A stretch of 64,000 nucleotides of DNA from Chiloscyllium plagiosum. Its lineage: Eukaryota. The stretch spans positions 27,163,933-27,227,932 of the forward strand of contig NC_057713.1 in the NCBI RefSeq assembly GCF_004010195.1, read 5' to 3'. The notes below the pieces were generated by a model. The model was not told the DNA's origin. It saw only the letters and a list, made by a program, of their open reading frames with translations, and made no database searches. Below are positions 1 to 64,000 of this stretch, in pieces (position 1 is the stretch's first letter; each line of letters begins with the position of its first letter). The position numbers and the translations under genes are program-made.

Positions 1-575
1 TTGGTGTCAATGTGGACCACGACTTCGGGTTGCTCCCCCTCCCCCTCCCGGACCCCGAAACCACGATCAGAGACATCACGTACCCTTGCACCTGGGAGGG
101 AACGTACCAAACGTGAGTCTCTCTCGTTCCCACAAAACCGCCTATCTGTGCCACGAACTATCGAGTCCCCAATTACTACTGCTTTGCTCTTCTTCACCCT
201 TCCCTTCTGAGTAACGGGGACAGGCTCCGTGCCAGAGACCTGAGGCCCGTTACTTACCCCTGGTAAGTCATCCCCTCCACAAGTATCCAAAACGGTATAC
301 TTGTTCTTGAGGGGGACGGCCGCAGGGGGTCCCTGCACTGGTTGCTTCCTCCCAGTCCCCCTCACTGTCACCCATCTATCTTTCATCTTTGGAGTTACTA
401 CTTCCCTATAACTCTGATCTATGACCCCCTCTGCCTCCCGAATGATCCTAAGTTCATCCAACTCCAGCTCCAGTTCCCTAACACGGTCTTGGAGGAGCTG
501 GAGATGGGTGCACTTCCTGCAAGTGTAATCAGCAGGGACGTCCATGGCATCCCTCACCTCAAACATGTTGCACAA
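1..575 (-). mobile_element. CR1 LINE ORF1 fragment (zinc finger/leucine zipper followed by SGNH esterase), runs off the window start
   Basis: Minus-strand translation gives CNMFEVRDAMDVPADYTCRKCTHLQLLQDRVRELELELDELRII and then VIGDSIVRGTDRRFCG...LPGARV...PEVVVHIDT. This parallels the ORF1 at 46631-47772. Confidence 0.88.
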
Positions 576-1799
576 CTTAGGATTTTGTTGTGCAGGCACG
601 TGGAATATGTATGAGAAATACCAAGTGAAAACTCGACTTGAAGGATAAAACATGGCCAAAATTTATTCAGGACAAGGAACTGAATAGCAGGTTGGAATAT
701 GAAGCACCGATAGGAGATCCAATGGAATTGAAGGGGTAGACCTGAAAATTGAGGATGAAATCACTTTAATGATACAAGTGGATACAAGGAAATATTAACA
801 GGCAATGAAGGTAGGAGTCTAAGTAGAGTCAACTTGCAGGAATCCACATCAAGTACAATGAGTCCACAGCATAAGAGACAAGACCAGGCAATTTAGCCCT
901 GCAAGCCTATTTTGCCATTCAATAGGATCATAACTGATCTGATGATGGGCTCAAGTCAACTGTCCTTCGTGCCCTTGCAGACTAAAGATCTAACTCAGTT
1001 TGAATATGAAGAGTGACTCAGCCTCGATTGCCTTTGCAAAGAGAAAATTCTAAAGATTAATGAATGTTTGAGAGGAAAATGAATTGTCATTATAATAAAG
1101 GAGACCTTTAATCTGCAAATGTGACCAATAGATGAAGATTCCCCTGTGCAGGGAGACATCCTCTCAGCATACACCTGTCAAGCCTGATCAGAATCTTAAG
1201 GACCAGATTTTACAAAGAATAGACAGTCAATATTCCAGCACAGGTGGGCGTTGCACATCAGGACTTGTGGAATCTCCAGTGTAACAAATTCCAAAGGAAT
1301 TTGCCTTGAAAATTGAAGATTCCAAAGGCAGAGCTCTTCCATTACATATGAAGAATTAGTGGAGTGACAAATTGCATATGATTGCCATTCTTCAGAAGAT
1401 TCAGTCTATGGTTCAATAGGCTCACCTCCTATAGTTATAAACTCCCTCGAGTATAGACCCAAACTACTCAACCTTATCTCATATATCACAAGAATCAACA
1501 CAGTGAGTCTTCTCTGAATTATATCCAATGCAAGGCTATCTTTCTTTAAATAAGGTGACCAAGTAATACACAGTATTCTAGGTATTGTCACACCAACACA
1601 TTTGTAAGAAGACTTCCCTGTTTTTGGATACCATCACCATTGCAGTAAAGATCAATGCTCCATTTGACTTGACAATTACACTTGCTCTGTGTCAGGCTAA
1701 CATTGTGATGCATGTACAAAGACACCCAAATGTCTTTCCACCATGGTATTCAGCTGTCTACCATCATTAACATAATATTTTGTTTCTCTAGTTTTCCTA

Positions 1800-2915
1800 C
1801 CAGGGTTGCATTTTGGCACAATTGAGCTATATTTGGCAAATGTTTTGCTGCGGGAGAAGGCGCCATATGTATCCTTATTGTCAAAGATGGCAGGAGCCCA
1901 GCTTATCATTGCAAAAGATATTGCTGAAGCATTCACAACAACCTTCAACCAGAAGTGCTGATCAGCTGATATATCTTGGCCTCCTCCAGAAATTGCATGA
2001 ATCACAGATACTAGTCTTCCTCCATTAGATTCACTCTATGTGATATCAAGAAACAGTTGGAGGTACTGAATACTGCAAAGGCAATGAACCCAGACAATAT
2101 TCCAGCAATAGTACCAGAGACTTGTACTTCAGAACTAGCTGTAACACTAGCCAAGCTATTCCAGTACAGCAACAACATTGGCATCAACCCAACAATATTA
2201 AAACATTGTCCAGGTATGTCCTGTGCACAAAAAGCAGAACTGATCCATTTGGTCAGTTACTGCCCCATCAGTTCATCTTGATCATCTGAAGTGAAGTGAA
2301 GTGATGGAATGTGTAATCAAGCACCACCTTCTTAGCTATAACCTATTCAGTGTTGCCCAGTTTGAGTTCCACCAGGGCCACTCAGCTCCTGATCTCATTA
2401 CAGCTTTGGTCCAAAATATGGACAAAAGAGCTGAATTCTAGAGATGATTCTGGCTGCCCTTGACATCAAGGCCACATTTGACTATTTGTGGCATCAAGGG
2501 GGGCTAGCAATTCTGAAGTTAATGGGAACCAAGGGGAAAACTCTCCACAAGTTGGAAACAACCTTGCACTAAGAAAGATGACCTTGGTTGTTGGTCAGTC
2601 ATCTCAGCTCGAGGATATCTCTATAGGAGTTCCTCAGGGTAGTTTCCTAGACCCAACCATCTTCAACTGCTGCATCAATGGCCTCCCATCACAAGGTCAG
2701 AAGTGAGGATGGTAACTAATGATTTCACAATATTCAACAGCATTCCTGACTCTTCAGACACTGAAGTTCATGTTCAAGTGCAGCAAGATATGGACAATAT
2801 CCAGGCTTGAGCTGAAAAGTGGCAATTCCCCACTTGCCTGGATGAGAACAGCTCCAAGGACACTCTAGAAACTTGACACTATTTAGGACAAAGCAGCCAC
2901 TTGATTGGCACATAT
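1800..2915 (+). mobile_element. Old CR1/L2-group LINE ORF2 (RT) fragments
   Basis: Broken frames include KAMNPDNIPAIV..ELAVTLAKLFQ and GVPQGSFLDPTIFNCCINGLP. The 3' part resembles the fragment at 49440-49990. Confidence 0.75.
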
Positions 2916-3033
2916 CAGGCAGGAAATAAACCAATTCAGACCATGACGTCTCCATCACAAGGCAGGTGGGATTATTTTAGAATAGACACCGCATCCGTGT
3001 TGACCTTTCCCTGAATCTAATTCAGTCAGCTCT

Positions 3034-3452
3034 TATGCTAAATATGAATATATAACTATGAATTAATACATGTTGGGATGTTATGAAAGTGTAAGGTCTA
3101 GGTCGCATGCTTGAGTCAGTCTTGCGTGACTGCAGCCTGTCAGGTGACAAAAGGTGAAGAAAGGTGACCACGGTACAAGATGAAGGTCTGCAGCAATCCA
3201 GAAGACAATTGTGGCAGAGTCTGATTGGTTAAGGGGATATAACGTAGGCTTAGTGTGATTGGTTATGCTAATGTAATGGGGATAGGGTGTGGCTTTTAGA
3301 ACAATATAACTTTAGCGTACTCTTGCTGTTCGGGGGTTTTTCAGGGTTGACTGCTCTGATGGCCACAGCTTTTGTTTACAAATAAAGGCTTGTCATCTTG
3401 AGGAATTCTCTGCACCTCCTGATCATTCCTAAAAGTGCCATCAACCACAATG
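3034..3452 (+). repeat. ERV 5' LTR
   Basis: Direct repeat of 13638-14331 once the SINE is removed. Contains CCAAT-type ATTGG boxes, TATAA-like motifs and AATAAA near 3380. Confidence 0.9.
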
Positions 3453-3457
3453 GAAAT

Positions 3458-3475
3458 TGGTGTTGTGAACAGGGT
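3458..3475 (+). promoter_or_regulatory. Degenerate primer-binding site, possibly tRNA-His
   Basis: TGGTGTTGTGAACAGGGT lies a few nt after the LTR end and matches about 12 of 18 positions of the tRNA-His PBS as I recall it (TGGTGCCGTGACTCGGAT). Confidence 0.45.
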
Positions 3476-3801
3476 TGGAAAGAGACCTGCACAAAGGAGA
3501 TGGCAGGACGGGTGCACATCCTGGTCCGCTGGGGACTCTCCCGAGCCTGACAGAATAAGGGCTGGCCACCCACAAAGAAAGATAAGCTTTTTTCTGATAA
3601 TTCAGATTGAATTCTGTTGAGTGATGGAGGTCCTCAGCGATGCAGAAGTGCAGAAAAGCTGCTGGAAGGTCTCTCCAATCCAAAGAACCAGAGAGTTCAG
3701 TAACAAATTGAAATTTGAGGTGACTCAGAGGATTGGTCAAGATAACTGCACAATGGGTGAGTGAGAATAGAAAGTATAAATTGTCTGATATAAAATTTCA
3801 C

Positions 3802-4385
3802 ATGGTGTTAGAAGTCCCTGTGGTTACCGCCCCACCTGTCACAAGAGGCTGCATGGGCAGGGCAGTGTGGTGTTAGTAAATCCCTGTGGTTACCGCCTCA
3901 CCAGTCATGAGGGCCTGCTCAGACAGGGCAGCGTGGTATTAGTAAGTCCATATGGTTACCAACTCATTGGTCTTTGGGCTTGCACGGCAGGGCAGTGTGG
4001 TATTGGTAAATCGCTGTGGTTACTGTCTTGCCAGTCGCGAGGACTTGTTCAGACAGGGCAGTGTGGTGTTAGTTAGTCACTGTGGTTACCGCCTTGCCAG
4101 TCATGAGGGTCTGCTTGATCAGGGCAGTATAGTGTTAATAGGTCCCTGCGGTTAGTGCCTCGCCATTCATGAGGTCCTGCTCGGACAGGGTAGTGTAGTG
4201 TTAGTAAGTTCCTGTAGTTACCGCTTTGTTGGTCATGAAGGCCTGCATGGGCAGGGCAGTGTGGTGTTAGTAAGTTGCTGTGGTTACCGCCTCACAGGTC
4301 ATGAGGGCCTGCTTGGACAGGGAAATGTAGTGTTATTAAGTCCCTGTGGTTACCACCTCGTCAGTCACAAGGCTCTACACTAGCA
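3802..4385 (+). repeat. Tandem array of about 9 copies of a 66-bp unit in the ERV leader
   Basis: CAGGGCAGTGTGGTGTTAGTAAGTCCCTGTGGTTACCGCC-like units start at about 3858, 3924, 3988, 4054, 4120, 4186, 4252 and 4318, with a partial unit before these. Confidence 0.95.
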
Positions 4386-5000
4386 GGTCTCTGTGTGTGT
4401 GTTTGTGAGAGAAAGAGAGAGTTTGGCTCAGAGCTGAGTTCCCAGCTGCTNNNNNNNNNNNNNNNNNNNNNNNNNNNNNNNNNNNNNNNNNNNNNNNNNN
4501 NNNNNNNNNNNNNNNNNNNNNNNNNNNNNNNNNNNNNNNNNNNNNNNNNNNNNNNNNNNNNNNNNNNNNNNNNNNNNNNNNNNNNNNNNNNNNNNNNNNN
4601 NNNNNAATCTGGTTTGAATGCACATATGCTTGTTGGTGATTGAATATTTGTGTCTTGTTCCCCGGAGTTCAAGACCTAGGAGTGTTTTGATTTTAACTTG
4701 CACTGTAGAAATTTAAGATAATTTCCGTTAAGGGTTTTTAAGGAATCATAAGTGATTAGTAAGTTCTGTGGATACTGACCTAGAACGGTATGGGTCCGTA
4801 CAGGCAGAACAACTGAGGGTAGATTATCTTATAAATTAGTTGAAACCCAGGAAGTTTAGGGACTGACAGATCGATAAGGGATGATTACAAGCTGTAGATT
4901 TAGGGAATGCTCATAATAATTGTTAAGGCACTACCGGACTTGTAAGGCAAAGGGGAGTGAACTGTGAGAACAGAGCAATAGATTAGCTGGACTGAAATAT

Positions 5001-6100
5001 ATGTCAGGATGAATAAAGGAACTGCAGTTGAAATACTGGGTAAAAACAAATTCCTGTATCAAAACACGACATCGTGAGGATCTCCGAGAAATGTGAGAAA
5101 AAAACTAAGAACTTATTAACTAAGTGGCCAAAATCAGGTAACTTTGATATAAATATGTGTTTTGAAATTGAAGGATTAATTAAAAATCACAAACCAAAAG
5201 ATGGTTCAAATGAGAGGAATTGGAAAAGGGAACAGGAGATAGAAACTTAAAAACGTTTCAGACAAGAGGGAGGGAAACTGATAAGAGCATAGCAGACATC
5301 TGTCTTGACAAGACAGGCTGCCAAAGAACAATAAAAGCAGTCTGTGAACACTGAAGGTCAGGCAGACAAGGCTCTTTTGCATTCTTACTTGCAGGAGCTA
5401 GATGAACCGCCACATTACTCAAACACAGAAAACACAAAGCAGTGTCCTTTGATAAAGGGAACAGTGGAAATAAAAGGAGAACTTGCATGGGTTAAGGACA
5501 ATGCCAAGAAAGATAAACTGAAACAGAGAAAGGAGGACAGAAAGAGGTTAATCAAGGAAAGGCAGCATGAGGAAGAATTGTAATGGGACGCAGTGGAGAA
5601 AACTAAAACACAAAGGGAGAAATTGGAGGAGGAACTCAAGTTACTGCGGACAGTATGGGAATAGAAACAGTGCGAGGACTTTCTAAACAATAAACAGAGT
5701 ATTGATTGGGGTCAGAGGGAACATGACCCTTTGAAGGGGCAAAAGGTTTTAGAACAACGTGATCAGAGGAGGGTCCGAAGGGAGCCAGCAGAGGACAGAT
5801 GGGATGAGTTGGAATTAGAATCAGGGTCAGGATCTGAAAGGGACTCCCTGGATGGGTATGCTTGAAGGGATGAAGAGCCCCCACATGCAAAACAAATGAC
5901 ACCTTTGCTCATAAAAGGGAGGGAACAGTCAAAGTATGTTCCCTGGGGGAGTCGGGATCTGGAGGCGCTGAGAAATTCAATGCCCAGTTTACATAACGGT
6001 GCAGGGTTGTTGACAAGAGCCTTTGAAGATGAAACTACAGGAAGATTGTTGGCCATGGGACATTTGAAGGCACTGTTGTTATAGATGACGGGGCTCCCAA
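5001..6100 (+). pseudogene. gag: ERV gag, N-terminal part (matrix to start of capsid), disrupted and truncated
   Basis: Matrix-like KWPKSGNFD at ~5122, a charged coiled region, and capsid-start-like PLLIKGREQSKYVPWGSRDLEALRNSMPSLHNGAG...LLAMGHLKALL (ORF 5896-6084). Stops and frameshifts are present. Confidence 0.8.
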
Positions 6101-8589
6101 GGTGAGGTCACAGACTAATGTAGAGGCTCAAACAACTTGCCATGAAAATATTGTTAGAATTGCAAATGGAATGGTATTGAGAGGTATTTAGATTTTTGCA
6201 CACTTGGTTAAGCAGCTATGTGTCACAGCCAAGATTTATGAGGCTAAACTCCCTAACTTTGCCTGTTCTAGAATGTGAGTGCTTCATTACAAGCAAGGAT
6301 TAAACAAAAGCTACAAACTGAGATAGAAAGAAAGTTGGACAATGTGCATGTGTGTGTGCGAGAGAGAGTGAGAGAGAAAGAGAGAGAGAATAACTGAAAA
6401 TTATGTAAAAAAAAAGGTTATATTAATGAAATATTAACCCACCCATTCTTCTTACAGACCATGACCGCTCAATTTCTAAATAGTCACATATTACGTTTAC
6501 ATGAGAGCCAATCTTAATTAAATTTGAATCAGTTTAATATGGAAGAAGACAACATTACAATTTGACACCTGCCCTCAAATCCCCCATAATTTCATGCCAA
6601 AGACTAATCAAAGATTTGACTAAAGGACATAAAAGCAGTAGCACTATAAATCCTGGCCTTCGTAGGTGTCTGCTCAATTTTTAAAATAATAATCTCAACC
6701 TAACATTGAGGAAAATCACCTCAGACTTTAACATTTGCTCATTGAGTGGAGGAATTCCATGAACTTTATAGAATTTAGCTAAAAAATTTGGAAAGATAGA
6801 TCCAAACGATCTCAAATAACAATACTGTTTTCAGAAATACTAGCAGAATGTTTTTTTGTTGTTTCTGACTCATTTGTTTCCACTTAAGACTGCTTCATCT
6901 CATTGGTGATTATGGAGTGCCAGTTGTAGCAGTATTCTATATGAGTTTCCCTCCCTCACTGAGAATTGAAGTTTTGGTTGAACATTATATTGTGAAAAAT
7001 CATGTAACAAATCTTAATATCCTATCGTTAATATCTGTGTTGTTACATCTGGTCATTATTTGTGCATTAGAAGTATTTTGTTACCATGTGAGTAGAAAAG
7101 ACCTTTTAATGCAGCTGCAGTCATTTCACAGCCTTTAACATTGTAAATGAGGAATGACAGGTCAGAACTGCTTAAGGTACCTAATCTGGGATTTAAATTA
7201 AGAGACTAGAACCAGGTAATTATAATAGTTTTCAGAGTTGGAAACTGTGTACATTTTACATTTTATGATTGATTTTTGAATAAATGAATTTCCAGTTTAT
7301 ATTGATAACTTTTAAAATTTCTTAGCCATTTGTTCAGTTTCTACCTCTGAATTAATTACATTAGTTTTTTTAAATAACAAATTGTATTAGCCCTGATTCA
7401 CAAAATCAGAAATATTTGGCTTGGTTTGATTACTTTACACATTGTCAGTGACCTGTGTCATTGCCTCATGGTTAATTTGAAGAATGGCTGTACTAATTCA
7501 TTGCTAATTAAAGAATGGAAAGATACCTTACTGGCCAGTTGAAGGAATTCTGCATGTGACTGGGGATAAGGTATGTACAGCAGATGGAACTCCCAAAAGC
7601 TGGGAGAAGTTAAAAGTGAACAGTGAATCGGTCGATGTAAAACAAAGGGAACAGGAGAAACTGCATAAGGCCACTAAGGCTGAGGAATATATAAAAAAAG
7701 GTTAAAGCAATAACGTTATAAAAAACAACTTACATTTTACTTGGAATCCCAAGCCTATGTCTGACATACCGAACTTTTTTGAGGATGGGGATGGCACTGA
7801 CAGAGATGAGGGATGGGGATTTTATTCCAGGATACCCACTAAGCCCCTAACATCTCCTGATTTTCCCAGCACCACCGATCCCCCCTCCCCCACCCTCCCC
7901 ATTACAAATCTTACCTTATTTTGAAAATGAAGCGACCAGTCTTCATACCTGATATCATGGGGATTAACAACCTGCGTCATCCTAAACCAGGGGTTATCCC
8001 AGGAATCAGAGTAATGTTAATGAAGCACGCCCCGGACTGCAAGAAGAAACCGGCCCAACTTGCTCGATATGTCCAAAGAATGATACAGATGTAAATGCAG
8101 CAAAGTTCTGGGAGTGGCCTGAATACGAATGGCTTGTGTATAAGACCGAAATAAGTGGCCATTTCTCTTACGGAAGTGGTATACAGCCCATAATTGAAAA
8201 ATAATTGAGAAGCTGACTCACCATTGTTTAACCCTATGCTTTTGCTATGAATTCTTTCTGGTATCGCCAACATGATCCGGACAAACAATATGAACGGGTA
8301 CAGGATTTTCCAGTCGCAAATGAGGTGAGCGGTGGTTTTCAATTGGAATGGCAAGAACCGGAGTGAACCATGATGCAATTTACAGGTAAAACCAAATATG
8401 TCCAGCGCCCTCGCGACCCCAAAAACCATGTTCCAGCCCTCACAGGGTTGATTGGGTCCAAGATTCACACTGGGGATGGAACCTACCTCAAATGTCTACC
8501 CAGCGACTATTGCTGAGCAACCATTTCCTGAGGGGACCCTGATAGTGGGGACAGGCAGGCCCCAGTAGGACTGGGAACTAGACAGCGGA

Positions 8590-8835
8590 TTATATCCTGT
8601 CACAATGCGAGGTATACACTCAGAATAATGTTAGAAAGAGAATATCAACCCCTATAGGTCACATATCAGTGCCCAAAGGATCATTAAACATTTGGTGATT
8701 GACAAGGTGTACATGATCAGGACGGTGAGAGGGAAAAGGTGTATGTTGGTGGTGATTGATAGATTCAGTAGATGGGTGGACACAACACCCCGAAGACTCA
8801 GGAACTGGAACGGTTGTGAAATTTTTAACAAATGA
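8590..8835 (+). pseudogene. pol: ERV integrase fragment
   Basis: PIGHISVPKG, then a frameshift, then KHLVIDKVYMIRTVRGKRCMLVVIDRFSRWV, the first catalytic-Asp region of a retroviral integrase core. Confidence 0.85.
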
Positions 8836-8839
8836 ACAG

Positions 8840-9912
8840 AGGTCAATGTGATAGGCAATATCCCAATGTGATTACGCCTTGCAGAAGCAAGCGCTGCCTC
8901 GTAAACAACCCATGCTACCTCAACTGTATTAGCAATATGCCTTATTGAGGCATCTCCTCAATACAATCAAAGTGAACTCATCCGAAAGGTATTCCTTGGT
9001 CTACCATCAAAAACAACCATATAATTCCAATATAGGCCCTTGTCCTCCATCACCTTTTGGGCTTTGAGTGTTTCACGCAGCGTGGTGACGTCCTAGTTGG
9101 CCACTTTGTGGGAAAGTGCACCCAGACATGAGATGTCATACCCGACGTAATGCCAGTTTCAGGTGGCCCACCTCCAGATCGTGCATTGGATGCCCAGCTT
9201 ATCCAGTTAGCAGACACTTGGTGGTTGTGTGGTAAGGAAAGGGGATTGAGTTCAAACATTTCTCCTGGAATGGGAAGGCACCTGTACCCGAGTGATGCTA
9301 CTACAGAAAATTGTTATCTTCCCAAAAGCTCAGTTAGACATGCCATTTCAATGGATACTGCTTCGGCATAGGAGAGATTATGTCCTGACCCGGCAATCCG
9401 CATTGACAATATAGGGCTGTCATCGGAGCATCCTTCATGAACTCAAAGTCAGAAGCAAGATTGCTGTGAGCTGGGAAGCACTTATGCCAGCCATTGGTGT
9501 TAGCAAAAATGCTGCATGGATTAATTGCATTTACTATAATCAGCAGAGATTTATTAATTACACCGATGATGCCCTGTCAGCATTAGGTGAGTAGTTGGAT
9601 GCAACCAACAAAATGGCATGACAAAATAGGCAGTCGTTGGACTGGCTGTTAGCTGAGAAAGGCAGAACATTGCTATACCTTCATACCCAATGATACTAGC
9701 CTGGAGGGATCATTTACTAAAGGGATGGATAAGCTGAAGAATCTGAGGAAAGAGCTTAAGGAAAATACAGGGTCAGGCTCCCTCAGTTTTTTGACTGGTT
9801 GGATTGGGGAAGTGGGAGGCTTTGGTTTGTCAAGATTGGAATTGTTGTTGCTATTGTGTTATTTGTCCTTGCTATTGTGCTATGCTGTACTTTACATCTC
9901 ATTAAGTCTCTT
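8840..9912 (+). pseudogene. env: ERV env remnant with gamma-type TM; C-terminus resumes at ~13279 after a CR1 insertion
   Basis: ADTWWLCG; WINCIYYNQQRFINYTDDAL; immunosuppressive-domain motif QNRQSLDWLLAEKG at 9622-9663; CYTFIPNDT; membrane anchor IGIVVAIVLFVLAIVLCC. Confidence 0.92.
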
Positions 9913-10910
9913 AGAGTCAAAGAGATGTACAGCATGGAGACAGACTCTTCAGTCCAATCCATCCATGCCGACCAGATATCCCAACCCAATCTAGTCCCAC
10001 CTGCCAGCACCCCACCCATATCCCTCCAAACCCTTCCTATTCATATACCCATCCAATTGCATTTTAAATGTTGCAATTGTACCAGCCTCCACCACTTCCT
10101 CTAGCAGTTCATCCCATACCCGTACCACCCTCTGTATAAAAAGGTTGCCCCTTAGGTCTCTTTTAAATCTTTCCACTCTCACCCTAAACTTATGCCCTCT
10201 AGTTCTAGACTCCCCACCCCAGGGAAAAAGCTAGGAAGGAGACCAGAATTGCACACAATATTCCAAAAGTAGCCTAACCAATGTCCTGTACAGCCGCAAT
10301 ATGACCTCCTAACTCATGTACTCAATACTCTGACCAATAAAGGAAAGCATACCAAACGCCTTCTTCACTATCCTTTCTACCTGCAACTCCACTTTCAAGG
10401 AACTATGAACCTGCACTCCAAGGTCTCTTTGTTCAGCAACACTCCCTAGAGCTTTACCATTAAGTGTATAAGTCACGCTAAGATTTGCTTTCCCAACATG
10501 CAGCACCTCGCATTTATCTGAATTCTGAATTAAACTCCATCTGCCACTTCTCAGCCCATTGGCCCATCTGGTCCAGATCCTGTTGTAATCTGAGGTAACC
10601 CTCTTCGCTGTCCACTACACCTCCAATTTTGGTGTCATCTGCAAACTTACTAACTGTACCTCTTATGCTTGCATCCAAATCACTTATGTAAATGACAAAA
10701 AGTAGAGGGCCCAGCACCGATCCTTGTGGCACTCCACTGGTCACAGGCCTCCAGTCTGAAAAACAACCCTCCACCACCACCCTCTGTCTTCTACCTTTGA
10801 GCCAGTTCTGTATCCAAATGGCGAGTTCTCCCTGTATTCCATGTGATCTAACCTTGCTAATTAGTCTCCCATTGGGAACCTTGTCGAATGCCTTACTGAA
10901 GTCTATATAG

Positions 10911-11134
10911 TCATGATTTGGAGATGCTGGTGTTGGACTGGGGTGTACAAAGTTAAAAATCACACAACACCAGGTTATAGTCCAACAGGTTTAATTGGAA
11001 GCACACTAGCTTTCAGAGCGATGCTCCTTCATCAGGTGATTGTCACCTGATGAAGGAGCATCGCTCCGAAAGCTAGTGTGCTTCCAATTAAACCTGTTGG
11101 ACTATAACCTGGTGTTGTGTGATTTTTAACTTTG
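10911..11134. mobile_element. Palindromic Penelope-derived insertion with a hammerhead motif on each strand
   Basis: Arms 10948-11039 and 11043-11134 are reverse complements with one mismatch and a TTG loop. Flanked by GAAGTCTATATAG and GAAGTCCATGTAG. Confidence 0.9.
11044..11078 (+). ncRNA. Minimal type I hammerhead ribozyme motif
   Basis: CAC-CTGATGA-A-GGAGC-atc-GCTCC-GAAA-G-CTA-GTG. The core is intact, stem II has 5 bp, stem III is the loopless palindrome AGCT and stem I is CAC/GTG. Confidence 0.8.
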
Positions 11135-13625
11135 AAGTCCATGTAGATCACATCCACTGCTCTTCCCTCATCAATCTTCTTTGTTACTTCTTCAAAAAAC
11201 TCAGTCAAGTTTGTGAGACATGATCTCCCACGTGCAAAACCATGTTGACTATCCCGAATCAGCCCTTGCCTTTCCAAATACATGTACATCCTGTCCCTCA
11301 GGATTCCCTCCAACAACTTGCCCACCACCGAGGTCAGGCTCACTGGTCTATAGTTCCCTGGCTTGTCCTAACCACTCTTCTTAAACAGTGGCACCATGTT
11401 TGCCAACCTCCAGTCTTCCGGCACTTCACCTGTGACTATCGATGATACAAATATCTCAGCAAGGGGCCCAGCAATCACTTCTCTAGCTTCCCACAGAGTT
11501 CTCGGGTACACCTGATCAGGTCCTGGGGATTTATCCACCTTTAACCGTTTCAAGACATCCAGCACTTCCTCCTCTGTAATCTGGACATTTTGCAAGATGT
11601 CACCATCTATTTCCCTACAGTCTATATCTTCCATATCCTTTTCCACAGTAAATACTGATGCAAAATATTCATTTAGTATCTCCCCCATTTTCTATGGCTC
11701 CACACAAAGGCCGCCTTGCTGATCTTTGAGGGGCCCTATTCTCTCCCTAGTTACCCTTTGTCCTTAATATATTTGTAAAACCCCTTTGGATTCTCCTTAA
11801 TTCTATTTGCCAAAACTATCTCATGTCCCCATTTTGCCCTCCTGATTTCCCTCTTAAGTATACTCCTACTTTCTTTATACTCTTCTAAGGATTCACTCGA
11901 TCTATCCTGTCTGTACCTGATATATGCTTCCTTCTTTTTCTTAACCAAACCCTCAATTTCGTGAGTCAACCAGCCTTCCCTTTCACCCTGACAGGAATAT
12001 ACTTTCTCTGGATTTTTGTTATCTCATTTCTGAAGGCTTCCCATTTTCCAGCCGTCTCTTTAACTGCCAACATCTGCCTCCAATCAGCTTTTGAACGTTC
12101 TTGCCTAATTCCATCAAAATTGGCCTTTCTCCAATTTAGAACTTCAACTTTTAGATCTGGTCTATCCTTTTCCATCACTATTTTAAAACGAATAGAATTA
12201 TGGTCGCTGGCCCCAAAGTGCTCCCCCACTGACACCTCAGTCACATGCCCTGCTTTATTTCCCAAGAGTAGGTCAAGTATTGCACTTTCTCTAGTAGGTA
12301 CATCCACATACTGAATCAGAAAATTGTCTTGTACACTTTTCCCAAGTTCCTAGCAATGCAGTATATATTCCTTTCCATCTAAACTATATATTCCTTTCCA
12401 TCTAAACCCTTAACACTATGGCAGTCCCAGTCGATGTTTGGAAAGTTAAAATCCCCTACCATAATCACCATATTATTCTTACAGATAGCTGAGATCTCCT
12501 TACAAGTTTGTTTCTCAATTTCCCTCTGACTATTGGGGGGTCTATAATACAATCCCAATAAGGTGATCATCCCTTTCTTATTTCTCAGTTCCACCCAAAT
12601 AACTTCCCTCGATGTATTTCCAGGAATATCCTCCCTTAGCACAGCTGTAATGCTATCCCTTATCTAAAATGCCATTCCCCCTCCTCTCTTGCCTCCCTTT
12701 CTATCCTTTCTGTAGCATTTGTATCCTGGAACATTCAGCTGCCAGCCCTGCCCATCCCTGATCCATGTTTCTGTAATTGCTATGATATCCCAGTCCCATG
12801 TTCCTAACCATGCCCTGAGTTCATCTGCCTTCCCTGTTAGGCCCCTTGCATTGAAATAAATGCAGTTTAATTTATTAGTCCTACCTTGTCCCTGCCTGCC
12901 TTGACTGTTTGACTCACTTCTGTTCTCAGCTGTACCCGTCTCAGATCGATCTCTTTCCTCACTATCTCCCTTGGTCCCACCTCCTCCACCTTACTAGTTT
13001 AAATCCTCCCAAGCAGTTCTAACAAATTTCCCTGCCAGTATATTAGTCCCCTTCCAATTTAGGTGCAATCTGTCCTTCTTGTACAGGTCACTTCTACCCC
13101 AAAAGAGATTCCAATGATCCAAAAATGTGAATCCTTCTCCCATATACCAGCTCCTCAGCCATGCAAAATTTTTAACAATGCCTCTTATGCTCGCATCCAA
13201 ATCTATTATATAAATGACAAAAAGTAGAGAACCCAGCACCGATCCTTGTGGCACTCCACTGGTCACAGGCCTCCAGTCTTCTAGTATGCATCACTGCAAA
13301 GCAACTCTTCATCGTACCTGTCTGTTCTGAGTTGTCTCCCATCACATTATTATGGCCAGCTGTCCTCTGAAGTGCAGATGGCATGTGGGGACACAGCTTC
13401 TTGATTTTTTTTTTCTGTTTCATTTTTCTCTAAACTTAGTCTGTAAGGATTTCTGGGTCTTTGTTCCTGTCCTGGACAGGGTTTTGGTCCGTACACCCCA
13501 CAGATAGAGGAGGAACCCTTTGAGAACTGAACCTCTAAATTTTCTACTGCCCACTTTCAGGCTGCAACTGCATGAATTATGTTCTAAAGGTCTAGCCTCA
13601 ATGTGTTCTTTCTTTGTATGAGACC

Positions 13626-13636
13626 AAAGGGGGGAA
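13626..13636 (+). promoter_or_regulatory. ERV polypurine tract
   Basis: AAAGGGGGGAA lies immediately before the 3' LTR. Confidence 0.85.
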
Positions 13637-13637
13637 T

Positions 13638-14331
13638 AGATGGTAAATATATAGCTACACAATAATACATGTTGGCACGTTACATAAGTGTAAGGTCTAG
13701 GTTGTATGCTTGAGTCAGCCTTGCGTTACAAAAGGTGAAGAAAGATGACCATGGCTCAACGTGAAGGTCTGCAGCAATCCAAAAGACAAATGTGGCAGAA
13801 TCTGATTGGTTAAGGGGATATAATGTAGGCTTAGTGTGATTAGTTATTAGATTACTTACAGTGTGGAAACAGGCCCTTCGGCCCAACAATCCACACTGAC
13901 CCTCTGAAGAGCGACCCACCCAATCCCATTCCTCTGCATTTACCCCTTCACCTAACACTATGGGCAATTTAGCATGGCCAATTCACCTAACCTGCACATT
14001 TTTGGACTGTGGGAGGAAACCGGAGCATCAGGAGGAAACCCATGTAGACACAGGGAGAATGTGCAAACTCCACACAGACAGTTGCCTGAGGCAGGAATTG
14101 AACCCAGGTCTTTGGTGCTATGAGGCAGCAGTGCTAACCACTGTGCCACCGTAATAGGGATAAGGTATGGCTTTTAGAACAACATAACTTTAGAGTCCTC
14201 TTGCTGTTTGGGGGCTTTTCAGGGTTGACTCCTTTGATGGCCACAGCTTTTGTTTGCAAATAAAGGCTTATCATCTTGAGGAATTCTCTGCATTTCCTGG
14301 TCATCCCTAAAAGGTGCTATTAACCACAACA
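13638..14331 (+). repeat. ERV 3' LTR, interrupted by a SINE
   Basis: Matches 3034-3452 on both sides of the SINE and ends ...CCACAACA. Confidence 0.9.
13847..14152 (-). mobile_element. tRNA-derived V-SINE (HE1-like)
   Basis: A-box GGTGGCACAGTGGTTAGC, B-box GGTTCAATTCC, core TGTGTGGAGTTTGCACATTCTCCC and a TCTAA tail. Confidence 0.9.
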
Positions 14332-15050
14332 CTCTGCCTTCATAACTGCCTTAATTTGCCATAAAAATAGTAGTCTTGGACCCACGCCTCTCTTTCTCAA
14401 ACTGAAAGTTAAAATTACATCATTTTATGATTGTTACTATCGAGGAATAGCTTCACTGTAAGGTTATGAATCAGTCCTATCTTCTTGCACAATCCCTGTC
14501 CAGCCTGTTACCTGTGTGGTTATGCTGTTCAAATAAATAATCATAAAATGATTAGATTACTTACAGTGTAGAAACAGGCCCTTCAGCCAACAAGTCCACA
14601 CCGACCCTCTGAAGAGCAATCCACCCAGACCCATTCCCCTACATTTACCCCTTCACCTAACACTACGGGCAATTTAGCATGGCCAATTCACCTGACCTGC
14701 ACATCTTTCGACTGGGAGAATGTGCAAACTCCACACAGGCAGTTGCCCTCGTGGGATTTGAACCCAGGTCTGCATGGTCTTCGAATCTAGACTTTGCTAG
14801 TCTGATTTTCCCAGTCTATATGTAGATTAGAATATTTGATGATGATCACTGCGTCTTTCTGAAAAGCACCTATTGTTATTAATATCTTTGTACAACATGT
14901 TATAATATGGTCACTGTGAGGGATGCCTGATGACTACCCTCACAGATGACTTCTTCCCTTTATCATTTATGTGATTGCAAACTATTTCTACATCCTGGTG
15001 TCCTGACCTTAGACTGTTGTGCTAATACCATAATTAATTAACAGAGCACA
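14332..15050 (-). mobile_element. Old CR1 endonuclease-region remnant, probably the ERV's insertion target
   Basis: Degenerate similarity to the CR1 endonuclease region at 12100-12700. It appears to continue the sequence at ~2960-3033. Confidence 0.5.
14551..14770 (-). mobile_element. HE1-like SINE, internally deleted
   Basis: Same tail and core as 13847-14152. Confidence 0.88.
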
Positions 15051-15541
15051 TGATCTGGAGTGCAATGCTGCAAAAGCACTGGAAGTCAATTTAAATATCA
15101 CCTTTCAAGCAGGAACTGGATCAACACTTGGAAGGGAATAAATTGGTAGGGCTATGGTGAAAGATTGGGAGTAATGATGTCGTTCTTTTAGAGAGCTGGC
15201 ACAGACTCACAAGGCCTGATGGCTTACTCCTCCTTCTGCCTGATATGGTTATACAATGCATGATAATTGCACTATTACTGGGTGATATTGTCAGTTCTTT
15301 TCATTTGCAACATTACACCAGGCTGTTGAAAAAATGAGCACACATCCTCATTCATATATACACCACTGTCTGCATTGATTCTCTCTATTTGCAGTAAAGG
15401 ATAATTGTTTTTAAAATGACCCATTAAGACGTTTGCATATACTTGCATGTTAACTTGCCAACCATATGAAGCCTCATATACACCTTCATTATTTATTGAT
15501 ACATTCAGGTCTCGAGGTGAATTTGTGTTTATATAATCCAT

Positions 15542-15672
15542 TCACAGTGCATTTAATATGAGCTGGATAGTTGGGTGGCCTTCATTCCAAATAGTGCCAT
15601 GTCGCACTGACGGACTTCCTACAGCCATACCCGCATCATTTGTGTCAACATGATGCGAAACATTTTTGATAT
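15542..15672 (-). other. Candidate terminal coding exon or conserved non-coding element
   Basis: Acceptor TCTCTCCCATCTGCTCTTGACAG is followed by a phase-1 open frame ending ...HPTIQLILNAL-stop. The sequence is unique and retains CpGs. No protein recognised. Confidence 0.25.
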
Positions 15673-16864
15673 CTGTCAAGAGCAGATGGGAGAGATTAAA
15701 CAGCAGCTAGCAGCACTTTAAGAGAAGCTGTTGAAGCTAGCATGCTACCTCCAATTAATTAATAATCAAGTCAACTGATACAACTATGTGGAGCAGAAGC
15801 CAATGGTCCAGTCAAGAGGGGACAATGATATAAACAGTTACAGCAGTATTTCCTTCTAATCATTGAGCAACAAGACAGGAAATTGATCATTAAAAAAGCC
15901 TCAGTGATCAAGAGACTTTCACTTGACCCCCCCCCACACTCCCCAGTAACTTATTTCCATGTCATTTGTTCCTCCTTCAATTGCTTTCAAGACAGAAGAT
16001 ATACCTTCTTCTGGAAATGAAGTTGAGAACTGCATTGCTAGGAACTTGGGAAACAGACAGCATCTTTAATATTTATATATTTTAACTATATAATTCATTG
16101 ATCCATGGCATAGATAACTATAGGAGATGAAAACCTTCTTTTTGGCGAAGACCTGGGAAAGGGTTAGGAGAATTACATCTGATAAATAGTATGGAGAAAC
16201 GTGGGCTCAATTGTCATTTCTCAAACCAATTTTCTGCTTCTTTTATGAAAAAAAACTAATATGTAAAGATCATCCAATGATTTGGTATGCAATTGCTGCA
16301 CTCAATGTGATATTGAAGGCACAACTGGTAGGCATGTGTCTTGTGCTGCAGTGGAAGTGTCCTTCTGTCTCAGCTATGAGACCCGTATTCAGTTCCCACC
16401 TACCCTAAGGTTGTGCAATTCATCCCTATGCAGGTTGATCATGTTCATTCTCAGGAGCATGTGCAGAGTTGCCTGACCACAATTCATTCCAACTTCACAA
16501 CCCAATGATTTCAGCTAACTGCTATATAATCAGCATGCAGAGAAGAAGTCAGAATCTGTACTTCAATGTCCACTGAGTCAAGAACATTGTAGTGGTACCT
16601 ACCTCTGAGCCAGGAGATCCAGGTTCAAATCCAACCTGCTGCAGGCAGGGGGTAATCATCTATGAAAATGTTGAATAAAGTATCTACAGATTGAATCAGC
16701 TCAGATGCGAAGACTAGTTAGAGTACAACACAATCATTTAATGCCACCATAAGAACAAATATAGAAGAAAAATACATGGAACCTAATTTTGAAACTAAAT
16801 GAAGTTGCCAGACTTCATTCAAAGGAAGTAAGTCATTCTACTCATTCTACTCAATTATACTTTC

Positions 16865-17230
16865 ATGGGGCATATAATGTTGCTATCAGCATTTGTTGCC
16901 CACCCCCAGTTGCCTTTGAAGTGAATGGCTTAGCAGGTCTTTTCATAAGACAATTCAGTGTCAACTACGATATTGTGGGTCTGGAGTCGCGTTCAGGCCA
17001 GACCACATTAGGATGACAGATTTTCTTCTCTAAAAGACATTAGTGAACCAGATGTCTCTTTACATCAATTGGTGACACTGATCACAGTCAACGTTACTGA
17101 GGCCAGTTTCAAATTCCAGTTGAATTCAGCAAATTCAAGTACCACCAGCTGCCATGATTGACTCTGAACCATGTCCCCACAGACCTAGTCTAGTCCTCAT
17201 TTTACTCGTCGAATGACATTCCTGCTACAT
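16865..17230 (-). mobile_element. Old tRNA-derived SINE with a LINE-like 3' tail
   Basis: B-box-like GGTTCAGAGTC followed by CATGGCAGCTGGTGG and CATCTGGTTCACTAATGTC. The tail resembles the LINE 3' end at ~49940-49990. Confidence 0.6.
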
Positions 17231-17277
17231 TCCATAATCAATTCAGGATTTCTCTTTCGAATGTGTTTTGGTTTTAC

Positions 17278-17394
17278 CCCAAGTCCTGCAGTTCCTCTTA
17301 GTAAGCTCTAAAACAACGGCTCTGGTTTTCTGCGTTAATGTCTTGTCATGGTCTGTAGGGAATCTGTGGAGCCCCTGGATAAATGACATAACGG
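17278..17394 (-). other. Candidate 117-nt internal exon
   Basis: TTTTCAG acceptor, GG|GTAAAA donor and an open phase 1-1 frame (VMSFIQGLHRFPTD...KRNCRTW), compatible with 15542-15672. Confidence 0.22.
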
Positions 17395-18009
17395 CTGAAA
17401 ATGATAATTCGGGACCTTTCTCCAAGATTCTACCAAAGCTCCCATTTTTTTTTGTTCATCTGCTCCTAATGTAATCTCTTCCAAATATGTGATTGAAAAA
17501 TTGCTATGGTTAATTGTAATTAATGCAGCTAAGACTCTCGAGATTTCCAATTGTGAAGTAATGAAATGTCTTTAGAGAAGCCCAGAAAGACTAAAAGCTT
17601 TGTTATCTAAATCCTGCTGAATGATGATAACTGCACAATAAATATGTTCAGATAAGCATTGAGTATTTAATTATAGTTTCAATAAAAGACCAGACTCACT
17701 AAATATAATTAACATTTTAATCAGTAGTATTGCAAAAATCAGTGGTTTAAAGAATCCTCTTGTATAGATATGAATAGACAATAATGGTGAAATGGGAGAA
17801 ATTAAATCTAAATAACTCAGAGAGGCATGAATTCAAAAATTAGATCATTTTCTGAAAGAGTCTTTTCAACACAAATAAAGGCTCCTGTATCCAGATGTCA
17901 CGAGGGTATGGACTTCATTACCACAAAGGGCTGCAGAGGCTAAGTCATTACATATATTCGGGACTGAGACAGACAGATTTTCAAATCAGTACTGGAATCA
18001 TGGGTTGTC

Positions 18010-18203
18010 AATAAAATAAAACAAATAATTGTGATACTGGAAATCATAAACAAAAATAGAAAATGCAGTAAAAAGTCGACAGGCCTGGCAGCATCGGTGG
18101 AGAGAAAGTATGGTTAATGTTTCAGGTCCAGTAAGTGTTCTAAAGAAGCTGCCAGGCCTACTGAGTTTTTCCAGCAATTTCTATGTTTGTTTCTGATTTT
18201 CAG
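18010..18203. mobile_element. Decayed inverted Penelope terminal-repeat fragment
   Basis: Degenerate inverted copies of the 28560-28680 tail. Confidence 0.6.
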
Positions 18204-18566
18204 AGTTATTAATTCCCTAGATTAACCATGAGTAATAACATGGAAGATATCATTTTGGGTAGAAGCTACAACAAATGCTGAAACAATGCTCCAAGAATCG
18301 GGAAATCTTCTCCATATCCTTGCAGACTCCATTCACACTGCTGTTGGTTTGTCCATCATTGTAGATGCTGACAGTCTTTGATATCTCTCCATTTTAATGG
18401 AGGCTGTGAGTTATCTTATGACAGCAAAATCCAACTTCTGCAAGAAATGTTTCAAGGGCTCATCTCTTCTTAATTTCTTTCAAACTATTGACATGGCATT
18501 TTCATCACATCTTACCAATGCATTGTTAGATAGATTTCATAGGTTACCCACGACTGGAAAACTTGT

Positions 18567-18768
18567 GGATGTGCCGGTGTTGGACTGGCAAAGTTATAAG
18601 TCACACGAGACCAGTCCATTTGAAATCACAAGCTTTCGTAGTGCTGCCCTTTCATCAGGTGAAGCAATGTGCATGGTCTTCTCTGATGAAGGGGGTCAGT
18701 GCTCCAAAAGCATATGATTTCAAATAAACCTGTTGGACTATAACCCGGTGTCATGCGACTTCTGACTT
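18567..18768. mobile_element. Older copy of the 10911-11134 palindromic hammerhead family
   Basis: Shares GGTGTTGGACTGG, TTCATCAGGTGA, CTGATGAAGG and AAACCTGTTGGACTATAACC in the same inverted layout. Confidence 0.8.
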
Positions 18769-19763
18769 AATGGAAAAGGTGTAGAGGAGCCAATTTGCAT
18801 AAAAATTACACAGTCTTGTAGAAAGTAAAGTGTTTTGATAATAGGCAACTATACTTATACTATTAACTGTGATGGTAGTCTTTGAAAGGACAGAACTGAG
18901 AAAAGTTTCTGAAGACTGTTCAGGAGAATTGCCTTAATCAGTAATGTTTCTGGTACAAAGAGGAATTGTTGCATTCGGTTCTTGGGATCGCAATAGGTCA
19001 AGTGTCAGAGAACATTTAGAGTTCAATGCTCACAGCATCACTAAGTTTAAATTAACCATGGAAAAGGCAGAGATTAGAGAATAGCCAGTGTTGTTGTGAG
19101 AATAGATCTATCCAAGTAAAGTGAAATCAAAGATTGATTGATGATATTCTAACAAAATAAGAAGCTGCTTGAAATGTGAGATCGTTCAGGTACAGTCAAG
19201 ACAAATTCCCTCATTGAAAAAAAGAGAAAACTAAGCCAGGGATCATATGAAAAATGTTAGGTTAAGATTACAAGTAAGAACCAGGGTAATTGCAGAAGGT
19301 CGAGAGAAAAAGAGGAAAAAAAAAACAATATAATACATAAATAGTGAGGTGACTGGATCGAGTTATGTAAGATCCTGAATGATCTTGGTAAGGTTGCTGT
19401 GAATGTTTCAGCTTGTGGGTGAGTCAGGAACAGTGTTCAGAGCAGATATGAGGTGAATCATTTTCTTTCAGAGGTCTGTGTGATTTTGAAAACCTCCGCT
19501 TCAGAAGGAGGTGGAGGTGAGCTCATTGAATCTTGGGAAGGTGGAGGTACATAGCTTCTTGTTAAGCAAAGAAGTTAAAGGGCAGATCTTAATAGGAGTC
19601 TGAGCAAAGTAAGCAATAATGAAATGTGTTGCAGAATCAGGTGATGAGTGCATCTTTAGAATCATAGAATCCCTACAGTGCAGAAAGAGGCCACCTTGGC
19701 CCCTATGAAGACCATCCCAGACCTTATCCTCTACCCTATTCCCATAAATCTACATTTACCATG

Positions 19764-20034
19764 CCCAACAAGTCCACACCGACCCGCTGAAGCGCAACCC
19801 ACCCATACCCCTACATTTACCCCTTACCTAACACTACGGGCAATTTAGCATGGCCAATTCACCTGACCTGCACATCTTTGGACTGTGGGAGGAAACTGGA
19901 GCACCCGGAGGAAACCCACGCAGACACGGGGAGAATGTGCAAACTCCACACAGTCAGTCGCCTGAGGCAGTATTTGAATCCGGGTCTCTGACGCTGTGAG
20001 GCAGCAGTGCTAACCATTGTGCCACCGTGCCGCC
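19764..20034 (-). mobile_element. HE1-like SINE with a complete 5' end, abutting an older SINE tail at 19657-19763
   Basis: GGCGGCACGGTGGCACAATGGTTAGCACTGCTGCCTCACAGC head plus the V-SINE core. Confidence 0.92.
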
Positions 20035-22235
20035 TAATTATGTGCGAGAAATCTTGATATTTTGATGACTAGGCCAAATACCAGACTGTATGTTATTGGA
20101 GATTGGAGACACTGCAGTACTCTCCTCAGAAAAGAAAAGGTGCAAAGGAAATTTAAAACATACATTTGAAATCTTGACAGCTCTAGAGAGAGTCGAGAGA
20201 AAATGTCTTCATTGACACAGCTCAAAAATCAACTAATCAATTAAAAAAAGAAATAATGGTGTCATGAGGGAAAAGAAAACATTTTTCATATAGAGGGTGG
20301 TTAGAATCTGGAACGCAAAGCATGAGATGATGATGGAGGCAAATACAATCCAGGCTTTCAAAAGATTTTGGGATAAACATTTGAAGAGAGAAGATTTTGA
20401 GGGGAGCAGAAATACCTATATAACTCTTTCAAAGACCATAACCATGTCTGCAATTTTCTGATTGTACAGGTATATTATTTCCGTGGGTTATCTTGATACC
20501 ATGTTTACCTAGATTGATGTATTGACATCTTCAGAACCGATGACCATGAAAGCTTGAGCTCTTAATAGGGTTAGCTTCTTAGACTGAAAGTTGCTGAATA
20601 GAGTCTGCTTGAGAAAAAAGGAAAGTACTCCATCAGAAGACTTGACTGAACAATACTAATTCATTCTAGAGAATTGTGACAATTGGGCACTGATTCAAAT
20701 TAAAGTTAGAGCATTAGACAAAATGTATCAGGTTGTGGCCCAGGCGTTGGGAGAGGCTGATATACTCAAGTAAAAACTTTAGTGAAGGCATTAAAAGATA
20801 CAAAAAATAAATGAATTGCCATTGTTATGAAATAAGAAGATTTTGTGTTTTAAACTCTTATTTAGTTATTACATATTTGATTTACCAAGAGGGAAAACAA
20901 CACTTAAAAACTTTTCAGAAAATATTTTCTGCAATTTATGGGAACTCAATGACCAGATAATACAATTTCAGGATGATCTGTAACATATAAACCAAACATT
21001 TCCAAACCTTTTGATTAGATTCCAGACTGCAATTGAGTCTAAGTAATCCATTATTCCCAAAGTGAGTCATCCAAGCTCTTTGATTAGATTTGAAGCTAAG
21101 GTATCCATTATTCAAAGCATAAAGTCCCAAACTGAATGAATTACTGTTTTCTTTCTCTCCTGACTATGTAAAAAGAAAAAAACCCAGAATAAATTGGAAA
21201 TGATGGTACTGATAGGAACTGGAGAACCATGATTACAGCATGTAAATGCGTTCAGACCAATTCAGTCATTTTCCAAGATTTACTGCTTCCCTTCTTTTCA
21301 AGAGGTCATAAGGTAGACTGCTGTGAAAAGGACAAAAACATTTCTGATGAAATGTAACAAATTAAATTTAATGTGAAGAGATGGACGTTGGAAGGAAGAT
21401 TAAGGAGAAGTACAATAAACTAATGAAGGAACAAGGAAATCAGAGGTTGAAATATAGAATTCTATGAAGGTGCCAGGAAAGTTGATAAAACTGCTAAAAT
21501 AAGTGGGATTCTTCACTTGCTAAAAATAGGCAAAAGGAAGGATTTTAACATCCAAACACAGCTTTGATTGAGTCAGATAAAACATTAACATGTAAGTATT
21601 TAAAATTCACCTCAAGCTTCCCCCATCCCACCTTGTTCCTTCTTGACCCCTTACTGCAAAATAATTTATGACGGAAGGGTTTTAATGATGATGTATACCT
21701 CAGAATTCTTCTTTGCTCTAGTTTTAATGCTGGCTGAGTGGTGTTCCTGGAACTTGGGAAATCTAACCCATAAAAGGAACTGAATGGTGCAACATGGAAC
21801 ACTGAGGGAATTTTCCAAACTGTTTATGGACCATTGCCAACCCAATGACACCTCAGTGTTTCTGTGATCTATTTAGCTTCTGTGATCTTTTTCTCTCCTT
21901 CTCTCATTTCTTACCCCCAACATGGATTGTGTCTGCTTCCCTCATCATCCTGAAGCCTCAGCCAATGCCACTCCAATGCCTGATCTGGATAGCCATCCAT
22001 CAATGAGCTAACTAACCATTCATGGATTCCTTATCTCCTACTCCTTGCTAAAGCTTGACAAAGCCGAGGAAGATCCAATCATTCAGTGTTCTGAATACCA
22101 AAATGGTTCTATCTCTATTCAGCTCTCTCCCTACGTCCACTTTAATTTCAGGGCCATCGGACACAAAATCATGCAAGCTATGTTAAACCTTTGTAAGTCA
22201 CTGATTAGGCCTCAAATGGAGTATTGTGTGTAAAA

Positions 22236-22992
22236 ACGTGGTGCCACTGTTAAGAAGGGCAGTAAAGACAAGTCAGGAAACTATAGACCGGTGAGCCTGA
22301 CCTCGGTGGTGGGCAAGTTGTTGGAGGGAATCCTGAGGGACAGGATGTACATGTATTTCGAAAGGCAAGGACTGATTAGGGATAGTCAACATGGCTTTGT
22401 GTGTGGGAAATCATGTCTCACAACTTGATTGAGTTTTTTGAAGAAGTAACAAAGAAGATTGATGAGGGCAGAGCTGTAGATGTGATCTATATGGTGGAGG
22501 GTTGTTTTTCAGACTGGAGGCCTGTGACCAGTGGAGTGCCATAAGGATCGGTGCTGGGCCCTCTAATTTTTGTCATTTACATAAATAATTTGGATGCGAG
22601 CGTAAGAGGTATAGTTAGTAAGTTTGCAGATGACACCAAAATTGGAGGTGTAGTGGACAGCGAAGAGGGTTACCTCAGATTACAACAGGATCTGGACCAG
22701 ATGGGCCAATGGGCTGAGAAGTGGCAGATGGAGTTTAATTCAGATAAATGCGAGGTGCTGCATTTTGGGAAAGCAAATCTTAGCAGGATTCATACACTTA
22801 ATGGTCAGGTCCTAGGGAGTATTGGAGGCATTTGGATGGGCATATGAATAGGAAGGGTTTGGAGGGATATAGGCCTGGTGCTGGCAGTTGGGACTAGATT
22901 GGGTTGGGATATCTGATCGGCATGGGCGGGTTGGACTGAAGGGTCTGTTTCCATGCTGTACATCTCTCTGTCTCTATGACTCTATGACTCTA
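22236..22992 (+). mobile_element. CR1 3' fragment with internal deletions
   Basis: Closely similar to parts of 9913-11400 (SKFADDTKIGG). Ends in a (CTATGACT)n tail. Confidence 0.92.
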
Positions 22993-23559
22993 TATAGGCA
23001 CTATAATTTAGGGAGATGGTGTGAGGGACTTCAGTTAAATGGTGAAAATGGAGAAAAGATGCAGAGAAATGAAGAGAATATTTGTTTTGATTTGCTCGCT
23101 GATGAGGCTCGCATTTGTTGTCCATTCTTTATTGCTCTGGAGAAGGTGCTGGAGAGCTGTCTTCTTGAACCCCTACACTCCTTGGAGGCCTGTGAGAAAA
23201 GGACATCCATGATTTTGACCTGGTGACTGTGACGGAATAGTGATATAGTTCCAGCTCAGGATGTCGTATGAGTTGGACAATGGTGACCCTTCAGGGTGAC
23301 ACCTCGGAGGTCCATGCAGAAGAAATTAGAGGGAATGTAGATTGTTAAGGGGCAATAAATGTCAAAGGGAAATGATTGTATTCTTTCTTTCAGCAACTGT
23401 CACAGCCTAGCATTTGTGTGGCACAATCTTATTGCCACTTCTCAGCACAAGCTTAGATGTTGATTGTTAGTTTGCTGCACATACAAGATTGCCTTCAGTG
23501 ACTTATTGACAAGAACAGGCAAGTCTCTATATACATCAGCACTTTCCAAACTCTTGCTA

Positions 23560-25250
23560 TTAAAAAAAACTCTGCACATCTCTTTCTCCTTCCAAAGTAC
23601 ATTATCTCAAGTTTTTCCACATTATATTCCATCACCCTGTTCTTGCCCATTCACTAAGCCCATCCCAATCCTCCTGAAACCATTTTACCTCTTCTGCACA
23701 ACATTCTCACTTGATTTTGTACCATTTGCAAATTGGAAATATTAAATTTTGTCCACATATATGTTATACGGTGAACAGATTGAACCCAATTACTGATCCT
23801 TCTGGCACCCAATTAGTCACAAGCTATCGACAAGAGAATGACTTTTTATTCCTACCCTGTTTCCTGTCTGTTGTCCAATCATTAATCCATGCCAGTGGAT
23901 TATCTCCTATCCCACGTGCCTTAATTGTTCTAATTAGTCTTTTGTGGGGATTTTATTAAAAGAGTGTGAAAATCTATGTATGCTACATTCATTGGCTCTC
24001 CTTTATCAATTTTGTTAGTAACATCTTCAAACAGCTCCAACTAGTTGTAAAGCTATCCCATCTTTTATGACAGATTTTAGCATTTCCCTACTTCTAAAGT
24101 AAGGCTAATAGGTCAGGTCTGTTGTTCACTGTTTTCTCTCTCACTCCCTTTATAAATAATGGGATGACATTTGCTATTTTCAATCCACAGCAATCATTCC
24201 AACGTCTACAGAATGTTGGAAGATAATCATCAATATATCAACTATGTCTATCGCTAGCTCCTACAACACTCTGGGATAAAGACCATCAGCTCCCACAGAT
24301 TCATCAGTTTCTCCAGTACATCCTTCTTACCAGCACAAATTTCCTTCAGTTCCTCAATCTCTTTTCTCACATGCATCTCCATTTTCTTGTAGCTTCCTCA
24401 TGAAAACAGACGCATAGTAATCATTTAACTTGTGTGCCATTTCTCTGTTTCACATTCTAGATTGTCTTGACTTCACCAGTAATTGACCCATATTTGTTTG
24501 AGCCAGACATTTCCTTTTTATGTACCGCACTTTTACAACTCTTACAGTCCGTTATTATGTTTTATTTTCCCTCGATTCATATCCCATTCATCCTTCCCTT
24601 ATCAGTTTTTCGATCCTCCTTTGTTATATACTGTGAACCTCTCAATCCTCAGAATTACTGTTATATCTGGCAACTTGTTGAGGTTTGTACCTTGAAGGAA
24701 TGTGTAGTCACTGTGAGTCATGTAATAATTCTTTAAAGATTATCCATTGTCCATGTACAAGCATGCATTTTAATGTATTTTCCCAATCCACTGCAGCCAA
24801 TCTGTGCCTCTCATCTTCATCTTTTTCCTTTATACAAAGTTAACTCTCTTGCTTTATAATAAACTACCTCACTTCCAAACAGAATGTAAGTTCCTGTCAT
24901 ATTGTGGTCACTCATCCCAAAATCCTTTCAAGTCTATCTCACTATTTATTATGATCATGGCTGATCATCCAACTCAGTTCCCTGCAACCACAGGACTGTT
25001 AGTTTAATCCCTTTAATACTAAGAGCTATGTTTACATTTTTATTGAAATATTTCACTGTTTTGGCCACAACAGTATCCCTACAACATTTCTGGGTGATTT
25101 TTTTTCAACTATGTCCTAATAGGCTTACTCCTTATAGTTAGGCTGTGACCCCTGATTCTGAACTGCCCAGTCATTAGGAAAATTCTTCCTGGATCTATTC
25201 TACATAATCTTGTTAGAATTTTATAAGTTTCTGTGAGATCCCTGGCCATT
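23560..25250 (-). mobile_element. Old fragmented CR1 ORF2 and 3' end
   Basis: Degenerate similarity to the CR1 RT region, e.g. VTNWVPEGSVIG on the minus strand at ~23790-23820. Confidence 0.6.
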
Positions 25251-26426
25251 TCTGATTTTCTCTGCTTTCCAGATCAACTCAGACTAGCCAAGCTTCCCAA
25301 ACTTCAGGAGGCAAGGAAAAATTCTGGAATGGTGACTTGAGAGTTTGGATTCACCAAAGGTGAGAAGTCAGGAGAATAAGAGAGAAATGACAGAGAGCGA
25401 TAGAGAGAAAGAGAGAGGAATGAGAATGAGAGCTGTGGGAAGAAAGCATTGACAATATCTCAATGAAAACATTTTCATGTCACGTGTGCCCAGTCAAGAT
25501 CAAAGAGGGAGAGGCAGAGGGCTTGTGTGAGAAGATAAAAAAACTATAGGGAGACAGATTTAACTATGATTTGGTTACAGGAGTTCTTTAATCACTGTGA
25601 CCAACTGTGCGAAGTTGAATTGAAGGTGTCACTGAGTGGGGAGTCTTCCCTTTGAGAGAAGATATCAATACCCCATACCCAGGTTTCCATCAAGGTTATG
25701 CAATCTTCCAGAGGAAGGTCATGGCTGGTGAGGGCCAAATGTGCATTCCAGAAGGAGAAACACAGAAGCATGATAAAAGCAGATTGGCGTAGGTGGTTCC
25801 ACGTGACCTGTACCAATCTGGGTGAATTGGACAGGGAGGAGATTGGCAAGAATGGACCCCAGCCTGTGATTGTGATGCACTCTGTGTTTCAGCTTATACA
25901 CAAAGAATGGTAATTTGAGTAAACCAGTGGCAGCCAAGCAACATTTGTGACTTTATTTCTGCAAAATATACCTTGGCTAATGGATTAAGGAAAATGAGAT
26001 AGAGCAGAAAAGAGCTTGAACTGATTTTCAGACTCCTATCTGACTGACAGATGTCCATTGTTCTGTATGAGAGAACAAATTATCTTTTGAGTTATCAAAT
26101 GGGGCCTGTCACTAAGTGTCGAGGCAGAGGTTATTTTCTTCTTACTCGATGAGAAGATTGATGAGGTGCCGAAAAGCTTGTGAGAGAAGAAACTGTCTTT
26201 CAATTGCCAGTGAAATAAAAGGTTTTATACTTGCTGAAACCTTAATTAAAGATAACCGGTCTTATCTTTTTTGTATTCAACCGAGCCCAACCGAGAGCTT
26301 TTCTTGATGTAAAATGGTGTTATTTGAAGAATAAGAAGCATATTTCTAATGAAGACACTGCATTTAACACTTCAGGAAAAGAACACTTAAGAACAGTTAG
26401 CTCCACAGAATATTTCTTTAAAGTTG

Positions 26427-28680
26427 TAAGGAGAGACCTCTCCCAATCCAACCTGTCTCCCTCTGAACTAACTGCACTCCAAGTGCTTAGATCCAACCTT
26501 GACTTTGTTATCAAGCCTCCCAGTAAGGGTGGTGCTGTTGCAGTCTGGCGGACCGATCTCTACATTGCACAGGCTGAGCGCCATCTCTCAGGTACCTCCT
26601 CCTACCTCCCCCGGGCCATCACCCTACCATGGCACATCAGGCTGTTGTATCAGCTACAGTCATTGACCTCATTTCATCTGGTGATCTCCTCCCTACTGCC
26701 TCCAAGCTGATAGTCCTCCAGCCCTACATAGCTCGCTTCTAACTCCTCCCGAAAATCCACAAACAGGACTGCATAGGGAGACTCATTATTTCAGCCTGCT
26801 CCTGCTGCACAGATCTCAACTCTTCCTACATTGACTCAATCTTTTCTCCCCTGGTTCAGTCCCCGCCTACTTACATCCACGATTTCTCTGACACTTAATG
26901 CCAGTTTTAGAATTTCCAGTTTGCAGGCTCCAGCTGCCTCCTCTTTACTGTGTTTGTACAATCCCTGTACATGTCCATCCCCCAATAGGGTCTCTCTGCT
27001 TCTTCCTGGGCCAAAGGCATGAACCACCCCTACACACAACCACCCTCCTCCACTTGGCCGAGTTAATCCTCACCCTGAACAATTTCTCTTTTAACTCCTC
27101 TCACTTTCTCCAGTTCAGAGAGATGCCATAGGTATGTGCATGGATAGTTATGGTCTGTCTCTTTATCGGATACATAAAACATTCCTTGTTCCAGTCCTAT
27201 TCTGGCCCCTCCTCACAACTCTTTCTCCAATATATCAGTGATATAATCGGTGCTGCTTCCCTGTCTTATCCAAAATTGGAAAAGTTCAATGATTTTGCTT
27301 CCAATTTCCAACCCTCCCTCACTTTTACCTGGCCCATCTCTGACTCCTCCTTGCCATTCCTTGACATCTCTGATTCCATTTCTGGGGATAAACTAGCTAC
27401 CAATATCCACTATAAACTGACTGACTCCCTCAGTTAACTGGACTATACATCCACGCACCCTGTTTCCTATAAAGACGCCATTCCATTTTCCTAGTTCCTC
27501 TGTCTCCATCACATCTGTTCTGATGAGGCCAACTTCAACAAAAGAACCTTAGAAAAGTCCACCTTATTCCTCAACGGAGGACCCCCCAACACCATTATCG
27601 ACTGGACCCTCAGGTGGGTCTGAGCCATCTGCCGCACCACAGCCCTCAACCCCTCTCTTCCCCTTCACAACAGCAATATTGTTCCACTTGTTCTCACTTA
27701 CCATCCCACCAGCAGCCACATCCAGAAGATCATCAGCCACCATTTCCGCCACATCCAGTGAGATACAACCACCAGACACATGTCCCCCTCCTGTCCCTTG
27801 TCTGCCTTCCATAGGAGCACGCTTCCACTGGGGCACCCTCGTCCACTCTTCCTTCAGTACTCCCCCCTGGCACCTTGCCCTGCAACCATTGAAAGTGTAA
27901 CACCTGCCCACTTACCTCCTCCCTCCTCAGTATCCAAGGGCTCAAACATACCTTCCAGATGGAGCAGCATTTTACCTGCACTTCTCACAATTTAGTTTAT
28001 TGCATTCGCTGCTTACAATATAGTCTCCTCTACATTAAGGAAAACAAAGTGTAGATGGAGTGATTGCTTCACAGAATATCTATGTTCTGTTACAAAAAAG
28101 ACCCTGAGCTTTCAGTTGTCTATGACTTTAATACACCACCCTGTTCCCTGACAAACATCTCTGTCTCAAGCTTGCTGCAGTGCTCCAGTGTAACTCAGCG
28201 CAAGCTGGAAGAACACCACCTCATTTTCCACATGGGAACCCTAAAGACCTCTGGACTCAATATCAAGTTCAATACTTTTAGGGTCTGACCTCCTCCATGC
28301 CCTAGCCCTCTACCCCACACACCAGGCCTTGTTACCACATGGTCTGCCGTTACACATTGCTTATTGTTAGCCACTAATAGTCTCCATTAAGAGCTATTCA
28401 CTCTCCTTGTTGGATCGTTAAAACTCCTTTGTCTGTCCAACTGTTCTTCTCTCTCTTTGGCTCTGTCCCCACGTATTGTTTATTCCTTGCCCCTCCCCCA
28501 CCCTATTTTCTGCATATGAACCAATATTTTATTGTCTACCATCAGTTCTGAGGAAGGGTCACCAGACTCAAAGCGTTAATTTTGATTTCTCTTCACAAAT
28601 GCTGCCAGACCTGCTGAGTTTTTCAAACAACTTATGTTTTTGTTTCTGATTTAAAGCATATGCAGTTCTTTCAGTTTTAA
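26427..28680 (+). mobile_element. Penelope-like element, decayed (RT, GIY-YIG endonuclease and terminal repeat with hammerhead remnant)
   Basis: NLSPSELTALQVLRSNLDFVIKPPSKGGAVAVW, LPKIHK, LNNFSFN, YISDI (YIDD position), LPFLDI, FTCTSHNLVYCIRC...LYI and GLNI. CTGAGGAAGGGTC-acca-GACTC at 28548. Confidence 0.92.
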
Positions 28681-29444
28681 CATTATTAATTTATTTCTTG
28701 TAGCCACCAATTGTGTAACAAGCTAATCCAATGATAAATGTGTAATGTACCTCAGGAGAAGTTTTCTGATTAATTGTTGGCCTAGCCAAATCTGTCCACT
28801 CAGCCATCATTTTGGTCTCCAGGTGTTAAGTGTCGGCTCCTTCCTCATAAGTCAGCATTGGAGACAGGGCGAATGGTAAGGCTCACAGGTTTGAAGCCTC
28901 ATGTTTGTTTACTGAGAAATTTGCCCAGTTCAATTCACAACTGTTAGGTCCGCACATCTCACCTCTTTGATCCTGCCATCTATAACTTCTCTAGGTCCCC
29001 TCAAACATCCCATTCTCTCCTTTGAAACCTCCATTCGTTCCCCCCCCACTTTGTGCTTCCTGCATATTCTATGATCTTCCCTGTCACCTCTTATCTCCCA
29101 AGCCCCTTCATGCCTCCATATTTGTCCCAGACAGTCCAGGATTCCTGCGCACCCATATCTCCGATGATGCCTCCACGTCTCACGATTCACTCGTGCCTGC
29201 TTCATGCCACATCACATTTCACCACTCCCCTCCAGGCTGCCCTACTTCCTTCAATATCTCTATCATCCCCATTCTCATGCTCCTGCCTGCAACTGCATTA
29301 ACAGACACACATTGTACAAATAGCCATTTATCTCATTTTCCAGATTCCCTCAGTGTGAATGCTTCATTGATATTCAAGACTGACTATTGGGCTCATCCCA
29401 GCAGGGATTTGTTTACGTTTACAAAGAGAAGTACTACCTCTGTG

Positions 29445-29585
29445 TGAATAAAAACTGAAAGAACTGCAGAGGCTGAAATTAGAAACAAAAATTGGAATTC
29501 CTCTAAAAGTTCGGATGGTCTGGCAAAACCTGTGGAGAGAAATCAGAATTAACATTTTGGGTCCATTGACCCTTCCTCAGAACTA
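29445..29585 (-). mobile_element. Penelope terminal-repeat fragment with a decayed hammerhead
   Basis: Reverse-complement homologue of 28545-28680. Confidence 0.8.
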
Positions 29586-30831
29586 CCTTTATGTAATTGG
29601 CACTCTTACAAGATTGTGCTAAGTTATTGTTCCTTTGATTTATTTTTTTCAATATCCATTTCATTATTTGGACAAGAGCGAGAGATGTGAAGTGACCTAT
29701 TGCTCTTTTTTCTGTTGATATTATGAAAGCTTATGTTTAATTGCCACTTTTGTTGGGTTTGTAAGAAGGGCAGTGTTTCTTCAAAGGATTTTTTCAACAA
29801 CTACTTATTATCTTGCCAGTTTCGGCAACATTTCAAAGATTTGTGCCACAATACGTGGCTCTTTGTGTTTTTGTGAAGCTCCTTTGGGAAGTTTTATTTA
29901 ATCATAACACAGGCGCTACATAAATACAAATTGTTTTTGTTGAATTGACTGATTGCTGCACAAGTGGTAAAAGCAGGCATTACTATGATTTAGATGGAGA
30001 AGGAGGATCGACCAAATGTTCGGCTTTAATTGAATTCTCCACATTACAGTGGTAGCTACACTTCAAGAAAACCACATAATTGGCTGTAAAGCGCTTGCAG
30101 ACATACTGAGATTATGAAACATTCTTCTAAATCAGCGACAGCTGCCTAATTTAAATGAATCAGCAAGGTCCACTTAGCTGAGTGCCAAATGGTTTGTGTG
30201 TTCAACCCTCTGAATGATGCATTGCATGAACACTGTGGGTCTCGGCACCTTGTACCTGGAATAATGGAGAAGCAGACTCCCAATAGAATGCAATGTACTT
30301 TTCTCTTTAATCATCCATGAGTTGTGAGCATCATTGGCTAAGACAACCTTTACCGCTCACATCACTAAATACCCTGGAAATAGTAATGAGTGATGAGCTA
30401 ACTTCTTGAGTCCCTCAGTCCCTCAGAGTGGACGTATGCAAATAATGCCAACATATCCATCAGTCAGGAAAGGAATGAATATGAAAGGTGGTGAATTGAG
30501 TGCCAATCAAGTGAGCTTCTTTGTTCTGGATGACGTTAAACTTTTTGAGTACTGGTGGAGTGCATCCAACCAAAATATTCCATCAAATTCTACTTTGTGC
30601 TTTGTAGATGGTGGACAGGCACTGAGAGTCAGGAAGTGAGTTATTCACCATAGAACCACCAGCCTGCCTCTTTTAACTGTTGCTGGTCCAGTTCAGCGTT
30701 TGGTTGACAGTAACACCCAGGATCTTAATTGTAGGAGATTCTAAATGGTAATATTATTGAATGTCAAGAAGCTATAGTTGGCTTCGTTCTTGTTTGACAT
30801 AGTCTTTGTCTGATCCTTCAGTAGCATGAAT

Positions 30832-30992
30832 CTGAGGACTACAGATGCTGGAGATCAGAGTCAAGAGTGTGGTGCTGGAAAAGCACACCCTGTTAGGCAG
30901 CATCCGAGGAGTAAGAGGATCAACATTTCAAGCATAAGCCCCTCATCAGGAACATCACTCCTGATGAAGAGCTTATGCTTGAAACGCCGATT
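30832..30992. mobile_element. Penelope-derived inverted insert with two hammerhead motifs, inside an old LINE
   Basis: TTTCAAGCATAAGCCCCTCATCAGG pairs with CCTGATGAAGAGCTTATGCTTGAAA. TGAAT is present on both flanks. Confidence 0.8.
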
Positions 30993-31181
30993 TTGAATGT
31001 TACTTGACCCTATCAGGTGAAGCTGAATATTGGCTTGCTGCAGATGTACATGATCTACTCCATAATCTGAGGAGTCATTGACAATATCCCCATTTCTGAC
31101 CTCATGATGGAGAAATCCTGCTGTGATATCCTGGGACTGAGAGGATTGACCTTTAACAATCACAACTTTCTTTGTATTTTT

Positions 31182-31459
31182 TTAGATTAGATTAGATTCT
31201 CTACAGTGTGGAGACAGGCTCTTTGGCCCAACAAGTCCACACCGACCCTCCGAAGAGTAACCCACTCCGACCCATTTCCCTCTGACTAATGCACTTAATA
31301 GTATGGGCAATTTAGCATGGCCAGTTCACCTGACCTGCACATCTTTAGACTGTGGGAGAAACCGGAACAAACTCCACACAGACAGTCACCCGAGGCTGGA
31401 ATCGAACCTGGGACCCTGGTGCTGTGAGGTAGCAGTGCCAACTACTGAGCCACCATGCC
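31182..31459 (-). mobile_element. HE1-like SINE
   Basis: (TTAGA)n tail, core, and A/B boxes. Confidence 0.88.
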
Positions 31460-34400
31460 ATCCAAGAGATGGCACCTAAAGAATGGTGACTCCTACACTG
31501 GTGGGTCTGACACAAGCTGCGGTGAGACAGTAGAGGTACACATGTCATTGGTGAGCCAGCTCAGCACTCAGCACTCATGGCTGAGGCATCAGAATGAAGA
31601 TCGCTCTCTTTCAGTTGTATCTTTCTATTCTTTTTATTCTTAAACTATTCAAAATGGCACCAGATTATGGATACAGTTGAAGATTTTCACTGTATTTTAC
31701 TATATTATTCACTGTGAAATGCAAGTGACAATAAATCAATCAATTGAATAAATCCTTCATTTCATCACTGAGCAGGATATTGATAGGCAAATGTCTCTTG
31801 ATAACAATGGTGATGGCCCCTTCCAACATTTAGCTGCTGATCAAAAGTAGACTTATAGGATGATCATGGCTGGATTCGATTTGTGCTACCTTTTGTGGAC
31901 AGGATATGCCTGAGCAATTTTCCATATTGCTGTGTCAATGTAATTGGTGTCTGGGATGGTCTGTCCTGACAACAGCCTCCTTGATCAGCTATATGTTAAA
32001 GAGCCATTGTCAATCTGTTCATTATAACCTTTTTAAAAATTCACAATTAGAATGAATGAGGCAGTAGATAATAGCAAGTGTGATATCATTTTTTACTTGC
32101 CACTCTTCATTATGTATTACAACAGTAATAGCTTTTAAGTGAAGATATATTATATTTTAATCATTCAACGTGTGGAGAATTGTGACAATGCTATCTGAAA
32201 ATTTCTCAGTTAAACAATGATTTTTAATTACGTATGAAGCCACTCCGAGGAACCGTGGCTTAAGTGTGTTGCTTTTGTACTATTTTACAATAATTAAACC
32301 ACCTGGAAATATTTATCAGAAAGCAACACTGAACTAATTAGGAAAGAGAAAAACTGGGAAAGTTCTTTTTTAAGGAAAGGATCTGCTAATTTGCTCAGAC
32401 CCATCTTCTACTATTGCTCAAAGACAAGCCCTGTCCTACAATCTTGGTTCACACATGAAGAATTATCAGTTAATTGAGCAGAGAGAGAGCTTCTGGTAAC
32501 TCTGTAGCTACATTCCAGCGTGAGACCAGTCCTTCTGGAGAAAATGGCCACTGGCATTGTATCAAAGCTCAGCAGTGACAGATTAACTGTTCCCCTTGAA
32601 AAAGTTAATACCTTCAGGAGATCAAAGCAGAAAACTGGGAGGAGATAACCAAGTGATAGTCATATTAACAATAATTATGTTGCACTACATTTAACATCTG
32701 CTACCATATCCTTTCCAGTTTAGCTACTGGAGCCATTGGCCCTTGGCTGCTGTTGAGATTTCATGCATGCATGCTCCTAAATATCACAATTTTGACAATA
32801 AATTGTGATGCCTCAATTAAAATCTTATATCACACATGTTACTATCTCCTATTGTATTCACAATGGAATATGAACATTTCAGAAATAAAGCAACATTTGG
32901 AAAATCAGCTTTACAATATCATAATTTTATTTTGACCCTTCATTCTCTTCAAGCGTGGCTTTTTACTGGGGACCTAAGACCAATAAATTTGCCTCTACTT
33001 GTCTCCAATTGTTGGAGGGATTAAAAAGACTGATAATTTTTTGAATTATCAGTGACAATATTTTCCTTGGCTTCATTCCTTACTTTCTCCAACATTCACA
33101 CACTTCAGCTAATCTAGAATTCCATCTCTTGCAAACTGACTTGTACCAACTAAACTTCACCCATCTCTTTTACCCAAGTGATCCTGGTGCATATTTTTTT
33201 CACATTTTCCACAGTCCATTGCAATCCTAGTCGACTGATGTTCTCCATAACATAATTCTTTGTCAGTGATCCCTTAACCCTGCCCGCAGGTGGAATTCTA
33301 GACCTTCATTTTTCCTTCAGTCACTATGGGCTGAATTAGGGTCAAGCCCCTTCCCCAATTTGGTTGCCTTGTGCTGCAGCCATTTAATGGATACCTTGAA
33401 TTGGTTTGAGAATGTTTTACCTTTGAGAACTGCCAAACCAATGGCCATCAGCTTTCTTGTCTCAGCAGCACCACCTGGTACTGTGGCCACAGCTGGAACT
33501 GCAAATAGTCCCCAAAAGAAGTCGAGCCTTGGATCTAAGACGGGGTAGGTTTAGTGTCTTGCTGGGTTCAGATTGGCAGATGCCTGGAAGGAGGGAAAGA
33601 CATAAATCGACAGGACAAGAGAAATGAGGAAACATTGAGGAAGAGCATTGGGAATTATGGGACGGTTTTGCCTGTGGGCACAGGCTACCAAAAGGAAGGC
33701 ACCTTACATGTCTAGCTACCAGTTCACTGTGTTTGACCTGGTGAGCTGAACACTTGGCACTCGCCTTCACTATCAATTCTTAATGGCAGTTAGAGGAGAT
33801 ACTGGAAGGGATGGGCAGGTCTGGGTAAGAAGAACAGTGCTAATGCCATAGCGCCCTGTTTTATGGCCTGTCATCCAGCCCCACACTGACTATAACATGC
33901 TCAACAATCTAAATCCTCTTCCAAAATCCTTCTCTTTACTTGCTGTCTCCAAGCCATAAAAAACCTGCTTAAAAACTCTTCCAAATTTTTTATGGTTCTT
34001 TCATTTTCTTTCCATTCACTGCTCAAAATATACTGTTTTTTTGAGTTCTTTTAAGTGTTATACAGACAAAATGTTATACAGACATCTTCTCATCACTATC
34101 AGCCACATTAAATCATCGCATTCAAATTTCACCATCTACCATAGTGGATTTAAACTCATGTCCCCAGAACTTTTTTCCAGGAGCTCTGAATTGTTGGTAC
34201 CATGATAGTGCCATCCTTCTGAGTTTGATCTTAACTCTTGGTAAGAATCCCTCTTTTACATGTCCTAAGCAAAGTCATTTTGGGAAGGTTACTTTCTGAC
34301 AGCAACTCTTCACAAGGAAATCCATTCAAAACCATTGTACTGTGATCTACTGTGGATTCTGTTCCCGACTGTAGTTTATATCTTCATCCAAACACACAGT

Positions 34401-35183
34401 ATCTGTTTAGTACAACACTATTATGTGTTATGAATAGTCCCTGGATGAACACCCATAATTTATGATGATCATGGTTGAGTAGAGATGAGCTGGCTCCACT
34501 TCTTTAATATTTTCTAATCAACCAGTTCAGAATGTTATGACACACCTTTGGGGCACCTGGGACTTGAACTTCGCCCTCCTGGTTCAAGGGTAAGGTTAGG
34601 GACATTTCCATTGTGCATCTTTATTCATTCCCTCCCTTAATTAGTCATAACAAGATTAGTTCAACAAAGAGTCTCTTTCCTTATGGATGCCTTTACCCAG
34701 CCCAAATGCACTTATGTTTTAAAAGGTGACAATTTAACCTTAACTTATGGAGAAACTGTGATTATTGACTACTACAGGGAGCGGTAACAGTAAGCATATA
34801 TATATTTATATTATATATTATACATCTATAAAAAATGAGATTTGAGTCCAAAAGATGAACATTAAAATGCAATTTGCAAGTCAGTCTTTGGCTTATCCAT
34901 GACAAATCGATTGTGAAATGGCACAGCTATTAAGGTAGTTGGTTTTGGTAGCACTAACATTGGCAGCACATTAGTCATTTGGAAATCTTGGTTTCGCAGT
35001 TAGCTCAAAGAAATTTGCTCAGTTTTCTTTAACAGTGGTGTTGCTGACTTGACGTATTTTCAGCAGAGGTACTTTATTTCTTTAACCACACATGCACAGG
35101 TGTCTAGATGTTTCAACGTCACAACACATTTTGGCAACAGTGGAACTTGAACCACAAACTTATACGCTGGCACACTATTCTCT

Positions 35184-35790
35184 AACAAAAACAGAAGTTG
35201 TTCAAAAAGCTCAGCAGGTCTGTCAGCATCTGTGCAGAGAAATCAAAGTTAACATTTCAAGTCAGGTGACCCTTCCTCAGAACTATTCTCTAACCTATTA
35301 GAAGGTAGGGACAATGGTTTCAGCAACTAGGAATTAGTGAGGACTGCAGATGCTAGAGAGTCAGAGTCAATAAAGTGTGGTGCTGGAAAAGCACAGCAGG
35401 TCAGGCAGCATCAGAGGAGCAGGAGAGCCGACCTTTCAGGCAGGATCTTTCATTGTATCTGGGGAGGGGGAAGCGGGCTGAGAATTAAATACGGGGAGAA
35501 GTGGTGGGGCTGGGGGAAAGATAGGTGGGTTGGTGATAGGTGAATGGAGGTAGGAGGTAATTGTGATATTTTGGTGGGAAGTGTGGAGCAGTAGGTGGGA
35601 AGGAAGATGGAAAAGTAGACAAGTAGATCAGGTCAAGAGAGCAGTGCTGAGTCAGAGAGTTAGATCTGGGATGGGGTAGGGGGTGGAGAGGTCGGAAAAT
35701 GGTGAAGTCAATGTTGAGGCTGTGTGGTTCTAGGGCCTCAACATTTGGGTCCTGCCCTCAGATACTGCCTGACACGCTGTTCTTTTTCCC
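35184..35790 (-). mobile_element. Two Penelope terminal-repeat fragments (35184-35283 and 35336-35790)
   Basis: Similar to 28545-28650 and to 44150-44510 (GTGAGGACTGCAGATGCT...GGAAAAGCACAGCAGGTCAGGCAGCATC). Confidence 0.75.
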
Positions 35791-38046
35791 GTGTCATACT
35801 TTATCGACAATGGCTTCAGTATGTCTTTACCAGCTTTTTTATATAGTTCTGAATGATAAATCATAAATCTGTTCTTAACCCAGAATTGTCTTTCTTTTAA
35901 TTCATAGCATGTCCATAGACTGGAACACAACCCATGGAAGATCAGAGTTCAGTTGTTTTGAATAGCCTTTTGTTTTGAGGTGTTGCTGTCTGAAGTTCCC
36001 TTGACACTCCTCAGGGACAACTTTCCATGATCTCTCCCAACATAATCCGTGCAGGAATTTTAGAATCCTGCTGAATCTACATGCACAGCAATCCTTTGGC
36101 TTTCTTTAAAAGAAAATATGTTGTTCTTAAAAATCCATAAGTAAATTTCGGATTGTGATTCATTTCATAATAGAAACTAAGCCATGTTTTACAGTGAGAA
36201 ATGTTCACTTATATTGATAATTCATAGGAACAGTAATTCCGTTCTGCATTGGCTTTACATTCTTTTTGCCTTCATGAAGGATTAATCAATGGTTGAAAAA
36301 TATTCAAATTTTTATTCTCTTCCCAACAGGCTGGTCTTTACAGTGTATAGGGTCATTAATTCTCACCACCTCGCTCACACCATTCCTCCAGGATTATGTT
36401 AGATTGTCATAGCAAGGATTGCAGCTTTGTTGGCATTGTGCTCTTGATTGACTGCTTGATATTACTTCATTGCAGTGAATTTTCAACTTTATTTTTTTTA
36501 GTCTATTACAGCAAGGCTTTGATAGATCTACCCAATTCCCCCTTGAGTGTCCAGTGCTGCATTGTTCTCTTTACATTTTGTCAGCTTTTCATTTTTTTTA
36601 TGAGTACATGAAAATCTATTCCCTCTGCATAAAGAATTTTATTTGTAGTGAGGCCTGAAGGCTCTTTCTAAAAAAAAAGTCATTGGTTATTATAGTTCTG
36701 TGATATTGATACTTTGCACATTCTTTATTTGTGAGTTGAAACTGACCTAATCCTCACTTAGAATTAGCAATCGTATACTCTTCAAAAGGGGTCACTGGAT
36801 ATTTAACCATTATTAAAAACCCTGGATAGTGTTATCCTGTTCTTACCTCAAAGACATTGGGATCACCAGCAGCACCCTTTTCACTGTGACTGCTGAGATC
36901 AGTAACTGAAAACCGACTAAAGACCTGGGCTATTAACTCTACAGCTCTCAAGTTCGTACAAAACCAAAAGCAGTGAGTCTATTCTAAAGTACAATCGATA
37001 TCAGCACGTGAAGCTAATACAATAAAAAGATGAACTTCAAAGCCACAGGTACCCTTCACTTTCACGCATGTTTTCGACATTTCTCATAAGCAGTAGGTGT
37101 TCCTCTCAGAGATGGAAGCATTGTGTATAAATATGATACCAACTTTATATGCTGCAAATTGTATTGGCCTGTTCTAGCTCCAACCACTATTCTGAGAGGG
37201 TTTGATTTTCATGCCAGCTAGTTACCATTATTGTCACCTTACCAGGCAGCAAATCCCCAGTGATCAGAGTGGTGGACCTTCCAGTGGTAATCCATGGGCA
37301 CAGCAATTGCTGCTGAGGATTCTGTTCATGAGCCATGCAGCCTTGTAATGGGAAGGCCGTTAATGAAAGCCTCCCTCAACATTTCCACATCTCCCTCACA
37401 CCACCCTAACCTCCAGCGTAGGGGACTCACTGGGAGGCGGCCATGATCTAACTGGTGATATCATCATGTTGCAGGTGGAGTGATTGGAAGAAAGTCAGCC
37501 AGATGGCTCTCATAGAATATGAGATCCCTGACTGGGGCTGTTATTCTGGTCCAATCGAGGTGTCCTGGCTGACAGACATAGAAGTTCGGTTCACTCCAGG
37601 ATCTGGCTCTGAGGAAGCTGAATCAGTGTCAAGGACTGTCCACGTGTAGATAAAGGGAGACTTGGTGATGAGATACCAGCCTCTGTGGAGTTATTTCAGT
37701 AGCGACAAGATAAAAGTGTGAGTTGGGATAAGTATTTCTGCCATCATAGTATTATTTGGGAAGCTTGACTCATTCAATCCTGTCTTTGGTGACTGGGCCC
37801 AGTATGTGGAAGGAATGTGTTATTCTTTCAAGGCAAATGACGTTGGGGCCGATGAAAAGCAATAAGTACTTCTCCTGATAGCTTGTGGACCCGGAGCTTT
37901 TTCGGTTCTTAGGAGCTGAACTTTCTCTGAGGCACCAGATACTAAAACCTTTCAAGAGTTGAAAGATTTAGTTAAGAAATATTATGTCCAAAGCCTCCTA
38001 AAATTCTGAGATGCTATCAATTTTACTTTGCAATTCAATAACTAGG

Positions 38047-38166
38047 AGAAAGTGAGGACTGCAGATGCTGGAGATCAGAGCTGAAGAAGGGCTTATGCCC
38101 AAAACGTCGATTCTCCTGTTCCTTGGATGCTGCCCGACCTGCTGCGCTTTTCCAGCAACACATTTT
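38047..38166. mobile_element. 120-bp Penelope-derived insert with a hammerhead remnant in Gypsy gag
   Basis: Perfect 16-bp target duplication CAATTCAATAACTAGG (38031-38046 and 38167-38182). Motif CTGAAGA-A-GGGC-ttat-GCCC-AAAA-CGTC, with core GAAA mutated. Confidence 0.9.
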
Positions 38167-41100
38167 CAATTCAATAACTAGGGAATCCATGTTGGGAATT
38201 TTGATGAGGTTAAGACGGCTGGCAGAGGAATGTGACCTTGGTTTAACCCTTAATGAGAGGCTGAGAGACCATTTTATTTGTGGAATTAGTGATGTAACCG
38301 TACAAAAATACTTACTAACTGAAGCCCAACTGGACTTCAAACAGGCACTACGACTAGCTTTATCCCTGGAAAGTGCGACGAGTGGAGTTGCAGGATATTC
38401 CAATGAGAGTGAACACCCTCGCCAGCCCCACTGAGCTTGGGAACACCACTCAAGTGAAGGCAATTCCAGAGCTTCACTCAGGACATATCCTGAGCAGAGG
38501 GATCCTCGGTCAGCCCACAACCAAACTCAAAACAAAGCCAAGCCTCATCCAAATGGTTAACATTTTCTTGAGGATCCAGGCCAGCAAGCTATTGTACTTG
38601 CTGCCAGTAATAGGACTCAAAAGAGTCCCACTAGACCTAAATGTAGTAAGAGAACTCATAGGCTGATATCCAGGAGAGTGCACACCCTGAAACATCTACC
38701 TACATCTGGTTTCAAACAGTTACGTCACTTAGCAATGTCAGAATCAAGCAAAATAAATATCTAATTAAATAGTCACCCCGTTCTAATGGAAGTCGATACT
38801 GTGTAGCCAAATTCACTCTGGACTTAAACTTTATGTTTATGCAAGACCCCAGCTAGACTGAGAACCTATACTGGGGAACCTTTACGGATTAAGAGTACAA
38901 CTTTGGTTCCAGTCTCTTTCTTATGAGAGGCAGCTGGTTCAGTTACCACCAATTATAGTAAAAGGCTTGAGCCCAAACTCGATGGGGTGAAATTGGTTGA
39001 GGAAGGTTCACCTAGATTGGCTCAACACTTTTTGATTAGAAAATGGCTGCTTGAGTCCTAATTAAATGCCCTGAAGTTTTTCAGGAAGGTCTAGGGACTA
39101 TCAATGGAACCAAGGCCACCTTCCATGTTGATCAGAAAGCAATTCCACAATTCTGCAAGGCCACCCAATGCTATTTGTCAAACAGGCAAAAGCAGAGGCA
39201 GAAACCAGAAGGCTGAAAGGTGAAGGAATCATCAAACCAATCCAGTTTGCAGAATGGGCAGCACCGGTCATATCGAACGTGAAACCCAATGGATCAGTTT
39301 GCCTTTGTGGGGATTTTGAACAAATGATAAACCACTTTACACAGCTGGATAAATGCCCAATCCCTCACACAGAGGATTTATACTCAAAGCTGACAGGGAG
39401 GCTGTCCTGCACGAAGCTGAACGTGAGCTATGTATTCTTGCGGCTAGATGAGGAACCTCAGAAGTGTACTGCAATTAATACCCATAAGGGTCTGTACCAA
39501 TATACAAGGTTGCCATTTAGGGTATCATCAGTCATTGCAATTTTTCAGCAGACAATAGAGCAAATTTTACAAGGTCTACCCTAGGTCACCATTTATTGAG
39601 ATGACATGCTACTAAAAGGGAAGACTAATAAAGAGCACTTAGAGAACTTGGACATGGACCTTAGCCATTTCTTCCAGGTGGGTGTATGACTTGGAAGGGA
39701 AACCTGTGCATTCCAGGCAACCCAGTAACCTACTCGGGTTGCAGAATAAACAAGGCCAGGTTACACCCATTGAAAGGTAAAGTGAGGGTGATTAAAGGTA
39801 TCCCGCCTCCCACGGTTGTACCAAAGTTTAGGGTTATCCTTGGGCTGGTGAATTTTAATGGGAAGCTTAGAAATAACCTGGCTTCCCTCCTGGAACCTGT
39901 GCATCAATTCTTAAATAAAAGGTCAGCCTTGGGAATGGTCCTGTAGCCAAGCCATGACTTTCAGGGATGTGAAGAAACAGCTTTCATCCTCTAATGTTTT
40001 GGCACAATATGATCCCAAGTGAGATCTATTGTTAACATGTGATGCCTCCCCATCTGGCATCAGGATAGTATTAGCTCATAGTAGCTGAACGGAGAGGAAC
40101 ATCCCATGGTGGCTAATGCAGAGCTAATGCAAATTTGCCCTGATAGAGAAGGAAGGTTTGGTATTCATATTTGGAGTCAGGAAGTTTCACCAATACTTTT
40201 ACGGTTGTAAATTTATAATCGTAATGGTCCACAAACCCCTGCTATGTCTACTTAGGGAGGACAAGGCGGTGCCGCCCATAGCTTCAGGCCAAATTCAGGC
40301 AGATACACCACCGACGGTACTGTCACTGGAAGAGTCCATAACGGTTTGAAATTTTCTGGATGCACTTACAGTAACAGCTGACAATATCAGACTTTGGACA
40401 CAGAAAGATCTTTTCCTGGTAAAGCTGGTGGTGATGGGGGAATCCAAAGGAGTGTCACAACCAGGATTGAAACCTGTTTGGACCTGGAGAAACCAGATCA
40501 CAGCAGAAGACCAGCATATCATTAGGGGGAGCAAGAGTGATTGTCTTCACCTATGATTCTGCCACCGTGAAGTGCACAGGGTCATCCAGTGTTGTCTAAA
40601 ATGAAGAGATTGGTGAGAATATATGTCTGGTGGCCAGGATTGGATGCAGACATAGCCGTGTTGGTGAGGCAGTGCCCAGAATGCCAATAAGGACAACAAT
40701 TGCCACCAGCAGCTCCCCTACATTCATGGAAATAGCCAAGTTAACCTTAGATTCAGTTACACATTGACTATGCAGGTCCTTTCACCGACTCATTGCTATT
40801 AGCCATTGTGGATGCCCACTCAAAGTGGCTGAACGTGCATGGAATCCACTCGTCAAACATGGGGACAGCAATGGAAAAACTGCGCACATCTTTTCCTAAA
40901 TGTGGACTCCCAGAAATATTAGTCACAGATAATGGGCCATTTTTTACCAGTAGGGAACTTAAGTATTTTGTAAAGTCTAATGGTATTCATCAAAAAGAAC
41001 AGCTCCATACCATCCAACATCCAAAAGTCTGGCAGAAAGAATAGTCCAAACTTTGAAGGCACACTTAAAGAAAAAGCCTACAATTCACTGGAGACTAGAT

Positions 41101-41549
41101 TGTCCCAGTTCTGATTTGATTGTAAAACAATCCCTCATTCAACTACAGGGATAGCTCCAGCAGTGTTGCTAATGGGGAGAAGACTCTGCACCAGGTTAAA
41201 TCAGACCTTTCCGAACCTTTGCACGGGGGAGGGGAGTGAATCGGCATCAGGAAAACCAATGTCAGACACCAAACTCTGCTAAGCAAAAGAGACACTTTAT
41301 TGAAGGGAATGAAGTTTGTTATAGGAACCATAGGAATGACCCTGCATGGGTAAGAGACATGGTCAATGCGAGGTCAGGTCTAGTAATGTTTAAGTTTGGG
41401 TAATAATGTCTAAAGTATGACAGTCATGAACAAACACATGGACCATATGAAAGCTGCAAACTCGTAAACGGTGATAATGAGTTTCCTGATTGGGGCTGTT
41501 AATCTGATCCAATCAGGGAGCCCTGGCTGACAGATAGGAATAGGGATGT

Positions 41550-41830
41550 CGGTGTCCACCGACACCCTGGAGTTGTTCAGGGAGAGGTGGGTGCCGCAGG
41601 GAGTGGAGTGCATTATTTCCCCCTCCAACTCTATTTTGATTTAATCCCTGCCCTCCCCTTCACTGTTTGATCACATAGCCCTTTGATGTGAAAGGCACTG
41701 CTTGTCACAGCTACTCGGGTGTTTCTTTTCTTCCTGGTGGTGGAAATTTGAATAAAGATTCATGCACCTTGTGTCTTTCACTGTGTCTCACACCTGTACA
41801 CACACAGCATAGGTGAAAGAAAAAAAAAGA
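41550..41830 (+). repeat. Insertion in the Gypsy 3' LTR, probably a solo LTR of another family
   Basis: Absent from the 5' LTR between shared anchors. Contains AATAAA at ~41750 followed by a U5-like region. Confidence 0.5.
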
Positions 41831-43429
41831 CAGAGAGCCAGAGGTTCTGAGGGAAAAAAGGAACAGGAATGCCACACATCATGTTCACCATGTGAGTTGG
41901 CTCTGAGGGAGCATGATCAGTGGCAAGATCTCTCCACGTGTAAATAAAGGGTGACTTGGTGATTGGATACCTGCCTCTATAAAGTTATTTCAGTAGGGAC
42001 TTGTTATTTCTAGTAAAATGTGGCAGGAGGAAATGGCCAATAAATTGTGGCCTTTTTGGTTTATTTTCTGACCAGGTCTGATCAGGAGAAAGACAGCTGG
42101 GACCAAAAACTAAACATTAATTTTGGAAACCAAACAACCTACAAACTCTCCAGTTTTCCAGCTCACCAAATCCTCCTTGCTCCTTTCATTCTGGCTTTCA
42201 GCCACATCTCCCGTAGTCACACTAACAGGAGCTGGGGTGTATATTCCAAACCTATCGTCTGGAATCCCTTCTTTAAATCTCTCTTTTTCTCTACCTCTCT
42301 GATCTCCTTTGACCCTGTCTGAACAAAATTCCCCCAACACCCATCCTCCCCAACACACTCCAGGTTTTTAGTTACTTGTTAGTTACTTTAGATATTGCCT
42401 CTATTGACTCAACATCAGTTTTCATATATTACATGTCCCCAAAGTTCATTTGGATGACTTTCTCCACTGAAGGCATTTTATTAAGGCAATAAGTTGTTAA
42501 CGTTTATTTTCAAGTTTCACATATGACGTGAGCAAAATATCTGAAGAGAATGGTACTGAGGTCGGATTTTTACAAAGTGACATCTTGACTTTTATCAATT
42601 AAGTTCCCTGAACAAAGGAGGTAAAAATACGACAAGATTGTATCTGATGGGAACGACAGCATAATTCTCGGAACAAAAGGAAAAGGAAACTTTCAGCCCA
42701 GCAGTCTCAATTAAACAGAAATGAAGAGAAGTATTGCATCACTCCTGTCTACTCAGTATTTAAAGCGGGATTAAAGTCATTTTTACACAAAACCTAATAC
42801 TGTCAAAATATCACATACTGACATCCCTGGCTGTTAGCTGAGATTAATGTAGCTTTAATCTGGGCAAAGCCATTTGGTAAAAAGAAAGTCAGGATGATTT
42901 AATGTGTGATAAAATATGATAAAACAGGCAATAAATTATAGACGAGAAATGTTAGCAACACAGGCTTAATTGATACTGCTGCTTTTCAAGATTGCAGATC
43001 CAGGACCATTAAAAGTTTGAGAAACCTCGCAGGCAGCAACTTGTCATTTTGGGACATAATTGACTTTTACATGTTGAATAAATGGGGAAGGTAAGTGATG
43101 CTTTCTCCGATAATATAATGCAGATGAACCAGCCAAGGGTCCTGACTAATGGTAACGTGTAATCAATAATTTGTTCAAAGCTTCACCTCTAACGGTGGGG
43201 AATGATATTATGTACCTGTCTCTATCCTCCTTAATCTTCTGAAATGCTTGGAACCACACTGTGGTGATTAAGCTCCATTAGCAGACACTTTATGAGAATC
43301 CTGCTCCTCCGTTGGCCAGCATGTAAGTACTAATTCTCTATAAAAGCCTTGTGATGAGTGCTTTTCTCCCCCAAAGGAGAAAGTATGCTTTAACTACAAA
43401 ATCTAAAACTTCTTTTGTTCTTTTCAATC

Positions 43430-43700
43430 CAGCCTGGCACTCCAGTGCACTATTCCAGTAGTGCTGAGAGACAATTCTTCGAATGAGATGTTAAGGCGAG
43501 GGACTTGTTAGATGAATAATAAAGATCTCACGGCACTATTCCAAGAACAAGGAGAATGTGAAGTTTGCCAATATCCAAACTATCGTTCTTCACCAAAGTA
43601 GCACCGTTGACTACTCACTCAGCTCAGTGCTTTTTATACTAACTCATGCTTTTGTCTCTATGAAATTGTTGCCTTTCCTCCCCAGGCTGCATGACCAAAA
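43430..43700 (+). mobile_element. Old Deu-domain-like SINE remnant; related copies at ~55490-55900 and ~60940-61205
   Basis: CACTCCAGTGCA...GAGATGTTAAGGCGAGG...AAAGATCTCACGGCACTATT resembles the AmnSINE1/SacSINE1 Deu core as I recall it. Confidence 0.5.
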
Positions 43701-43989
43701 GCACAGAAAACAGCAATTGCCTGGATTAGTAGAATCTATGGTCCCCCTAGATTTAGCCTCAAACCTTGTTTCAAACTTTGGGCAAGTTGTTGGCATTCGA
43801 TGCCGGTCTGCATGATTGGAGAAATGTGAGGCTCAAAACTTAATTACGAGAGAAAACAAAAGTTTGGACAACAATGGGGCTGTAAAACATGAGTTAGTGA
43901 GAGAGAGAGAAAGGAAGAGAGTGAGAGAGAGGAAATGGAGAGCTTTGCAGCTTCCAACAAATAATGGGGTATGGCACAATGCCTTTAGT

Positions 43990-44146
43990 TCCACCCTCAA
44001 TTGACTGTCTGTGTGGAGTTTGCACATTCTCCCCATGTTTACGCGGGTTTCCTCTGGGTGCTCCAGTTTCCTCCCACTGTCCAAAGATGTGCAGCTTAGA
44101 TAGATTGGCAAGGCTAAGTTATCCATAGTGTCCAGGGATATCTAGG
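43990..44146 (+). mobile_element. HE1-like SINE fragment
   Basis: TGTCTGTGTGGAGTTTGCACATTCTCCCC core. Confidence 0.85.
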
Positions 44147-44149
44147 TCG

Positions 44150-44510
44150 AAGTGTGTGATGCTGGAAAAGCACAGCTGGTCAGGCAGCATCCGAGGAGCT
44201 GGAGAATTGACGCTATGAGCATAAGCCCTTCATCAGGAATGAGACTTATTGCTCAAGGGGTCTGAGAGATAAATGGGAGTTGGGGGCAAGGTAGCTGGGA
44301 ATGTGATAGGTGGATGAAGGTGGGGCTAAAGGTGATAGGTCAAAGAGGAGGGTGGAGCAGATAGATGGGAGGAAGATGGACAGGTAGGACAGGTCAAGGG
44401 GGCGGTGCCAAGTTGGAAGGTTGGATCTGAGATAAGGTGGAGGGGGGAGGGGAAATGAGGAAACTGTTGAAATCCGCTTTGATCCCATGTGGCTGGAGGG
44501 TCCAAAGGCT
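44150..44510 (-). mobile_element. Penelope terminal-repeat fragment with a decayed hammerhead
   Basis: Minus strand reads CCTGATGAAGGGCTTATGCTC at ~44217-44237, preceded by a pyrimidine-rich repeat body. Confidence 0.8.
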
Positions 44511-44993
44511 TCTTCCTTTGACTAATAATGAGACAACTTCAACTTAGAGTGTTCCTTTGTACAATACCAGGCCAGACTACTGCATTTATGTTACTATCTG
44601 TCTAGGGAACAGAAACATTTATTTTTAAAGTCAACAAACTATGAAATCCAGGGGCCTTAACTGAGTTAACAACATTATAAGATTGCACGGTTTTGAATAA
44701 GCAACAATAAATTTTACTATACAACAATATAACTGTAATACAATCTACAATACATGTACATTTTCTAACACCTAAAATTAGCATCAAGTAAATACTGTGG
44801 TAGAACACCACCAGCACACGTCACATAGCAAATGTGATCAAGACAGATCCCACAGATTTCTTCGAAACTTTTCCCAGATATACTAACATTATAAGTCATT
44901 AAATCTCATTACACATTCGAAGGGGTTACCATTCTTCATTTTTTTCGCCAATGTGGCCTTGAAATGTCCTTACAAGTGCCATTCCTTTATCAA

Positions 44994-45118
44994 GAGAAAG
45001 TGAGGGCTGCAGATGCTGGAGGTCAGAGCTGAAAATGTGTTGCTGGAAAAGCGCAGCAGGTCAGGCAGCATCCAAGGAACAGGAGAATCGACGTTTCGGG
45101 CATAAGCACATTTTCAGC
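44994..45118. mobile_element. Short Penelope-derived inverted insert
   Basis: 15-bp target duplication with one mismatch: CCATTCCTTTATCAA (44979-44993) and CCATTCCATTATCAA (45119-45133). Same family as 38047-38166. Confidence 0.88.
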
Positions 45119-45169
45119 CCATTCCATTATCAACTGACTTAACTGTCTAGTAATGTGTAGCACAGCAAG

Positions 45170-45612
45170 TCAAAAAGGACACATTTTGTAAAAATGCTTC
45201 ATCCTGCACTCATTACGACAATTTATGAGAATGCTAATTTAAGGGGAAAGTCAGCATTTATACTATATGAGAGGAGAGTGCTAGGAATTAAACTATTGAA
45301 TGTTGATCATGTACTTTGCTGAATTGAATCAGGAATAATGAGTATTTGCTGTCTCTAGAAATACCTTGTCCAATCAGAGTCATTTAGCATGGTTTAAAAT
45401 TTAAATAGTGTTTGGCAGTTAACTGTCAATCATCAATAACTAGTGCATTTTCCATGACAATATCTTAACTAATGACAGTCTACTTGACAACAAATCAGTG
45501 CTTTCCTCTCCTACTCTATAAATATTGTTCCCCCCCCCCCATTAAATTGGTGTTCTTGTGAATTTCCCTGATGAATACAAGATAAAAAGATTTATGAAAT
45601 GTTTCATTTTTT
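45170..45612. repeat. Old ~440-bp element with degenerate ~110-bp inverted arms and hammerhead-like remnants
   Basis: 45175-45282 is roughly the reverse complement of 45498-45612. CCTGATGAAT lies at ~45567, with counterpart TAATGAGTGCAGGATGAAG on the minus strand. Confidence 0.5.
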
Positions 45613-46364
45613 CAATGTCACAAAGCTAGAACTTTCTTTTCTAAAAGCTGTTCCTTGGCTCAAGGATACTTTGTCCTTGATTTTTTTCGGAGGGGTAATA
45701 AACCAGTCCAGGCTCCAATCAGAGTAGTTCAGTACAGGGATAAAAAGGATTTTGAGAGGCCTTTTGTTTATATGTAACATTCATGATGAGACTTCAGGCC
45801 AAAGTGGTCAAGTTTTAGAAGTGACCTGTAGAATGAAAGGGGAGTGGTCAGCTCTCTCTAGCTGTGCAGTTTAGTTCAGTCCAGAACTAGTTGGGAGTTC
45901 AAGAGTGAGCTGTTTGGAAACAAACTCTCTCCCTCTCTCTGCCCTTCTTCTGCACTGGATGTTCAACTGGAGTAGGCAGCATGCCTACTGGTGAATTAGC
46001 TGAATCATTTGCAAGGACAAATTGTATTCCTAGAGCTGAGAGTTTGTCCAGTACTCCTACCACAAATACTCCACTCTTCTCTGGACTCTTTAGCCTCATT
46101 TTACATAATTGAGCACTTTTTGTCTCACCATGAATTCCTGTTACCAGTACCTTTTCTGGCAATAATCCTTCAGGAGTACATTTCTCTTCATCCTTCAGCA
46201 TTACAGACTGAGAGGATTCTGTGTCCCTTAATATTATAATCTCTTTACCTATTGCTCCTGGCCTATGTGAGTAAACTTTATCCTTGCATGTATATTTTTA
46301 AGCAGATCTGGCAATTCCTCCTTAATCAACTTCTGATCATCTTGTACACTTTGTACACTTTTCG

Positions 46365-49300
46365 CAGCAGAGAGCGGCGGGAGCTGGGGAGCGCAAAGCT
46401 GGTCGGGAAGGTAAGTGATTGCTATTAGAGAGGGTGAGTTCTAAACCCCAGGTCCTACAAAGTAGGGTATCCCTCCCTCCCTCCTCCTCTAACCTAAATT
46501 AAGAGTCCACAGACTTGCCACAAAAAGAGGGTCTAAGGAAGTTCAGATCGAAGAGTGAGGCTTCAGCTCAGGAATCTTTGACAAGGAGGTTGAGTGAAGT
46601 GATTACGCCACAGTTGAAGAGGGTGAAGACATGACTGCCCAGCTGGTTCAGTGTGCTACGTGCTTGATGTGGGAGGTCAACAACTCTGGTGTGTCTGGCT
46701 CATATATGTGTGGAAAGTGTGTGCACATTCAGCTATTGACCGAGCATATTGCAGCGCTGATGAAAGAACTCGAAGACCTTAGGCTCATTCAAGAGAACGA
46801 GATCTTTCTGGACAAGACCTTCAGCGATGTTATTACACCAATCATGCCAGAAGAGAGCAGAAGAGAGCAGACGATGAGGAAGACAGAGAGGAGACAGGTG
46901 CAAGAGAGCCCGGGAGAAGTACCTGTCAGGAACAAGTTAAAGCTTTTGGAAACAGTAGAGACTGATGACACTGCCAGTTCGCAAGCCAATGTTACCTCAG
47001 GGAGATTGCTTGTGTCTTCCCCAGTGAACACATATCTGAAGTACCCATTTAATTCCTCTGCCATTTCTTTGTTCCCCATAATATATTCCCCTGTTTCTGT
47101 TTTCAAGGGCCCAATTTTAGTCCTAACCATTTTTTTGCCTTGCACATACCTAAAAAAGCTTTTACTATCCTCCTTTATATTATTGGCCAATTTACCTTCG
47201 TACCTCATCTTTCCTCTGCGCAAGTTGGCGCAGAGGCAGAGCGGAAGAGTCGGACATCGCACAGAGCCGTGGTAATAGGGGACTCCATCGTGAGAGGAAC
47301 TGACCGGGGTTTTTGTGGGAGCAGGCGGGACTTAAGGATGGTGTGTTGCCTTCCTGGTGCCAGGGTGAAAGACATCGCGGACAGAGTGCAGGAAATTCTC
47401 AAGGATGAGGGTGAAGAGCCAGAGGTGGTGGTACATGTCGGCACAAATGATTTCGGGAAGAAGAGGAGGAACATACTACAGCGGGGCTTCGGAGAACTAG
47501 GAAGAAGGCTGAAAAGCAGGACGCCCAAGGTGGTTATCTCCGGTTTGCTTCAAGTTCCTCGTGCTGGTATGGCCAGAAACAGGGAGATAATGGACTTGAA
47601 CGTGTGGTTGGGGAACTGGTGCAGGAAGCAAGGATTTAAGTTCTTGGATCACTGGGGTATATTTTGTGGTAAGCATAAATTCTACAAGACAGACGGTTTG
47701 CACTTTAATAAGTTAGGGACCAACATTCTGGCAGGCAGGTTTTCTACTGCAACACCGCTACATTTAAACTAAGTAGCGAAGGGGAGCGGACAAACTGGAA
47801 GTTTAAAAAGGAAATTGAAGGGAAAGTTAGAACAAGAGAAGTCAAGAAAGACAACTGTATCAAAGAGGCATAAAACTCGGAAAGGGATCATGCTGTAAGG
47901 TTGAGTGAAATAGGGGTTGATGGGAAGGATGAGAGCAGCCACAAATTAAAAATACTATACATGAATGCACGAAGCATTAGACATAAGATGGATGAGCTTG
48001 AGGCTCTTTTGGAAATTGGCAGATACGATATTGTGGGGATAACTGAGACGTGGCTTCAAGTGGACAGGGCCTGGGAAATGAATATTCAAGGATACACGTG
48101 CTATAGTAAGGACAGACTGACGGGCAGAGGGGGTGGGGTGGCCATGTTGGTAAGGGATGATATTCAGTNNNNNNNNNNNNNNNNNNNNNNNNNNNNNNNN
48201 NNNNNNNNNNNNNNNNNNNNNNNNNNNNNNNNNNNNNNNNNNNNNNNNNNNNNNNNNNNNNNNNNNNNNNNNNNNNNNNNNNNNNNNNNNNNNNNNNNNN
48301 NNNNNNNNNNNNNNNNNNNNNNNNNNNNNNNNNNNNNNNNNNNNNNNNNNNNNNNNNNNNNNNNNNNNNNNNNNNNNNNNNNNNNNNNNNNNNNNNNNNN
48401 NNNNNNNNNNNNNNNNNNNNNNNNNNNNNNNNNNNNNNNNNNNNNNNNNNNNNNNNNNNNNNNNNNNNNNNNNNNNNNNNNNNNNNNNNNNNNNNNNNNN
48501 NNNNNNNNNNNNNNNNNNNNNNNNNNNNNNNNNNNNNNNNNNNNNNNNNNNNNNNNNNNNNNNNNNNNNNNNNNNNNNNNNNNNNNNNNNNNNNNNNNNN
48601 NNNNNNNNNNNNNNNNNNNNNNNNNNNNNNNNNNNNNNNNNNNNNNNNNNNNNNNNNNNNNNNNNNNNNNNNNNNNNNNNNNNNNNNNNNNNNNNNNNNN
48701 NNNNNNNNNNNNNNNNNNNNNNNNNNNNNNNNNNNNNNNNNNNNNNNNNNNNNNNNNNNNNNNNNNNNNNNNNNNNNNNNNNNNNNNNNNNNNNNNNNNN
48801 NNNNNNNNNNNNNNNNNNNNNNNNNNNNNNNNNNNNNNNNNNNNNNNNNNNNNNNNNNNNNNNNNNNNNNNNNNNNNNNNNNNNNNNNNNNNNNNNNNNA
48901 ATTTGCAATTTGAGAGGGAGAGGGTACAGTCGGAAGTGACAGCATTTCTGTTGAATAAAGGGAATTATGGAGCTATGAGGGAGGAGCTGGCCAAAGTTCA
49001 ATGGTGCAATACCTTAGTAGGGATGACCGTGGAGGAACAATGGCGGATATTTCTGTGTATAATGCAGAAGTTGCAGGATCAGTTCATTCCTAAAAGGAAG
49101 AAAGATTCCAGGAGGAGGCATGGGCGGCCGTGGCTGACGAGGGAAGTTAAGAAACATATAAAGTTAAAAGTATAACATAGCAAAGATAAGTGGGAAAACT
49201 GAGGACTGGGAAGCTTTTAAAGAGCAACAGAGGATTTCTAAGAAAGAAATACGCAGAGGAAAGATGAGGTACGAAGGTAAATTGGCCAATAATATAAAGG

Positions 49301-49439
49301 AGGATAGTAAAAGCTTTTTTAGGTATGTGCAAGGCAAAAAAATGGTTAGGACTAAAATTGGGCCCTTGAAGACAGAAACAGGGGAATATATTACGGGGAA
49401 CAAAGAAATGGCAAAAGAATTAAATGGGTACTTCAGATC
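46365..49439 (+). mobile_element. Young CR1 LINE, 5' part (UTR, ORF1, endonuclease), 3' truncated, spanning an N gap
   Basis: ORF1 from ATG 46631 has CATC..CGKC and the SGNH motifs GDS, GTND and DGLH, ending at 47772. ORF2 has LYMNARSI and IVGITETWL. CpGs are well retained. Confidence 0.93.
46631..47772 (+). pseudogene. CR1 ORF1 (zinc finger, leucine zipper, SGNH esterase) disrupted by an inverted ORF2 piece
   Basis: ORFs 46631-47275 and 47140-47772 are the two halves. The intervening ~46986-47218 is antisense ORF2. Confidence 0.88.
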
Positions 49440-49990
49440 TTGGTGAGTAACTCACGTCCTGACTGATCAAAGCTTGTCCATCATCTATAAGGCACAAGTC
49501 AGAAGTCTGACTTGCTTAGATGCGTGCTGCTCCAGCAACAATCCAGAAGCTTGACACCATTCAAGTCAAAACAGCCTGCTTAATTGGCACCACATCCACA
49601 AACATCCACTCCCTTCATTACCGATGCTCAGTAGCAGCAGTATTTACTACCTGCAAGATGCACTGCAGAAATTTGCCTAAGATCTTTAGACAGCATGTTC
49701 CAAACCCATTTCCATAAAGAAGGACAAGGGCAGTGGATATATGGGAGAGCCACCATCTATGAGTACCCCTCCAAGCTCCACCATCCTGACATACAAATAT
49801 ATTACCGTTCTTTCATGTTTGACCTGTTCCTGGGTCAAAATCCTGGAATTGCTTCCCCAATGACATTGTGAGTCAATCTACACAATATTGACTGCAATGG
49901 TTCAAGCAGGTAGCTCATCACCAACTTCTCAAGAGTAACTAATGACAGGCAATAAACGTTGGCCAGCCAGTGATGCCTACATCCCACAAG
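49440..49990 (+). mobile_element. Old CR1/L2-group LINE 3' fragment
   Basis: TIYKAQVRS..., LDTIQVKTACLIG, SLHYRCSVA and a tail ending GATGCCTACATCCC. Confidence 0.7.
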
Positions 49991-50274
49991 TAAACTTTTT
50001 TAAAAGTTAGGAAACCTGACTGAAAGGGATGGAGCCTGTTGAATGTCATCTCAAAAGCAATAAAGCATTCATAAATGCAGTGTTGTGCTTATTTACCTTA
50101 TTCATTGCACTGGATTAATAATTTTGCTATTCAATGCAGCCATCATGTTCATCAATTTAACAGCATGGGTTCCAAGCCCAATATTGCTGTGGGCTCTTCA
50201 TATATCCTTTTCAACTTGAAGACTTCATCTTTTCATGAATTACTTATCCACGATATACCTCGCATTAAAGACAA

Positions 50275-51018
50275 TGGGTTAGACAAAATGGTTTAGATAA
50301 ATGGAGTGAGTAGGCAACACATGCAAATATAGTACAATGTCGCTAAATATGAAGTTAGGCACTTCGATGTAAAAAAAAAAGTGGAGTATATAAACGGTGA
50401 TGTATTTGAAAAGGTGACGTACGAATGAATCCGGGTATCTTATGAACATAGACAGGCGTAGCAAATAATTAGGAAAGCAAATGGTATATTTTTTGCAAGA
50501 GGGTTTGAATTCTGAAGTAGGGAAGTTATACATGGTCTTGGTGAGACCATGCCTAGGGTATTGTGCAGTTGATGACATGACTGTGCTATGAGGCAAGTTT
50601 TGATCAACTGTGCTTGTATTCACTAGAGTTTAAAAGAATGAAACAGGATCTGATTGAAAGGTACAAAATTCTAACAGGTTGGGAGAGTTTAGTTGCAGGG
50701 AGTTTGATTTCTCTGGTCAGGGAGTCTTGAACCAGGGGATTTGGTCTCAGGGCTGAGATGAAGAAACGTTCCTTCACTCAAATGACAGTGACTTTGTAGA
50801 ATTTCTCTACCACAGAAGGCTGTAGAGGCCAGTTCATTGAATATATTCATGAGCAAGATCAAAATTTTTAAGATTTTATAAGTATTAAAGAGTGTAAGAG
50901 AAAGCAGGAATAAGGCGTTGAGATAGACAATCAGCCATGATTATGTTGAATGGCAGTGCAGGCTCGAAGGGCTGAATGGCCTACTCCTGCACCTATTGTC
51001 TATTGTCTATTGTCTATT
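50275..51018 (+). mobile_element. Old CR1 3' fragment
   Basis: LYMVLVRPCLGYC-like remnant, GGCTCGAAGGGCTGAATGGCCTACTCCTG and a (CTATTGT)n tail. Confidence 0.75.
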
Positions 51019-53388
51019 GAAACAGTTGTCTAACTTCCATTGTGCTTTTTGTTACTTTTCCGACAAAACTTCTAGGCTTTTCTGGTTTTCCTGCATCTGG
51101 CTTTCTCCTAGCCCACCAACACTGTGATTTCCTTTGGCCCACTTTATTACAATGAAAGCATTGGAGCTTTTTAACTTCTTTGTCCACCTCAAGGGTTTCT
51201 GTTTTACCAAGTGGTAAGTTATCCTTATGATCTTCACTGAGATCTACTTTCCCTTTCTACATGAGGATTTCTCTTTGCTCTATGAGATGGAAAAACGAAA
51301 GTAATTGGGGAATTTCCCACACCGTTGACAATAAAAGCAGTACTGTGGTTCCTGGGATTGAGTGGATTTTACTGAAGGTTTATGCCATGTGGTTGCTCCA
51401 TTCACCAAATTGTTAAAAAGGGCAAGAAGTTTTAGTGGATAGCAGACTGTCAAAAGGCATTTGACAGCCTAAAAACAGTGTTAACCACTACCCCAGTGTT
51501 AGTCACCCCGGCTTGCACAAAGCCTTTCAAGTTGGCTATCAATGCCAGTGATGTGGGTGTCAGTGCGGTGCTTCTGCAGGACGATGACAAAGGGATATTT
51601 TTCCAGGAAGTTGAACGTTTATCAACAGAAATATTCAATGGTGGAGAAAGAGACTTTAAGCTTGGTGTTGGCATTACAACATTTCAGTGTTTATATTACC
51701 AGCAATGCATTTGAGATAACTGTATACACTGATCACAACCCATTGACATTTGTGGAAAAGTTTAAGGACAAAAATGCAAGACTGTTTAGATTGAGCTTGC
51801 AGACATTCAATTTGACAATGGTGCATGTGGCAGGTTGCGAAAATGTGATTGCCAATGCATTATCGAAACTCAATGAGATTTGCTGGTGTTCAGTGGCAAG
51901 TGTGCCATGGCCTGACTTTGCATGTGGCTGTGCGTGTTTGCATGTTTATAGTTAGTATAGTGTATCTCTGTGTTTGGACTACTAACCAGGTTTGTGAAGG
52001 GCTAAAAATGAAGCCATCTTTTGGTATTGATTGTTCTTTTTTGTTATGGAGGGGATGTTTCACAAAGCTAGTCTTTTTTTTTCAAAAAACTGTTCCTTGG
52101 CTCAAGAATACTCTGTCCTTGATTTTTTCAGAGGGGTATTAAACCAGGCCAGGCTCTGATCAGTCTGGTTTGGTACAGGGATGAAAAGGAATTTGAGAGG
52201 CCTTTTGTTTATATGTATACAGGTGAGACTTCAGGCCAAAGAGGTCATGTTTCAGAAGTGACCTGTAGAATGAAAGGGTTGTGGTCAGCTCTCGAGCTGA
52301 ACAGTTTAGTTCAGTCCAGAACTAGTTGGGAGTTCAACAGTGAGCTGTGTAGAAACAAACTCTTTCTCTCTTTCTCTCTCTCTACCCTTCCAACTTCAAC
52401 CTGTAAGCATGTGTTCCATTTGTACTGGTTTTTAAATGGGTTTGCTAATTGGGACTGTTGTCTATATGCGGAACAGCATAATTAAGTTGAGTTGGATAGG
52501 CTGAGTTCTGTAGGGGTTCTTTATTTTGTTTTGTTTGTGTTTCATTGTGTAATTTTATGAATAACGTTTTGTCTGTTTTAAAATTGAGCTGTCAACCTAG
52601 CTACCTCACTCCGGGTAATTTTCACTGTACACTCACCGAAACAAATTGCAAAGTTATGTCTGGGCTGCCTTCTTAAGAATGTTTTGAGTGGAATGGCCTA
52701 ATCCATAACATAATTCAATTCTCCCAGGCTGGTCAATCATTCTACTGTCCTGGGTCTACAATCTCTTGCACTCCCAAATTGTATTCCAATACTCAATTAC
52801 AGGCACAGCTCTAGATTCACCAAATTAGATTAGCTTATGGATTTTTTTACTAACAGATACATAGAGTAAATACTATTTATCAACTCATCAATGACCACTC
52901 TCAGCTACATGGAATTATTAGTGACACATAGCATCTTGAGCTGCCAGGGCTTTACAAGACCTGTCTTTAACACTTAACTGTCAACTATTTCCTAAATCCA
53001 CTTCCTGAGGTCTAAATACACAGAGGTGTCCAGTTGCTCTTGATTAGGGATGGTTCAGTTGGTTTCTCAGCATTGCAACTAAAAGCAGCAAGATGGTAAT
53101 GGAGTAAGGAGGCTGAGCCCAGGATTTATCCATTCCCATCAGCTTACTTCCACTTTTGTACCTTCTTTTTACTTTTGCTCATTTCCTTTTTCCTTTTTTC
53201 CTTGTCTTTCTTGTAAGCCTCTGGTTGCAGCAGCAGCAATGCCTGGGTGAGACAGACATCACTCCACCTTAGCCTAGGACTACAGCAAGCGAGGAAGAGC
53301 TCCTGGGCTGAGTCCCCCTGACTCGGACTCACAGGCTAAGTTGAGTCTCCAGGTCTGTAGCTTAGCCCGGGCACCTGGAGGAGAAATT

Positions 53389-54431
53389 AAATCAAATTAA
53401 TGAAGACCAATTATAATTTTCCAGTCTTCCATTCCAACTATATGCCAGAAATTTGATCTCAATCACTTCTCCATTCACCCATGGTAATGGTCTATTTTTA
53501 AATTAAAAATGTCTAGCCTTAGCCCGGCATGAAGTTCGCCAGATGTTAGTCTCCTGGTGAGGTGGTGTCCCTGTGTTGGTTTCCCAGCATGGCAGCCTTG
53601 TCCTGGTGTAGAGGTCTCATCCATGTGTGGAGGCCTCATCCACATGTGGAGATCTTCTTCATCTTTAGCGTTCAGGTATTCCAGCGGCCCAATGGGCAAT
53701 CTCGCCCAGGCGGGACAGTCTCAACCTGACGTGAAGGTCTTCTTCAGTGGAGGCTTCTGGCCTAGTACCAGTGGCCTGGTGTGATGGTCTCATCCCAGCT
53801 GCATCTTCAGGGTATCCCATCATTCCAAAAATGGCTTTCCCTGAGCCCAGGTGCCTTTAACTAAACTGTGATGAACTTTGATTTAATTTTACTTTTTTTT
53901 AATTATGTGTGAATTCTGTCATTGATGCAGCACTACAGTGGGGCGACTTATAAAACTTTCATTGCATTTTTCATGGAAAACAGCATGCGACAATAAATTT
54001 ATATTCCATTCTAGTCTATTCTAATATAGAATCAACATATTTTTGTCCATCTGACAGTCTCACTGACTTCCCTACAATCTAGGGCATTTGAATTCCTCTT
54101 CAGCGAGCCGTGAACTGTCCAGAGGGAACAATTGAAAATCTTACAATTATATCTAGGCAAAATTGCATGTAACTCCATGGAACAGCCAAATGTTACATCC
54201 ACTTGAAACTGAGCATTCTTTAAATGTTACAATCTTGCAGGTTTCTGCAGCACAAAAAAAATGTTAACAAATGAGGGATTAGTGGCATCCACCATCCAAC
54301 ATATTTACATTTTTAATTTAAAAATAAGGGGTTACCATGGGTGAATGGAGAAGTGGTTCAGGAGGAACTCTCTGGGATACAGCTGGTATAGAAGACTGGA
54401 AAATTATAATTGGTCTTCATTGATTTGATTT
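53389..54431. repeat. Inverted repeat pair with ~125-bp arms (53389-53512 and 54307-54431)
   Basis: AATGAAGACCAATTATAATTTTCCAGTCTTC and CACTTCTCCATTCACCCATGGTAA both have exact reverse complements in the right arm. Confidence 0.9.
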
Positions 54432-54547
54432 CAATGTATTCTTTCTGAGCTAATTGGCCACCCATTGTTTGAGGGCACGTATTCTACTGTACCCAATCCA
54501 CTTTCACAGGAATTGTCCAGAGACAGATGACTAATGGATCTGACATC

Positions 54548-54740
54548 GAGTCATAGAGTCATACAGCTCAGAAACAGACCCTTTGGTCCAGCCAGTTCAT
54601 GCCAAATATAATCCCAAACTAAACTAGTCCCACTTGCCTGCTACTGGCCCATGTCCCTCCAAACCTTTCCTATTCATGTACCTATCCAAACAACTTTGAA
54701 CATTGTAATTGTACTCACATCCACCACTTTCTTAGGAAGT
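54548..54740 (-). mobile_element. CR1 3' tail fragment
   Basis: GAGTCATAGAGTCATA tail; homologous to 9913-10100. Confidence 0.8.
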
Positions 54741-56205
54741 GTCAATAGCAAATGTAGTTTACATCTGAACCTGGATCAGGTGAGACATGAACGTTATACG
54801 GAGCACACAGTTTGCAGACACTATTTCCATGGGAGTAGAGAACGTTAATGGGATTCTCTAAAGGACTACTAAATGACAGCAAATTCTGTTCATGAAAGTT
54901 GATGACAAAACGTTGTTAATAATTTGAATTTGTCACCAGGGGAGTGAAAAATAATATTTCCATATCTGGAACTGTTTTGGAATGTTTTATCACAGAAAAT
55001 GTTTGAGAAAATACAATTGTATCTATTTTTCTGGAGCAGATAAACGTATCAAACTAAGCAATTTGGGAGTATAAGCTTCTGAGAGAGTTAGATCTTTTCA
55101 TCTAAAGTCTGAGTACTACAGTTGGCATTAATAGGTACATGTCAGGGATGGAAAAACAGCAGATGGGATGATTGCTCTTGATCATCAACCCAATGGAACC
55201 CAATGTTCTGGAAAGTACATTTATGTGAACAACAAGAAGAGATAAAATCCTTCAACCGTAACAGCAAAACAACAGGCTGGCATTATCACCATCTGAAAAA
55301 AAAAGTAAAATTAAATCTTATTATTTTCCCTTTCTATTTCTTCCAACACCAGGGGTGTTTCGATAGGCCCCAGTGTTTGAACTTGTTTACTGAATAAGAA
55401 AAACAGCACAAATTGACATGTTCAGAAAATGAAAACATGGAGATCAAATGGAAAATGAGACAAAGCTCTTCAGGTGTCACTATAGAAAAAGTGTCAGCCC
55501 TGACTCATTTCTGGGTCAGACCATTGTGGGCTCAAGTCCCACCTAAGCAACTAATTAAGTCTGACATGCCAGTGTAGTACAGCTATTGCACATCAAAGGA
55601 GACAGCTTTTAGTTAAGACATTAAACCATGCCCTTCCTGCCTCTCAGAACATGCTAGAGTCCTAATTGATGAAAATGTGGCAATTCTCTCATGATGTCTC
55701 AGGATTTAACCAAATCCTAAGACAGGTGATCTGGCTATTATCTCACTGCTGTTTGTAGGAGTTTGGTGTATGGAAGTTGGCATACAAATTAGTGCTCCCT
55801 GCTTTAAATTAGTGGTTACACTCCAAAAATGTTTCTAGGCTGCAAAGAACTTGAGGACGCCAGGGAGTTGTGAAAGATAGTCTATTGATGCAAGTCTTTC
55901 TTTCAAAGGGTATGAAGCCTCATATGCTCATAAAAAAAATATGAAAGGTTCACAAATTTGTATATCAAGAAATGCTGCAGTGACTACCATTGAAGACAAT
56001 GAGTAAAGGGCATTGGGTTGATCAATCAAAACTTTGCTACACTGAAGTGAAAGTGAAATAGATCATTCAATACATTGGGCTGATATCTAATGCAACCAGG
56101 AGCTCAATGCCAGTTAAACAAAGATGACTATGATGTGGAATTTCATATGATCCTGATGAAGAGGAGTGAAGAGAATTAATGATTCAGACTTGTCAAGTTT
56201 CCTTG

Positions 56206-56506
56206 ATTAGATTACTTTACAGAGTGGAAACAGGCCCTTCGGCCCAACAAGTCCACACCGACCCGCCGAAGCGCAAACCACCCATACCCCTACATTTACC
56301 CCTTTACCTAACACTACGGGCAATTTAGCATGGCCAATTCACCTGACCTGCACATCTTTGGACTGTGGGGGTAAACCGGAGCACCCGGAGGAAACCCATG
56401 CAGACACGGGGAGAATGTGCAAACTCCACACAGTCGGTCGCCTGAGGCGGGAATTGAACCCGGGTCTCTGGCGCTGTGAGGCAGCAGTGCTAACCACTGT
56501 GCCACC
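56206..56506 (-). mobile_element. HE1-like SINE, young
   Basis: Complete head, core and tail with CpGs retained. Confidence 0.92.
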
Positions 56507-57258
56507 CACAATAATAGTTGGAAATAACTTTCATATTCTAGAGTTATCAACTGAACTTAGATTCCACCAGCTGCCATGGTGGGATTTGAATCCTTGACTT
56601 CAAAGCATTTGCAGGGCCTCCGAAATCCTAGTCCAGTGAAGTTACCACTATGCCACCATCTCACTGTTGTATGTGACAGAAACAAAACTGCTAATTTCAT
56701 TGTAATTTGAAACTTACATCAATGGGTTTCTGGTCTGCCATACTGTATTAAATGTAAATCTTTTATGGAGATCTTTTAAATTCAGTCTAGATTACAATCT
56801 ACCTCACTCTTATCAACACAGCTTGATTAACTTCAATAGGATGTGTCAGCATCTTTTCAATAACAATGACTTGGAATCTACTTCAATTGTATGAATCCTG
56901 TCCTACATTATAACAGTAACTACACATCAAAATTATTTCATTGGCTGTAAGGTGCTTTGGGATTCCCTAAAATCATGAAAGGTGTTAAAATAAATCTTAG
57001 TCTTTCCTTTCTTTCCAATTATTAGTTTGCACACTGTTTTAGAAGTGTTGGTCTTTCAGATACTTTTGGCTGCTTTCCAGCAGCAAGTATATAAGTCGCT
57101 TGTCAAAATTATCTCAATTAAGTGAATTTAATTAGTTGGCTACAGGTTAATGGATGGAGTAGATTTTTCCTCTCAAATCCAACCCAAGCTTAGATGTGAT
57201 TTGAGGAGAGATTTCCTAAATATTTAGATGGAAGGTCTGACTAATCCACTCATACTGT

Positions 57259-57844
57259 TGTATGATGATGCTGTCACTTTAAATGGTTATTTTGTCCTTG
57301 TTTTTGTTTTGGAAGAGAGGTTGAAAATGCAGAGGGGCTGCTGCAGACTCAAGGGAGTTAAACAGTTTAACGATGGAAGGGGAGCAGCCAGTTCTCCCAG
57401 TCAGGTTTTTCTAGTTTTGTTTTAGCTGTAGCTGTCACAAGAGTCCAGAAGAGTTGCAGGCTTCAATAAAGTATTCCTCTGACTTTCTCTGAAATCTCTC
57501 TCTGGATATTATTCCCATCTGCCTGTAAAGATCTGTGTTTGAATTTACCTTTTTGCCAAGAAGTATGTTTATTGGATGTTACTGTATTGAAACAGTTAAT
57601 TAGTAATATTTACAGTATTGGGTCTGTTAAGTTTTCCAATAGTTAAGTTATTCTAAATTTCACTTTCTTTTGCTCATGTTTCAACTTTTGTGTTAAATAA
57701 ATTGTTTAGCTTAAAGCCAAGTGATTTGATGAGTTGCACCACACCTGGAACACCCACTTCGCATCTCCCTTTAAAATATGAAAATGTTAAATTCTATGCT
57801 GCCATCTTAAAATATTTTGAGGGGGCCTGGCCTGGTCCATAACA
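57259..57844 (+). repeat. Solo LTR
   Basis: Ends TTTTGAGGGGGCCTGGCCTGGTCCATAACA, like the LTR ending at 52710. AATAAA at ~57696. The start is approximate. Confidence 0.7.
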
Positions 57845-59232
57845 TTTACAAATAAGGTTTTTCTCCATTGGCTCACTGGAACTAACTTTTTAGCTGTTTC
57901 TTCCTCTACCTTACTACTAATGACATGACACAGAACTCTGGTCCCTGGGAGGACTTCTTATATTTATGCTCAACTTCAGAGGCAGCCATGTGGAGGCAAT
58001 GCAGGCCAGGGAAATTGACAATAGAAGTCCAGAATTTGGATGGAGTTTATGATGTGGCAGCTGCCTCTCTCAGCAGTTGGTCTCAGGCACCAACCCACTG
58101 AAAGCCCCTCAGCCTCAACCAAAGGCATCGATAAGAACCTTTCTTTTAATCTTCTTAGTACAATGATTCCATTCAGGTCTATTGCAGCATTTTCTCATAT
58201 TAGAAGCTGAATCTCCTCAATCAGACAATTGGGCTCTGTCTCAATAACAGAAATTGCTCTGGAAACTCATTGTGTAAGGCACAGCAAAATTGGTCACGTT
58301 TTGGACAGTTCACAAAGTCAATGGCAAATCTTTCCCTGTCAAGCTGTGCCCCATTCCTCTCATGCAGCCCGATAATATTATAAGTAGTGCTCCGTATTTA
58401 CATAAATGTGGAGAAAAGTATCCATTGACCCAAGTAAATGGTAGTTAATTATAGTCATTATAGTAAAGTACAGAAAATTACAGTAAAAGCAAACTCACTT
58501 AGGTTGGAGTTCAGTGCACATGTTAGAAGCATCTATCTTAATATGCTCCAAAAACTGACAACCCTAATCACATTTGGATAGCTTTGTGGAGACTCTGTGC
58601 CTTAGCCAAAATTCTAATCTCTGTTTCTGACAGATCTCAGCAAATAAGATAAACTCAAACTAGCGAGATTGTTTGAACTCTGTGCTAAGTTCAAACAGAC
58701 CTTATTTTTGATTTGTGGGACCCATTCCTTACATAGTGTGATTTATGTGTTATTTTTAGAACAGGTATGTCTGTAGTTAAAAGGTGGAATGGGTCTTCTG
58801 AACTGTCAAGCCTTCAAGTTATTTAAAACGTCTGCTTCTTAAACTTTAGAAAACATAAAGCCTCTGATTTAAAAAGAGTTACAGCTTGCATTTTAGTAGT
58901 TGATTGTTCACTAAGTTTGAGGGCTATCATTAATGTATTTTTCCTTATAATGGTATATTTGATACTTTTACAGCCTATCCTTAATACAGTGGTGAGGGAG
59001 AAAGATCTGGAAGTTTTTAGTTTAATTGACAAATCTAAGTGGCTATTAATAGATTAGCTGTCTTCAAAGTGGGGCTATGTATACAAATAATTATTTTTAT
59101 GGAGATTATTTCTTCAAGGGATTTAGGTATATTAAATGTTGTTTTTCCCTAACAATTCAGGTTTTTAAAAAAATAAATAAATCTGAAACAGCTACTTATA
59201 ACCTTATTTTCGATCATCATAGCATGATTCTT

Positions 59233-59826
59233 AGGATTTTGCATAGGAGTTGGGAGGTCACGTTGCAGTTGTACAGAATATTGGATAGGCCACTTTTGGA
59301 ATATTGCATTCAATTCTGGTCTCCCTGTTATAGGAAGGATGTTGTGAAACTTGAAAAGGTTCACAAAAGATTTACAAGGATGTTGCCAGAGTTAGATTGT
59401 TTAAGCTACAGGGAGAGGCTTAATAGGCTGGGGCTATTTTCCCTGGAGTGTCAGAGGCAGAGGGGTGACGTCATGAAGGTTTATAAAATCATGAGAGGCA
59501 TGGATCGGGTGAATAGCCAAGGTCTTTTCCCCAAACTAGAAGGCATTGGTTTAAGGTGAGAGGGAAAAGATTTAAAAGGGGCCTAAGCGATTATTTGTTC
59601 ACGCAAATGGTGGTGCATTTATGGAATGAGCAGCCAGAGGAAATGGCAGGGGATTGTACAATTACAACATTTAAAAGGCATCAGGATGGCTAAATGAAAA
59701 GGAAGGGTGTAGACGGATATGAGCCAAATGCTGGCAAATGGGATTAGCTTAATTTAGGAGAGTCTGGTTGGCATGGACAAGTTGGACTGTTTCTGTGCTG
59801 TACACCTCGATGATTCTATGACTCTA
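59233..59826 (+). mobile_element. CR1 3' fragment
   Basis: LYRILDRPLLEYCIQFWSPCYRKDVVKLEKVHKRFTRMLP and a CTATGACTCTA tail. Confidence 0.9.
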
Positions 59827-60114
59827 CATGCCAAGGTGATACTGAGTGAAATGACATGGAGAATGTAACAGCAATGGGTAGTGGGTAGGATTAGAATAAG
59901 TTTTCAGTAAGCTGCTTAGGGGCTATAGAGGCCATGAGGTGGATAGAGGGATACAGTTTAACATGGGGTTGTGAGGGGCCATGGGGAGGTAACTAGAAGG
60001 ACATATGTCAGCACGGGAGATATGAGGAGACATTGTGAATGGTGCAGGGGCATATTTTGGCATGGGAAGGGGGGGGCGTTCTATTGTTTGACTCTTGAAT
60101 GACCAAAAGAAGTT

Positions 60115-60367
60115 TATCTTTGTGACCTTGGTTAGGCCACATTTGGAGTACTGTGTGCAGTTCTGGTTGCCTCACTTTAGGAAAGATGTGGAAGCTTTGG
60201 AAAATTTACCNNNNNNNNNNNNNNNNNNNNNNNNNNNNNNNNNNNNNNNNNNNNNNAAGCGTCAATTGGATAGGTACATGGATGGGTGCTTAAGCTAGGA
60301 CAAATGTTCGGCACAACATCGTAGGCCGAAGGGCCTGTTCTGTGCTGTATTGTTCTATGTTCTATGT
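60115..60367 (+). mobile_element. CR1 fragments spanning an N gap
   Basis: LVRPHLEYCVQFWLPHFRKDVEALE and a (TTCTATG)n tail. Confidence 0.8.
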
Positions 60368-61470
60368 TATATCTCCAATATACTACCTAAAAAAAATCTT
60401 CTAGTCTCCCATTTCCTGCCTCCAGGTCTAGTTCTTTATTTATTTCCATTGTTTGAAATGCCTTGGGAAGTTTTCATTTTAGTTTGCTGTTGTACAAAGT
60501 TGTTACTGTGACAACTATTAATCGCTCCTCATATGAAGTCCTCTTGTCCTGTACCCATGCATTAATTTCAGATTGTAATTTAATTTCACCAGTTTTATTA
60601 CATTCCACCAAAAGATCTTCTCATTTGTCTCATTCCAAGATCAAGGGTCCAAATATTTCCATGTTTCCGTTATTCAACAGTTTTCTCTCTGCCCTTGCAG
60701 ATTTCACTTCAACAATCAGCCATGTGTTTTTTTTTACATTGATTCCAGAGTTTGGCATGTTTATTAACAAAACTAACTGACATACTGACTAGACTAGCCC
60801 AGCGATAGCATTTTTTGCAGCTGGAGAAAGTTATTATTTTGCTCTATGCTGGATAATTATTAACTAGTTATATCGCCTCTGAATGGATTCAAGTCTCTCT
60901 ATAGGGGCTGCATGAAAAAAATCAAGCCTGAATTTCTAAAGCAGTACTGAAGGAGTGCCACACTGTACGTGTCCTGTCGGATTGATATGAAAGATCCCAT
61001 GACATGATTATAATGAAAGGAGGAGAGATCCATCCAAAGTCCTAGTCAACATTTCTAACTCAACCAATACCAAAAACAGATGATCACTTTGCTGTTTGCG
61101 GGACTTTCCAGGGGGGACGTTAGCTGCCACTTTTCCGATATTGCAGTAGCGATTACGTTTCAAACGTTCTTCATTGGCTGTAAAACACTTCGCAACATCC
61201 TGAGATCTCGAATATCATGCCCAGGATATTTTGCAAATAAGACCATAAGTAACAGGAACGGAAGTAGACAAGTGATGATGGTGGTCTTGTCTGGGACTTT
61301 CTGTAATTTCTGATTCTGTCGGTATGACGGCATCATTTAAACAGCTGTCCCAATTTTGGGACAGATGTTGGAAAGAAGCACTTTACACAGCTGACATGTC
61401 TAATTATACAATCGCTATTTCTGATGCCTGGGTTGATGCCAACTTCTCAATAGAATCTTGCTTACCTATA

Positions 61471-61737
61471 ATTACAACATTTAAAAGGCATCAGGATGGC
61501 TATATAAAAAGGAAGGGTGTAGACGGATATGAGCCAAATGCTGGCAAATGGGATTAGATTAATTTAGGAGAGTCTGGTTGGCATGGACAAGTTGGACTGT
61601 TTCTGTGCTGTATACCTCGATGATTCTATGACTCTACATGCCAAGGTGATACTGAGTGAAATGACATGGAGAGTGTAACAGCAATGGGTAGTGGGTAGGA
61701 TTAGAATAAGTTTTCAGTAAGCTGCATAGGGGCTATA
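61471..61737 (+). repeat. 267-bp direct copy of 59661-59927
   Basis: Six substitutions by my count and no indels. Includes the CR1 tail plus ~100 bp of downstream flank. Confidence 0.95.
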
Positions 61738-62649
61738 ATTCCTGGCAAGTTATTCATGTCTTCATCTGTGAGAAAGAACTAGAGTATTGTTTAGTTGTCC
61801 TGTTTTTTAATTAAGTTCCCCAAGTTAGCACAGCCCGCTCATACACCAAGCTTTTCGAACTTCCTTTGTTTAGATTTAGGATCCTAGCTTTAGATTGGGC
61901 TACTTCACTTTCTATCCCAATGAAGAATTCCATTTTGATATGGCCACTCATCCCGAAAGGACTTTTCACAACAAGATCATTAATGGGATCCCTTCTCATT
62001 GCAGTGTCCTCAATCTAGGATTTGAGAATAAATTTTGGTAAGCTAAATTCACCAATCATAATTTCTGCAAACTAAAATAAAATTACCCCTTTCTCGTTTA
62101 GAGACATTAAAGCCACATATGACAAATCTAATACTTCTAGAGACTGGATCAGCTAAATTGGCACATAACAGTAATCTAGCCTGTATATCGTGAGCTGTCT
62201 CTGCACACAAAGCTAATCGGCTTCTGCTTTTATCTTTGCCATTTGACTTCCACCTTTCTTCAAGTTGCAGATTTATAGATCTTTGCACAATCCAAATACA
62301 AAAGCTGGCTCATAGTATCCTCACATAAACCCCCATCACAGTTATTGTTTGCCTTTATTCCCTTCTGCTACCCTGCTATGAAAGAGAAGTCAATAACCCT
62401 ATAAAACTGATGTAATTGCACAACAGAAGCAGAGCAAAACTAATCTTTAACATTGATGTACATGAGCAGGGATTTTATGTAGTCTATTACCAGAGGACAT
62501 GGAGGCATACTTTTATATCTTGCACATTGACCTTAAAAATATTACACTGTAGTTAAGGATGCAATTTATCACATAGATTGACTAATTAACTACCTTCAGA
62601 GCAGTTCCACGTTAAGGGAGCCTCATTTCATCTTGCTCAAACTGCCGTT

Positions 62650-63243
62650 TGGGATAATTCTATGGCTTTAAAAGGTATGTTTTGTCCATTTTTTTATGAA
62701 GAGAGGTTGAGACAGAGGTGCAGAGCTGTCTGCTTCAAACCAATAAACAGCTTTTGAGGTCTTGGGATATTTTTAAAAATTGGAACAGTAGAAGCAGCCT
62801 GAATGAGTAGGTTCAAGCTGCCACAGAACCAGGATTTTAGTTTAGCTTTCAGCAGCTGTTGGACTTGTGAAAGGTGCGACATCTCTTTCTCTCTGTTACA
62901 GCTAAAAGTTTGGGTTTTCTTCCTGCTGTCAGAATTTCATGTAAGATAATCAGTTATACTGAATATGCCTTTGCAAGGGAGGATGTTACTATATTGGAAC
63001 AGTTGCTGTTAACAGTTAAATAATCTATCCTTGTGTTATGTTTTCCAATAGAGTTAAGTTATTTCAGTCCTTTCTTTGGCTTGTAATTCAACCTTAATGT
63101 CTGAATAAAGTGTAGTTTCCCTCAAGTTTGGTATTTTGAATAAGCAAATTGAATTCAAACACACTTGCTATTAAAATAAGGAAAAGTTAGGGTCTAGCTT
63201 TCTCCTTGATATGTTTTGAGGGGGTTTGACCTGAAACATAACA
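62650..63243 (+). repeat. Solo LTR related to 57259-57844
   Basis: Shares TTTTGTCC, GGATGTTACT, TTTTCCAATAG and AATAAA, and ends TTTTGAGGGGGTTTGACCTGAAACATAACA. Confidence 0.7.
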
Positions 63244-63444
63244 CTTTGGAGGAGGTGAGGAGGTGTGCTGATGTACTAAGTGGACAGAAATACCCTTTTA
63301 TCCTGTTCTCCTCAGACTTTAGTTTTCATTGTTCCTTGTTCCTTACCTGCTTTTATATTCCACCCATCACCCTCTGAAACTGCTGGGATCTGAATGCCAA
63401 AATTAGGATATTATGTGGCAATCAGAGTGGTTCTTCACAAACTG

Positions 63445-63580
63445 AAATAAAACAAAGAATTGCAGATTTTGGAGATCTAAAACAAAAACAGAAATTGCTG
63501 AAGAAACTCAGCAGGTTTGGCAGCATCTATGGGAAGAAAGCAGGGTTAATGTTTCAAGTCCAGTGACTCTTCTTCAGAAT
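63445..63580 (-). mobile_element. Penelope terminal-repeat fragment with a hammerhead-like core
   Basis: Minus strand reads CTGAAGA-A-GAGTC-actg-GACTT-GAAA-CATT; homologous to 28545-28680. Confidence 0.8.
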
Positions 63581-64000
63581 AGATTTCAATGATCATTTTT
63601 AATATTGGAGTGCCCTAAATTGCAAAGTGTCACAGTGATGACCATTCTATTCTGTTTCCGTCAGTCCTAACTTTGGAAGGGCCCATTTCATGTGTCACAT
63701 CCTTACTCATATTAACCTTACTGTGGCCTGTTGTGTGAAATTGCCAACTTAGGTGCAGTTTTGCACTCTGTGCTAAAGTCATAAATAAGGTCACCAAGCT
63801 TCAGTTCATATCAGATCCTTACAGAAAGAAGAGATATGTATTTCTGGCTTTGATTTGACCAGAAGACACTGAAGTGAAAAAATAGCTCTAAATCATACAC
63901 TATACAGCATTCCTACATAATCCTTCTTTTAAAAACTAAACTATCACATTGATGTAATTCTCTAGATAAAGATCTTAAGGTTTGAAGTGCTTTACTGGCT

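Follow-up and report, generated by a model that had tools for sequence, protein, structure and literature searches.

The closest described counterparts of the hairpin analysed here are insertions of EN+ Penelope-like elements (PLEs); these and the other published systems are cited from the portions of the papers that were covered. EN+ PLE insertions resemble our locus in having an inverted, 5′-shortened copy beside a direct copy, a tail at one end only, a short target duplication, and a putative TATA box and initiator (Inr) in the pLTR; their one-sided tail measures 30–40 bp (PMC8557442, PMC3846280). They differ in that here the element body is usually absent and the turn between the two copies is concentrated at one position, where an extra G is present. 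In the covered portions of these papers the inversion is explained by self-priming and not by two run-off cDNAs. The origin of the inverted and tandem repeats and of the one-sided tail is called unresolved in the portions available (PMC8557442, PMC11167929). Inverted pLTR, tail, and duplication are standard PLE features, and the feature itself is of a known kind.

The Poseidon element PAc of Anolis was studied in vitro (Frangieh 2024, PMC11167929). As proposed for the insertions described below, both strands are cut and extended, two RT start sites bound the tail, and uncleaved RNA is used, so that extension does not need ribozyme cleavage. PAc belongs to the Poseidon clade and its ORF starts in stem II, whereas here the ATG lies at +121 and the linker is of the Neptune type. 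The covered portions describe no cap run-off or joining step for PAc; Fig. S2 of that paper maps insertion ends and may bear on the run-off model. Twin priming of L1 offers another likeness, since a second reverse transcript is primed from the other DNA end and an extra G marks complete 5′ ends (PMC11702581, in part). However, L1 priming takes place at poly(A) and the pieces come from different parts of the RNA, while here both represent the same leader. Animal non-LTR retrozymes are likewise related to the PLE pLTR, non-coding, and equipped with a type I hammerhead, but form head-to-tail arrays (10.64898/2026.07.22.740005, in part), in contrast to the head-to-head, dispersed, and variable copies found here. 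The fly element, in the part of the paper covered, has a TATA-less internal promoter (PMC2377424), unlike the TATA-bearing repeat of this genome.

Opposite-strand hammerheads and minimal hammerheads have already been published (PMC4209133, in part). The minimal ones share with ours the lack of a stem III loop, the palindromic 15.2–16.2 positions, an unpaired base between 9 and 10.1, and the G10.1–C11.1 pair. In Schistosoma, the opposite-strand pairs are 100–700 bp apart, whereas the cores described here are 11 nt apart inside a hairpin; the covered portions of that paper contain no shark family or end analysis. No published cap run-off or strong-stop model for PLEs was found in our search, which covered mainly openly accessible main texts. 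In LTR elements, minus-strand strong-stop DNA is a short cDNA that begins within the leader and extends up to the cap, and the U3-R-U5 terminal repeat contains a TATA box, the transcription start, and a poly(A) signal. Here, in contrast to LTR strong-stop DNA, priming would be by target DNA and not by tRNA, and the products would be integrated in pairs.

The window, i.e., the whole 64,000-nt stretch of Chiloscyllium plagiosum DNA that was analysed, contains a hairpin with two 92-nt arms that are 99% complementary, differ only at position 11015, and are separated by a 3-nt spacer (Table 1). This geometry was reported correctly in the initial annotation, as were the intact plus-strand hammerhead core (CTGATGA at 11047–11053 and GAAA at 11068–11071) and the minus-strand core with a single stem II substitution. 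GCTA of the plus core ends at 11075; the minus core starts at 11035, and its substitution is C>T at the last stem II base, giving a G·U pair. The 13-bp imperfect flanking duplication was confirmed as well, with two differences between the copies. Intact copies of the host LINE have this sequence only once, which identifies it as a true target-site duplication, and each side has acquired one change since insertion. The minus arm stops at −8 followed by G and overlaps the start of the plus arm by these two bases (here and below, signed positions are numbered from C3 of the hammerhead core). The annotation had missed the 37-nt one-sided tail, which ends in the parent start codon (10914–10912, minus strand) and whose parent homology extends 3 nt inside the duplication. 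The fold-back that it described as an older copy is a real hairpin, but the similarity given in Table 1 points to a related family or to a subfamily, not to a copy. As a single locus, the window hairpin is ordinary debris. The host LINE, presumably CR1-like judging by its motifs, is itself rearranged, with a piece of the RT region present again at 13162–13279, upstream of the endonuclease part.

Table 1. Positions of the hairpin, its parts, and related features in the window.
Feature	Positions	Strand	Remarks
Decayed host LINE	10312–13290	−	ORF fragments; RT coding region split by the hairpin insertion
Target-site duplication, left	10898–10910	+	13 bp; single in intact LINE copies L168 and L178
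One-sided tail, end of the parent 5′ leader	10911–10947	−	same tail enters the ORF ATG in L182, L188, L193, and L198
Tail-bearing arm, sense on the minus strand	10948–11039	−	
ATTAAA polyadenylation-type hexamer, minus arm	10990–10995	−	same motif in a parent copy: poly(A) reads 12–15 nt downstream
Minimal hammerhead core, minus	11007–11035	−	G·U at stem II base; predicted cut after 11007
Loop TTG, 3 nt	11040–11042	.	
Putative transcription start, A at 11043 (position −8), with the untemplated G at 11044	11043–11044	−	both bases common to both arms; by analogy with the L1 cap G (PMC11702581, in part)
Tail-less arm, −4 to +87 relative to the core	11043–11134	+	
Minimal hammerhead core, plus	11047–11075	+	CTGATGA-A-GGAGC/GCTCC-GAAA-GCTA; stem I CAC/GTG (3 bp); cut predicted after 11075
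ATTAAA hexamer, plus arm	11087–11092	+	
Target-site duplication, right	11134–11146	+	first base common to the tail-less arm
Older fold-back, related family	18567–18768	.	67–76% alike; turn differs

The sequence of the hairpin arms is that of the 5′ leader in a Penelope-like element present in this genome, with RT, GIY-YIG endonuclease, and a Neptune-type linker, in agreement with the origin proposed initially. The parent was located by an upstream walk that reached the end of the GIY-YIG domain and then near-complete elements. One of these, L166, contains pieces of RT and endonuclease with a CX4CxxC linker (CHGGRCKTC) and the same inverted-arm layout around 2.9 kb; long inverted forms are also represented by L081 and L134. 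The ORF motifs YIDD and YLIRC..WYIGET of the parent were taken by us as marks of RT and GIY-YIG, respectively. A match to RVT_1 was obtained in L168 (E 2.1e-10), while Pfam gave no match at E ≤ 0.01 for two L166 pieces and the best result of a PDB search had an E-value of only 0.95. The closest protein homologues of the parent come from bamboo sharks (84–93%), and distant ones carry PF00078 and PF01541. In four 5′ copies (L182, L188, L193, and L198), the arm and tail pass straight into the ORF, with the ATG at +121, and the partner element sharing this terminus was thereby found. Since the tail is confined to the leader/ORF junction, the window hairpin represents two leader copies. The family has the properties of an EN+ PLE: a single ORF with RT and with GIY-YIG endonuclease at the C-terminus, pLTRs in direct and inverted arrangement, a one-sided tail, and a target duplication. 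A CX2-5CxxC linker, which the covered part of the classification gives for Neptune and Nematis (PMC8557442), precedes the GIY-YIG motif.

Both strands of the hairpin contain CTGATGA-A-GGAGC-loop-GCTCY-GAAA-GCTA with a 3-bp stem I. The candidate minimal type I hammerhead recognized in the initial annotation, with a palindromic AGCT that could suit dimers, is present: the core CUGANGA/GAAA/UH, stem II, the palindromic 15.2–16.2 positions, and the base between 9 and 10.1 were all found. A hammerhead scan of the fetched loci, which had been picked for this PLE family, gave 225 matches and 0 after shuffling, so the motif here is not a chance match; 15.2/16.2 pairing was seen in 204 of these matches. 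The stems covary between families (GGAGC/GCTCC with AGCT, GGGC/GCCC with ACGT, and GGGTC/GACCC with ACGT), while within the family of the window hairpin stem II shows mostly CpG decay and 0 compensatory changes. An Rfam search matched no hammerhead family, and its matches to MIR845_1 and bantam, below gathering scores, were rejected as generic hairpins. The supposed competition between cleavage and hairpin formation proved lopsided. The antisense arm is transcribed first from either side, and the predicted energy of the duplex (−174.5 kcal/mol) is far stronger than that of the ribozyme stems (−8.8 kcal/mol), which predicts that cleavage is switched off. On these energies, the ribozyme in the hairpin RNA should be silenced by its own antisense. 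A turn or truncation at the cleavage site was considered and rejected, as no pile of arm ends was found at +29 (4 of 171 arms at +27 to +32). A U6-type T-run joined at the cut site gave 0 matches with the one pattern tried in this family, which is a weak test. At least two other families are represented in the window by stubs and fold-backs (18037–18203, 28541–28671, 30809–30990, 35168–35442, 38029–38168, 44115–44236, 44977–45118, and 63454–63584), several of which have a minimal hammerhead of their own, with GGGC/GCCC or GGGTC/GACCC as stem II and ACGT as palindrome.

The family was counted across the 3.56-Gb genome with exact-match patterns, so that all counts favour young copies. A 35-nt tail pattern was found at 11,280 exact sites, and a pattern of two arms no more than 30 nt apart at 1,778 sites. 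Among the first 100 tail sites in position order, an inverted arm was adjacent in 71, 31–1,500 nt away in 12, and farther in 2, and was lacking in 15. Thousands of such hairpins have been left by the Penelope-type element in this genome. The first 50 two-arm hairpins by position had 45 different turns, as judged by eye, and the fixed loop position implied by the idea of a propagating unit was thus contradicted. Two of the 50 had the turn of the window, which occurs exactly at 122 sites genome-wide. The first 30 of these exact-turn copies had one tail-bearing arm each, on the left in 14 and on the right in 16, with an internal restart in two. A unit copied whole would hold its tail on one side; assembly at each insertion was therefore inferred, and each hairpin was likely built anew when it was inserted. 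An internal restart in the arms, in which a short copy of the leader start is followed by a full one, was observed in L223, L229, and L193, as expected for re-priming by RT or template jumps. Two hairpins about 474 kb apart in opposite orientation (L243 and L244, on G000:C1) have an almost identical complex turn, perhaps due to local duplication or to a rare hairpin copied whole.

The outer ends of the arms are at two sites about 38 nt apart, with modes at +84 and +122, the latter at the start codon. The tail-less end was located at +79 to +92 in 64 of the 71 adjacent fold-backs. These modes agree with the pair of RT start sites that delimit the tail in the in vitro system, as described in the covered part of that work (PMC11167929). 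A target duplication of 10–19 bp was found in 39 of 47 scored hairpins, 29 of the 76 having been skipped for mutated anchors. The arm ends overlapped the duplication by means of 2.3 and 2.5 nt, values obtained without a shuffled control and for which no significance is claimed. The inner ends of 171 arms were distributed as follows: 34 further upstream than −14, 8 at −14 to −10, 27 at −9 to −7, 21 at −6 to −4, and 27 at −3 to +1. In the 50-hairpin set, 26 of 100 arms ended at A(−8), and the next base was G in 25 of these 26, where the parent has C; after the other ends G was found in 34 of 74 (p = 2e-6). After removal of the places already counted, the tail sample retained only 4 arms that ended at −8, with G in 3 (p = 0.15), a number too small for confirmation. 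Confirmation came from genome-wide patterns, with 1,117 arms ending at −8 and 477 at −7. In the first 100 listed for each, which partly overlap the 50-hairpin set, the next base as read by eye was G in 90 at −8 and in 26 at −7 (p = 4e-21). Ends at −10/−11 are also frequent (14/100). A further 3,612 arms pass upstream beyond −8, and 20 of 100 tail arms extend past −14; arms past −8 need read-through RNA or a template jump.

Promoter-like signals accompany this edge. Of 16 long arms, 12 have TATAAA 30–32 nt ahead of −8, and this position is itself placed in TCCA(C)W, which we take to be initiator-like. The untemplated G was read as a copied cap because in L1, according to the part of that study covered, complete and capped 5′ ends bear an extra G (PMC11702581). 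By this analogy, −8 is likely the cap site and transcription start. No pile of molecule starts was seen in the about 2% of the poly(A) single-cell run X21 that was read. The initial annotation had held that variable loops would reduce the family to ordinary Penelope truncation; variability was indeed observed, but “ordinary” does not quite describe ends that cluster at a likely cap site.

Taken together, the data make it probable that the hairpin is a PLE insertion in which two short cDNAs copied from the capped 5′ leader were united head to head. This reading is based on the identity of the arms with the leader, the two outer sites, the inner ends at −8 with G, and the 10–19-bp duplication. 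The element nuclease would make a staggered cut in the target, and both DNA ends would prime on the leader, one at each site (+84 and +122). RT would then run about 95–130 nt to the cap and copy it, and the two cDNA ends would be united by end-joining. The hammerhead would be copied too, since it comes first in the element mRNA, and the hairpin insertion is probably a dead-end by-product and not a ribozyme device. A snap-back origin, in which one cDNA would fold at its 3′ end and serve as its own template, or self-priming of the element on antisense RNA, as proposed for rotifer Penelopes, appears unlikely. Self-priming is a published proposal (PMC3846280, in part), one can draw the turn of the window hairpin as a loop of 3 nt, and private variants are common to both arms. 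In 73 of 76 pairs, 55 variants were shared, against a mean of 11 and a maximum of 29 in shuffled pairs; this excess favours one source RNA or locus, and fits DNA fold-back or later conversion too. On the other hand, of 71 hairpins, 30 have a tail-less arm that extends upstream beyond its partner by at least 8 nt, and in 13 the tail arm does so, which means that neither can in every case have been copied from the other; in the 30, with the tail on the opposite arm, neither could template the other. The tail-less end is moreover fixed near +84, both arms of L040 end at −8 with G, and a 2-nt indel differs between the arms in 9 of 73 pairs (by eye). This GT indel was rejected as proof of two RNA templates, since the L265 and L238 pairs share other variants yet differ there.

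Against the joining of two leader transcripts, one may also suppose that long inverted insertions were shrunk by central deletion of an unstable palindrome, or that the arms are random 5′ truncations. Palindromes are generally unstable and the long inverted forms do exist, but this origin is quite improbable, as it leaves unexplained both the sharp −8/−9 edge in the arm-end distribution and the replacement of C by G that occurs at a single position in all four upstream variants. The claim of a fixed non-autonomous ribozyme hairpin of the MITE or retrozyme type, copied as a unit with cleavage balanced against dsRNA, is largely refuted, and we assign it a very low probability. The exact turn common to 122 sites speaks for it, as do the 40 best matches, 95–98% alike over the full length; these had been ranked by likeness to the query, and the impression of a fixed loop that they gave was discarded as ranking bias. 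The position-ordered sample contained the window's turn only twice, the tail changes side even among identical-loop copies, and the duplication varies from 10 to 19 bp, unlike a MITE. The hairpin is head-to-head and single at this locus, the family is dispersed in the 100 sampled sites, and no head-to-tail array as in non-LTR retrozymes was found. The predicted fold, furthermore, buries the ribozyme core, and arm ends do not pile up at the cleavage site.

The position of the poly(A) site was determined from run X21 alone, a poly(A) single-cell run of which about 2% was read and which is labelled as the same species as the DNA runs but may differ from this genome. Among 2,522 reads, a loose A-run followed +57 in 257 and +60 in 324, i.e., 12–15 nt past ATTAAA (parent copy L188:888-908, G000:C2). 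A genomic A-run at this site gave 0 matches in this genome. The reads may represent host transcripts ending at scattered copies. The more than 11,000 scattered copies could serve as portable polyadenylation sites for host transcripts. Combining the poly(A) site with the putative start suggests an LTR-like order of the repeat: U3 with TATA, R from −8 to +60 with the ribozyme, and U5 with the priming sites. As a tentative extension, PLEs might replicate as a LINE/LTR hybrid. The pseudo-LTR would be a genuine U3-R-U5, with TATA, the cap at −8, a 68-nt R that holds the hammerhead and the poly(A) site, and two priming sites in U5. Both target ends would prime strong-stop cDNAs from the leader, full copies would require synthesis to jump from the 5′ R onto the 3′ R, and the thousands of hairpins would be left where this failed.

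The value of the family is in its mechanistic signature, which gives base-level predictions for the start site, the cap-derived G, the two priming sites, and the poly(A) site, and the existing in vitro PLE system could be used to check them. A run-off origin also accounts for paired opposite-strand hammerheads in genome scans and calls for caution in describing them as ribozyme devices. Two other repeats were noted in the window. A 66-bp tandem array at 3803–4367 (8.6 copies, 74% matches) adjoins an N stretch, and a LINE-like inverted pair of 187 bp (47034–47220 and 49252–49438, 98% alike) flanks an N stretch and is possibly a recent inversion or an assembly effect.
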